NCBI RefSeq assembly: GCF_006345805.1
Contig: NC_043002.1
Location: forward strand, 82,212,001-82,276,000
Length of the DNA: 64,000 nt
DNA from: Octopus sinensis
Lineage: Eukaryota
Direction: 5' to 3'
Positions 1 through 64,000 of this stretch are shown here, piece after piece. How positions within the stretch are numbered: position 1 is the first letter of the stretch; each line of letters opens with the position of its first letter. Both the position numbers and the translations under genes were made by a program. The notes under the pieces are model-generated. The model had not been told where the DNA came from. It searched no databases and saw only the letters and a program-made list of their open reading frames with translations.

Positions 1-1319
1 GTTAATTATGCAGGTTATGAAACTGTTTTCGAAACATATATTTGGCTTCCCCCCCGTCTCAATAATTACCTTTTCTGCCCCCACTTTTTCACTTAATCCT
101 ATATGGTACATATTCATTGTGTGTGTGTGGTTTTGTTGTCAAAACTTAAGTGTTTCTGCTGACACTTAGGGAAAAATAATCCGTACAACGTTCACAAAGA
201 ATTCTCTAATGTTTACGCCAAAACTACACGACTCCATGCTTTCTACTCCACTCCTAATTATTACTAAATTGTTGTTTTGCACGTTTATTTTGGCAGAAAA
301 ATTTAAATTACTAAAAGAAAAAAAAATTAATGTAAATTCCCTGTTTCTTTTGTTGAAGAAAATTTTCATAGTAATACAAATTAAGCTCTCCATTATCTAA
401 CATATTATTATACACTCACATTGACCCATTGGTCCCAAGAAATTTTGAAAATTTTATGAGCCCTCCCCCTTCCCGGTGGTAATGGTGGGGGTGGGGCTAA
501 AATTTACTGCTACATGCTAATTGGAGTAAACTATCAATATACAAGTTCATGTTTGTTCATAGACTTTTAGCAAATAATATTGCTTTGAGAAATTAGCAAA
601 ATATCCAATATGCCCGTTCTTGTTGATTATACGATGCATTTAGTTTTTGTAATGAAAAGGCATTGACTAGGAACACTTTCCCCCCCTCCCCCGACCTATT
701 TCAATGATCATAAATATCTTTATTCCACTGAACCCCCAGTAATTCACTCCTTGGTAATTCCTGGCTATCACTCAGCCCCTTCTTCATTCATCATGTCTTT
801 TTCTTTTATATATTCACACACATACACTCACTCTGTTCAAGTGAAGTCCTTGGTGTTATGAGGTGACAGAAAAGTGGGCGAGATTTGCATTATTTATTTT
901 GAATTTTAGAAATATAACAACATTTTGTTTTTACTATAATTTCTGCACTTTCATTGACATAAATTTGAAAAGAAAAAAAAAAATACTGTGGTTTGCTGTG
1001 AATAAATAAAATATGAGTGAGGCCTACTGCACTGCTTAGCTATGAGGAGGGGTTCTCTAATACTGTTAAGATGGCCTTGAATATCAGTGATTAAAAATAA
1101 CATCCACTATGCTGGACAGTAAAGACGGTGAGTTGGTGGTGGTGTTAAGAGTGTTGGTTAGAATGTTTATTGACATTTTTTCCAAGGCACTTGAGTTCAA
1201 GTCTTGCTGAGGTCAACTTTGCTTTTCGTCTGTCTTGGTTCAATATCAATCCAGTATAGCAGTTTGGCATAAGTGTAATAACATTAGATCTTATGCCTCG
1301 TGGTATTTATAAATTCATT

Positions 1320-1522
1320 TTAACCCTTTTCTTACCATATTTTTGTTGAGATGCTCTATGTTTCTTTCAATTAATTTTAAATATAACAAAGAAGCTAAGT
1401 GTTAGGAACATAAATTGTGACTAAGGTTTGGTGGGAGATGTTAATTCAGAACTTACGTAAACAAGACATTTGTATTACAGAGCCAGAGGCGGTTTCAGGC
1501 AGTTTGGTATCAAAAAGGTTAA
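1320..1522. mobile_element. piggyBac-type MITE, family a
   Basis: TTAA-CCCTTT...AAAGG-TTAA ends. Body shared with 40785-41012. End fragment at about 19168-19245. Confidence 0.75.
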
Positions 1523-1986
1523 ATCAACAAAATTTAGTATTAGTTGGTATTTTATCAATCAAAAAGTATTGATCAGCAAATTCAGCCCTGGTGGGAATTG
1601 AAATCAAAACTTAATTATAGCCAGGCTTAGTTATCTATGCCTATTCATTATTAGCCAGCAAGGGAGCCCCTAAATGGCCCCTTGGTCTAATAAGAATAGC
1701 AGTCAGTGTTTTAGGAAACATTTGATAATGTAGTCCACTGTGTGAAGAAAGAAAAAAAAAAAACAATGACAGGATGGTCATAGTTGGAACATCTTTGATC
1801 TTAGATCTGTTTACCTGAGCTGGCCTGGATTTTATTATTGGTTATGAGGATGATGAGGAGTCTTTCTTATATTGGCAGCGGAACATGAAAGGAATGGTAG
1901 TATTGTTGATTACAGACACACACACAAAAGAAAAGAAAGAAAAGAAGAAAAAAAAAAGCAATGGCAGAAAACCCTGTTATCATACC

Positions 1987-2218
1987 TATTTCTTTATTAC
2001 CCACAAGGGGCTAAACATAGAGGGGACAAACAAGGACAGACATAGGTATTAAGTCGATTACATCGACCCCAGTGCGTAACTGGTACTTAATTTATCGACC
2101 CCGAAAGGATGAAAGGCAAAGTCGACCTCGGTGGAATTTGAACTCAGAACGTAAAGCCAGACGAAATACTGCTAAGCATTTCGCCTGGCGTGCCAACGTT
2201 TCTGCCAGCTCGCTGCCT
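1987..2218 (-). mobile_element. tRNA-derived SINE family 2, young copy with 12-bp target-site duplication
   Basis: Minus-strand box B GAGTTCAAATTC. Core GCCTTTCATCCTTTCGGGGTCGATAAATTAAGTACCAG resembles the Deu/Nin SINE domain as I recall it. TGTTATCATACC repeated at 1975-1986 and 2219-2230. Confidence 0.88.
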
Positions 2219-2379
2219 TGTTATCATACCAGGCCCTAAATGTTAAAGGGAGCCAACCTGCAGAGAAAATAACAGGCATTGTTAGGAAAAGGTTAATTGA
2301 AAGATGTGGCCTCTAGTAACGTGGCAGGGTTAATAATGATAATAACAACAACAACAATGATCATATAATTGTTTTCATT

Positions 2380-3590
2380 TAGGCACAGGGCCAATAATTT
2401 TGAGGGTGGGGAGAGGTAGTCAATTACATTAACCCCAGTACATGATCAATACTTTGTTTTATATCAATCTCCAAAGGGAAGAAAGGCAAAGTTGCTCAAG
2501 GGGCAGAATTTGAACTCAGAACATAAGGAGCTGGAACAAATACTGCAGTGCATTTCTAATAATTCTGACAATTTACCACCATAATAATAATCCTTTCTAC
2601 TATAGGCACAAGGCCTGAAATTTTGGAGGAGATGGCTAGTCAATTACATTGACCCCAGTATTTCACTGGTACTTGATTTATTGACCCCCGAAAGGATTGA
2701 AAGGCAAGCTGCCCTTTGTGCTAACGATTCTGCCAGCCCACCACCTTAATAATAATAATAATAGTAATAATAATAATAATTATTATTATTATTTCTATTG
2801 TTGGCACAAGGCCTGAAGTTTTTTTGAAGTGGGGTACTAGTTGATTACCTTAATCCCACCATGCTTGACTGGTATTTAATTTATTTTCACACCCCCCACC
2901 CAAAGGATGAAAGGCAAAGTCGAACTCAGCAATGTCAATCTCAGACTGTAAAGACTGATGAAATGTTACTAGGTATTTACCAGCTGGCTGCCTTAAGTAG
3001 TAGTAGTAGTAGTAGTAATCCTTTCTATTATGGGCACAAGGCCTGAAATTTTGGAGGAGGCCAGTTGATTAGATCAACCTCAGTATGCAACTGGTACTAA
3101 ATTTATTGCCCCTGAAAGGCAAAGTCGACCACGGTGGAATTTGAACTCAGAACGTAGCGACGGGTGAAGTACTGCTAAGCATTTCGCTCATTGTGCTAAT
3201 GATTCTGCCAGCTTACTGTCTTGGTAGTAGTAATAATAGTAAGAATAATAAGAATAGTTTCTGATATAGGCACAAGGCCAGCAATGTTTGGAAGGATGAG
3301 TTAGATCAGTGATTTCGTCCAGCATGCCAATGGTTCCACCAGCTCACCGCCTTTGTTGTAGTAGTAGTAGTCCTTTCTGCTGTAGGCACAAGGCCTGAAA
3401 TTTGGGGGAAAGGATTAAGTTGATTACATCAACCCCAGTGCGTAACTGGTACATATTTAATCGACCTTGAAAGGATGAAAGGCAAAGCTGACCTCGGCAG
3501 AATTTGAACTCAGAACATAGCAACAGGTGAAATACTGCTAAGCATTTCGTCCAGCATGTCACCGATTCTGCCAGCTCACTGCCTTTGTAA
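2380..3590 (-). mobile_element. Head-to-tail cluster of about 5 SINE family 2 copies
   Basis: Repeated aggcacaaggcctgaaatt...aactggtac...gaatttgaactcag...ctgccagct units separated by (TAA)n or (TAG)n. Confidence 0.88.
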
Positions 3591-3701
3591 CAGTAATAAC
3601 AGTAACAATAATAATAATAATATTTATATTTACATTTAGATACATCATTCGTTTTATACAGATACATACACATGCACACAAGAAGATACATAAGCGCGTA
3701 A

Positions 3702-3732
<31 letters not shown>

Positions 3733-4389
3733 CACACCACACACCTAAATGGAGATTATTTTAACAAAGATTATTTATTTCTTAAATAGAGATGCCATTT
3801 TTCCAGAATTAGCCAGAAATCCAGAATTTTATGAATTCTGGAGAAAATCAGCTTCATATTATGGGTGAGCATGAAACTTTTTGAACTATTCCACTTCATC
3901 CAGTGTTGGCATTGTACACCACCACACCCAAAATAACACACTTGAAAAGCCTAACAAAATCAGTTTTGTTAACCTTCACCTCCCAATTATTTGTAGCTCT
4001 GACCAGCTTAGCAGTTTGCGTAGGGGTCATTTGACTAGTTATTTTACCTTGTTTAATTTTTTTTGTTTGATTATTTAATTATTTTTTTGCTCAACCCCCT
4101 CCTTCCGCTGTTTCCTCAGCATGAACTCAACTGATTAATTATGCAAAATTAATTATGATTAATTATGAATATTTAAAATACACCATTAAAAGTGGCATCT
4201 CTTCTAAGATTTTGTAAATATTTAGTAATGTTTGAGTTATTTTCTCTGTTTTGGTTTTGCTTTGTTTTCTCTCCCCAGTCCAATCTTGTTTCATTTCATC
4301 AGTGTTACTAATATTATTAGTTAACCCTCTCCCTATCTGGGTTAATTAACCCTTGGTTTAACAAAAAAAAATTTTTTTTTCAATGTTCA

Positions 4390-4745
4390 TCTTTTATCTT
4401 TTACTTGTTTCAGTCATTGGACTGCAGCCATGCTGGGTCACTGCCTTGAAGGGCTTTTAGTCAAGCAGATCAACCCCAGTACTTATTTATTAAGTGATAC
4501 TTCTGTTGGTTTCTTTTGCCGAACTGCTAAGTTACATGGGCACAAACAACTCAGCACTAGTGGGGGACAAAGACTTGCATACACACACGTGCATGCGCAA
4601 CATGTTTCTTTCAGTTTTTATCTACCAAATCCACTTGCAAGGCTTTAGTCAGCCTAAAGCTATAGTAGAATATACTTTGCCCAATGTACCATGCAGTGAG
4701 ACTGAACCTGGAACCATGTGGTTGGTACCACACAGCCATGCCTGC
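4390..4745 (-). mobile_element. SINE family 1 copy, reverse orientation
   Basis: Begins CTTTTACTTGTTTCAGTCATT, the reverse complement of the family tail, and ends in the reverse complement of the head. Confidence 0.85.
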
Positions 4746-6961
4746 ATCTATGTAGAGAGAATCTTTGCATAACAGAATGAGAGTTAGCTCATAGCAATCT
4801 TTACTCTAAAGCTGTGGTTTACTTAGATTCTGACTAACTAAGGAAGCAAACTGGATTACAGAAGCTGAAAAAAATCTCAATTTTTAGCATTGTACGAAAT
4901 ATTAAAACTCATATATTCCTAAGTTTGCATATCCAAATAAGTTTTATATTCAAATTTACAAGCTTTGAATATATAAACTTATTCAGATTTAAATTATATT
5001 CAAATTCAAATAAGTTTATATTCAAGGTTTGCAAATTTAGATATCAATTTATTCAAATTTGCAAATGTTTATTAACTGCTTTTTGCTGAAGTAAGCCACT
5101 GCTGGTTTCCTTGAATGTAGGTTTGATCTGATGACTATTCGTTTCAAAGTAAAATTAATAGGAAATTAAGGAGTTTGTTGTTAGGTTTTTACTTTATTTT
5201 ATTTATTTTTTATTTTTATAGAAAGCACTTAACATAAAGGAACATTGCGATTTAGGTGGATGTCAAAGTAAAGCTTTTAGCTGAAATGAAAATATGATTG
5301 AAATAGAAACAGGTTGAATCCAATTAGAGTAATAGAGGTAGAGATACCTCACTGAGGTCTCTGCCGAATCAACAGAGCATAAATTCATTACACTTTAGGG
5401 ATCACTTTACAGCTTTATTTAAAACTGGATATCTATCAAATCTATCTATTATGGTTGTCATGAACCAACATTGAAGCTGCTTTGCCTCTGCAGTAAGTGT
5501 GCAGAACCATGTGCCTACTGGTGAAATTTTGCTGCATTCAAAATTGAAACTGCACACCACATTGCTGAAATTTAAACTGGGGGGGGGGGACGCAGAGTTT
5601 AAGCCTTAACACCCCAACTTTATAATTCAACATTATAAAGTTGTGTGCTTATGAATTTACAAAATAAAAAAGAGCCATTTATTACTATTCTTTGTATGCA
5701 TGTGTTCCCATGGTTCTTATGTACTTTTAACATGTCCTTGGCACTAAGGCTGTGAGCTGGCAGAAGTGTTAGCGTGCTCGATAAGCTGCTTAACAGCATT
5801 TCATTAGTCTCAACATTCTGAGTTCAAATTCTACTGGAGTCAGCTTTGCCTTTTATCCTCTTGGGGTTGAAAGAATAAGTACCAGTTGAACATTGGAATT
5901 GATGTAATCAACTTGCCCCCTCCCCCTGAATTACTAGCCCTGTGCCAAAATTTGAAAACCAATATGTCCCTGATTCGAAAAATAGCCCCCCCCCCCGCTC
6001 TCTGGTTGCTTTTTTTTTGATAATTGTTAGTTTGTTTATATCCCTGTAACATTAGCAGTTTGGTGCAAGAGACTGGTAGAATATGTACCAGACATTTAAA
6101 GAAAAAAACATTTAAGAAAAGAGATCTGGGCTCAGTTTTTTTGAGTAAAACCTTTTGAGGTGTTGCCCCAGCATGGCCATGGTCCAATGCCCGAAACATG
6201 TAAAAAGAAAACAGAATACATACCTCTTAAAATAGAAAAAAGATGAGACTGTCATAACTGGAGTGTTTTTAATCATATGTTTGTTCAATCAGGATTGACC
6301 TGAGGCTGAACATCATCAGTAATATTTGTCAGTCAACATGTTTGTCAGTCAGGCGGTTTGTAGTGGTGGTTACTTTAAGAAGTTAACTTCATGTATTGCT
6401 AGTCTTCGTAGGTTCCTTTATGCGGTCTGTAAAATAATCATGGCACTTGTTCCCTCCAGTTTGAAGCAGGTTATCTGTGACTCTTCGTATTTTGGAGCTG
6501 GAGATGACCAGTTCTATCTGCCATGCAGTTCCAATGAGCAAAAAAAAGGTAGAGGCAAGGGTAGGGTTAGCAAATTAGTTTTAATTAAGTCTGTATGCAG
6601 CCTGTGAGGTTGTTTGAACTAAAAAGTTGAAAGAACTGGAGAGAGAGAGAAAAAGAGAGTAGAGAGAGACTTATGCCTCGTGAGATACTTCTCATCCATG
6701 CTGATGAATAATTAATATTTGTAGTTAATTTATGTTCTAATTATATTTGACATCTCATCTCAGGGGTCTCATGTCTAATAAATAAATAAAAATATTGCTA
6801 TTATTAGAAAAGGTGGTGGATTGGCGAATCATTGGAGCATTAGGAAAACTGCCTTGCAGTATCTGTTCCAACTTTTTACGTTCAGAGTTCAAATTCCACT
6901 AAGGTCGACTTTGACTCAACCCCTCCCCCAAAATGGCTGCCCTTGTGGCAAAATTTGAAAC

Positions 6962-7010
<49 letters not shown>

Positions 7011-8560
7011 AGTACCAGTGAAACACTGGGATCGATGTAATCAACTAGTCTTCTCCTCACAAATTTGAGCCCTTGTGCTTCCAGTAGAAAGGATTATTAC
7101 TGTTATTATTATTATTAGTAGTAGTAGTAGTAGTAGTAGTAGTATTTTTAGGGTAGTGGATTACCAGAATCTTTACATTTTGAGTTCAAGTCCTACCCAT
7201 GTCAGCCTTACCTTTCATCCTTTCAGAGCTGATGGCCAAAACCATGAGCGTTTTGTACAGATTGGTCAGTATTATGCCTATTTCTTGCAGTAATAATGTA
7301 ACCATAACTTGGTGGATACATGTAATCTATATCTAAAAGATTTTGAACCTGTGTTCATGTGGTCTTTCAAATACCTGAACCACCACTCACCATGATATCT
7401 CTCTCTGTGTATGCCCTGAAACCATGAAAGACTTTACCTGTTGTTGTAACTAAATACTTGCTTCTCCTAATGTCATATTTCAAAGAAGTTTCCCATTTAT
7501 CCTCCGCTTCCTTTTCCAAGTTACAATATAGTCAATTGTTGTTGTTTTATGTCCATTTTATCCCATGCTGGTATGAATTGGATGGGACTTTCTTGAGGTA
7601 GTGTTTTTTTTATGGCCAGAAGCCCATCATGATGACAGTTCGTCTTTTTGTAGCCTCTTACAACGCAGAGGAATTGTGGAATAAAAACAGGGATCACACA
7701 AAATTATTATGGGTGTGTATATTATGGATGTATATAATTCAAGGATGAAATTATACTTTCATTATCTATATGAAACAAGTTGAGCTGAGGAAGCTCTATG
7801 TAGTTGCATGAATATTAGAAATAACAGCCAAATTTCCCTCAAATCATACCCTACAGTCTAGAATAACAGTAAAAAAAAAAAATGAATGGAAGTATACATT
7901 ATACAATGTAGACCAAGTTGCATTAAATATGTTTAAGAAAGTATTACAGGATGGTTACAGATGGAATGCATCTGATAATAGGCTTTTTTGACTCAATCAG
8001 AGCTGATCAGGGGTTAAACATGTCAGTTATCAGAACTTATTTGCTGTTATGTTTTTTTTATATAGCAGTGTTACTTCATCTAAAGATCCAACCTGTATAA
8101 ATAGCAATACCTCATTCATTGGTTAGTAATAAGTTCTACCTTGTAGTTATTTTAGTCATACGAGTGTGCTAATTGCATAAATAATTTTGTCATCTGCATT
8201 AAAAGAAATAAGAAGAAAAAGAAAGAGAAAAAAAACTTATTCATGCTTCTTTGCTTGGCATATTTTTACACCCCTAACTCAACAGTTTAACAAAGAACCG
8301 TGCCATATGTTGAACTTCGCTCTTAGTTTTTCTTTCACGCAATACTTTCTGGAATGACAGCTTTTATTTCTTGTAAACTTCGTAACTCAGCTTTTACGAG
8401 CCAACAAGGCAGCTTTCTGATCTGGTCGCACTCAGCCTGCTAGAAGTACTAACCAAATCACCTATTTTAGGAAAGTACACATTGGATAATATAGAACTGA
8501 AGATATCATCACCTCTAAAGAAAAAAGAAAAGTTGGGGATGTTTGTAGCTGAAATGTTTT

Positions 8561-8940
8561 AGGCGCAGGAGTGGCTGTGTGGTAAGTAGCTTGCTAACCA
8601 ACCACATGGTTCCGGGTTCAGTCCCACTGTGTGGCATCTCGGGCAAGTGTCTTCTGCTATAGCCCCAGGCCGACCAATGCCTTGTGAGTGGATTTGGTAG
8701 ACGGAAACTGAAAGAAGCCTGTCGTATATATGTATATTTATGTGTGTGTCTGTGTTTGTCCCCCTAACATTGCTTGACAACCGATGCTGGTGTGTTTACG
8801 TCCCCGTCACTTAGTGGTTTGGCAAAAGAGACCGATAGAATAAGCACTGGGCTTACAAAGAATAAGTCCTGGGGTCGATTTGCTCGACTAAAGGCAGTGC
8901 TCCAGCATGGCCGCAGTCAAATGACTGAAACAAGTAAAAG
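8561..8940 (+). mobile_element. tRNA-derived SINE family 1, full-length young copy
   Basis: Pol III box A TGGCTGTGTGG and box B GGTTCAGTCCC, central (TA/TG)n, 3' end CAGCATGGCCGCAGTCAAATGACTGAAACAAGTAAAAG. Nearly identical to 21532-21930. Confidence 0.9.
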
Positions 8941-9412
8941 AAAAAGAAAGAAAGAAAAGAAACCAGGGTGGTGGTGGTGGTGGTGGCAGCAGCAGTGGTA
9001 TCGCCGTTAATGATGGTAGTGGTGGCTGTCAGTCTTTCAACTAAATCACGGAAACTGTGTTTTCATTGCTTTCTTCTGATTACTGAGACAGACAATCAAT
9101 CTGTTGCAACTCCTGACAGAGGTCATCATCATCATTTAATGTCTGTTTTCCATGCTGGCTTGAGTTGGATGGACAGCAGTTGGCAAACTGGAGGGCTGCA
9201 CCGGCTTCAATTGTCCGTTTTGGTTGGATACTCTTCCTAAATGTCGACCACTTTTACAGAGTGTACTGGGTGCTTTTTACATGATGCCAGCACCAGCAAG
9301 AGCTGTTTGGCATATGTTTTGGCATTTGTAACTTGATACTAAAGACTTGGTTGAAAGTGCACCGTGGGGTTTGTTTCCTCTTTGTTTTTCTTATTGATGA
9401 TAGATGTAGATG

Positions 9413-9481
<69 letters not shown>

Positions 9482-9951
9482 TTTCATGGGTGTACAATGA
9501 ACTTTCCATATGCTTTTCATTTAATTCATTAACCTGTAGCTATATCCAGAGGGCCATGTAGTGGGACTGAATGTAAAACCTAAAACTACATAGTTGCAAA
9601 GCAGGCTTTTTAATCACATAGTTACACATGTACTCATATATATATATATAATGAACTCTCTCGTTGTTACACAATGTATGAGGGTGGGACAATTTCTTAC
9701 TCAACAACCACACAGATGATTTGTTTATAATGATCAAATGTATGTGTAGATTCCCGCCATCAGATCGACATGACCTGTACAGGTGCAACGGTGCCACATG
9801 TCAGATGTCGAAATGATCACAGAGCAACATGAAATGAAGTGCTTTGCTCAAAAACACAACGCAAAGTCTGGTCTGGGAATCGAAGTCACGATCTCACAAT
9901 CGTGAGTACAGCACCTTAACCACTAAGCCATGCGCCTTCACACCCATATAC

Positions 9952-10320
9952 GGCATGGTTGTGTGGTAAGAAGCTTGCTTCCCAACCACATAGTTCCAGG
10001 TTCAGTCCTACTGGGTAAGTATCTTCTACTATAACCTCAGACCTACCAAAGCCTTGTGAGTGAATTTGGTAGATGGAAACTGCAAGAAGCCTGTCATATA
10101 TATATGTGTGTGTCTGTGTGTCCTCCATCATCACTTGACAACTGGTGTTGGTGTGTTTAGATCCCTGTAACTTAGTAGTCTGGCAAAAGTAACCGATAGA
10201 ATAAGTACTAGGCTTAAAAAGATAAGCCTTTGTGTCGATTTGTTTGACTAAAACCTTTCGAGGTGGTGCCCCAGCATGGCCGCACTCAAATGACTGAAAC
10301 AAGTGAAAAAAATAAAAGAA
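9952..10320 (+). mobile_element. SINE family 1 copy
   Basis: Same head, body and tail as 8561-8940. Confidence 0.85.
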
Positions 10321-10473
10321 TATATGTGGAATACTGTGGATAGTTTCATGCAGGTTGATACAGAAAGGATTAAATCCAAACCATGAACTGGAAATATATA
10401 TTGAAGCTTCATGTGGAAAATAAGTCAAATCACTGTAATTTGCTTTGGTCTGTTATTTCCACATACCTAAATA

Positions 10474-10690
10474 TTCTTTTCTACTCTAGGCACAAGGCCC
10501 AAAATTTTGGGAGGGGATTAAGTCAATTAGATTGACCCCAGTATGCAACTGGTACTTAATTTATTGACCCCGAAAGGATGAAAGACGAAGTCGACCTTGG
10601 CGGAATTTGAACTCAGAACGTAAAGACAAATGAAATATCGCTAAGCATTTCGCTCGGCATGTTAACGTTTCTGCCAGCTTGCCACTTCAA
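10474..10690 (-). mobile_element. SINE family 2 copy with target-site duplication
   Basis: Same core as other family 2 copies. CACATACCTAAATATT occurs on both sides (about 10460 and 10692). Confidence 0.85.
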
Positions 10691-11751
10691 CACATACCTA
10701 AATATTACCTTGGTATTTTGTAAGTGTTCAAAGTGATATCCATCTGAAGAACACCATCAGTGTTTCTCAATCATTTTTTTATGTTTTGGACCCTTTTTGA
10801 TTCTTATTTTACTCAGGTGAACCTTCATGGCCATTTGATAGTTAAAAAACCTTATTATATTTTTTATAGTTAAATATTAATAAGAATTGTATCAAAAAAT
10901 TGTTAAAATATTTTGTGTCTAATTTGTTGCATATAAGTTTTGCCAACAAAATTTTATATAGTCCCCACTATGACCATATGGACTCTGGTTGAGAACCAGG
11001 GCTCTACATGGTTATTTGTTCTACTGGAAATAACAACCAAATATTACTCAAGTTACATTTACCATCTTATATAAATAAAGACAGGGAACATTAGATAATG
11101 TTGTCCTGAATGAATGAGTGAGTAAATATTCTCAATCTCTTGACTGATGGTTTACAGGGAGGGCTTCACTCACTCACCTCATTCACTGCATCTTCATGCT
11201 CTCTTTTGGATGTGTAGGGTCAGCGAGTAAGGATTCTCTTCCAACTCAATTTGCTGTCTGGATTGGCTCCCTTAACTTTCACCTCTTCACAGTCTCTTAC
11301 ATGTAGTGAGGGTTATATGATCAGTGTTGTCCGTCTTCTGTGTAGTCCTACAAGCTCCGAAATATAGTCATATATTGGCTTTGGCTGAATTGCTATAGAT
11401 GATAGGTCTGTTGGATGATGGTTGATTTATGGCCAAATAAGAACAACAACAACAATGGATCACAGACTGACTCATCAAAACATTTAGATATAAAAGGAAG
11501 CATAGCTACAAGGAGGAAAAATCACAGGAAATGCTTTAAATAATTGAAAGGAAATGGTAGAACAAGGTTAGCTTCAATGAACAAATTCTTCAGTTATTGC
11601 CTAAGGTAGCCTTCACTTGCAGTAAAACTCTTCCTCTGCTTGAGATATTGATATACCAACTACATACAAATTAACCACTGTGAAATCTCTGTTCACAGTT
11701 GTGGAGATTTGCATATACACACACACTAACCATATCATAACTTTATATAAG

Positions 11752-12270
11752 CACAGCTGGGATTGTGTGGTTTACCTCTCCAGCCACATGGTTTTGAGTT
11801 CAGCCCCACTGCATGGCAGCTTGGGCTGGTGTCTTCTCTTTTAGACTTGGGCTAACCAAAACCTTCCGAGCAGATTTGGGATTTGGTAAGCTAAAAGTCT
11901 TCCATCCCTGCCTCAACAGCCAGTGTTGGTTTGCTTACATCCTCATAACTTAGCAGTATGGTGAAAGAGACCAATAGAATTAGTACCAAACTACCAGACA
12001 TTAAAAAAAAAAATTAGTACTGGGGTTAGTTAGTTAGTTAGTTAGTTAATTTTTTGGCTCAAAAAGCAAAAAGCAAGGCCATGTAGGGGGACATGGAGTT
12101 ATGTACTGGGTGGTGTTCATGTAAAGAGTTCAGGCCACTTAAGGTCAAGGGAGACTTTGAACCAAACAGTCGTCGGCATCTTCACCATCTCGTCTGGCGA
12201 CTAAACCCTTCGTGGTGTTGCTCCAGCATGACTGCATTCCAATGTCAGGAACAAGTAAAAGATAAAAGAT
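11752..12270 (+). mobile_element. Old SINE family 1 copy interrupted by a ~170-bp insert
   Basis: Head near 11752. Body breaks at ctgggg (~12025) and resumes at cgactaaa (~12198). Confidence 0.7.
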
Positions 12271-12945
12271 CCTACATACAAACCAACCCCTATGAAATCT
12301 CGGTTCTCAGTTGCAACATATGTTCTGCTTATGAGGAGCTGTGCGCACGCATGCACACACACACACACACACGCGCGCGCGCACACACACGAAGCATATC
12401 ATAACTTAAATGCTATTTATTCCATCCAGATAGTCTGGCTCATACACATTTTGTTTTTCTGGAATACTTACAATTATCATAATTTATAATTAGTGCTTGA
12501 TTAGAAATACTATCTTTGCTGACATTTTTCATAGTTGCTTCTTCATCAAATAAACCATACAAACATGTATCTTGCATGCACACAACCTGGTTTATATACT
12601 AACATGCATTTCAAACATTGTGCAACAAGGGAGGGTGATTCTCACTTCATGTTTCATGCCTTTTTCTTCAGTTTTGCACATGCTTACATATGCACACTCA
12701 TATACATGAATATGCGCTCACACATACATGCACAAGCATACACATTCCTTCCCTCCCTCTTTATCTTTCTCTCTTGAAGATAAGAAGCCACCATCTTAAT
12801 ATGACTCTGTGTGTGTGTGTATGTATATATGTATATATGCGCACACATACACTGTCTATATTTAGCTAACAGCCAAATCCGACTTAGCAATGGAGTGGAG
12901 GTGTTGGCTACTAATAAATCACTTGTTACTCTCTTTTTCCATCAA

Positions 12946-13016
<71 letters not shown>

Positions 13017-13170
13017 CATATCTCTCTAAAGTGTGAAGTGTTGTTTGGTATCAAAAATAAAAGCGAGTTTATTTATTTATTATTGACTTATGTAGATAAT
13101 GTTAAGGACAGAAGCAATGCACGCATATATACACACATGTGCATAAACGCATACTCATCTGTGCACATTC

Positions 13171-13242
<72 letters not shown>

Positions 13243-13583
13243 TATATATATTAAAACACACATGGTTACATGCGTACAAACATGGTTATACACAATCATA
13301 GATATATATAAGCATTCATATGAACACATACTCTCCAGCACATATATTCAAACATATAAGATGTGCATAACATACTTACACACAGATGCGTTCACTTACA
13401 GTCACATAAACACATACTCACCAGCACATATTCAAAAGTATTAATATACATACACATGGTTGCACAAACACACGTACACACACCAGAATACACTCACACA
13501 CACAATCATTAGCACACTTGCATATAAACACTAACGTGAATGCAGACACAAGTACATATGCAAGCAGATACAGTCAAGCATTA

Positions 13584-13650
<67 letters not shown>

Positions 13651-14229
13651 TACAATCAAGCAGTGCATGCATGTACACATACATACACAATTAAACAATA
13701 ACACACACACACACACACACCTCCATTCAAACCTGCACATACATACACTCAAACATTAGCAAACACATTTACATACATATGCACACGCTCAATCATTAAA
13801 CAACATACATACATAATCAAAAATTAACATGCACGTATACACATTTAACATGAACACACACACACAACCACACTAACAGTCTCCAAAAACTCTGCCGCTA
13901 CCACCGCCATCTTCCCGTCCTTTCTCCACCATCACCACCTGAATGAAATGACATATCAGCTATAACTTCTCTATACAATCCGACTCTGGGGCCACACTAG
14001 CAGGAATTGAGCCTGTCTGAGGCTTTAGAATTATTTTACAATGCAAACAAAAGCTTGACATTTGCCATCCAACCTTACAGTTCTTTCCAATATTCCACAA
14101 AAGCAATACAAACCTAATGGCACTGTGGAAATGAACACACTTGTAAATTGTCCAAACTGGGGGAGGGAGGGGGGCAGTGGGAAGTAGGAAGTTTGTTTTT
14201 GCCTTCCTTCTTTCTTTTTTCCTTCCTTC

Positions 14230-14265
<36 letters not shown>

Positions 14266-14490
14266 TTTCTCTTTTTTTCTTTTTTTTTATTAGTCATTTC
14301 ATTTTTGTATTTGTCTAATAATAATGGTTGTAGGGCAATTTAAAAGTTGTGAATAATCCAGCTATACATTTCAACGGCACCCTATAGCTAATGACTTCTT
14401 TTCTCTTTTTAAACACACAGCCATACACACACATACATACATGCATGTATTTGCACATGCACACACTCACACACACACACACACACACAC

Positions 14491-14522
<32 letters not shown>

Positions 14523-14796
14523 GACATACATACATATATGTATGTATATTAAATTGTCAACTCCTGCTTACCATTCATTCTTGTTGAGCATAAGTGTGTA
14601 TGTGCGCATATGTGTGTGTGTACATGTGTGTTTGTCTTTATAGATACATGCATGCACATATATATATATATCATTACAGTTATGTATACATGTGTGCATA
14701 TATATATATATGCATTTATATATATGTATAAAATATATATGTATATATATATATATATATGTATATATATGTATATATATATATATATATATGTAA

Positions 14797-14829
<33 letters not shown>

Positions 14830-14836
14830 TATGTAA

Positions 14837-14909
<73 letters not shown>

Positions 14910-15120
14910 TATAATAAATATGTATGTATATATATATAAATATGTATGTATATATAGCTATATATATGTACAAATGTATGTATATGCACATATGTATATA
15001 TACATGTGTATGAATGTATGCATGTGTGTTTCTGTATGTGTGTATGTGTATGCACATACACGATATGTGTATTAATAGCTGTAGCAAGTGACTTTTTGCA
15101 CACACATACACACACACATA
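12946..15120. repeat. Compound (CT)n/(AT)n/(CA)n/(ATGT)n microsatellite field
   Basis: Seen directly. Source of many spurious YIYI/HTHT ORFs. Confidence 0.95.
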
Positions 15121-17379
15121 TCTTGACGATTAATCTGCGAGACGAAAAGCAACACATTCGTAGTTTATCTCTTTCCTTCAGTGCACCATTCTCTATAAAA
15201 TATTTCGATTCATACATTGAGAGAAATGTGTTCCCTCCCTCTTTCACCATCTCTCTCTCTCTCTCTCTCTCACTCACTCACATTGTCTATTTCTTATTCA
15301 CCCCGCCCTTCTCTCTCTCTCTCGGCCAGTGTTTAATGTGTGGTCTAAAACATATACAGTTATGGCAGCAAAGAAATGGAAATGCTGTTATGTAGGATAT
15401 CTGTATTCACAGCATCTTTCCATATAAAAAGATTTGGACAGAATATAAAGAAATGATGATGATGATAATAATAATAATAATGGTAATGGTAATGGTATTG
15501 ATAGTATTGATTTCTTTCTCAGGCACAAGGCCAATTTTGCTAAAGAATATAGTCAGTATTATATATATATATATATATAATTTTTACTGTTCGACTATCA
15601 ACCTTTTCAAGGATAAAAGGCATTTGGGCCTGGAATAAATTGAACTCAAAACTGGGGAACACCAGTACTAGATGGTGTTATTATTCTATGTTTTCCTCGA
15701 CCTCCTCTGCTAGTTATCTTGCTGTTGACAAGCCAAACAATAAGGGGCTGTCTATGTGGTAGTTCGGCTTGCTAGAAATAGCAGCTGAGTTTCCTTTCAA
15801 TCCAACCTCTAAGTACCTTGGAAATGATAGTATTTATGATTACACTAGATACATGATGTCTATCTTTTGAGCCTACACGACGCATACGTGCAAGCACAGG
15901 CTGTATAGTTAAGAAGATTGCTTTGCAATCACATGGTTTTGGTTTCAGTCCCACATTGCACAGCACCTGGGGCAAGTCACTTCTATTAAACCCTTAGGCC
16001 AGTTGTGAGCGAAGTTTGTAGATGGAACCTGTGTGGAAGACTGTCAAACACACACACGCACTCACACAAGCATATGTGAAAGCACGTAGCTTAATTGTTA
16101 GGGTATTCAGCTCACAAGTGGAGGGTCATGCTGTGTCCTTGAGCAAGACACTTTATTTCACATTGCCCCCAGTCCACTCAGCCAGCAAAAATGAGCTCTA
16201 CTTGTAATTCAAAGGGCCAGCCTTATCACATTTTGTGTCATGCTGAATCTCCTTGAGAACTATATTAAGAGCATGCATGTCTATGGAGTACTCGACCACA
16301 TGCACATTAATTTCATGAGCATATCCAGTATGGCTACAGTCCAGGAATTAATCCATTAAGGAGAAAATATTTTTAAACCCTAACATTTGCTTCCCATGTG
16401 CAAAATCTTTGTCAACTGATTATAATAATCTTGAGTGGACTATATTATGTTGATAAGGTCCAATAAGTTTGAAATATGCCAATGATTCTTAATGTCTTGA
16501 AATTATCTACCCATTTCTTTCAGAGTCACTCACAATTACCATGAGGATCTTACTCTATGCAAACAACTAGGAATTAAATTTGGTGCATCAGGCCTTTTAA
16601 CTTAGCTAAATTCATGCCATTGATCTATTTGAGTTATTTCCCCTTCACTTATTAAAAATTTGTATAATTATACAAATCATACTGGCAGAAAATTTTTTTT
16701 TATCTTTTCTAAAAGCCATAACATGGTTTTGGTAGATCATGCTATGCTGGTGGCAATCAAATAAAAGAGAAACCTGTCCAGAGTTTTCTCCCTTAGCTAC
16801 AAACTTTTTTTGTTGTTGTTGTTGTGTTGTTCTCTGTGAGAAAGAAATTTCAGTCAATTAAGTTTTTATTTTTTCTTTCTTAACATAATGTCATTCAGTA
16901 CATCACCCTTTAACTTAATATAGGTATCTAAGAATCAGATTTAACCCCCTACTGCCTTAACAATTTTCTGTTACTCTATTGGTGGTGGGTGAGTGGGTGG
17001 ATGGGTAGAACAAGGATACTACTGTGGTGGCAGTGCTGGGGGGGGGGTTGTGGAGGAAGGGGGTCTTACAGCTCAGATTACTAAATTTGAAGCTTTCATT
17101 TTTATTTATTTTTGATGAGGGTTGCAATGCGTGTGATGATAGTTGCAGTGGTGGTGGCATCAGCCTCTGCGGCTGCCGTTGTTATTGTTGTTGTTGTTGT
17201 TCATTACTATGTCAGTAGGATTAGCTAGTAGTAAGTAATAGCTGATGCTGGGATGGACCCTGAAAGTTGCAGGGGTTCAGTGGTAGGGGAGTCGAAGGTG
17301 AGAGTAGCCATGTCGGATTAGATATTTCCGGTTAGGCTAAGCAAGATCTGTTTCTTGGAAAATAATAAATCCTATGTTT

Positions 17380-18170
17380 CATAGGCACAAGGCCTGCAAT
17401 TTTTTGAGGAAGGAGGCTTGTTGATATTGCATCCCGACACCCCTAGTATTCAACTGGTACTTATTTCGCCAACTCCGAAATAGACTAAAAGCATAGTTGT
17501 CCTCAGCAGAATTTGAACTCAGAAGATATACCAGTAGACATTTTGTCTGGCGTGCTAACAATTCTATGAGCTCACCATCTTAATAATGATTAGAATAATA
17601 ATAATAATAATAACTGTTTCGAATTTTGGCACAGGCTGTCTAGCATGTCAATTACATTGATCCCCGTACACAACTGGTACTTATTTTATCAACTCTGAAA
17701 GGATGAAAGCAATGACAACAACAATAATAATAATAACAATAATAATAATAATAATAATCCTTTCTTCCATAGGTACAAGGCCTGAAATTTAACGGGAGGG
17801 GGGGGCCAGTCGATTAGATCAACTCCAGTATGCAACTGGTACTTAATTTATTGACCCTGAAAGGATGAAGGGCAAAGTCGACCTCAGTGGAATTTCAACT
17901 CAGAACATAGCAACAGACAAAACACCTCTAAGCATTTCACCCCATATGCTAACCATTCTGCCAGCTTGAACAACCCTTTCTACCATGGGCTCAAGGCCTG
18001 AAATTTTTCTGGGGTTGGGGGGGGGGGGGCGCTAGTCAATTACATCGAGCCTTGTTCAACTGGTACTTATTTCATTGATTCTGAACAGAAGAAAGGCATA
18101 GTCAACCTTCATGGAATTTGAACTCTGGAACATATAAAGACAACAAAATGCCACTAAGCATTTCTGCCAG
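17380..18170 (-). mobile_element. Cluster of about 4 SINE family 2 copies
   Basis: Same units as 2380-3590, with (AAT)n spacers. Confidence 0.85.
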
Positions 18171-19244
18171 CTCCCAGTTTTTGTCTTTTTAAAAAAAAAA
18201 ATTCTTTAGTAATAATAAAAATAATAACAGTAATAATAATAATAATAATAATAACAAGAGGAGTTAGCATGTAGAATTGGTTGGTGGTGGAGGAGTGTAG
18301 AGCAGGCAGCCTTGATCTTGTTTTGACATCTTTAGAAACTATAAAACTTAATGCTGCTGCCATTGTGGTGGTGGAGGTGTTGGTGGGGGTGGGGTGCAGG
18401 AGAGGACAGAAGGAGGGATTTGGGGTTTCTGGGGACATTTATTCAAGCATAGGGAACATAAATGTACCTTGCATCAAGGTGGTAACAGCTGTGGCAGGGG
18501 TGGGTGGGTTTGTGTCAGTAGCCGTATTGGGGGTGGTGGTGGTGATAATCTGTCACTGTATCATGTTTTATACTCTATTGACCCCTACCTTGGACAAGGA
18601 CTACTCTGATAGATTCTCCTCAGTATTCCCTCACCCCCTCTTTTTCTCTCTTTCATACACACACACACAGTTCCCTTTATCACTTCCTCCCTTAACACAC
18701 TGCTCTTTATAGTCTTTCTCTCTCTCTCTCTCTCACTCTCTCTCTCTCATTTCCAGAAGTAATCCCTAGGCATTTATTGCCACCAGCATTGCTGTCCCTT
18801 TCAGTGCATCATCCCTCTTGTTATTCATCTGTATATGTCATTATATTTAAGTGTTGTTTGGTTATTTCAAGAAAAAGAAGTAAAAAAAAAAGCAGTAAAA
18901 AAAGAATAAAAAATATATTCCTTCTAAATTGTTTTGCAAGAGTCATTATAACCCTGTCTCTTAGTCATTATAAACAGATAGGAGTAGCAGTCAAACGCCA
19001 TTAAAAACAAACAAAAAATGGAAAACAAAGCAAAACTCTTTTATATACAAGAAGCACAAGGGAGCCTGCTAGAAATAGCAGTCAAATATTTTCTCAAATC
19101 ATACTCTACTACTTGCATATTGAAGATTCACTGATAATGTGACCAATGTGGCCCTATTAAAAATTTATCCCTTTTGGTACCAGCCCACCTGTGATCACCC
19201 CTGGTTCTGTGAAACAGTCTTCCATTTTTTAAAGGTGATCTAAA

Positions 19245-20207
19245 ATGCAACTTCATGATTCCACGCTCATAGAACGTCCGGTCCTTATTAGCCAAAATCT
19301 GAAGCAACTGCAACTTCAGGTCATCATCTTTATTGAAAGTTTTACCATTCAAAGAATTTTGCAACCTTTGAAATAAATGGTAATCTGATGGTGCAAGGCT
19401 AGGGCTATATGGTGGATATGACATCACTTCCCAACCAAACTCCAATAATTTTTCATGAGGTTGCAAAGATATGTGTGGTCTAGCGTTGTCACGGTGGAAC
19501 ATGATTCCTTTACGATTTGCCAATTCTGGCCGTTTTTCTTTGATAGCTTCCTCCAGTTTCATTAGTTGTTGACAGTAAACATCTGATTTGACCATTTTGT
19601 ACCTTGGAAGCAGCTCAAAATACACAACTCCTTTGTAATCCCACCAAATTGACAGCATGACCTTTTTTTTTTATGCAATTCAGTTTTCGATGTGGTTTGT
19701 GCTGGTTCGTTATGCTTGGACCATGATTGTTTTCAATTGATGTTTTTGTAGACAATCCATTTTTCGTCACCAGTGATGATTCATTTAAAAAAACATTGAT
19801 TTCATTGCACAGTTATATGACAATCAGCTTCAGTTATGGCTTTGATTTGGTCATCATCAACTTAAGTGGGTAGACCAGAATGTTGGTCATCTTCAAGTGT
19901 GTTCTGTTAAGCAATCAACACCATAAACTTCACATATCTTTTTGTGAGCCTCAGCAGATTTTTTGCCTTTATGGGAATAAAAAGCAAAATCTGGTGAAAA
20001 TGTTTGTTTTTACACTCCATGTTAAAATTGACACTGAATTAACAGCTGTAAACAAAATTACGTGCAATTTGCTTCTAAAGTAAGCTAAAGGTAATGGCTA
20101 TCAAATGTCAAAAGGAAAAACATCATAACATTGACAAAAGTCATTAAAAAAAAATCATAACTCTATCTATTTACTAAAAACGAAATTACTTTCTTGCCAA
20201 CCCAATA
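19245..20207 (-). mobile_element. Decayed mariner transposon (Hsmar1/cecropia-like), internally deleted and 3'-truncated
   Basis: Minus-strand ORF 19128-19658 has the mariner motifs SIWWD, RKGIMFHRDNARPH and YPPYSPSLAPSDYHLF. Upstream, IITGDEKWIVY near 19780-19750 is followed by a stop. Terminal TA plus TTGGGTTGGCAAGAAAGTAATTTCG at about 20207-20181 resembles the Hsmar1 TIR. Confidence 0.93.
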
Positions 20208-21387
20208 CAAACCTCAAAAAGACGGAATGGGTCGTGACTTGAATATTCTGTTGGTCAAAGGCCTGCTTCATCAAGGCTAGCCTGGGATTAAACAGCGATG
20301 ACAAGAAACACATTTTTCAAAAGTAAAACCTGACAGGAAAGTCTATTTATAAGCTTTAACACAGATCTCTGCAAAGTCATTTAATTATCTGCCTGTCTTA
20401 CTTTTCTACCATTGCTAGAGCCAGAATAAGATTCTGTAAGCTGCCTGGGTTAAAAGTACTGTGAGGTTCAAGGTAATATTTTCACTAACTTGCCATTTAA
20501 TCCTGCTTATGCCCTCCAGCTGGAATTAACAGGAATCAATTGGCTGATCTGTCCTTGAAGACTTTCAAACCAAGGTCTTCTGATAACTTTCAGAAACTTT
20601 AATCTGGCAGTGGAACGAGGTATGTGCATAGCCAGTTTGAGATCTTGGGCCAGTCCAAGATGCAGGCAGAGTAACAAAACTTTTCTGCATGTGCTAGTTC
20701 AGTGTCCAAGCATTGCTGACTAGTGGGTTATGTCAAACAGCTGTTGTCTCTTGTAGGAGAGATGCAACTGTTGGCTCAAGCCTCTAGCATTTAAACCAAC
20801 CATATCTGATCCAAATATTTTATCTATTTTATGTTCAAATTGGCCAGAGCCAGTCTCTCACACCCACCCTACAATGTCATTCAAAAAATACATAATGACA
20901 TCATTGAAATCTCAAAGCTACAAGATAATGTAGAATTAATTCAAAACAGTGTGAATAAATAAGCATTACATGTGACTGAGTAATCTGAATGCTAAAAGGT
21001 TAATCTTTCACAAAGATCACTCTGTCACCGTTCTTTGACTAAGGAAGATTAGGCTTCTCTTTTTTTTTTCTTTTTCTTTTGGTGGCTACCGCAAAAAGGT
21101 TACATGGTGGTCACAATTGAAAGGACTGACGACAAATACTTTTCTCTTTGTCAAGTTCTAGTTGCAGACGAAAGGGAGAGAAGAGAAAGAGATGAGGATT
21201 GAGAGGGAAGAGGGCAGGGCAGGCAAGCAACCAGCCTTGGTCTTGTTTTGACATGTGCAGCTTTTCAGTGAGTTTCTTGGAAAGTGGGTAAATGCGATGA
21301 GCATGGTCCTAGCGAATGGGCTTCATTCTCAGCACGCCAGCATCTGTCTGTTGGCTGGGGAAAACATCTTCTAGGAGAGCCTGCTTA

Positions 21388-21944
21388 GGCACAGGCATGC
21401 TGTGTGGTAAGAAGCTTGCTTTCTAACCACATTGTTCCAAGGTTCAATCCCACTGGGCCAGACCAAAGCCCTATAAGTGGATTTGGCAGACAAAAACTGA
21501 AAGAAGCCTGTCATGTGTATGTTTGTGTGGTAAGGAATGGCTGTGTGGTAAGTAGCTTGCTAACCAACCACATGGTTCCGGGTTCAGTCCCACTGCGTGG
21601 CATCTTGGGCAAGTGTCTTCTGCTATAGCCTCGGGCCGACCAAAGCCTTGTGAGTGGATTTGGTAGACGGAAACTGAAAGAAGCCTGTTGTATATATGTA
21701 TATATATATATGTGTGTGTGTATATGTTTGTGTGTCTGTGTTTGTCTCTCTAGCATTGCTTGACAACCGATGCTGGTGTGTTTACGTCCCCGTCACCTAG
21801 CGGTTCGGCAAAAGAGAACGATAGAATAAGTACTGGGCTTACAAAGAATAAGTCCCGGGGTCGATTTGCTCGACTAAAGGCGGTGCTCCAGCATGGCCGC
21901 AGTCAAATGACTGAAACAAGTAAAAGAAAACGAAAAGATATATA

Positions 21945-21994
<50 letters not shown>

Positions 21995-22311
21995 CATACA
22001 CATATACAATACACACACATATATACATATATTTCTGCATATATACATATGTATTATGTATATATATATAATATAACGTTATATTTGCATGTCAGTATGC
22101 CTGTGTTTGTCCCCTACTATTGCTTGACAACCAACGTTGGTGTGTTTACATCCCTGTGACTTAGCAGTTCGACAAAAGAGACCGATAGAATAAGTACCAG
22201 GCTTACAAAAGAAAAAGTCGTGGGGTTGATTTCTTCTGTTGCTGTTGGCCAAACCCTTTAAGGTGGTGTTCCAGCGTGGCCACAGTCAAATGACTGAAAC
22301 AAGTAAGAGAA
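21388..22311 (+). mobile_element. Nested SINE family 1 pair: young copy 21532-21930 inside an older copy
   Basis: Old 5' half 21388-21515, then a complete young copy, then the old 3' half 22100-22311. Confidence 0.85.
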
Positions 22312-24699
22312 TAACTTTTGATAGTCAGAGTAATCTTGCATCTCTAGGGTTCCTCAGTTGTCTCTGGCTAGTGGTTGGTCCTCATTTTGAGGAGACCTTA
22401 CCATATGTTGTTTACTGTGTATTTCATTGCATTTCAATATACCACCTCTCTTCACAGTACATATTTTGTAAATTGTCTCTGCAATGTTCTTTATCTGTTG
22501 CCCTTGTGGCAATAATAAAGAATTTTATTAGTGGTATTATATAAAATGTATTATTATTCGTATTATATAAAGGAAGCCATTATTATTTTTATCTATTTGT
22601 TTATTCTATTTATTGGCATCTGTATGCGTATTCCATTGCATTCTGGCACATGTTATATTTTCCTTTTCCCCAGTTTGTCTATGATGGTTCTTGCTGTGTT
22701 GTTGGTTCCATCATATACCATTCTCTGTATATAAGAAGAAGAACAACAGCAACAACAACAATAATAATAATAATAATAATAATTCTCTCTGATTCTCAAT
22801 GTTTTATTTTAACATGAAGCATTTCTCTCTGCCCTAAATATTTACACTAATATAACATGAAAAAAAATTAGAAAGAAAGGAAAAATTATTGAATATTCCT
22901 GGAAATATTGGCACTTTTGCACGAACATAAATATTTGTCCTTGTTTTTGTTCAATTATTATTATTATTGTTATTGTTATTATTCTTATTCTTATTGTTAT
23001 TTTATTTATTTATTTATAGCAGTTCTATTTTTTCTTTCTTCATCTATATCTATCTACCAACTGATGTATTGAACTTCTCTTCTGGCAAATATATTCAGTT
23101 TTTGGTTTGTGGTACACCCTCCATCTACTTTGGTGTATACAATTAACTGGAAATGCTGTAACTGCTTCTGTTGCTGTTGGCCAAGTTACCATAGCAACTA
23201 ATGGGTGTTGAAGGAACAATTGCCTTGCTTTTGTTCATTTATCTGTATGCATACATATATATATATATATATAGTTAAATCATAAAGGATATGGTTCTGT
23301 TTAGAATAGTCATTTCCTGTTGCCACATACACACACTGTATTCATTTATTTATTTTTATAGATTTCATTTGGAGAAGAAGAAAAAAACTATTTTTCGTTT
23401 TTTAAATATTTTTGTCAGACTTTGCTGGAAGGAAGTCTTTGGTTCTTCCAAAGTCAGCATGATATCTCATATCACCTTAAAGAACGAACAGTTCTATGCC
23501 TATTTTTTTTATCAGTGCTACGACCTATAATATAAGCTAATTCAAAATAAACATTCAACAAGGAGTTATCAGTCGATGACTAATAACTAATACTGTTTCC
23601 CTTTTGGGTGGAAGGTATCTGTGGGAGACAACTTGAGATCTGTTTCAGGTTTACTCTGATCTCATCAGCAAAGCTTATCCTCAGGTCTTCCATAGCAGAC
23701 ACCAATGTAGAGACAGTTTTATTGCAGATATCCAAATTAAATGAGCATTGATACATACGAAATAAGTCTTCTGATCAACAAAGAGATTTTCACTCAGTAA
23801 CTGTTCACAGCCATTTGTCATTCTGAATGGTCCTGGACAACGCAGTTGTGTAAGCATTTGAAATATTGTGGTAGATTGGGAATGCTCTCTCTCTCTCTTT
23901 CTTTTTTTTTAGTGCATTATTGCCAGAAGTAGCAGATGTAGTGTCCAACATCAGGTCTGCTCTGGTTGAGTATACCTATGATCAAAAGGTGTTTAAACTG
24001 TGTCTATCCTTATTACAGCAAACAGTGTAATCCTGCATAATATTATCCAATGTGTTCTTTTTCTTCTTTTAAGGCCATAGACTCTGATTTTTAGGAAGAT
24101 TTGGCTGCTATGTCTAGCAAGTTTAGTGACTCTATAGAGGTACCGTTGTTGGCTCTTGATCAATAGCCGAAGATGTGTAAAATAAGTCTATAGTTCTTGT
24201 TGTATTGGACAAGATGCACATGCTTATTTTCTCTTAAATTATCTCATCTCTTTTTGGTCACTGATTCTCTCTCAATAAAAATACAAATATTCCATCACAC
24301 ACTCACACACACACACATGTATACATATTGAATATTTAATTTATATTGTGTGTGTGTGATGAGTTTAGATGAGTGTGTGTATGTGTGTTTTGTTTTTGTT
24401 TGTTTATTTATTTATTCCATTGATTCAATTTCCCCTTATATCTGCTGTTGACCTTCATCGAACATTTAGCTCTCATTTGTTCTTGGAGCCATTTTCTAAT
24501 AAAAGACAAATATTAAACGGCAAACTATGCAATAGTATCGTAGCAACTGGAAATGAAGTGGCAACTTTGTGCCCCTGTAGCTAGCACCTGCGATATTCTA
24601 TTCATTGAAAATAGGTTTTTCCAACTTGTAGAAGCAAGGTGGCAGGGTGGAGGGGTATAGTGGAGGCGGAGGAAGGGGAATTCCATTGATTTATTCGTT

Positions 24700-24847
24700 T
24701 TACACACACACACACACACACACACAACAGAACCAAACTACAGTGCCTTTTCTCTTTCCTTCTATGTATCTATCTATCTATCTATATGTGTGTGCCTGTA
24801 TAGATATGTATATTGTATATGTGTATTTATTTATTTATATAAATATA

Positions 24848-24901
<54 letters not shown>

Positions 24902-25165
24902 CATACGTATATATATATATATATACACACACACACGTGTGTATGCATGTATATATATACATACATATATATACACACACACACACACGTGTGTATGCAT
25001 GTATATATATACATACATATATATATATTATATATATATATATATACACACACACACATGTGCATGCACTCACATTTCTACGCATGCACTTGCATCCTCT
25101 TGTCCGGCACTTCCCCTCTCACTGTTTGCATTCTGCTCCTCTCTCTCTCTCTCTCTCTCTCCTTC
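24700..25165. repeat. Compound (CA)n/(AT)n/(CT)n microsatellite
   Basis: Seen directly. Confidence 0.95.
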
Positions 25166-26899
25166 TCTTAATCCATACAATCATCACCACTTCCTCCTTT
25201 CTCAGGCTCCTCAATAATCTTTTATAAAATCTCAACTTTGCTTTCTTTTCTTTCCGTGTCTTTTTTTTTTTTTAACCCCCGTGGAAATAAATTAATCCAC
25301 TAAAGCAACAAAAGTGGCGGAGGAGTTGGGGCAGGAATGAACACACAGAGAGAGGGAGATGTTTGGATTTTGGTTAATTAACTGAGCCCCCCTCCCCTTT
25401 CTAATCACCATCGCTTCTTCCCTCTTCTCGTTGTATGCTGCATGGCCAAGCATCATTTTCTGCCCAGCCCTTTATCAATCATCATCATCATCATCACAAC
25501 ATCGAGATAAACCGGTTTCTCTCCTCTGCTGCCGGTTCCTTTTAGACCTCTTTCCATAATCCTCCACCAGCGCCAATATATCGGTACACCTCTGTGCCAT
25601 CTTGAAATTAATGTGGTGGTGGTGGTGGAGACAGAGAGAGAGAGAGAGAGAGAGAGTATGAAAGGGAAGAAAGTGTAAAGGCCAAAACTAATCCAAAATG
25701 AAATCATATTTTTTCTTTCCTTTTCCCTTGCCATCAATAACAAAATATTGATTTTAATTTTTTCATATTTTCCTTCAATTTTTTTCTATTTTTATATATT
25801 ATTATTATTATTATATATATATATTATATATATTATTATTATTATTATTTTTGCTTAAAAGTCAATTTATAGATAAATTAGATTTCTCTTTTATTTTCCT
25901 TATTGACTTTTTTTTTTTTTAAACTTGTGGTTATTTATTTATTTATTTTTAATGTTTTCATTTTTAACCATTTTCATCTTCAGTCCAGATTTTTAGCACA
26001 AATTACTTCTTATAACTGGCTGTCTCATTATTAACAAACTGTTTGCTCTATCAGTGACAAAACTATACTCATATAAACTTTTTCTCTTCCTTCCCCCCTT
26101 TCTCTCTCTCTCTCTCTCTTACTCATACACACACACACAGAAAATATGTATTCGTAGGTGGGGCAAAAATAATACATAATTTGTGTGCGTATATATGTAT
26201 GTATACACACACACACACATTTTTTTTCTTCCAAATTACCCACACATTTACATGCCTAAAATGATGATGGTGTGGCAGATGGGGGTAAGAATGTTTTCTC
26301 ATTTTCTTTCATGGTCTTCTTATACTATTCATTCTCTTTTTTTTTTTTTTCCTATTTCTAACCCCCCCCCTCGTCCCTCTTAACTCAACTTCAAGGTCTC
26401 TCTCTCTCTCTAATTCTTACACATTTTATACTTCCACCCACCCTTGAAGTTAACCTGGTTCCTCCATTTCCTTTCTCTCTGCCTCTCAGTCTCTCTTTCT
26501 CTCTCAGTCTCTCTCTCTCCCTCTCTCAGTCCCTCTGTCTTTCTCTCTCTCTCTCTCTCTCGCTCTCTCTCTCTCTCTCATCCACACACACACACACCTC
26601 CTCGCTGCTGTATAATGTAATGGAGTGAACTTTCTCTTTCACTCCATTATTTCCATAACAGCACCATAAAGCTTTCCCTAATTACTCTTCCAAAGGAATT
26701 GTAGAGAGAATTTATATCTTCACACTGCACTTCATATTCTTCAGCCCCATGTGGCTGTGTACTCTCACACACAAACACACACACACCACACACACACTGC
26801 TGTTGTCGTTTTTTTTTCTTTTTTCTCCTCTCTATACAATATCATAGATGCACTAGCAAATCTTCCTCTCTCAAGCAACTTCTACATTCATTTATTTAA

Positions 26900-28439
26900 T
26901 AAATACAATATTGCGTATGCAAATGTGCACGCATGTGCCGCGCGTGTGTGTGTGTGTGGTCATGCTCTTTTTTCTTTTTGTATGATTTTGTACATGCATA
27001 CATACACTTTGTGTGTGGTAATGTGTGATATCGACGCACGTGCTTGTATATCTGTATGTGCATGTATATGTATATGTGTGTGTGTTTGTGTGTATGCGTT
27101 TGCGTGCTTGTGTGATTTTGTGCTTGTATATATCTCTGTGTGTATATATGTATATAAATGTGTCGGTGTGTCTATATATATGTCTGTGTGCTTGTGTGAT
27201 TTTGTTCTTGTATATTTCTGTATGTATATATATATATATATATGCATCTTGTGTGTTTATAGACATGCATGTGCATGTGCTCTCATGCATAATACATGTA
27301 TGTTTGTGTGGAACAGTCTTTGGTATTTGCACAAGTGCGTGACTGGATATATATGTGTGTGTGTTTGTGTGTCTGTGGATATGTGTATCTGTGTCTATAT
27401 GCATATATGGATGTGTAAGCATGTGTGTGTGTGTGTGTGTGTGTGGATAAAGACATGCATGCACTCTCATACATATACATGTATGTTTGTCTGTAATAGT
27501 GTTGTTATCTGCACAAATATGTGTATACCTGTATGTATAAATATACACTTGCAAGCGCATGCATGCACACATATATACATATATAGTGTATATTAGGCAT
27601 ACATGCATATATATATATATTCATGTATTCAAAGTACTTTGATATTCACACTCGTCTTTTGTGTGTGTGTGTGCATATATATATACACACGCACACATGC
27701 AGTCATACATATGTGTATGCGCATGTACATTCATGTGTGCGTATTTGTGTATAGGGAGTGTTTCACTCATGAGGCACGTGTAGGAGAGTATTAATGTGTT
27801 GATACTGGCACACTAGCTCAGATATCTGCTTGTGGGAGGGAGGGAGGAGGGGGGGATGTGTTTATGCATGTGAGTGTGCGCATGTATGCAGTTATGCTGT
27901 GTGTGTATGCTGAATATATGGGTGTGCGCATGCATTCATGCGCATGCAATCTCGCTTACACAAGTATATTTATGAGTGTGCATGCATGTGTGTACGCACA
28001 TGCGTGTGTGTGTGTGTGCTTGCCTGCATGCAAGTTTACACACACTCGTAAACATATTTGTGGTTGTTGTTGTAGATGCAAATAAATGTATGCAAGTGTG
28101 TATGCATATTGTACATACACATGCACACAGCATATACATACATACATATGCATAGACTTATACATATGTCTAAATGTGTCTGTGTGGGTATGCGGTTGAT
28201 AGTGACATAGATATGTGTATGCATGATATAGATATGCATTCTTATATATATATGTGTGTGTGTATATATGTATATATATATGTGTGTGTGTGTGTGTGTA
28301 TATATTTGTGTATCTAAGTGTGGGTATGTTTTAATAGAGACACACACTTGCATGTGCATGTATGTGTTGCTGTGACAGACACGTAGCTGTGTATATATAT
28401 ACATATATATACATATATATATATGTATATATATGTATG

Positions 28440-28510
<71 letters not shown>

Positions 28511-28545
28511 CAGGAGCATGTGAGTGTATGTGTGCAGATGACTTA
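26900..28545. repeat. Long alternating purine-pyrimidine (TG/TA/CA) low-complexity field
   Basis: Seen directly. Confidence 0.95.
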
Positions 28546-28589
28546 CATACAAGTTCATAGCTTGTAGGTGGAAAGCGTCAGATGTTTTG

Positions 28590-28805
28590 TTGCTGAAAGT
28601 TCCTTTATTGGCTGCTGAGTAAGCTGTGGCCATTCAGCTTCAAAGTTGCTTTAGTAATCAACTTCAAAGAACATTTAATAAGAAAGCATCAGAAGACATT
28701 CACACTCGTTGGTCAACATTAAAGACATCCAATTGCTACCAAGCTTCTAATCGACACACATCGAACTCACTGCTACTTTTTACGCAATGCTATTGGCTGG
28801 TTCCT
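28590..28805. promoter_or_regulatory. Candidate intronic promoter or enhancer with TCF sites and CCAAT boxes
   Basis: GCTTCAAAG (28637) and ACTTCAAAG (28661) match CTTTGAA on the minus strand. Variant ACATTAAAG at 28716. TATTGGCTG (reverse CAGCCAAT) near 28606 and 28791. Unique-sequence island between low-complexity tracts. Confidence 0.35.
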
Positions 28806-29273
28806 TGTTTTGTTTGCTTCTTTTTTTCTTTTTTTTTTTACTTCTATTTCTTTTTATTTTTATATTTTAGTTTCCTTTTTTTTTTTGTATTATTAGTCTT
28901 TATCTTTTCTTCTTTACTTCATCTTATTCTTATTATTTTGCTCTGGTTTTTGTTAATACCACTACCACAACTACTACATACACTGCCATCATCTTTGTCG
29001 TTATTATTGTTATTATTATTAAAACAGTGAGGGTGGCAGCTACCTACCTATCATCCCTATGTGACTTTTTTTGTTGTTGTTGTTTACTTTCTACATCTTC
29101 AACATCACATTAAAATTGTTGCAGTTTCTGCTATAAACATTTTTGTTTTTTCTTTTTTCTTATTCCTTGTCTCTGTTTTTCTTTCTTTCTTTCTTTCTCT
29201 TTTTTCTTTTTTGTCAGAATTTCTATCAAAAGCATGGCATTTTATTTCAGTTTCATTTATGTATTTATTCCAG

Positions 29274-29330
29274 TTCTTATGGCAGTCCACTAACCATGCT
29301 GCCAACTTCTGAGGGAATGTCGTTGAGCAT
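29274..29330 (+). CDS. Possible 57-bp phase 2-2 exon, or alternative first coding exon, upstream of the HMG exon
   Basis: Acceptor tatttattccag|, reading SYGSPLTMLPTSEGMSLS plus AT, which with the first G of the 32386 exon forms ATG in frame. Donor CAT|gtgaaa is weak. Confidence 0.25.
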
Positions 29331-29373
29331 GTGAAATATTTATAGTTTTTTTGGGGGGAGACAGATCTTTCTC

Positions 29374-29412
<39 letters not shown>

Positions 29413-30097
29413 ATCAATCTCTCTTTCTCGCTTTGATTTACTATTCCTCTAAAATATAGCTACCATGTCAATCATAGGGCTATTTTATTTCATACATTTC
29501 TCCCTAATTCTGGCGTTTAATTGTTATTGATTTCTCGGCATTTTGGCATCACACGCTGCAAGTGCACCTAACAGTGACTTCATCTCTGCAGCTCGAGAGT
29601 CATGAAAATATTTGGCTCACTAGCAAGAAGGCGCTCATCACAATATACCCCCCCCCCCCCCTCCACCCACCCCCACTCTCATCTAGTCATGCTGTAAACG
29701 TTGCAAAGTTAGTTTTTTTTTTTTTTTTTTTCTGAGACAAGTTAAATTACTCACTCTCACTCACTCTTCATGTAGCTGAGACATAAATAAAAAGAATTTC
29801 CCTCCATCCATCCACCTTTCTAAATTTATTGTGGTGATGGTGGAAGGATAACGTTATTTATCGTAGTTATTGTTATTGTTGACCCCCAGATCAACCCTGA
29901 TTGAGCAGACCAATGATCAAAGACAGGCCAGCTATGTCTAGTCAGTCCTTTTTCTTTTTTATTTTTACAGACATTATCTAATGTGTTCTTATATATTAAG
30001 ACAGTAGGAAATAGTTTGGGGGATATCTGGTTGCTATTTCTAGTGGTTTGAATGACCATGTTGCAACTCGTTATCATTGATTACAATGTGATGGAAG

Positions 30098-30790
30098 ATG
30101 ATGATGATGATGATGATTAGTTTGTGTTGTTACATGCTGGGTCTGAAGGCAATGAGTAATGCCCAATGGCCTTTGCTAGCCCTCCTAGACCAGTAAGATT
30201 AATGTCCTGATTCTTCCTCTTGAACCTGTATAAGTTGACACCTGCTGGGAAAGACATAAGCAAGAAACAAATGAAGAATTGAGCATAGTGATTAGTGCAG
30301 TGTCTGGTGGTGCTGTGGTGGGAGGACACAATAAAGATGGTGGGGAGAGGAGAGATGAGTGGGACAAGAGTGCCTAAGTGGAGGTAGGCTCCAAGGAGTA
30401 GAGACCATTAAAGTGGTGGTAGAAAAGCAGAGAGAGAGAGAGGAGACAGTATACCTGTGAGTGATTTCATAGCTATCAGCCAGATGATCCCTTTTTCTGG
30501 ATGTGGCCTTGGATGTCTGTACGTGCAGTAAGCATCACATTGTCCTAGATGTGAGAGCAATATTCCATTGTGGGCATCTCTTGAGCTTTGTAGATAGTGT
30601 ATCAGCAATTGTTGGGGGAATGAAGTAACTTCTGGCCCTGAAGAAAAGGGCCAGCTGTAGAGATGCCATCCTAGCTTTGTTAGGAATGTGTTTTTTCCAT
30701 GATCTGGCATTATCTGTTATTCTTGTTTGTGGATGTTACTTTCCTTGATATTGAAAGTTTTCTCTATTGGTTATTAATCTTATTAGGCTT
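30098..30790 (-). mobile_element. Degenerate 3' end of a CR1/Jockey-group LINE
   Basis: Minus strand across frameshifts reads SWKKHI...ALFFRARSYF / QQLL / YKAQEMPTMEYCSHI* ... HIQKK and then TNHYAQFF...FPAGVNLYRFKRK, typical of the LINE ORF2 C-terminus. (CAT)n tail at about 30098-30117. Confidence 0.8.
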
Positions 30791-31159
30791 TGATAATACC
30801 AAGATATTGGTGTCTAATTTCAGGAGGTTATGTGGCAAGATATATGGTATATGAAATGTATGATAGCTACAATTTGGAGTCGAGTGTTAATGTTAGGTGT
30901 CAGCATCTTATCAATAGCTCAACACAGATTAGCAGGCCAATGATTGAAGGCACTCCAGCTGTGACCACTTCATCATTTTTACCAGGAATATATCTCAGAT
31001 GACATCATCCAATGTATTCTTCCTTTTGTAAGAAAGTAGGGTGTAATTCGGTTACTATTTATAGCAAGCTACACCACCTACCTGGAGACATTAACATTGA
31101 CTTGAGAGTGGTAGGCAGAGTTATAAGAGAATTGGATTGGCTACCCTAGCATGTAATAG

Positions 31160-31418
31160 GAGCACTCCATCAGTTACGACTAAGCAATCCACAGACATGT
31201 ATACCCTTAACGTAGTTTTCAGGGAGATTCAGCGTGACACAGAGTGTGACAAGGCTGGCCCTTTGAAATACAGGTACAACTTATTTTTGCCAATTGAGTG
31301 AACTGGAGCAATGTGAAATAAAGTGTCTTGCTCAAGGACACAACGCGCTGACAGGAATTGAACTCATGACCTTACAATTGTGAGCCGAATGCCCTAACCA
31401 CTAAACCATGTGCCTTCA
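31160..31418 (-). mobile_element. tRNA-derived SINE family 3 (other copies near 16080-16320 +, 49600-49910 +, partial 9770-9940 -)
   Basis: Minus-strand head GTGAAGGCACATGGTTTAGTGGTTAGGG...GAGTTCAATTCC followed by GTTGTGTCCTTGAGCAAGACACTTTATTTCAC, shared among copies. Confidence 0.85.
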
Positions 31419-31474
31419 CATGTATTTCATTACTAAATGGTTATGTTTGAAATCTGTGTGGGGTTAAAAATATA

Positions 31475-31530
<56 letters not shown>

Positions 31531-32385
31531 CTTCAACAGCTGTTGACAGTCAAAAAACAAGTTGAAGTGCTGTTTACCTGAGTTGGACAGCACTGCTGTT
31601 GAGAGAACGAGAGACATAGAGATAGACAGACAGACATATATACTGTCGTCTTAGGCTGAATCTATAAGAAGGTCATAAAAGTTGATAAGTGAATGATTCA
31701 ATCATTAAACCTGTTTCTTTTAGTCGCCCTGTCTCTTCTCTGAACTAGCTAACTATATAATCTTGCCATCCTGGACCAATTTGTCTGCATTCACCATTCC
31801 TCTTCTGGTCACTTTTTCTGTATCATATCTCCTCAAAATTCGTTCCTTTGCTCATCTCTTTTTTTTCCCCTCTTTCCTGCTGATGTACAGGTGTTCATTC
31901 TGAGCATTAATTGCATCAATTTCATTTGTGGGCAAAGTCTTTTCCTCACCTCCCTTTCCTCTAATAAGTATCCAATTAATATATTTTAACCACGTTTTCT
32001 GGTTTGGAGGTTCCACTATGTGACACACCTTGGTGTCTTCTGCTGGCCAAGGGTTTATGGGTTGATTGGATGGATGGAAATTGAAAGAAGCCTACCACCT
32101 CTGTGTGTGTGTCAGTGTCTTGACATTATTGATAATTATAAAATGCACATTACCATCATGCAAGCAGTGTCCTTTGTTTCAAATTTCTGTTAAAATATTC
32201 CTGGCAATTGGGAAAATATTGCTTTGATTGGTAACAGCTGAGGATTGGTGGCAGGAAGAGCATCCAACTGCTGAAAATCTACCTCAGTGAATTCTGTTTG
32301 ACCCAGTTGTTGCTGCTGTTATTGATATTGTTGCTGTTCATTTTAGATATTAAAAATGTTTCTTTTCACTTTTTTTCTACTTCAG

Positions 32386-32572
32386 GCATAGTTTGCAAGA
32401 ACAGTCAAGTAGCCATGCGAGTGAGGCTCAAACAGCTGGTGATAAAAAGAAACCTCATATAAAGAAACCATTAAATGCATTTATGTTATTTATGAAAGAA
32501 ATGCGGCCAAAAGTAGTAGCAGAATGTACATTAAAAGAATCTGCAGCAATAAATCAAATTTTGGGGCGAAAG
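32386..32572 (+). CDS. TCF: TCF/LEF transcription factor, exon encoding the N-terminal half of the HMG box
   Basis: Acceptor ttttttctacttcag|G and donor AAG|gtaagt. Translation [62 protein letters not shown] contains the diagnostic TCF/LEF motifs [11 protein letters not shown] and [16 protein letters not shown]. 187 bp, phase 2 to phase 0. Confidence 0.97.
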
Positions 32573-33276
32573 GTAAGTACTTTTTTTGTTTCTTTCTTAA
32601 TCAAATATTTATCATTTCTGGATAGGACTTCACCTAACTTTTCAAAACTGATCAATTGCTGATAGGTCCTCTCTCGACTCAGCTCTGATAGGATTTGTCT
32701 CAAGTTAAAGAAGTTCTGATAGGATTTAAGATGAAAAAGTTCCTATAGAATTTGTTTTAAAGTTACAGATGTTTTAACAGGACTCCTCTTATTAGATCTG
32801 AAAGATGAAAAATTTATGATAGGACTTGCTTCAAAGTAGTGTAAAGTTTTTAAGATAATTCCTTTTAAAGTTAAAGAAGCAATCCTTATTTAGTAGTTAC
32901 TATTTTTTTTTCTGGCTTAAGTTCAATTAAACTAAAATGTTCATTATTAAAAGTGATGTATCATCCCAAATATTAAAATAGTTCTTTGTGGTGTGTAGGG
33001 ACAAATTGGGGCCTTGTGAGGGGAATCAACCATACTTTGATGAGAAGGCCAAGATTTGTTGAAAAAATGCCAAAGCAATAATGAAGGAAATTTGTTTTGT
33101 AGATTATTGTTGTTTGTCTCGATAGAGTGATGCTCTCTGTGAGTTTTAACCATCGCAGTCGGTTGAAAAATTTGACTTCATTCTAAATCAGTGTCTCATC
33201 TAATCAATTAGGTTTCTGGTGACTTGATGATATTTTGAAAAAAAAAAAAAAACCATATTTTCTTTCTTATCTTCAG

Positions 33277-33439
33277 TGGCATGCTTTAACTAAAGCAGAG
33301 CAGGCAAAATATTATGACATGGCTTGCAAAGAGAAAGACTTGCACATGCAGCTCTATCCTGGCTGGAGTGCCCGCGATAATTATGGCAGATATGCCAAAA
33401 AGAAAATCAAACGAGGGAAGCAGCAGTCTGAAGATACAG
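33277..33439 (+). CDS. TCF: TCF/LEF HMG-box second-half and basic-tail exon, copy A (divergent)
   Basis: Acceptor ttttctttcttatcttcag|TGG and donor ACAG|gtatga. Encodes [54 protein letters not shown]. 163 bp, phase 0 to phase 1, no stops. Confidence 0.9.
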
Positions 33440-33616
33440 GTATGAATAATGGTAATGAATGGCACTGTTTTTAATGAACTTTTTTTTTTCTCCTTTTCAG
33501 TAGAAATTGCTCTGTGTGTGACTTTTTTTTTCTTTTTCATTTTATACCTGGAGATGTGGCTTTTTTCAGCAAACTCTATTGGAAACTATATACGTTTTTG
33601 TTATTTTAGATAACTA

Positions 33617-33649
<33 letters not shown>

Positions 33650-34408
33650 CTTGGCACTGTTGAACTGGATTATTTGCTGTGTCTAGTTCAATACATTTAT
33701 CAGTTAATTGTGCCTTTTATATCTGTGATAATTTTAAAATAAGTACCAGCAATATACTCAGGTCAACTCATTAAAAATGTGGCCATTCTCTTAGTCTTGT
33801 GCCTGGTCAGAAGACAATATGACATCCCAAGTTGTCTTCCAAGCTTTTTATCTCTCTCTGTTTTTGTGATTTTATGTCACTTTGTTAGACAAGTCTTTTA
33901 ACTGTACTTGTTTACAACTTCATAGTCAATTTGGAATTTATCATCCTCCTAATTGCCGGTATTAATAAAATGCCAATGGATGATTTGCTCTTCAAGTCCT
34001 ACTAGGATCAACTTTAAATTTCAACCTGCTGGGGAACAAGTACCAGTGATGTACTGAGGTTCTTTTTTTTTTTTAATCAATTGTTCCCTCATCCCCAAAT
34101 CCTTAGATTTGTGTCAATACAATAAGAAATCATCATCATCACCATTATTATTATTATTTATTGTTGTAGATCATGTCAAAATCAACTTTGCCTTTCACCC
34201 ATCAAGGGTGATAAAATAAGATACCAGTCACGTACTGGTGGTGGGGTCACTGGTATCAACTAACCCTCACTCCTCAAAAATTGCTGGCCAGGTGCTAAAT
34301 TAGATGCAATTTTATATTTTTATTATCATCGTCATCATTGACATCATCATCATTATTATTATTATTATTATCATCATCATTATTGCGGATAAAGAAATCA
34401 TTATTACG

Positions 34409-34444
<36 letters not shown>

Positions 34445-34865
34445 ATATATTATATATATAATATATATATTTTCTTTAAATATTTTTTTTTTTACCTTTT
34501 TAATTCTGTCAGAAAAAAAGCTATTAAACAAATTTGCTCATCTCCATGCTTATATAGTCTTGCTTCACTTCTTAATTGTATTGATGGAATTTGATAGCTA
34601 AAAAGCAAAATATTTTGATGCAACTGCAGCCATCACCACCACCACCACCATCTAAGCCCCCCCCCCTCTTTCTATCTAATCTTCTCAGTCAGTTACATTA
34701 CACCTAATCTTTTTTTCCCCCCTGCCAAATATGTGTTGTTATCATTATTATTACTATTATTTTATATAAGCAATACTTGTTTATTATATACACCAAGTAA
34801 AAATATTTTTGTGTGTGTGTTTATGTTTGTTTGTGCTAGCATGTATGTGTGTGTGTGTGTGTGTG

Positions 34866-34920
<55 letters not shown>

Positions 34921-35274
34921 GTGCATGTGTATCATCATCTTCATCATATGTCCATTTTTGTACCATGCTGGTATGGGTTAGCTTGGTTTCACAGCATTTC
35001 TTTTCCATCATTTCACACATGCACACACACAAAGCAACAGCATGAACTTGTCCTACCCTGTTACTATGAACAACATGTTATTTTTTGCCTGGTTCTTATG
35101 ACTGGATGTCCTTTTAATCACCAACCGCTTTCCAATATCAACTGGGCACATGTTGTTGTACCACCAGCACTAGAAAGGTTGTCCTCAAAAAGACTTAAGA
35201 ATTTTCACTATTCTAAATTATTGCCATTCTTTTCTTCCTTCCTGGTATATCAAATCCAAATAGTGCAGTCGAGT

Positions 35275-35630
35275 GGTTAATAATATAGTTGAATGTTTAA
35301 TAATATAGTTGAATGCTTACTAATATAACTGGCTGTTCATGCAGCTGAATGTTAAATGATATTGCTGACAATGTTTAATAATGTTGCTGACTGCTTAATA
35401 ATGCAGCTGACTGCTTAATAATGAGTTGAATGTTTAATAATACAGATGGCTACTTAATAATGCAGCTCAATATTTAAATACACAGTTGTACCTCAATTGT
35501 TAATAACATAGCTAAATATTCAGTAATGCAGTTGATTGCTTAATAATTCTGCTGAATGCTTTATAATGCAGTTTAATGTTATATAATACAACTGAATGTG
35601 TAATAATTAGAGTTAATTGTATTCAATAAT
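35275..35630. repeat. Degenerate 20-bp minisatellite, about 17 units
   Basis: Consensus TTAATAATGCAGCTGAATGY repeated in tandem. Confidence 0.85.
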
Positions 35631-35989
35631 ACAACTTTACATGTTTAAATCCAAATATTAGGTAACAATATCTTATCTCCTTTCATGTCATGTTCACACT
35701 GATATGTTGTGCTGTAATTTCCATTAAGCAAAGCTTTAGTTTCACTTTCTCTCCCTCTGATACCTACTGTTTCTTTTCTCAACAAAATTATATTCACTTA
35801 TATATCTATAGGTAGATAGATAGATGCTTATGTGTTGAGGATAGTGTTGTTCTTCATCCCCAAATGCAGAGCTCAGTGTCTCATCAGACAGTGAACAGCT
35901 CTAAAAATGATATATATACTTAAAATAGGTTTTGTGAGGTAACATCATTCCCATGACAAGATCTTTTGTTCTCTGTCTGTCTATCTCTG

Positions 35990-36029
<40 letters not shown>

Positions 36030-38729
36030 CATATATATATATATATATAATCATGCATCATTTCTTTTCTATGGTGATATGGGTTGGACAGTTCTCACAG
36101 ACCTTCATTTTTTCATAACACACAGCATTAGAAAACCTGTCCATCCATGTTGCTAGTTTCTTCAGCTCTTTGTGTATGTTTATGTGTGTGCACATGTAAG
36201 TGTGTGTATTGTCTTTATACATAATTGTATATACACAGAATTTTTCTTGTCATCCCAACTTACTTGGGAATTATTGCATGCATAGATTTCAGCAACCACA
36301 AGTTTCTCTCTATACCTGTTGAATTCCATCCATTTGAGCTTCTATTTAGAAAGGTTAATTAAAATTTACATCCTTATTTCAATCAATTCCTGCTGCTCTT
36401 AGATACACATGTATACACATTCATACACAAATATTCATTGTATATTTTTGTGATTTAAAAAAGAAAATGAATGAATATAAAAAAAGGGGGAAAAACCTGT
36501 GTAAATGTGATGGTTATTGAATGTAAACAAATCAATCTTCTGAGAAAGGTAAGACGCTCAAGTGTTGTTTCTAGCTTAAAACTTCTGCTTGTTATAGTCT
36601 ATTCAGCCCTAAATCATCCCTGATTTAACAGGCCTATTTGATCAAAGGCATTCCGGCCATGACCACCAAGTCTTTTTCTTCTCCGAGCATATAGGACTGC
36701 ATTATCCAATGTGTGCGTTCTTTTTTTTTTTTCTATGATTTAGGTGAGGGTGTAATGCGAAGGGGGAAGGGCGATATCTGGCTGCCTATTTCTAGCAGAT
36801 CAAGCAACCACATAGGTGCACTCTTCTTTGGCTCAACAACTTGTGTTAGATGTGATAAGTGTTCAATGTTGACGTGGACTTTTAAGAGTGGATGGTGTAT
36901 GTTTCATTGACAGCCATGTATTTTATATATATATACACGTATATATATATAAAATGTTCAGTGTTGGGTTGTCCAATAAAGACAATTCTTGATCAATTTC
37001 ACACTAAACAAACTCTATAGTCTCTTTTCTGTAGCAGTGTTTACTCTCCAGGACCAATATGTAGACTGCAACTGCCAATATTTTTTTCAAGATTATTTTT
37101 TATATACTGATTTCAAAGAAAAAATTTTACCTTTGTTTTTTTTTTTTTTTTTTTTTTTTTTTTCCTTTTTTTGATTTTCAGTAAAGCATTTCAAATCTGC
37201 TGCTACTACTACTACTACTACCATGTGTAAATTTTTTGAACTTAAAAAAAAAAATCAAAATATATATTTTCATTTTTCAGTAATTTTTAAATCCTCAACT
37301 GCTGTTTGTTTTCCCACTTGTGTATGTACTTATACTCTGTGGCCAGTATTCATTCTTTCTGGAAGAAGAATTTAAAAACAAATTTTCCAGGTTTCAAAGA
37401 TTGTTTGTGGATTATTATTATTTCTTTTAATTTTGCTTCTTTTTTTAACTTTTTTTTTTCTAATGTCCTCTTAAGCAATTTGATTTGAACTGATTTACTT
37501 TTTCACATCATTACCACAGAATGGAATTTCTGTATATTATTCACCTCCCCACCACCACCAAAAAAAAAAAACAACAAAAAAAAACCTGCCATGAAAAATG
37601 TTTATCAAAATATTGACATCCCTTATAGAATTTTTCTGGAAGGAGAAAAAAAAAACGATTAAGTGCCTTTTTTACCTTTATTCTTGTATTTGACTGTTTT
37701 CATGTCTGCTGCTCTTGCTTTTTTTTTTCTAAATGGTTACATTTGTTATGTTATCAATCTGCCCTCTTTTGTGCCTGTAACAAGTCTTTATTCTGCAAAA
37801 TATTATCAGCTTGTCTCTGGAAGTTCATTCTTCAGAGGCATCAATCTTAGAAGCAAGTTTCTCAACCGTCCAGTTACAAGTATCCCTCTTGTGTTAATGA
37901 TACGTGGCAGGTATGACAAACAACTACTACTATTACTGTTATTTTTGTTATTTATATATATATATAATTTTTTAACAAATGATTCCTCCACATTTCAATA
38001 TTATATTAAAACATCTACAGAACTTAGGACACATCTATAGATTTTAGGAAAATATTTATAGAGCTGAGGAAAAGCTAACAGAACCAACTTGATTTGATTT
38101 GTTCTTTGTGGTCATAAATATATATTAATGGATTTGATTAGTGTTGTAATTAAATTCCATAGTGCCACTATTAAATTTTACAAATTATGTGGCATCATCT
38201 AAAGAAAATGGCCTGTTTTATAAGAGCATTTCTACAGAGAACTCTTTCGATTAAAATTTTTGCTATAACATTCAAGCTGCCCCCACTCTTGCTGAGTAGC
38301 TGATAGCACCCAATTAGCTACTCCATATAAACTCATTGTCTTTAAAATCTTTTTTTCTTTTTTTTTTTAAGTTGGAGACTCAAAATATTATCATAATTTA
38401 TTTCCAAAACGTAAAATGTGTTACTGTTTTTGTCAGTAAATTATATTATTTTATAAGTAAAGTAGAGGCGACACCAAATTTTAAAAAGTTGATAGTAGCT
38501 TTTCCTTATTAAGCTGTAAGAATTCCAATTTCATTGATAAACAGAAGCATTATGGGATCAAATGTTAGCAATTAGTGTCTGATCCAATTAATCTTACCTT
38601 TAATTATTAACCATTTATTAATATAATGGAGAAAAATGCTTTCATAATATTTTGTATTGTTAATAATGTGGTTCAGAGCTATCTTAGACTTTTATACTTC
38701 CTAGATTTTAACCATCTATTGTTAACAAC

Positions 38730-38957
38730 TTAACCCTTTAGTATTCAGATTACTCTGTCAAATGTAAAGCCTGTTTAATTACATTGTTTTTAATTAATTG
38801 TACAGCATCTTGTAACTCTGAGATTTTTATGATGTCCCTGTTTAATTTTAGAATGACTTTGTAGGGTAGGTGTGAGAGGTCAGAGCTGACTGGTTTGAGC
38901 ATAAAACAAGAAGGCAATTCTGGCCTGATATGGCTGATTTAAACACTAAAGGGTTAA
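38730..38957. mobile_element. piggyBac-type MITE, family b (other copies near 20777-21003 reversed and 60620-60828)
   Basis: Inverted termini TTAACCCTTTAGT...ACTAAAGGGTTAA with TTAA target site. Confidence 0.82.
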
Positions 38958-39524
38958 ATAAAGAAACTGAATGTTCGATTTTAGTAACCCTACAGACTTT
39001 TTGTGTGGTCTATAGTTCTTACATTATAAAGTTTTTGTTTATATATAAACTGTTTTGAAAGTTGGTTCTAACTCCTTAGTTTGCTGGGCTTTTTCCCTTT
39101 TCTGGTTCTTTTCTCTCTCTCTAGTTTGAAGTATGGCTTGCAATATTTTTATACTCTTTTAGACTAGAATGGCCATTTACTAAACTTATAGATTAGTTAT
39201 TAGCTTACGAAACATTATCTATTAGAAAATAGACTATCAGGAGCTAGATTTAGGAATGATGTATGAGTGATATATATATATATGGATATGCATGCTTTTC
39301 ACTCTCATATATTATTATTATTATTATTATTATATTATTATTATTATTATTATTATTATTAGAGAAAGAGACAGAGTGAGAGAGAGAAGCAGACTGTTAG
39401 TTGGTTGGCAGAAATATTTCTGCATGACATCAGTTGCAGCAACATTGATCAGTTTTAATATTGAGACATTTGTATGAGTGTCTGAAATAGTGTTTTATTG
39501 CTAAAAACTGTTTCAAATAGCAAT

Positions 39525-39608
<84 letters not shown>

Positions 39609-40784
39609 TCATAATTACATTAAAGCTGAGTGAGGTAAAAAAAACTTGTCTGTGAAAAATTTGGATAATGTTTTTATAATAGGGTTTTGAAACATCACTA
39701 ATATGTTGTTAGTTTAATATCTTATTTACCTATAGACCATAGAATATTGTAATAATATTATAATAATTTCATAAAATAAAATATAAATGCTATAAAACAG
39801 AGAATTAGCTTTACTGAATAGAAGTTTTTAAAAATGCTATATTTTCTGTAAGTGAATAGAGAAATAGAAACAATATTGTTACTAAAGAATTGTTCAGATT
39901 CTTGTCATTTCACTCTGTTTTCATTTCATTTAGCCCTTTCGTTACTATATTTCTAACCAAAATACACTCCTTCTGTGTTCCAAGTTAAATTCTAAAATAA
40001 ATTCTCTTACCCATACATATATTTTTGAGGGATACAAGCTTATAAATAAGAAGACAGACTAGACAATTATTGCCTATAGTTTTCCTGTGACTAATCTGTA
40101 TTGCCTAGTGTTTGGTCTGAAGGATTGGAGTGAGTAGAATAGTTTTAAAAAATATGTTTAGGAGTTAACAGATCAGTGACTGTTGGATGGAAGTACGATT
40201 TGTTACTCTTTTATACAATATTGGTTCTCAGCCTTTTGTAGCTTAGAAATCTATTTTCACAAAATGGTGTTTTACAAACACCCTTTAATTTTATGCAGTA
40301 GTTTGTTACCCTTATTTGCTTATACAGTACTAGTTTATCCAGCAATTTGTACGAAGTACTGCCCTGCCTGTTTGATTTTTTTATAGAAATTACTAAAGGT
40401 GAGGACATATATAATGAAAATATATTTGGACCTTGGCACATTGTCAGTCATGCTTCTGCTCACTAACGACATGATGTCCTGTTCATATTTTAATTCTGAT
40501 GAGATTTGGGTGGGGTGGGGGGATTCTTTTTTTGAAGATGTGTCTAAAATATTAGTATTATATGTGGTTTAAATATTTTATTTCTTAGAAAAATCATGAC
40601 CCCTTTAAACACCCAAAAGCTTATAGTGTTCCACTGATATTTGCTGCTGCCCTGTAAGCTCATAGTCCCTGCCATCATCACTACCACCACTAACAGGCAG
40701 CAATATTGCACTGCCCTGGTTTTAAGAACCACTGCTTTTAGATCAGTGATTTAAAATCTTCAGCAGGCTAAAACTTCTTTTTTC

Positions 40785-41012
40785 TTAACCCTTTCGCTAC
40801 TGTATTTATTTTGAGATGCTCTGTGTTTCTTTCAATTACTTTAAATATAACAAAGAGTTTAGTAAAATAACTTAGTTATCACTCAGCTAGTGTTAGGAAC
40901 ATAAATTGTGGCTATGGTTTGGTGGAAGATTTTAATTCAAAACTTATGAGAACAAGACATTTGTATTCAGAGCCAGAGCCGGTTTCAGCCAGGTTGGTAT
41001 CAAAAGGATTAA
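40785..41012. mobile_element. piggyBac-type MITE, family a
   Basis: TTAACCCTTT...AAAAGGATTAA, homologous to 1320-1522. Confidence 0.75.
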
Positions 41013-44000
41013 GTTGTACAGAAGTAGGAAGAGTGTTGAAGTCATTGAGTCTTCACCATTTTGGCTATATCTGTTATAGATTTATGCATAGAAGGAACTA
41101 TTATTGCATTAGCTAGTTGTTTAAAAAAAAAAAATTATAAGTGTAGGTCACATCTGCTGAGCAGTGAATTATATGTTATTAAGTTGACCAGTTTTCTATC
41201 TCTTGCCAATTGCAAATATTTGGTTTAAAAACATTAAAGCAATAATAATGAAACAAATTGCTGATGTATAATTATGAAAGCAATTTTGTTATTAAATGAA
41301 GCTAACATGAATTTAAATCAATATTTTTTTTTTCATCATGACATCTTTTTCCCACACATGCTATTCTACTTCTTAGTTTTTTTCTTCTTTTTTATTTAGT
41401 CAGAAATCATTTTTTATATTTTATTCAGTCATTGGATAACCTCACTTGGTTCTAGTGAAATACTTGAAAGTAGCTCTCACATTCAGCATGTTTAGTTGGT
41501 AGAGTCCATTACTTGACAACATCAGAACCCATAAATGATAAAAGACTAGGTCAGTTTTAACCAGATTAGTTGTGATCTGTCAAACCGTACATTGCTTTTC
41601 ATGAATTATCATTAGTAGTAGTTATTGCTTTTAGTAAACATTTTTTTGTGTGCTGCTATTAGTTGAAAAGATCTTCAATACAATTTTTTTTTCAAGAATC
41701 TTAGTCTTGTTTCAATGCATAGAGTAGAATTTGATTTAACTAACTTGTCCTAAGTCTTCTTCTCTTGTCTACTTCTACCTAATGTATCCTTTACTGCCAT
41801 TTTGCAGCACTTTCTCACAAAGAATGCTTAGTCTGTCTATTTTATATCACAAATGGTGAACAATAATCTAGTTGGTCACCGATCCCTAACTGGCCAATCT
41901 CTTGTTCACTGCATTTATAACAGCAAGAGTAACAAAGGAGTTTCTGTGACTCTTATGAATTTTGTTCCAACATATATATATATATATATATATATGCTGA
42001 TGATTTCTGAAAAGGATAAAATAGTGCTATGTATAATACCACATAGAAAGTGCAAGAACTTTGTAATAATTAAAAGCAAGTAAATAAATATGTGAATTTT
42101 ATGCATCTTTTTTCTTGTAATTACATAATTTCTAATCATGTAATAGCAGCCATGTCTAGGGAAACCATGTGTTTATAAGTACATGGATGGATGGCCTTCT
42201 GTCAGCTTCAATGATGAGGCTTCAGTTGTTCAGTCGACTGAATTTCTTGCTCATTGGATTAGTGTGCAAGTGGCTGGGCATTTCCAAGGTACTAATACTC
42301 TTAATGTAATTCTGAGGCAGAATAAGTTTGGCATTGAGCATGAAAAGGATGCACTTTTGAATTACAGGTACAAACCATTTGACGGGCTCTTACACAGCTT
42401 GTATCCAGTTTCACTAAAATGTTGTGACTTGATTTGAGGGCATAGAAAATGACAATTGCCCTAGGTATCACAGTGCCATAAAACCTGAGATCTCATACCA
42501 CCCCCACCCCCACTGGCTTCTGCACAGTTTCTGGTGAAATCTACCAGATTTCACCCCCAGAAGTATTGATCAGTCTGAGGCTGTGGTAGAAGACACTTGC
42601 CCAAGTTGTTGCACAGCAAGATTGAACTAGGAACCACATTTTTACTTTCATTATATCTCAGCTCTAGTGTAGTGTCTACATTAATAATTTGGAATTTTTA
42701 GTCATTTCCTTCACTAACTCATGCTTAATCTTTCTCTGAGGTCCACATTCTACCTCCTTTCTCATCTTTTGGTTTATAGTTAAAGTTAACATTATAAGCA
42801 AGATTTACTGTCCTGTTGAACTTCCATACTAACTCAGTTGACTATCCAGCTAATAATGACTACATTCTACTGATTAATTAGCAGTTTTAACATAATTAAA
42901 CTTGATGTTGGTAATTAAATAGTTAATATTAATAATTTCACCAAGGTACCATGTAATGGGACTGAACCCAAAATGATGCAGTTGGAAAGTGGAATTCTAA
43001 AACACACAGCCATGCCTGCTCTTTATATTACATTCAGCTATTGACTTTTAATATGAATCATAGTTGGGTGATTGTTTTTTATCTATGATAAATGACCTCA
43101 CCCTCCTGAAAATACCAGCATCTACTTTATTTCACACTACACAAACATATATACACACCACTTCCGTGTTTATTCCCAATCTGATTCATGATGATGCAGA
43201 CCAAGTTTTAATGACTTTCTGAATAAGCTGCTTTTCGTCTCTGATACCTATCTACCACCTAACACACAATATTCTTCTCTTATGTTATTGAATATTTAAC
43301 CTCAACTACAACAGATCTGGAACCTTTATGTTTTAATATAATTTTACTTAAGAGGTTTCATAATAAAACAGAAATTGTTCATAGATTATGACTAAATTCA
43401 ATAAAGATTTGATTTGGAAACAATTGTCTCTCCTACTAACTTGTTTTAGAATTCAACAAGTACCAGACTGGATGTTTTAATGTATCTAGTTCAATGCCTG
43501 AGTGATTCTGCAGGAAACCTTATGGAGTTGATAAAATAAGTACTTGAAATATATTAGCTTTATTTAATCACCCCACCTCACTCCTATTAAATTGGTCTTT
43601 AAAATAAATCTATATTTTTATGTTTAATTACTGACTAAATATTGCCATATATTTAATATATGGTAACCCCCACAGACACACACACACGTGCACACTTAAA
43701 CAAATTTAGTGTCTGTTTACCAAAATAAAATTAATCAGGATATTAAGTAGAATCATTTATGAAACTGTTTCATTCCCCAAAAGACTAAACCAGATGTCTA
43801 AAAAAAAAGTTTTTAAAAAAACCCTAAAAAAAAAACAAGTATTTTTCTAATTAGGAGTAGTTTTGCGCAGCTGAACTATTTTTAGTAATATGAAACCAAT
43901 TTTGGTATAAAATTTAATATTTTGATACATTATATTTTCTCTTGTGTCCTTTTTATTAGATATTCTATTGGTTGATGGAAGGGGGATATAAGACATTTAT

Positions 44001-44178
44001 TATCCATTCAGTAAACTTCCCTGTAATTTAGTAAACCCACATTTAAAATTTGGGTCTAAAAACTGAATATTCCTCTTCTTTTTTTTTTACATTCTAAATA
44101 TTGTTTAAAATATAAGCGTGTTATGTTGAAGTTGTGTTGTTGGGGGGTCTGCTTAAACCAGTGTTTATTTCTCTCCAG

Positions 44179-44341
44179 TGGCACGCATTAGATCGAGCTG
44201 AACAGGCCAAATACTATGAGATGGCTCGCAAGGAAAAAGAGTTACACATGCAACTATACCCTGGTTGGAGTGCACGAGACAACTATGCCTCACATACAAA
44301 AAAAAAGAAGAGGAAAAGAGAAACAACAGGTGAGGATGAAG
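44179..44341 (+). CDS. TCF: TCF/LEF HMG-box second-half and basic-tail exon, copy B (canonical-like)
   Basis: Acceptor tttatttctctccag|TGG. Encodes [54 protein letters not shown]. Possible donors after 44329 (ACAG|gtgagg) or 44341 (GAAG|gtaaaa), both phase 1. Confidence 0.95.
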
Positions 44342-44791
44342 GTAAAAACTCGACACTTAATTTCTTTTTCATCCTTCCAGAAAAAGACTTTAAGTGTTTA
44401 TTTATTCCATCTTTTCCTTCTTTCACACCAATTAATTCTAACTTTCATCTTGTAGGTTTGGATGTAGCCATAGAAGTATGAGGAGGCAAGAGAATGGATT
44501 TAAGCCTTCAAACTTATATTGCTGCTGTTGTTGTTTTGTTTAATTAGCGAAAAGTACAAATATTCACAAATTATAGGATGTTGTGTTTGCCTAAAGAACA
44601 AAATCATTGCAAGTCAGTTATCAATTGCTCTAAAGCAAATGTTTAATGCCTAAAACTACGCCTTAAAGTCACTGAAAATTAATATTTCTCTACACATGTA
44701 TCTATTATTGGGTAATCAGTTCATGTATTGATTACACAAAATGATACATTGGTAATCAGTCACAAAATCAATGCAGTGAAGCAACTGATAG

Positions 44792-45339
44792 CATCATTGG
44801 TGCTAGGGGTGACGCTAGATTTAGCTTTACTGGGTGAGCCAAATCAAACACTGAAACACTGCCTATGACTCTTCACAGGGCCTTTAAAATTGGTGGAAGG
44901 GAGACCAGGGAGAAAGGCATCCTCAGATTAGAGACCTGGCCCCAAACCTTAAACAGATTTGTAGATAAATTTCTGTTGACTTGATGGTATCATTGGTGCT
45001 AGAGGTGAAGCTAGATTTAGCTTTATAGCTAAGGGATGCAAGAAGATTAAAGAATTGACATCTCTCTTTCTCTTGTCAGTAAAAGAGTTCCATTCTCTGT
45101 AAGAAATAAAACAGATTTTTACACAGTCAAACACAACATAAGACAAGAATTAGGCAAATCAAATTGGAGGAAAGAACAGGCAGCAGTGAATGGAAAGGAA
45201 TAAGCTGAGCATGGTTTACTGGGTGAGCCAAATCAAACACTGAGACACTGCCTATGACTCTTCACAGGGCCTTTAAAATTGGTGGAAGGGAGACCAGGAA
45301 GAAAGGCATCCTCAGATTAGAGACCTGGCCCCAATCCTT
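44792..45339. repeat. Local ~160-bp direct duplication, second copy split by ~190 bp
   Basis: 44792-44950 matches 44989-45025 plus 45215-45339 with few mismatches. Confidence 0.9.
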
Positions 45340-47434
45340 GAAACACAGCAGACTCTACTAAAGACATCCGAGGTACCAGGTGAAGGTGCTAAACTGAGTG
45401 ACAAACTTAAGCCTACCACTCATGTAGGCCACAGTGGAATTTGAACTTGAAATGCAAGGAGTTGGAACAAATACCACAAGATATCTGATCTGTGTTCTTA
45501 CAGTTTGCCAATCCCCCCACACTGATTGGTACTTTTTTATCAACCCTGAAAGGACGAAAAGCAAAGCTGACCCTGACTGGAATTGAGCTCAGAGTATTGA
45601 GTGTCAGAACAAATACCACACAGTACTATCTCTGCTACTCTAACAGATGCCAAGTCACAAGGGTGTTGACAGAATGACTGGTTCACAGTAGTATTGGTTG
45701 ATGTGTACAGGAGAGATAACTGTATTGGTTTCAACATATAATATACATGGAGGATATATACTTGATTTAAAGTTGTCATGAATTAACGGAGGCTGATAAC
45801 TGACGCAGAAGGAGAGTAATGGAAGTTTAAAATGAAGTGGTTACTTCAGATCTGGAAAAGTGTTAACCTTCACCAATAAGGTGACACAGCATTGTAAACT
45901 TCATCCAATCTTTCAGATAATAAAACAGATATTAAATATTATTGCTGTTCATATAAATGATGTTGGGAAAATATTGCTTTTCAAGCATACAGGAATAAAT
46001 AGTGGGGAAAAATCCAGTGAAGGTCCTTTGCCAACGTAGGCTTTATATCAAATGAAGAATTTGTAACCAAAATATAAAATTCATAAACTTTGACTTATTA
46101 ACCATGTCTTGATAACTTGGTTTCTATAGTAATTATTACACCAATTAAATATTAAGTCACAAGGCTTTCAAATAACACCCACTGTTACTTTTGTATTCTG
46201 TTTTTGTCACTCCAATAATCATAGAATTAGAGAATTGACAAAATCATGGTATCTGCATAAATCTAGTTTAGATCTTTCACAGCAAGTTTAGTTAAAGAAA
46301 TGGAATTACTTGAAAAATTCAATTGGTAACAAGATCTAAATCTTGTTCCCTTTGATCTAGACACAACCTGTTAACATCAATGCTGTCATCTCTGGAATTT
46401 ACCAATTAAAGCAGTTCTTCAAAATTGGGATATTCTCAACAGTTTATTCTCACTTCAAAATAGCCTTCCCAATAGACAAGTTCCCACAAAAGTCGGCATT
46501 TTCGCTGTCAACTTGGCTACCAAAATTTCAGCGGTGGTGCCCCAGCATGGCCGCGGCCTTCGGGCTAAAACATTTTTAAGGATTTATATGTTTCTGCAGC
46601 ATCAGAAACTTTATCATTTCATTTTGTGTTTTAATTTCATTTTTTTTTTTTTTATTATTTCAATTTCAATTTTTTTTAAACATCTAATTTAAAATTCATT
46701 TGATTTTTGTTTTAGTTCAAATTAACCACTTAACCATTCTTTATATGTTCTACAGTTGTCTGTGATGTCAAAGACCATTTTATCAGTCTTAGATTTGTGT
46801 TTTCATTCCTGTGTATATACATAAATGTTTTTTTGGTGCTGCCTGTGCATGTATATTTGCATTTTTTTGTTTCTAAATCACACATGCATACACAAAGTCA
46901 TTCTTTTCTTGTGTTTTGTATGTCTTTTTTTTTCTTGCTTGTTTATAATTTTTTTTGTTGTTTTGGTCTGGAGGAAGGGCTTATGTCGATGGCTTTTGCA
47001 GACTCTCCAAGACTAGTAAGATTGACTCTTGGAATAGTTTAGATGTATGTGTTAATTACTACCAAAGAAAAAGGAAAAAAAGGTTCCTACCAATTTCTTT
47101 AAAATCATTATTCTACTTTTCTAAGCTTAACGTACTTTCCAGGGTTCCATGATAACTTCTTTTCCAGCAATCCTAATAAATATCAATTCTAAGAAGTCCA
47201 AAGTATGAAAGTTTTTAATTTTAAAACTCGTTTCCCTATTCTATATATTTACACATATGTTTCCTCCTCCATGATGTTTTAAAGTTGTACAAATTTGTTT
47301 CATTTTCCACAGATTTATTTAATGTTGATAACCACATTTATAAATGCAGTGTGCATTAACAATTCTTTTTGTTTTTTTTTTTTTTTTTTTGTTTTGCTGA
47401 CCATGGTATAATATAATAAGTTTGGTGGGGTGGG

Positions 47435-47600
47435 GAGAGACAACTCTGACTCTGATTGGCTGATGTATGGAGAAAGAAAGATTGACAATTCTGACTTCTA
47501 GTTGGTTGATATATGTGGAAAGTGTGACAGCTAACTCTGTGATTGGTTGTTTGATATATGGAGAAAGAAAGAGTGACAATTTTGGCTCTGGTTGGTTGAT
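47435..47600. repeat. Degenerate ~45-bp tandem repeat, about 4 units
   Basis: gacaa(t/c)tctgactct(g/a)(a/g)ttgg(c/t)tgat(a/g)tatggagaaagaaaga recurs. Confidence 0.7.
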
Positions 47601-47849
47601 ATTAATGTTTTATAAATATTGTCTGAACAAACACATTTCTTCTGACTTATAAGTGTTTGATAGGGATTACTTTCTTAAAGGAACAATATCATAGGTCTGG
47701 AAGTGAATATAAATTAAAGGAGACCAAGTTGTAAAAACAGGGAAATTACATAGTGACCTGTCTTAGTTTGTAGATATATGGCAATAACAACAAGAATAAC
47801 TTCATTTTAGACATGTATTTCATGAATAATGGTTAGTGTTGGTTATTGT

Positions 47850-48050
47850 TTAACCCCAGATCAGTTCTGATTGAGTGGACCTATGATCAAAAACATTCCA
47901 GTCATGACTATTCCATCATTTTTCAGACATAATACATTTAGGACTTCATAATCCAATGTGTTTTCCCTTTTCTAAAACAGTAAGGTGTGATTTGAAAGAG
48001 GTTTGGCTACAAGTCGAGTGATTCCATAGGGGCTCCATCATTGGACTGAG
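47850..48050. repeat. Unclassified ~200-bp dispersed repeat, about 10 decayed copies in the window
   Basis: Motifs ccccagatca...ctatgatcaaa...atccaatgtg...gatttggctgctatttctagca recur near 1650, 7800, 23950, 29880, 30940, 36610, 49980 and 51830, in both orientations. Confidence 0.65.
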
Positions 48051-48379
48051 TTAATGTTGGTAAACCATCTGGTGTTATGGATTTTATTATATCGTTTATA
48101 GTAGCAGAGGTGGGGGGAGGGGTTCAGCTGGTCATTTTACCAACCAACGTTGACGCTGTGTCTCAGCATAAATGGCTTTTGATATAAACGTGTAAGATAA
48201 ACAGTTGTTACTTACAAACAAGTGATTAAAGATGAGTAACACTCTGCTTTCACGATTGGAGAACTACTTCTGTTTTCTTATTGAAGACTTCTCTGAGTAG
48301 TCTGAAAACATTGTCACAGTAGAACTAATGTATAGCAGTGAGATTTTTTTTTTTTTTTTTTGTTATTGTTATATTGTTA

Positions 48380-48590
48380 AGGTGATGAACTGGCAGAATC
48401 ATTGTGTCAGACAAAATGCTAAGTGGTGTTTCTTTTGGATCTTTGTATTTTGAATTCACATTCCACCACGACGAACTTTGTCTTTCATCCTTTCGGGATT
48501 GATAAATCAAGTATCAGCGAAACACGGGGTTGATATAATTAACTAGTTCCCACCCCACAAATCTGAGGCCTTGTGCCTCCAGTAGAAAGG

Positions 48591-48624
<34 letters not shown>

Positions 48625-49270
48625 GGAGCCAAACTAGCAAAATCGTTAGCACGCTGGGAAAAATGCTTAGCAACATTTCATCCATCTTTATGCTCTGAGT
48701 TCAAATTTCTCCAAGGTCAACTTTGCCTTTCATTCTTTCAGGGTCAATAAATTAAGTACCAGTGTAACATTGGAGTCGATTTAATCAACTAGTCCCCTCT
48801 CCCTCAAAATTTCAGGCTTTGTGTGTATATTAGAAAGGATTATTATTATTATTATTATTAAAGTTGTGAGCTGGCAGAATTGTTAGCACACTGGATGAAA
48901 TGCTTAGCAGAATATCACCTCTCGCTATGTCCTGAGTTCAAATTCTGCTAAAGTTGATTTTGCTTTTCATCCTTTCGGAGTCAATAAATTAAGTACCAGT
49001 GCAACACTGGAGTCAATTTAATCGACTGGTCCCCTCTCCCCCAAAATTTCAGGCCTTGTGCCTATATTAGAAAGGATTATTATTATTTGCTGGGCTCCAC
49101 CCCAGAATGATCGGAGCATTGGATAGAATGTCTTATGTTATTGACTCCAATTTTCATATTTTAAGTGCTTCAGGAGGTCAATATGATAAAGCACCAGTCA
49201 TGTTCTAGGGTCAGTGTTTTTGATTAACCTCTTCTGAATTTGTTGGCCTTGTGTCAATATTTGAAACCAT
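48380..49270 (+). mobile_element. Cluster of about 4 SINE family 2 copies, plus strand
   Basis: ctggcagaat...gagttcaaatt...aagtaccagt...ggccttgtgcct...agaaaggattatt units with (ATT)n tails. Confidence 0.88.
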
Positions 49271-50962
49271 TATTATTATTTGCTGGGGTTGAATCTTGCT
49301 ATTCTGGAGATCTTCCAACTTCGAAGATGACATATAGAGAGAAGCAAAGTAATTATTTTGGTCTTTGGTACTGATGAAAAATTTGCTCAAAAATTATAAT
49401 TGTGTATTCTGTATGCTGGAAATCTATATGGTTGTCTGCGTCAAGGAGAGCGGCTTGTATTAAATTGATGTAATGTTTTCATTGATTGATTAAATGGAGC
49501 TACTTGAAACAGCCGTAATGCACTGATACCTGGACATCCTTGTTACTTATTTGCTATATATACACACACATACATACATATATTTATGTGGATTTAGGTG
49601 TAGGCACGTGACTTATTCGGCTTACGACCGCAAGGGTCGTGAGTTCAATTCCTGGCAACATGTTGTATCCTTGAGCCAGACACTTTTATTTCATGTTGCT
49701 CCAGTCCACTCAGCTGGCAAAAATGAGTGCTACCTGTATTTCAAAGGGTTGGCCTTGTTACACTCTGTGTCACAGTGAATCTCTTTGAGAACTACATTAA
49801 GGTTATGCATGTCTGTGTAGTGCTCAGCAACTTGCACGGTAATTTCATGAACAGACTGTTCCATTGATTGGTTCAACTGGAACCCTCATCGTCATAACCA
49901 ACAGAGCTCCAGTATATGGAGTTAGTTGTATGTTAAAGCTTTAACAACACTGGTTATATGCTGTCAGCTGTGGTTGAGGTGATCTGTGACCAGGAGTGTT
50001 CCAGCCATGACCATCCCACCTTTCTCTCGTGTTACATATCTAGGGCTACATTTTCTAATCTGCCCATCTATGTTAGAGATGGTAATGTGTAATTTAAGGG
50101 AGTTTAGACTACTGTTTATTGCAGATTGATCCTGTTTTTTTAGAATAAGCACATCATATTCCTTGGATTTTGGAAAAGACATCTAAAGGGGTGGGCACTT
50201 GTCTACAAAGCACTGACTAAAAAAACATTCCGTCTAACCCATGCCAGCATGGAAAAGCATATATATAAAACAATTATTATTATTTTGATGATGAGGGGTA
50301 GTTTAACAATGTTGCTAAACAATGATATAAATATTATCTTTGTTACTCTTGAATGATTAAAAAAAAAAAATTAAACCACACTTTGGAAATATATTCTTCA
50401 GAACTGAATTTTAATAGTCATTTTATATATTGCTCTAAGGAAAGTAAAAAAAAAAAAACCCCAAAAAAATCTGTTTTAGAAAATCTATTTCTTTATATTA
50501 AGCAAGTATTTCATATTTCTCCATTTTTGAGTTATTCACTCTTTTCATCCTTTCTGAAACATAGGGAGGCAAAGAACGGAATTTTTATATATTTTTCCTT
50601 AAAAAAATATGCCCAAAAAGTAATATTCCCCTATTTTGAATGTTCAGTGAAAATGTATTATATTCTGCAAGATATTGTGTTCCTACTCACTTTCTACAAT
50701 ATTAGCAATCTTATTCTTTTTTTTTTACCCCTCTCTCTCTCTCTCTCTCTCTTTCCTTCCATTATCCCATCCTCTAAATCATCTATATCTTCAATATTTC
50801 AGTACAACCATTCCTTTATTATAGTAAATTAGTCAAGATTTATTTTAGTTCCTTCTCTTTCAGAAAGTGGTTGTCATTTTTTGCCTCCCAATCCCACTAA
50901 AAATATATATATATTTTCTCACATAGGTGACTAATACTGCTTCTTTTTTTTTGTTGTTGTTG

Positions 50963-50993
<31 letters not shown>

Positions 50994-52110
50994 GTGCTCA
51001 CAACCATTCTCAATCAATAATAATCAATACACCATTCAATTGTACTGAAATCACAAGATTAGTGTAAAAACATTTTTATTTTGTGGCTTACAGGTTGGGT
51101 TCATAACTCATAACATCTTCAACAGAATCCTCTTCCTGCTTTTTTGTTATTACATTGAAAGCATTAATATATGTTTTATCTAATCATTCAAAACATGCAC
51201 ACTCACATGCATTCTCTCTCCTTCTCTCTCTCCCTCCTTCTCCCTCTCTCATCAATTTTATTTGCAAATATCTGCTCCCTAAAACACTCTGCATGCTTTA
51301 AAATGTTGATTGAATTACTTTGTTTATTTTATATCATCACAAAATTTTAACATTAGCGTTATTGATTACAAATTTCCCATGAGCCAATTACTAATTCATT
51401 CCACTTTCGATGGCAAAAATAACAGAAGATTGTTGCTTACTTGGTGCAGAGGACTTCCGTTGAAGAACACTTGTTTTCTGCCAGTGTATACATCCTCTGA
51501 TTATATACATTGGCAAAAGTTGTAATGGTACATGGATGCACGGGCTTCTTCACACGCTTTCCATATACTGGATTCCACTCACAAAGTATTTGTCAATCTG
51601 ATGACATTTGTCCCAGATGCTATGTAGTGAGATCAAACCAGAACCACAATGGTTCTGAAGTGAACTTCTTAAACCAAACAGCTATGCCTGCATTTCAGGT
51701 GTTTGTTTATTTCTCTGCTGTGTTGAAAAGAAATTCACCACTATAAAGATCCAGTAGACTATGCATGAGCCAATGAAGAAGCATTTATGTTGTCATTTGA
51801 CAATTTGATTCTCAAATTAAACCCAACACACTTAACAAAAAAAAAAAAGGACATGTTGGATATGATCTGGCAGGGTGGCAAGTCAAAATGGTTATGGTTA
51901 GAATGCCTTCAATTATAAGTTTGTCAATCAGAGCTGGCCTCATACTAAACAATAACAACTAGATTCTACCGATTCTAGTGGGCAGTGTTTTCTGTGTGAT
52001 GCTATATTCTGAATGGAATGTAAAATAATTTAATAACAAACTTATCTTGAAATGATCTTCATATCAAAGCTGTCTCCTTTGAAATTTCCAGTATCAAATC
52101 AATTTAATCA

Positions 52111-52345
52111 ATACCTATTTCTTTATTACCCACAAGGGGCTAAACACAGAGGGGACAAACAAGGACAGACATAGGTATTAAGTCAATTACATCGACCCCA
52201 GTGCGTAACTGGTACTTTATTTATCGACCCCGAAAGGATGAAAGGCAAAGTCGACCTCGGCGGAATTTGAGCTCACAACGTAACGACAGACGAAATACGG
52301 CTACGCATTTCACCCAGCGTGCTAACGTTTCTGCCAGCTCGCCGT
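52111..52345 (-). mobile_element. SINE family 2 young copy, same subfamily as 1987-2218
   Basis: Near-identical, including the distinctive tail ATACCTATTTCTTTATTACCCACAAGGGGCTAAAC. Confidence 0.88.
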
Positions 52346-55300
52346 ACCACCACTCAACTACTCAAATATGTAACATTGACCTTTTATTGGAACTACAATT
52401 AGGTCATACCACATCCGTCACTGGTTTTATTTATTCAATCCTTCAGTTTTAAAAGAAGCTTTAATCTTATGTACTCTCTTTGTGTTAGATCAAATCCCTT
52501 CACTCTTCCTTCCACTATGGTAGCATAGGCAGAGTGGTGGCCTTCTTTCATAAATTACGTATAATTTACATCTAATTTATCAAAGTTGGGGATGTTTGAG
52601 GTGTATGTGTAATTGCACTATTAATTATTGAACTGTGAAGTGAAAAATAAATGCATTAAATGTTTAGAAGTATTCAGCTCATGATTATTTGGTTGTTTAT
52701 TCAATTCCCATGCTGGATAGTTCATTGTGTCCTTCAGCAAGACACTTTATTTCATGTTGCTACTCAACTATAAATAAGTACTCAGCTGAGTGCTGATGCA
52801 ACTCCTCCCACATCCGGCTGTCATACCATGGATATACCACTGTGTCATGGGTCAGGGAATCCAAATGATTTTTATGTCTGCTTGTGACTGCAGAGTTACT
52901 TAAAACAATTAGCAAAACCATAGTAGATGTTACCAAAGAATACTCACTCATGAGCGATGGACGGCTGTACAAGTCTACTCAAAAATTCCATTGGAATAGA
53001 ATAGATGTGACAATGGTTGAATCTCACAACTTCTGTATTATATGTAGGAACCATTTCAAGTGGAATATATTAGTGATCTTATCAAAAGGCAAGACTATTG
53101 TTGGCAGGCATATATAACACATTTCTTATGAGGTTAAACATTGTTGTAGTTATGTTATTGTTTCATTGTACTTCAATAAGACTAGGCATAATTTTAATTA
53201 CTCCAGTTTTGGGACTGGAAAGACTGTCTTTCCAACTCCATATTTGCATTGATAAATAAATGTCTTCATATATGTGAGCGAAAAATGATATAAGATGCAG
53301 GCGTAGCTTGGTAGCATTAAGAATTCACTTCACTACAACATTGTTTTAAGGTTTGTCTCCACTGTGGGCAAGTGTTTTTTAATTTATGCCTTGGACTCAC
53401 CAGTGCCTTGTGAGTGAAATTGGTAGGTTGAAGCTGTACAGAAGCATGTTGTGTATGTATTGGTGTATGTGTTTGTGGCTTGATACTGTTTAAACCATAA
53501 AACAATGTCACCTTGTCTGTGCCTGCCATAAAAACATGTTCAGCTGTTGTGCTGAAGACCAGGAGAACAGATAAAGAGTTGGACCTGGTTGTAAACAAGC
53601 AAATGTAAGAACTACAATGATATATGTCTGATTGTAAAGAAATTATATTTACACCATTTAATTAGAACACGAATTCTCCAGTAGTTCATATTTGCCTGAG
53701 ATTCAGATACAGGGTTATGAGTTCAGATTTTGCTCACAATGTAGAATATTACTCCATCAGTCAAGCAGATTGGTAACTGAGTTATGCAACTACCTATATT
53801 CCTTGTCTAATGGTGAGGTTTGTACACAGTACCATGTGATCTGTAGTTTAACTTCTCAACCATAGCTGCAATTACTCAGATTCGCAAAAAAAATATTTCA
53901 TCCATACTGGTATGGTAAATTGTGGCCATAATTCAACATAAGGTGTGGAGAGAAAATTAGGGCACTAGCACACTTCCTACTCTGGCTATCTTATAAAAGG
54001 AAATAATTAATGAACTCTTATATGCATTGTCCAATTGGAGGCTGAATTAAACAAATGATCGTGTTTGTCATTTTTTATAAACATATACTTAACTCTTAAC
54101 ATCCTATACAAGAACGAATTCACTCAGTAGTGCATGCATCTCTCAATCCAGTACCACATGGAATCCAAATCTCAACACTCTTATTTATATTTGTTTTAAA
54201 AGAAGTTATTAACTCACTAATCAAAGAGAGAAAACTTTAATCACTCCCTGTGTCATTTATTGACATTCTATGATGTTTACTATTAAAATTGACACACATA
54301 TTGCTGAACCTTTTCTTTTTCTGTTTTGTTTTTACCCCTCAGAGTTTTATCAAAACTTTCACGAATATGTGGGTATGTTGTTTCTGCAGGGATTAACTCA
54401 ACTTATCTGTAATTTCATAATAGAAATGGTCAAGGAGAAAACTTTTTTTTGTGATGTTTGCATGTTCACATTTGTTACTAATTGCATTTAATTTATTACT
54501 AACATCTTTCTTTCATTCACTTTTTTTTTTGTTTTATTATCTTTGTTATTGTATTTGTATCTTAAATTTTAATTTGTAATAAATTAGGACTCGCACATTA
54601 TTTTTAGCACAAATGATTATGTACATTAAATTAAAAAAAAAAACTAAGTGTTCTGCAATACTGCCAATTTTCACAATAATCTGACCACCAATGAATGCAC
54701 TATAAGCATTTAAATAAACAAGGCCATTTTTAAGTATTTTCTACTCAGTCATTACAGGACTAAGCTTTTGACTTTGAAAAATTTCAACTAGATAAGAGTT
54801 AAATACTAAAACACACACTTACAATCAACTAAGCATAAATTTCACATACATTTTCCCATTTAACATAACATCTTCAATGTTTCTTGATCTTCTTCTAGTG
54901 AGGGTAACTTCTACTATTAATTCATGCTACTTATTCGCCCCTTGTATTCATCATCTATTTTCATTACACATTCATACTAGTGTTGTCAACCTTCCCCACT
55001 TATATTTGCTAATACTTTTCATGTCGACTTTGCTTTTGTCAGTCAACTCATTCTGTGTCTAGTCATTCTTCTAAATAAACATTGTCTAACTCATTCCTCT
55101 CCAATAGGTATAAATAAATACTGTGCATTTTACTATTCATATTTCATTACCAATGACATCTCACATTCTGCATGTCTACCTATAAGAGCCTGCTATTTGG
55201 TTGTAATAACATGTGTATGTGTGTTAAGTGTGAAAAGCAGTTGTTTTTGGTGATGTGAAATAAATTCAGTATTTTATAGATGACGCTAAAACCTAACCAT

Positions 55301-55749
55301 GTAGGGTAATAATAAACCCACATGTAACATAATTCTTTGCCAAGAAAACAATAACGGCTATTTCACTCACATTTTCCTTTTTTAATGGAAATCCTAGAAT
55401 TATAGAGATTTCTTGTATTTTCTTTTTACAGGTGTATTTCCCTCTATATTGCTCTCCCCATTATCCATATTCCTTCCACTTTTACTTCTCTTACTCTTTC
55501 TCTCTCTTTATCCCTTCTCAAGTCATTTTTCCCTACTTTCTTTCCCTCTTCCTGTTTATTATATTCCATATATTCATTCCCTATTATTCCCGGTGTGTGG
55601 TGGCTGCTGTTCAATAGTACATGTTTTGGTGGGAAGGGAAGTGATAGTAAATATTTCTGCATAAACTCAGTGTTTTCTTGTGTCTTTGTTAGCTTATACA
55701 CCTTAAGATCTTTCTAATGCCCTAATTCGATGTCTTTCTCTTATTTCAG

Positions 55750-55791
55750 CTAAAGCCAGATTACCATGGTATTTCAATGATGTTACCACAG
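55750..55791 (+). CDS. Candidate 42-bp in-frame cassette microexon of TCF between basic tail and C-clamp
   Basis: ctaat branch-like motifs, then tgtctttctcttatttcag| and a strong donor ACAG|gttagt. Phase 1-1, open reading (A)KARLPWYFNDVTT. Confidence 0.6.
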
Positions 55792-58162
55792 GTTAGTACC
55801 ATTTCTTATTTTTGCACACTAAGGATATTAATGGCTGAGTACTTATATATATATATATATATATGCCTACCTAGCTCGCTTTCTGTCTTTGGTTTATGAA
55901 TTCTATATAACTTTTAGTTCTTTCAGAAAGAAGTTTTTTTTCATTTAAGTATTACAGTTAGTTTCAGCTATTATTTTTTTTTCATTGTAGATGTTTTTAA
56001 AGCTTGCTCCACGTCACATTAAGGAAGATTTGTCTTAGATACTGGAGTTATTCTAACAAAATATCTTTGCTTGAAGTTAGTGCCATAAGAACTTTCCATG
56101 TGTCTGACTGAAATGGAAAAAATAGAAAAATTTTTTAAATGAAAAAACCTGAATCACAATAGAATTGTAGATGTAAAACAACAGTTTTTTTCATTAAAAT
56201 TCTCTACAGACTTTCCTGTCATTTTTTCTAAAAGGATAACATATTTATTTACTTCTTGGCAGACATAGTTTTGCTTTGAATCCATATGGTTTGATAACCT
56301 AATACTATGCCTGGGTATTTTTTTAAATATATCTTTTATTTGAGAGGTAGTCATTAATCCATTGCTTAATTCTAATACAGAAACTGTTATCTGTCGACTA
56401 TCATGTTTTTTGTATTGGTTTAGTGAGCTCGTCTTCAAATGTGTTTCTTACCAGGACTCAATCCTCATGAGAAATAGATATAATCCACTTTAAAATGAAT
56501 CATAATTGTATCAGAAAGTTGCATAAAGTCATAGTTATATCAGACGTGAATCGGTGATTGTTCCATCACAACACCTCTTAGTTATTTTACAATAAAACGT
56601 CCTCATTTGCTATGTGTGTTAATGAATGCACGTGTGTTTTATGCTAAACATGCATATATGTTTGACCAATTGATTTTATACATATATAAATCCTGTGAGT
56701 CAATCCTGTGAGAAAAATTTCCCAAAAATCATTCCCTGAATATAAAAAAAAATGGGAGAAATAACAGAAAGGAAAGGGACAGTAGATAATGCATTCATAG
56801 ATAAACTCTAAAACAAAACAAAAAACGGCCATGAATACTGGCGTGCCTTTAATCTTAGATCTACCCATTCAGGGTTGATCTGGATCTAAACAACAACTTG
56901 TTCAAGCGCTTATATATTGCTTTTCTCAATTTCCCCACTTCCTCTTTGTCATAACTGATAGTGGTTGCTATTAAATCAGGTATTTAGCTGTTTAATGCCA
57001 TCTCTGGAAATTCATTTGTTGATCTATTTTATTGTTCCTAACATACAATAATAGCCTGAAAGAGGTTATGTTAAAGCAAGAAAATAGTTTCTCGAGGAAA
57101 TATTCTGGAAGTTTTCAAAATCTTTTCCATGTAATACTTTTTCATAGCATGATTTCATTGAGGGCAATTATTCTTTTATCATCTTGTAATTTTTTTAAAA
57201 ATAGGCTTTGGTCCTGACATCTTGTGGGCCTAAGTTTTATGGTACTATAGCTAAGTCACTCGATGAAGTTAGATATCTTGCATCCTTAAATTAAACATAT
57301 TGTTGTGCTCATTTTTGGATCACTCTAGCATTGTTATTTTACATTTATTTAAAGAAAGTCTACATAGACATTTCCCATGCAATTAGTAGATCATCTGACA
57401 AATGTCTTGTTGTATTCAGTCATCTCCCTTTATGTTCTGTGTTCAATTCCTGCAAAGGTCAATTTAGTGTTTTGTTTTATTTAAAAAATTTTTTTGAGGT
57501 TGTTAAAATAAACTTACCAGTCAAATACTGAAGTCAACCATATCACCCTCACCCCACCCTTGCTTTCTACCATCAGAGAAATTTCAGAATTTTTTTTTTC
57601 ACCTTTTACTAGTGTCAGAGATCATTATTTGTTGAAACAGACAGGCAGAAGGAAATTGATGAACAGATGTAAGAACGTTGTTCTGGGAGAGAAATAAATT
57701 AGCATGTGATGTAATTAATATAGTAAATACGTCAAGATTGAAGCAAGCAATGTTGATGTGTTAATTGATGTTTCTCTCTTATGATGATAAGATTTATATA
57801 TTAATTTTATTTATTTTTCATGTTAAAACTGTTCCTTAACTAAATTCATTTCTAAAGTTTGCTTTCTATTACATTTGTATAAATAAAATCTTTATATATA
57901 AAAAATAATTTTGCCATAAAATCTTAAGCTTAAGGTGTAAATTAAAGTGAGGTTATACAACAGTTTGTCACTGACTGCTACACATTCTGTGTAAATATAT
58001 ATGTATACACATATATATATTGTACGTGTTAGGTAGCAAAAAATATATATACATAGTTATTTGTTCCTTTAATGTTGTAATTATTTCCTTTGGAGGTTCA
58101 CTGAAACCTTGTGCCGTTTCAAACTGTATCGCTCAAAACCGCCATTTTCTTATGTGCTTCAG

Positions 58163-58234
58163 ATTCTATAACTGCTGAAGGAAGCTCTGGCGGGGATTCA
58201 TATCAGTGGGAAAGGACGAGGCCATCTATTATTG
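58163..58234 (+). CDS. Candidate 72-bp in-frame cassette exon of TCF
   Basis: Acceptor ttttcttatgtgcttcag| and weaker donor TTG|gtatat. Phase 1-1, open reading (D)SITAEGSSGGDSYQWERTRPSII. GC-richer than its flanks. Confidence 0.45.
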
Positions 58235-60538
58235 GTATATGCTCTTTCTACACTCGCCCATTCCACTCTAAATCAATCACTTTCTGTCCATAACTCAGTT
58301 TTTTTTTGTTTGTATTTTTGTGTGATTATTATATCATCATTACTTTTTTTTTTATTATTATCTACATGCCAAAAACAAAATAATAGTAAGCTGCATAGAA
58401 AATATTTATGATGATGATGATGATGATGATACTAACAGTGTTGACAAATAATTATAACCTCACCATATCTTGACACATACTTTTGTATTCACAATATATT
58501 CTTTTTGCATAGCATATGTCTCTCCTTTTTAAGTTTACAACATTTCTAAGTCTCTACTAGAGTTCTTGATTATACACTGAGCTGTTGGGGTTGGGTCTTG
58601 TTAAACACACATAGACGGATATATATATATATATATATTCTCACTATCCTCTTCTCATAGCTTCTCTCAACACCCTTTCGTCTCTCTCTCTTTGGATGCT
58701 CATCACTTTCACTCTTTCCTGTTCCCTTTCTTTCAAACCTTTCACCCTTACCCTTTTAATGTGGAGTAATCCTGGATCTTTCTTGCACAACCTATCTCAT
58801 CATCCTTACCAATCTGTTTCACCTTTTCTCACAAACCACTGCTGCTAAATCCCTTCCATACTCTCTTCCCAGTAGTGTCTTCTCTGTTACTCTCTCCATT
58901 ACCACCCTCTCACAACCATAAATCTTCTCTCTTTATTTTTAATGCTCTCTCTTCACCATGACTAAAATCAAAACACTCTTTCCCCTATTCTTCTTTAGGC
59001 ACTTTAGTTATGCATGTCACAATACGATCTCTCTCAAGCTGGTAGCATGTAAAGAAACTAAAAAAAAAAAAAAAAGCAGTACACTCTGTAAGATGGATGA
59101 CATTAGGAAGGACATCCAGCTATAGAAACCCCTGCCAAAACAGACATTAGGGCATGCCACATTCCCAAAACTTATCAGGTCTTCTCAAACCATCAAACCC
59201 ATGTCAGCATGGCAGTCGGACATTAAATGATAATAATGATGATATATAGACTTGTTACTTGAATTATAGTTGATATTCTGAAGTATAGAAATGATTGGAG
59301 GATCACATCAATAAAGTTGTCTAGCTTATTAATTCTGTACAAACTAATGAGGAATAATACTATAACTGGTTCCTTTGAACACAGTGACAGGGTTCATTTG
59401 ATGTGGATAGTTTTCATCTAATACTACAACTAGTTATACTACTGCATTAATGCCTATATCAACGATTGACTCTGACACATAAGCTCAATCAATTTTATGT
59501 ACAGCTTTTAAGACCAGATTAATTGACTCTTCAAGATGTTTTTACAGCATTTTCAGTGTTTAGTGCACAAGACGATTGGAAACTGAACTGTAGTAGAGAG
59601 CGTGCTCTTTTTATTTGCAAAAGACTGTTTTCTGCTCAGTAATCATACTTAGCAATAGGTTGAGGTTTTGGGGGTCTTTTCTTTTTTCATAGAATTGGGC
59701 TAAAGAAATTATGTGTCCTAAAATTGTAAATATATAAATGGTGGTGTGGTAAAATTTCTTGAGAATAATAGTAAGGACGTTACTATTGAAAAGATTGCAA
59801 GACGCAATGAAAATTTTAGGAAAATAAAAATAAGAAATAAGTGGAAATTTTTCCGGTGAGTGTGTTACATTATAAGGCACAACAAGAAAATGACCCTCCC
59901 CAGACACAATAGAACAGGAAGGTTATTAGTTAAAGAGTAAAAATGTATCTGGTAAGTATTCTTGGACTTTGTTTGTCATTGGCTTAATAGATAACTTGAC
60001 AGAGTTGTTTTTTACTTCAGAAGTATATTGATTCCATTTTTTACTTCTTATAACTGATTGGTCATGGTTTCAACATCTTAAGAAACTGTGGAGATCAACT
60101 AAATAGGGGTTTTTATTATTTTTTTTTTTCAAAAAAGGAAAAGAAAAAGCTAGTAGTCATGTAGGATTTAGACTGTAACGCATGACTTTGTTTATGAAAT
60201 TTCAAACACTCTAGCAATGTCATTCTTAGTTTAATGTCCACACCAAAACTACCAGTAGTTTCTCATGAATCTCTTCGTCCAGCTCATTGGATCAAAGTCA
60301 GAGAATGTTGTTTAATTTATTATTTCTTTTTGACAATATTATTTTGAGTGTTATGAGCCAAGGAATTTGAAATTGGTGACTAATGATTTCATAAATGAAA
60401 ATCTATGCAAGATTTTTTAGGAAAGAATATACTGAAGTTATTATTTATCTTCTCCAAAAGGCACAAAGCTAATGAATATTTCTTGAATAACTGGTAGCCA
60501 TTCCTGACAATTATTTTGGTGGAGCAAGACATACAAAA

Positions 60539-60971
60539 CAGTGATTCTCAACCAGGGTCCATAGAAGATTTTGTTGTTAAAATTTATGTGCAGTAAATTG
60601 TTGTTACTAATTTATGTGCAGCATTCAGATTACTCTATCAAATGTAAGGCTTATTTATTCACATTGTTTTGAATTAATCATGTATTATCTTGTAGCTTCA
60701 AGATTTTGATGATATGATTGTATATTTTTAAAATGACATCGTGTGAGAGATGGAACCTGGTTGATTTGAGCATAAAACAAGTAGAATATTTGGGCCAGAT
60801 ATGGTCAGTTGAAATATTAAAGGGTCAAACAATTTTTTATACAACTCCTAATAATATTTAATCATAAAAATATAATAGGAGTTTTTAGATTTTGAATGAC
60901 TATGAGGGTCCCATCCCTTGAGTAAATAGGAATCAATGGGTCCATAGGCAAAAAATGGTTGAGAACCACTG
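60539..60971. mobile_element. hAT/Charlie-like MITE carrying a nested piggyBac-type MITE
   Basis: TIRs CAGTGATTCTCAACC...GGTTGAGAACCACTG. An uninterrupted reverse copy lies at about 10758-11000. Confidence 0.72.
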
Positions 60972-63058
60972 ATTCATGTTTTACCTCTTTTGTTGCAAAT
61001 GTTTCTTCTACAAACAAATGTTTGCAAATGGAGCCAATAGTTATCAACATTGTTTATCATTTTGTCTCTAATAAATTTCCTTGGTAATAAGATTAAATAA
61101 CAGTAATGTCTTTTATGATATTTGTTTGTAGAGCATTTTATACTGACGGATAGAAGGGTAAAGTCTAATTGGTTACTCCAATAACCCTTTGTCAACTGTA
61201 CACATGGGGACTGAAACAGCTTAATAACTTTGAAGGGTTTCAGTGTCACTCATGTTGTTGACTTACATATCAAGTTATCGATTATGCTGCTTCTAGCTTC
61301 ATTATTCAATCAACAAACAATAGGGGAATTATTGTCTGGCATTGATTAGATATTGGCAGCATGTAACACCTTACTTAACCAACTTTCCTGGTAGATTATA
61401 TTCATCAAACCTCCAATAATCTTTCACACACTAGCTTATATTTATTACATTTATACCCAATGACATGTATAGTTTTTCATTGTTCAATGTCTATTATTTG
61501 AACAATAACATTAAATGCAAGTTGTATGGGTTTAACTCTTAAGATGGGTTGCTGTAACTACATACACAGTGAGAAACCTTTCATTAGATAAATGGTGGCT
61601 TTTTTTTAATGATAGTATTGATGCTAAAGGTGATTCACACACATATATACAATATTAAAATGTAGGTTGAGTTATATGGGTATAACAGTTGCAGTTGTGA
61701 TGAAATTGTATCTTTTATTATTAACAGTATATTAACTAATCTCACACTACTCTTTGCATACATACACATACACACATGTTGAGGCAAAACAAAAGAAAAA
61801 AAACAATTACCCCAACCCATTAAGGTGCTGTCCTAACACAATGAACTCTGTGAATCAATTTGAGTGTGTTCAATTCACTGGCGTTCCACTTAACTCACAA
61901 TAAACTAATTGCAACTTCATCAATAACTCCTTTTTACCCTATTTAACTTAACTCACTCCTTATCTATTCACTTAAATCTCTTTTCTTTTTTCCATTTTTA
62001 GTCTTTGTTTTGTTTTTTCCTTGATTTTATTATTATTATTATAATTATATCCTTCCTGCTAAAGTATTGCCACTAACCCAGTTCCTATTTTTATTTTAAT
62101 ATAACACTTTCTTTCAAGCTTTCAACTTTTGCACACTCTCCCACCCCCAACACTTTTGTTAACATTTCCTTATATTTTGCCTTATTTTTTGTTTCTTTTT
62201 TTTTTGTATTTTGTATTTCTTTTTTCTTCTTTCCCAGTCTTTAGTGTCATTACCATTAATATAATAATTTCATTTTGCTATTAGTTTCATCTCATGTCAG
62301 CCCCAATAGTCAACATCTTGGGCTTTCTCCTATAGTCTTTGGCCAACCAATACTTTGTGAGGCAATTTTGTAGGCAGAAACTGAAAGAAGCTCATGTGTG
62401 CATGTCTGTTTGTATGAATGTTTACAACCTACACTGAGCTGAGCTTGCTTCTACTACAACCAAACCAGTAATGTCACCATTTGTGGTTGGACTGCAACTG
62501 GTGACGTTTGTTGGCATTTCATTTCAAATCATTCATTAGCTTTGTGCTTTCAAATTTCTCTGGAATAAAATATATCAACTCACTTGAAAAACAGGTAAGG
62601 GTTGGCAACAGGAAGAGCATCCACCCATAAAAATCCTGCCTCAATTACTTCTCCCATCTAAACCATGCTAACATAGAGAAAGTGATATTAAATGAACTAA
62701 GAAGAGTTGATGAAATGTCAGCTGAGTTCATTTCTCTGGCGATGTAGAAAATCTAACAGTTTGTATTCTTGCTCTTCAATGAAGAGAAGAAAACTAATGA
62801 GTGAGAGCCCAAATTGGATTTTGGCATTTTGCAAACTTTCCTTTTGATTTGCTGGTGTCTTGGAGGATCCGTTCTAATGTCTTTAGATTCCAGACTACCT
62901 GTATGTGTGTATTGTACAATTAGTTTTGACTAGGACTTAAAGATTTGCTTGACAGTTTATTTATCCAATCAACAAATGTTTTACTGTTATTCTTAAACTT
63001 GCTTCAAACTAATAGCTTCAGTTTTATATATATATATATATAAGAGAGAGAGAGAGGG

Positions 63059-63460
63059 TCACAGGCGTAGTTGTGAGGTAAGAAATTTGCTTCCCAACCA
63101 CATGGTTCCATGTTCAGTCCCAATGCATGGCACCTTGGCCAACTGTCTTCTACTATATAGCCTTGGGCCGACCAAAGCCTTGTGAGTGGATTTGGTTGAT
63201 GGAAACTGAAAGAAGCCCATTGTATGTATTTGTGTGTGTCTTTGTGTTCGTGTTTGTCCCTCACCACTGCTTGACAACCAGTGTTGGTGTTTACATGCCT
63301 GCGAATAAGCAGTTTTGGCAAAAAAAGACTGGTATAATAAGTACCAGGCTTTTAAAAAAAATAATAAGTGCTGGGGTTGATTTGTTTGACAAAAATTCTT
63401 TGAGGCAGTGCCCCAGCATGTCTACAGTCTAACATACAGACTGACATAAGTAAAAGATAA
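63059..63460 (+). mobile_element. SINE family 1 copy about 150 bp upstream of the C-clamp exon
   Basis: Matches head, body and tail of 8561-8940. Confidence 0.85.
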
Positions 63461-63613
63461 GATATATATATATATTAAATCCTAAGTTCTTTTTTAAACA
63501 TACATACTCTTTATCTCTCTCTCTATGTCTCTCATTTACTCTTTTCACACCTCTCGCTGTTCTCTCTTTCTTGTCTGCATGCTTTTCCTTATTCTGACTC
63601 ATTCTGATTCCAG

Positions 63614-63686
63614 AATGCTCAAACCCAAAGAAATGCAGAGCTAGATTTGGTCTTGACCAACAGAATCAGTGGTGCAAACCATGCAG
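63614..63686 (+). CDS. TCF: TCF C-clamp (CRARF) exon, too short for the ORF track
   Basis: Acceptor ttctgattccag|AA and donor TGCAG|gtaggg. Phase-1 translation (E)[23 protein letters not shown](R) is the C-clamp motif. 73 bp; entry phase matches both HMG second-half exons. Confidence 0.96.
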
Positions 63687-64000
63687 GTAGGGAATATTAA
63701 AAAAAAAAAAGAAAAAATGTCTAAATAAATATATATATATAAATATATATGTATATTTGCATACATGTATGTTAATATATATATAAATATACATATATAT
63801 ATATATATTGTGTGTGTGTGTGTGCGCCTTGTTTCTTTTTTTTTTTTATCTTTTTGTTTTTCTCTTTTGTTTCTTAGCCTGCTAGTGGCTAATGCAGAAA
63901 AGTTTGTAATTTCTGTCATAGCCCCGTAAGCTGGGTACTATATGTTAATATATGGTACTTAAAGCAAGTTCAACATCGTATTTTAAAAGTGATTATATAA

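Follow-up and report, generated by a model that had tools for sequence, protein, structure and literature searches.

One TCF gene with two alternative HMG exons

A single TCF gene of Octopus sinensis contains two exons, A and B, for the second half of its HMG box, and it probably splices in either one or the other, giving rise to two protein forms that are likely to read the same core Wnt element and to differ in their grip on DNA, in bending or in nuclear import. The gene spans the window (the whole stretch of DNA analysed here, 64,000 nt; Table 1), where a search for the two halves of the HMG box returned one first-half match and exactly two second-half matches (scores 103, 99, and 89), with all remaining matches scoring below 1; no third or decayed HMG exon copy was found within these 64 kb. 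HMG1, the first-half exon, is the sole host copy in both the genome search and the window search. A and B therefore sit in one gene, composed of one first-half and two second-half exons, and the concern of the initial annotation that they might belong to separate genes is not borne out. The octopus HMG domain matches the LEF-1 HMG structure (PDB 2LEF) at E = 1.1e-39 and capicua or Sox only at 1e-13 to 1e-10, which marks it as a TCF-type box, and PF00505 is complete whether exon A or exon B is used. PF08347 is not listed for the octopus models, the corresponding part of the gene lying upstream of the window.

Table 1. Exons of the octopus TCF gene, with positions counted from the first nucleotide of the window.
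Exon	Content	Position	Strand	Evidence
Optional coding exon	75 nt, phase 2-2, 5' of the HMG box	3790..3864	+	tblastn 100%
HMG1, common exon	N-terminal strand and helices 1-2, main base-reading residues	32386..32572	+	
Exon A, divergent copy	Helix 3 and basic tail	33277..33451	+	Models; contigs in runs X13 and X5
Exon B, conserved copy	Helix 3 and basic tail	44179..44341	+	Models; HMG1>B loose ends in runs X1 and X6
Linker exon	42 nt, phase 1-1, accepts A or B	55750..55791	+	11/11 O. sinensis models
Optional linker exon	72 nt, phase 1-1	58163..58234	+	Skipped in models X6, X7, and X8
C-clamp exon	CRARF motif, as in invertebrate TCFs	63614..63686	+	In frame with 8/8 single-copy combinations

Both A (33277-33439) and B (44179-44341) measure 163 nt and have CAG acceptors, GT donors, and phase 0 to 1; our remeasurement agreed with the initial annotation on these points and on the spacing of about 10.7 kb (10,739 nt) between the copies. 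The GT donors of both exons are intact as described there, but a second donor of A, at 33451, had been overlooked. Each exon in fact possesses two donors separated by 12 nt. Those of A lie at 33439 and 33451 and yield exons of 163 and 175 nt; those of B lie at 44329 and 44341 and yield exons of 151 and 163 nt. All four are used in public O. sinensis models: the short form of A in models X3 and X7 and the long one in X1, X5, and X9, the short form of B in X4, X8, and X11 and the long one in X2, X6, and X10. The direct splicing of A and B to 63614 that had been assumed needs correction, as the junctions A>63614 and B>63614 are absent from all 11 O. sinensis models; the next exon is the 42-nt linker, followed by the optional 72-nt exon, whose inclusion alters the spacing between HMG box and C-clamp by 24 residues, and only then by the C-clamp exon. 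At the 5' side, the splice from the 75-nt exon to 32386 appears as a loose contig end in run X5, and this exon is missing from model P0125. Past the window, two alternative terminal exons follow the C-clamp exon (L089:544-603 and L089:6472-6765).

Exons A and B are long diverged and constrained

Over residues 1-36, A and B are identical at 31 of 36 positions, and 17 of these 31 residues are encoded by different codons, in full agreement with the original count; over their full length, 36 of 54 residues are identical. Across codons 1-36, synonymous sites are saturated (pS = 0.805) and pN is 0.075 (Fisher p = 5e-12; pN ≥ pS in 0 of 2000 bootstrap replicates), and the introns flanking the two exons share only two BLAST matches, of 21-29 nt. 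The saturated synonymous sites, a pN far below pS, and the unrelated flanks uphold the proposed old duplication under purifying selection: A and B are long diverged, both intact, and constrained. They are homologous, share the same phase, are similar in length, and lie in one gene, as tandem duplicates do.

Since the flanking introns are nearly devoid of BLAST matches, an assembly echo is excluded, as had been concluded at the outset from the codon differences. More generally, it is extremely improbable that the pair is an artefact, be it an assembly duplication, a pseudo-exon, or the remnant of a second gene. The assembly does hold two further TCF-like loci, but each of these is a complete, compact gene with introns of 25-26 nt and lies on another contig, and the saturated synonymous divergence, the unrelated flanks, the spliced contigs, and the conservation in O. 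bimaculoides (below) all speak against an artefact. As candidate host paralogs of TCF, the two extra loci were rejected because they look like parasite contigs, and a further match (C13) was set aside because its box is of the Sox type.

Splicing evidence for the two isoforms

Among the public O. sinensis models, which probably go back to the assembly used here, or to one almost identical to it, and do not count as independent evidence on the DNA, A is included in 5 of 11, B in 6 of 11, and both in none. A is also present in both O. bimaculoides models, with 57 of 58 residues identical, and B in all five O. vulgaris models. The octopus A and B isoforms are, in other words, already annotated. 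Contigs from sequencing runs that we guess to be RNA, none of them being recorded as such, add one contig for each splice joint. HMG1>B is seen in run X6 (188 letters aligned, 194 loose) and in run X1 (28 letters loose), and HMG1>A in run X13 (a GT..AG joint whose shorter side has 23 letters) and in run X5 (16 letters loose), the two HMG1>A joints falling short of our 31-letter bridging rule; in run X5, a contig also joins A (33451) to 55750 without B. Each copy is used alone in these contigs, as HMG1>B omits A (X1, X6) and A>55750 omits B (X5), within an aligned contig stretch that excludes exon B, such that A>B joins are not visible in it, and with the tendency of contigs to drop rare forms. 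The lack of cover over A in X6 is given no weight, and the small shares of matching words in organisms D-F do not enter this evidence. The alternative use of the two exons by splicing, as first proposed, is supported by the five A and six B models and by contigs for HMG1>A and HMG1>B, and the scenario in which no reads enter exon A gives way to the contigs of X13 and X5.

It is improbable that exon A chiefly yields C-clamp-less or unproductive transcripts, through read-through into the intron or joint inclusion of A and B, and so serves as a dosage or repressor switch. Contigs of runs X1 (33264-33565) and X13 (33468-33565) do span the intron just 3' of A, the frame past A stops 11 codons beyond the first donor, and in Platynereis a C-clamp-less form is made by retaining the matching intron (PMC5996498). 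However, run X5 shows A spliced on to 55750, the C-clamp exon is present in all five A-type O. sinensis models, and X1 also covers the upstream intron, so that pre-mRNA or DNA explains the cover in this run. A separate observation in the same contigs, an A>G difference at 33436 in X1 and X13, was considered as RNA editing and rejected: in X1, many intron positions also depart from the window sequence, and the O. bimaculoides models carry the same Ala.

Reading frame and a proposed mutual exclusion

All eight combinations with a single copy remain open through the C-clamp, while all eight that include both A and B stop within B, at least 128 nt before the next junction; by translation, joint inclusion causes a frameshift and a stop 8 codons into B. 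When A, B, and the 72-nt exon are all skipped, the frame stays open within the window but is shifted. Regulated splice-site choice would be the primary selector of A or B, and, given the frameshift in A+B transcripts, nonsense-mediated decay likely backs up exclusivity by removing the double transcripts.

Several known routes to exclusion were considered. Exclusion by RNA structure between docking and selector sites is of the Dscam type. In stretches of about 200-480 nt by each exon, pairing under a 5' docking model was matched by 16 of 20 shuffles; under a 3' model, a crude shuffle was as good in 1 of 20 cases, but dinucleotide shuffles equalled the pairing in 15 of 60 and real introns used as controls in 18 of 40 (single sequence), and docking/selector pairing is thus no better than controls in these stretches. 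Of 891 inverted repeats, the 25 longest are distant from exons A and B, and those whose sequences were inspected are AT microsatellites. Steric exclusion does not fit an intron of 10.7 kb between the copies, which is not very short, a distant branch point does not fit an AG 19 nt upstream of the B acceptor, which leaves no long AG-free zone, and U12/U2 exclusion does not fit donors that are all of the U2-type GT class.

Differences between the A and B protein halves

According to the accessible text of PMC11458547, LEF-1 contacts bases through N10, R20, S32, N36, D76, and Y78 of the box and through R82 and K86 of the tail. The positions of N10, R20, S32, and N36 fall in the shared HMG1 exon, and those of D76 and Y78 are identical in A and B; the two forms would bind the same core Wnt element via the shared HMG1 residues. 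In the tail, by contrast, the LEF-1 motif K78-R84 is matched at 7 of 7 positions in B and at 3 of 7 in A (ungapped alignment), the R82-equivalent position being altered in A. Exon A also encodes C17, which replaces a near-invariant helix-3 arginine, Y39, and I44, each found in 1 of 110 distinct second-half segments and all retained in O. bimaculoides. Because only A alters the tail motif and exchanges the near-invariant helix-3 Arg for Cys, B appears to keep the ancestral LEF-1-like role and A to represent the modified form. The TCF/LEF basic tail doubles as a nuclear localization signal (PMC4963812, available part), and, judging from sequence, the tail difference likely tunes DNA binding or nuclear import; the A and B forms would then differ in DNA grip, bending or nuclear import.

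We consider it rather doubtful that A and B are biochemically equivalent and that A is kept simply for its use in some cells, where it has to remain functional. Of five substitutions in the helix region, four are conservative (D/T where the helix begins, R/K, and E/D twice), the core contacts are shared, the tails are similar in charge (net +7 in A and +6 in B over residues 37-48), and the net charge of helix 3 is equal. Yet the unusual C17, Y39, and I44 are conserved in O. bimaculoides, the R82 equivalent is altered, and alternative HMG exons recur in many lineages, all of which speaks against this reading.

Duplicated HMG exons in other animals

The usual description of invertebrates is of a single TCF whose HMG domain does not vary. 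On its own, the octopus case adds an already annotated pair of isoforms to a common class; the interesting part is the recurring protostome pattern. If alternative HMG halves recur in most protostomes, knock-down, reporter, and binding work may cover one TCF form only, and the question of context-specific Wnt outputs from a single TCF would become testable. The octopus pair would lend itself well to such a test, its two domains being identical outside helix 3 and the tail.

A second-half exon pair at the same boundary is present in at least 27 of the 120 proteins listed; of the two-copy proteins among these matches, 23 are from insects, 2 from crustaceans, 1 from Mya, and 1 from elsewhere, in a search whose two-copy query makes two-copy models rank high. 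As in the octopus, insect and crustacean pangolin/dTCF has one shared first-half exon, a boundary after ...ILGRK/R, and duplicated exons for helix 3 and tail; unlike in the octopus, where A and B both keep the post-helix motif, the second insect copy departs from it. Drosophila pangolin has alternative HMG exons; Drosophila is absent among the matches listed. Protein models of clams (Mya, Dreissena, Mercenaria, and Ruditapes), scallops, and the nemertean Lineus likewise combine one first-half sequence with two to three alternative second-half variants per species, with three in Mya, Dreissena, and Mercenaria against two in the octopus. The suggestion that novelty might be limited to the cephalopod case thus has to be narrowed, since bivalves, a nemertean, and pancrustaceans multiply the same exon in public models.

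Two first-half variants occur among the models listed for oysters, Haliotis, Pomacea, Batillaria, Elysia, Biomphalaria, Physella, and Owenia. Annelids, oysters, and many snails thus double the front half of the box and octopus, clams, scallops, a nemertean, and pancrustaceans the back half; no lineage among the matches listed doubles both. Amphioxus and hemichordate models listed have one helix-3 sequence per species, and the parts of the literature consulted report no alternative HMG exon in deuterostomes. The Tcf of Platynereis dumerilii resembles that of the octopus in combining alternative HMG exons with variable C-clamp ends in one gene (PMC5996498). The HMG exon duplication that the initial annotation mentions for an annelid Tcf exists as such, but it concerns the 5' HMG exon, encoding the start of the box, which is single in the octopus, and not the 3' exon duplicated there. 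Similarly, the view that isoforms stand in for vertebrate paralogs had already been put forward for Platynereis, whose isoforms were proposed to offset the lack of paralogs and to show minor differences in how they bind DNA (Zidek et al. 2018, PMC5996498, as far as its text was available). Vertebrate TCF7L2 shares with the octopus gene an exon duplication inside the TCF DNA-binding module, in its case of the C-clamp exons XII/XII' (CRARF/CRALF; PMC9303524, available part) rather than of the HMG box. In our literature search, which covered few subscription papers, duplicated second-half HMG exons did not come up for cephalopods, bivalves, or insects, although they may have been published; the accessible parts of PMC5393890, PMC6783274, and PMC9133022 do not mention them.

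It is tempting to speculate, and at present only tentatively, that the TCF HMG box is a convergent exon-duplication hotspot across protostomes and that A, with its unique Arg-to-Cys change and its remodelled major-groove/NLS tail, confers distinct targets or import, splicing thereby standing in for the TCF/LEF paralogs of vertebrates.

Origin of the octopus pair

The octopus duplication may have arisen apart from those of bivalves and pancrustaceans. A precedes B in the octopus and a B-like copy precedes the K6/G37 copy in the Mya model, and position 24 is Met in both octopus copies and Leu (11/12) or Val (1/12) in clam segments; we count the reversed order and this lineage-wise sorting for a separate origin. 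Alternatively, one ancient second-half duplication in a mollusc or protostome ancestor would make A the ortholog of the clam K6/G37 copies, with many lineages having lost a copy, a history that we regard as possible but somewhat unlikely. In its favor, A shares K6, D14, D21, and G37 with the Mya/Ruditapes variant, the A/B synonymous sites are saturated, and a 47-column tree constrained to join A with the clam K6/G37 copies is not rejected (AU p = 0.58) and scores 2.8 lnL better than the free search. The AU test, however, also returned p = 0.52 for a cephalopod clade and p = 0.49 for A with insect copy 1, and with p = 0.49-0.65 over all four groupings tried, the 47 columns have no power to place A. 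Besides the copy order and position 24, a single ancient event is opposed by the recurrence of K6 with G37 in worm loci L005-L019 and in Petrolisthes copy 1, and by the single second-half variant, among the models listed, of chiton, Patella, Mytilus, oysters, Lingula, Owenia, and gastropods.

A metagenome scan over 80 loci, most of them short, contained two second-half exons in none and two first-half exons in one (L026). No A-like sequence occurred among 23 short-protein matches, in a database of cluster representatives where a missing match does not imply absence. All five decapodiform-like proteins (two partial ones from Sepia, one from Doryteuthis, and two others) are of the B type, and the squid copy and exon B share 98% identity across 47 columns.

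Two constrained second-half HMG exons in a single TCF gene

The TCF gene pairs one shared first-half HMG exon (HMG1) with either of two second-half exons, A and B, which encode helix 3 and the basic tail; we conclude that A and B are real, expressed and constrained alternative exons. In agreement with the initial annotation, both are 163 nt long (A ending at 33439, B at 44341), preceded by CAG and followed by GT, with a spacing of 10,739 nt (~10.7 kb as first given) and 31 of 36 leading residues identical, 17 of them through different codons. Over codons 1-36, Nei-Gojobori counts gave pS 0.805 against pN 0.075 (Fisher p = 5e-12, with the order reversed in 0 of 2000 bootstraps), while tail codons 37-54 are under looser constraint (pN 0.46), and alignable flanking intron sequence came to only two short matches. 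Given the saturating pS with low pN and the non-aligning intron flanks, A and B are an old duplication on which purifying selection acts, as had been proposed.

The assignment of both exons to a single gene also held: profile searches recovered a single first-half HMG exon and two second-half ones in the window, and genome searches placed one first-half exon on the TCF chromosome, the other hits being a Sox-type box and two TCF-like genes carried by small contigs. Dicyemids are parasites of cephalopods. The two small-contig genes, one spanning ~1.4 kb, have introns of 25 and 26 nt at the HMG junction, and the surrounding 10 kb hold no AT microsatellites. According to PMC13644364, dicyemids and myxozoans are the only animals for which introns of this class are reported. 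Their size and the host range of dicyemids suggest that both genes are probably co-sequenced parasite DNA on dicyemid contigs, which could pass wrongly for octopus TCF paralogs.

Features mapped in the window and related loci in the assembly
Feature	Location	Strand	Basis or remark
Optional exon	3790-3864	+	mapping of models to window
Mariner/Tc1-type transposase fragment	19128-19670	-	inside 28-kb intron (PF01359, E = 8e-20)
HMG1	32386-32572	+	mapping of models to window
A or B, alternative	33277-33439/33451 or 44179-44329/44341	+	mapping of models to window
Linker exon common to both paths	55750-55791	+	mapping of models to window
Optional linker exon	58163-58234	+	mapping of models to window
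C-clamp exon	63614-63686	+	followed beyond the window by either of two terminal exons
Compact TCF-like genes (2)	L003/L090 (G000:C8901), L004/L091 (G000:C8597)		intron position as in octopus TCF

Isoform models and transcripts

Public Octopus sinensis TCF7L2-like models match exon A at 100% identity. Among the 11 models of this species, A occurs in five, B in six and both together in none; these models probably stem from the same or a near-identical assembly and thus add transcript-guided structure, no independent DNA. Models of O. bimaculoides carry A (2 of 2; identical at 57 of 58 residues) and those of O. vulgaris carry B (5 of 5). The junctions from A or B directly to 63614 that had been proposed are wrong, since the mapped path passes through the common linker exon first. 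Each copy has twin donors 12 nt apart, the longer form adding four residues, and that of B recurs in Sepia models; together with the optional 72-nt exon they make the HMG-to-C-clamp linker variable. In two B-type models, P0129 (X11) and P0132 (X10), the C-clamp is replaced by a short alternative terminal segment, which was not found on the + strand of the window.

Contigs from 4 of 24 listed sequencing runs (four studies, two organisms, RNA nature guessed) were compared over 32200-33600. Each splice event is seen in one contig, and contigs do not report expression levels or tissue bias. Among the matches listed, HMG1 is followed directly by the opening letters of B in runs X6 (188 letters aligned, 194 loose) and X1 (28 loose). 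It joins A in X13, across a GT..AG gap whose short side has 23 letters, and in X5 with 16 letters, both anchors being below 31 letters. The single X5 contig with this junction leaves A at 33451 and enters the 55750 exon, skipping B, and the junction letters in the contigs agreed with the window on direct check. An A>G difference at 33436 (X1, X13) replaces Thr by Ala at the final codon of short A, matching the O. bimaculoides models, and may be an allele, a species difference or editing. Contigs of X1 and X13 also cover the intron stretch 33440-33565; read-through past A would terminate the protein 11 codons on, resembling the C-clamp-less Platynereis form.

A probable route to mutual exclusivity

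All four A/B exon forms have a length of 3n+1, and the frame through the C-clamp is kept in all eight single-copy combinations. All eight A+B combinations reach a stop codon 8 codons after entering B. Skipping both exons shifts the frame as well: translation then ends inside the window if the 72-nt exon is included, and otherwise the frame remains open though shifted. A premature stop far enough before the next junction usually triggers nonsense-mediated decay (NMD), and A+B transcripts, whose stop lies at least 128 nt ahead of that junction, fit this rule. Neither steric nor U12/U2 spliceosome exclusion fits the window sequence; a candidate docking site before 55750, which 1 of 20 crude shuffles equalled, was equalled by 15 of 60 and 18 of 40 proper controls. 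Together with the frame effects, this points to a two-step arrangement in which regulated splice-site competition would probably choose A or B and NMD would probably filter wrong combinations.

Predicted consequences for DNA binding

Aligned to LEF-1 (2LEF), the second-half exon begins at chain residue W41. LEF-1 makes base-specific contacts through box residues N10, R20, S32 and N36, a K7-D76 bridge and tail residues Y78, R82 and K86 (PMC11458547), the last two of which we read as chain rather than box numbering. Equivalents of N10, R20, S32, N36 and K7 lie in the shared HMG1, and D76 and Y78 are identical in A and B. On the chain reading, the K78-R84 stretch of LEF-1 is reproduced in full by B (7 of 7 positions), while A shares 3 of 7 and has Lys in place of R82. 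C17, Y39 and I44 of A (positions within the exon) each occur in 1 of 110 distinct second-half segments compared, namely A itself. Excerpts of the literature describe the tail as a nuclear localization signal that also stabilises binding (PMC4963812, PMC4999783), and the HMG region as a weak Groucho site (PMC2701438). Against a large effect speak the conservative nature of four of the five substitutions in the helix region and the similar charge of the two tails (+7 in A, +6 in B); our best prediction is that the core motif would stay the same and that affinity, bend, flank preference or import would be altered.

Origin of A and parallels in other animals

B has changed little (98% identical to the squid copy), and in a tree of 54 rows and 47 columns A sits on a long branch whose placement is not settled. 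AU tests rejected none of the groupings of A with the clam K6/G37 copies (p 0.58), of a cephalopod clade (0.52), of A with insect copy 1 (0.49) or of all clam copies together (0.65). A may be an ortholog of the clam K6/G37 copy, with which it has four residues in common; however, K6 with G37 recurs in worm loci and a crab copy, and both residue 24 and the order of the copies in the Mya model speak for independent duplications. On balance, we lean towards a separate origin of the octopus duplication.

Drosophila pangolin is reported to have a second-half HMG exon pair. Public annotation already contains the A/B pair, and other protostomes show parallels: among 120 proteins listed for a two-copy query, 27 have both copies (23 named insects, 2 crustaceans, Mya and 1 other). 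Counted in protein models rather than by genomic checks, the matches listed include three second-half variants in Mya, Dreissena and Mercenaria, two in Ruditapes, each of three scallops and Lineus, and two first-half variants in oysters, Haliotis, Pomacea, Batillaria, Elysia, Biomphalaria, Physella and Owenia. One variant per half was seen among them in Mytilus, chiton, Patella, Gigantopelta, Littorina, Lingula, Tubulanus, Watersipora, amphioxus and hemichordates, and none of the species listed showed variants of both halves from one gene. The initial annotation had suspected, from an annelid and Drosophila, that novelty might be limited to the cephalopod case. Protein models bear out second-half pairs in insects and crustaceans, with no Drosophila protein among those listed, but the annelid differs: the alternative exon reported for Platynereis Tcf (PMC5996498) is a first-half exon, whereas in octopus the second-half exon is duplicated. 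Our literature search found no published account of second-half pairs, and the available parts of PMC9303524, PMC9133022, PMC6783274 and PMC5393890 do not mention them. The more striking joint reading, in which protostomes duplicated one or the other HMG half many times over and exon A of octopus is functionally distinct as well, seems to us rather doubtful.

First-half copies stand in tandem at locus L026 (5431-5800). There and in annelid, oyster and gastropod models (P0157, P0072, P0372, P0189, P0453), the variants are often of HIKK vs YVKK type, a hint of a single ancient duplication in lophotrochozoans, absent from octopus. In amphioxus models (P0432-P0445), small splice shifts vary the first basic-tail residues, a further means of altering this tail.
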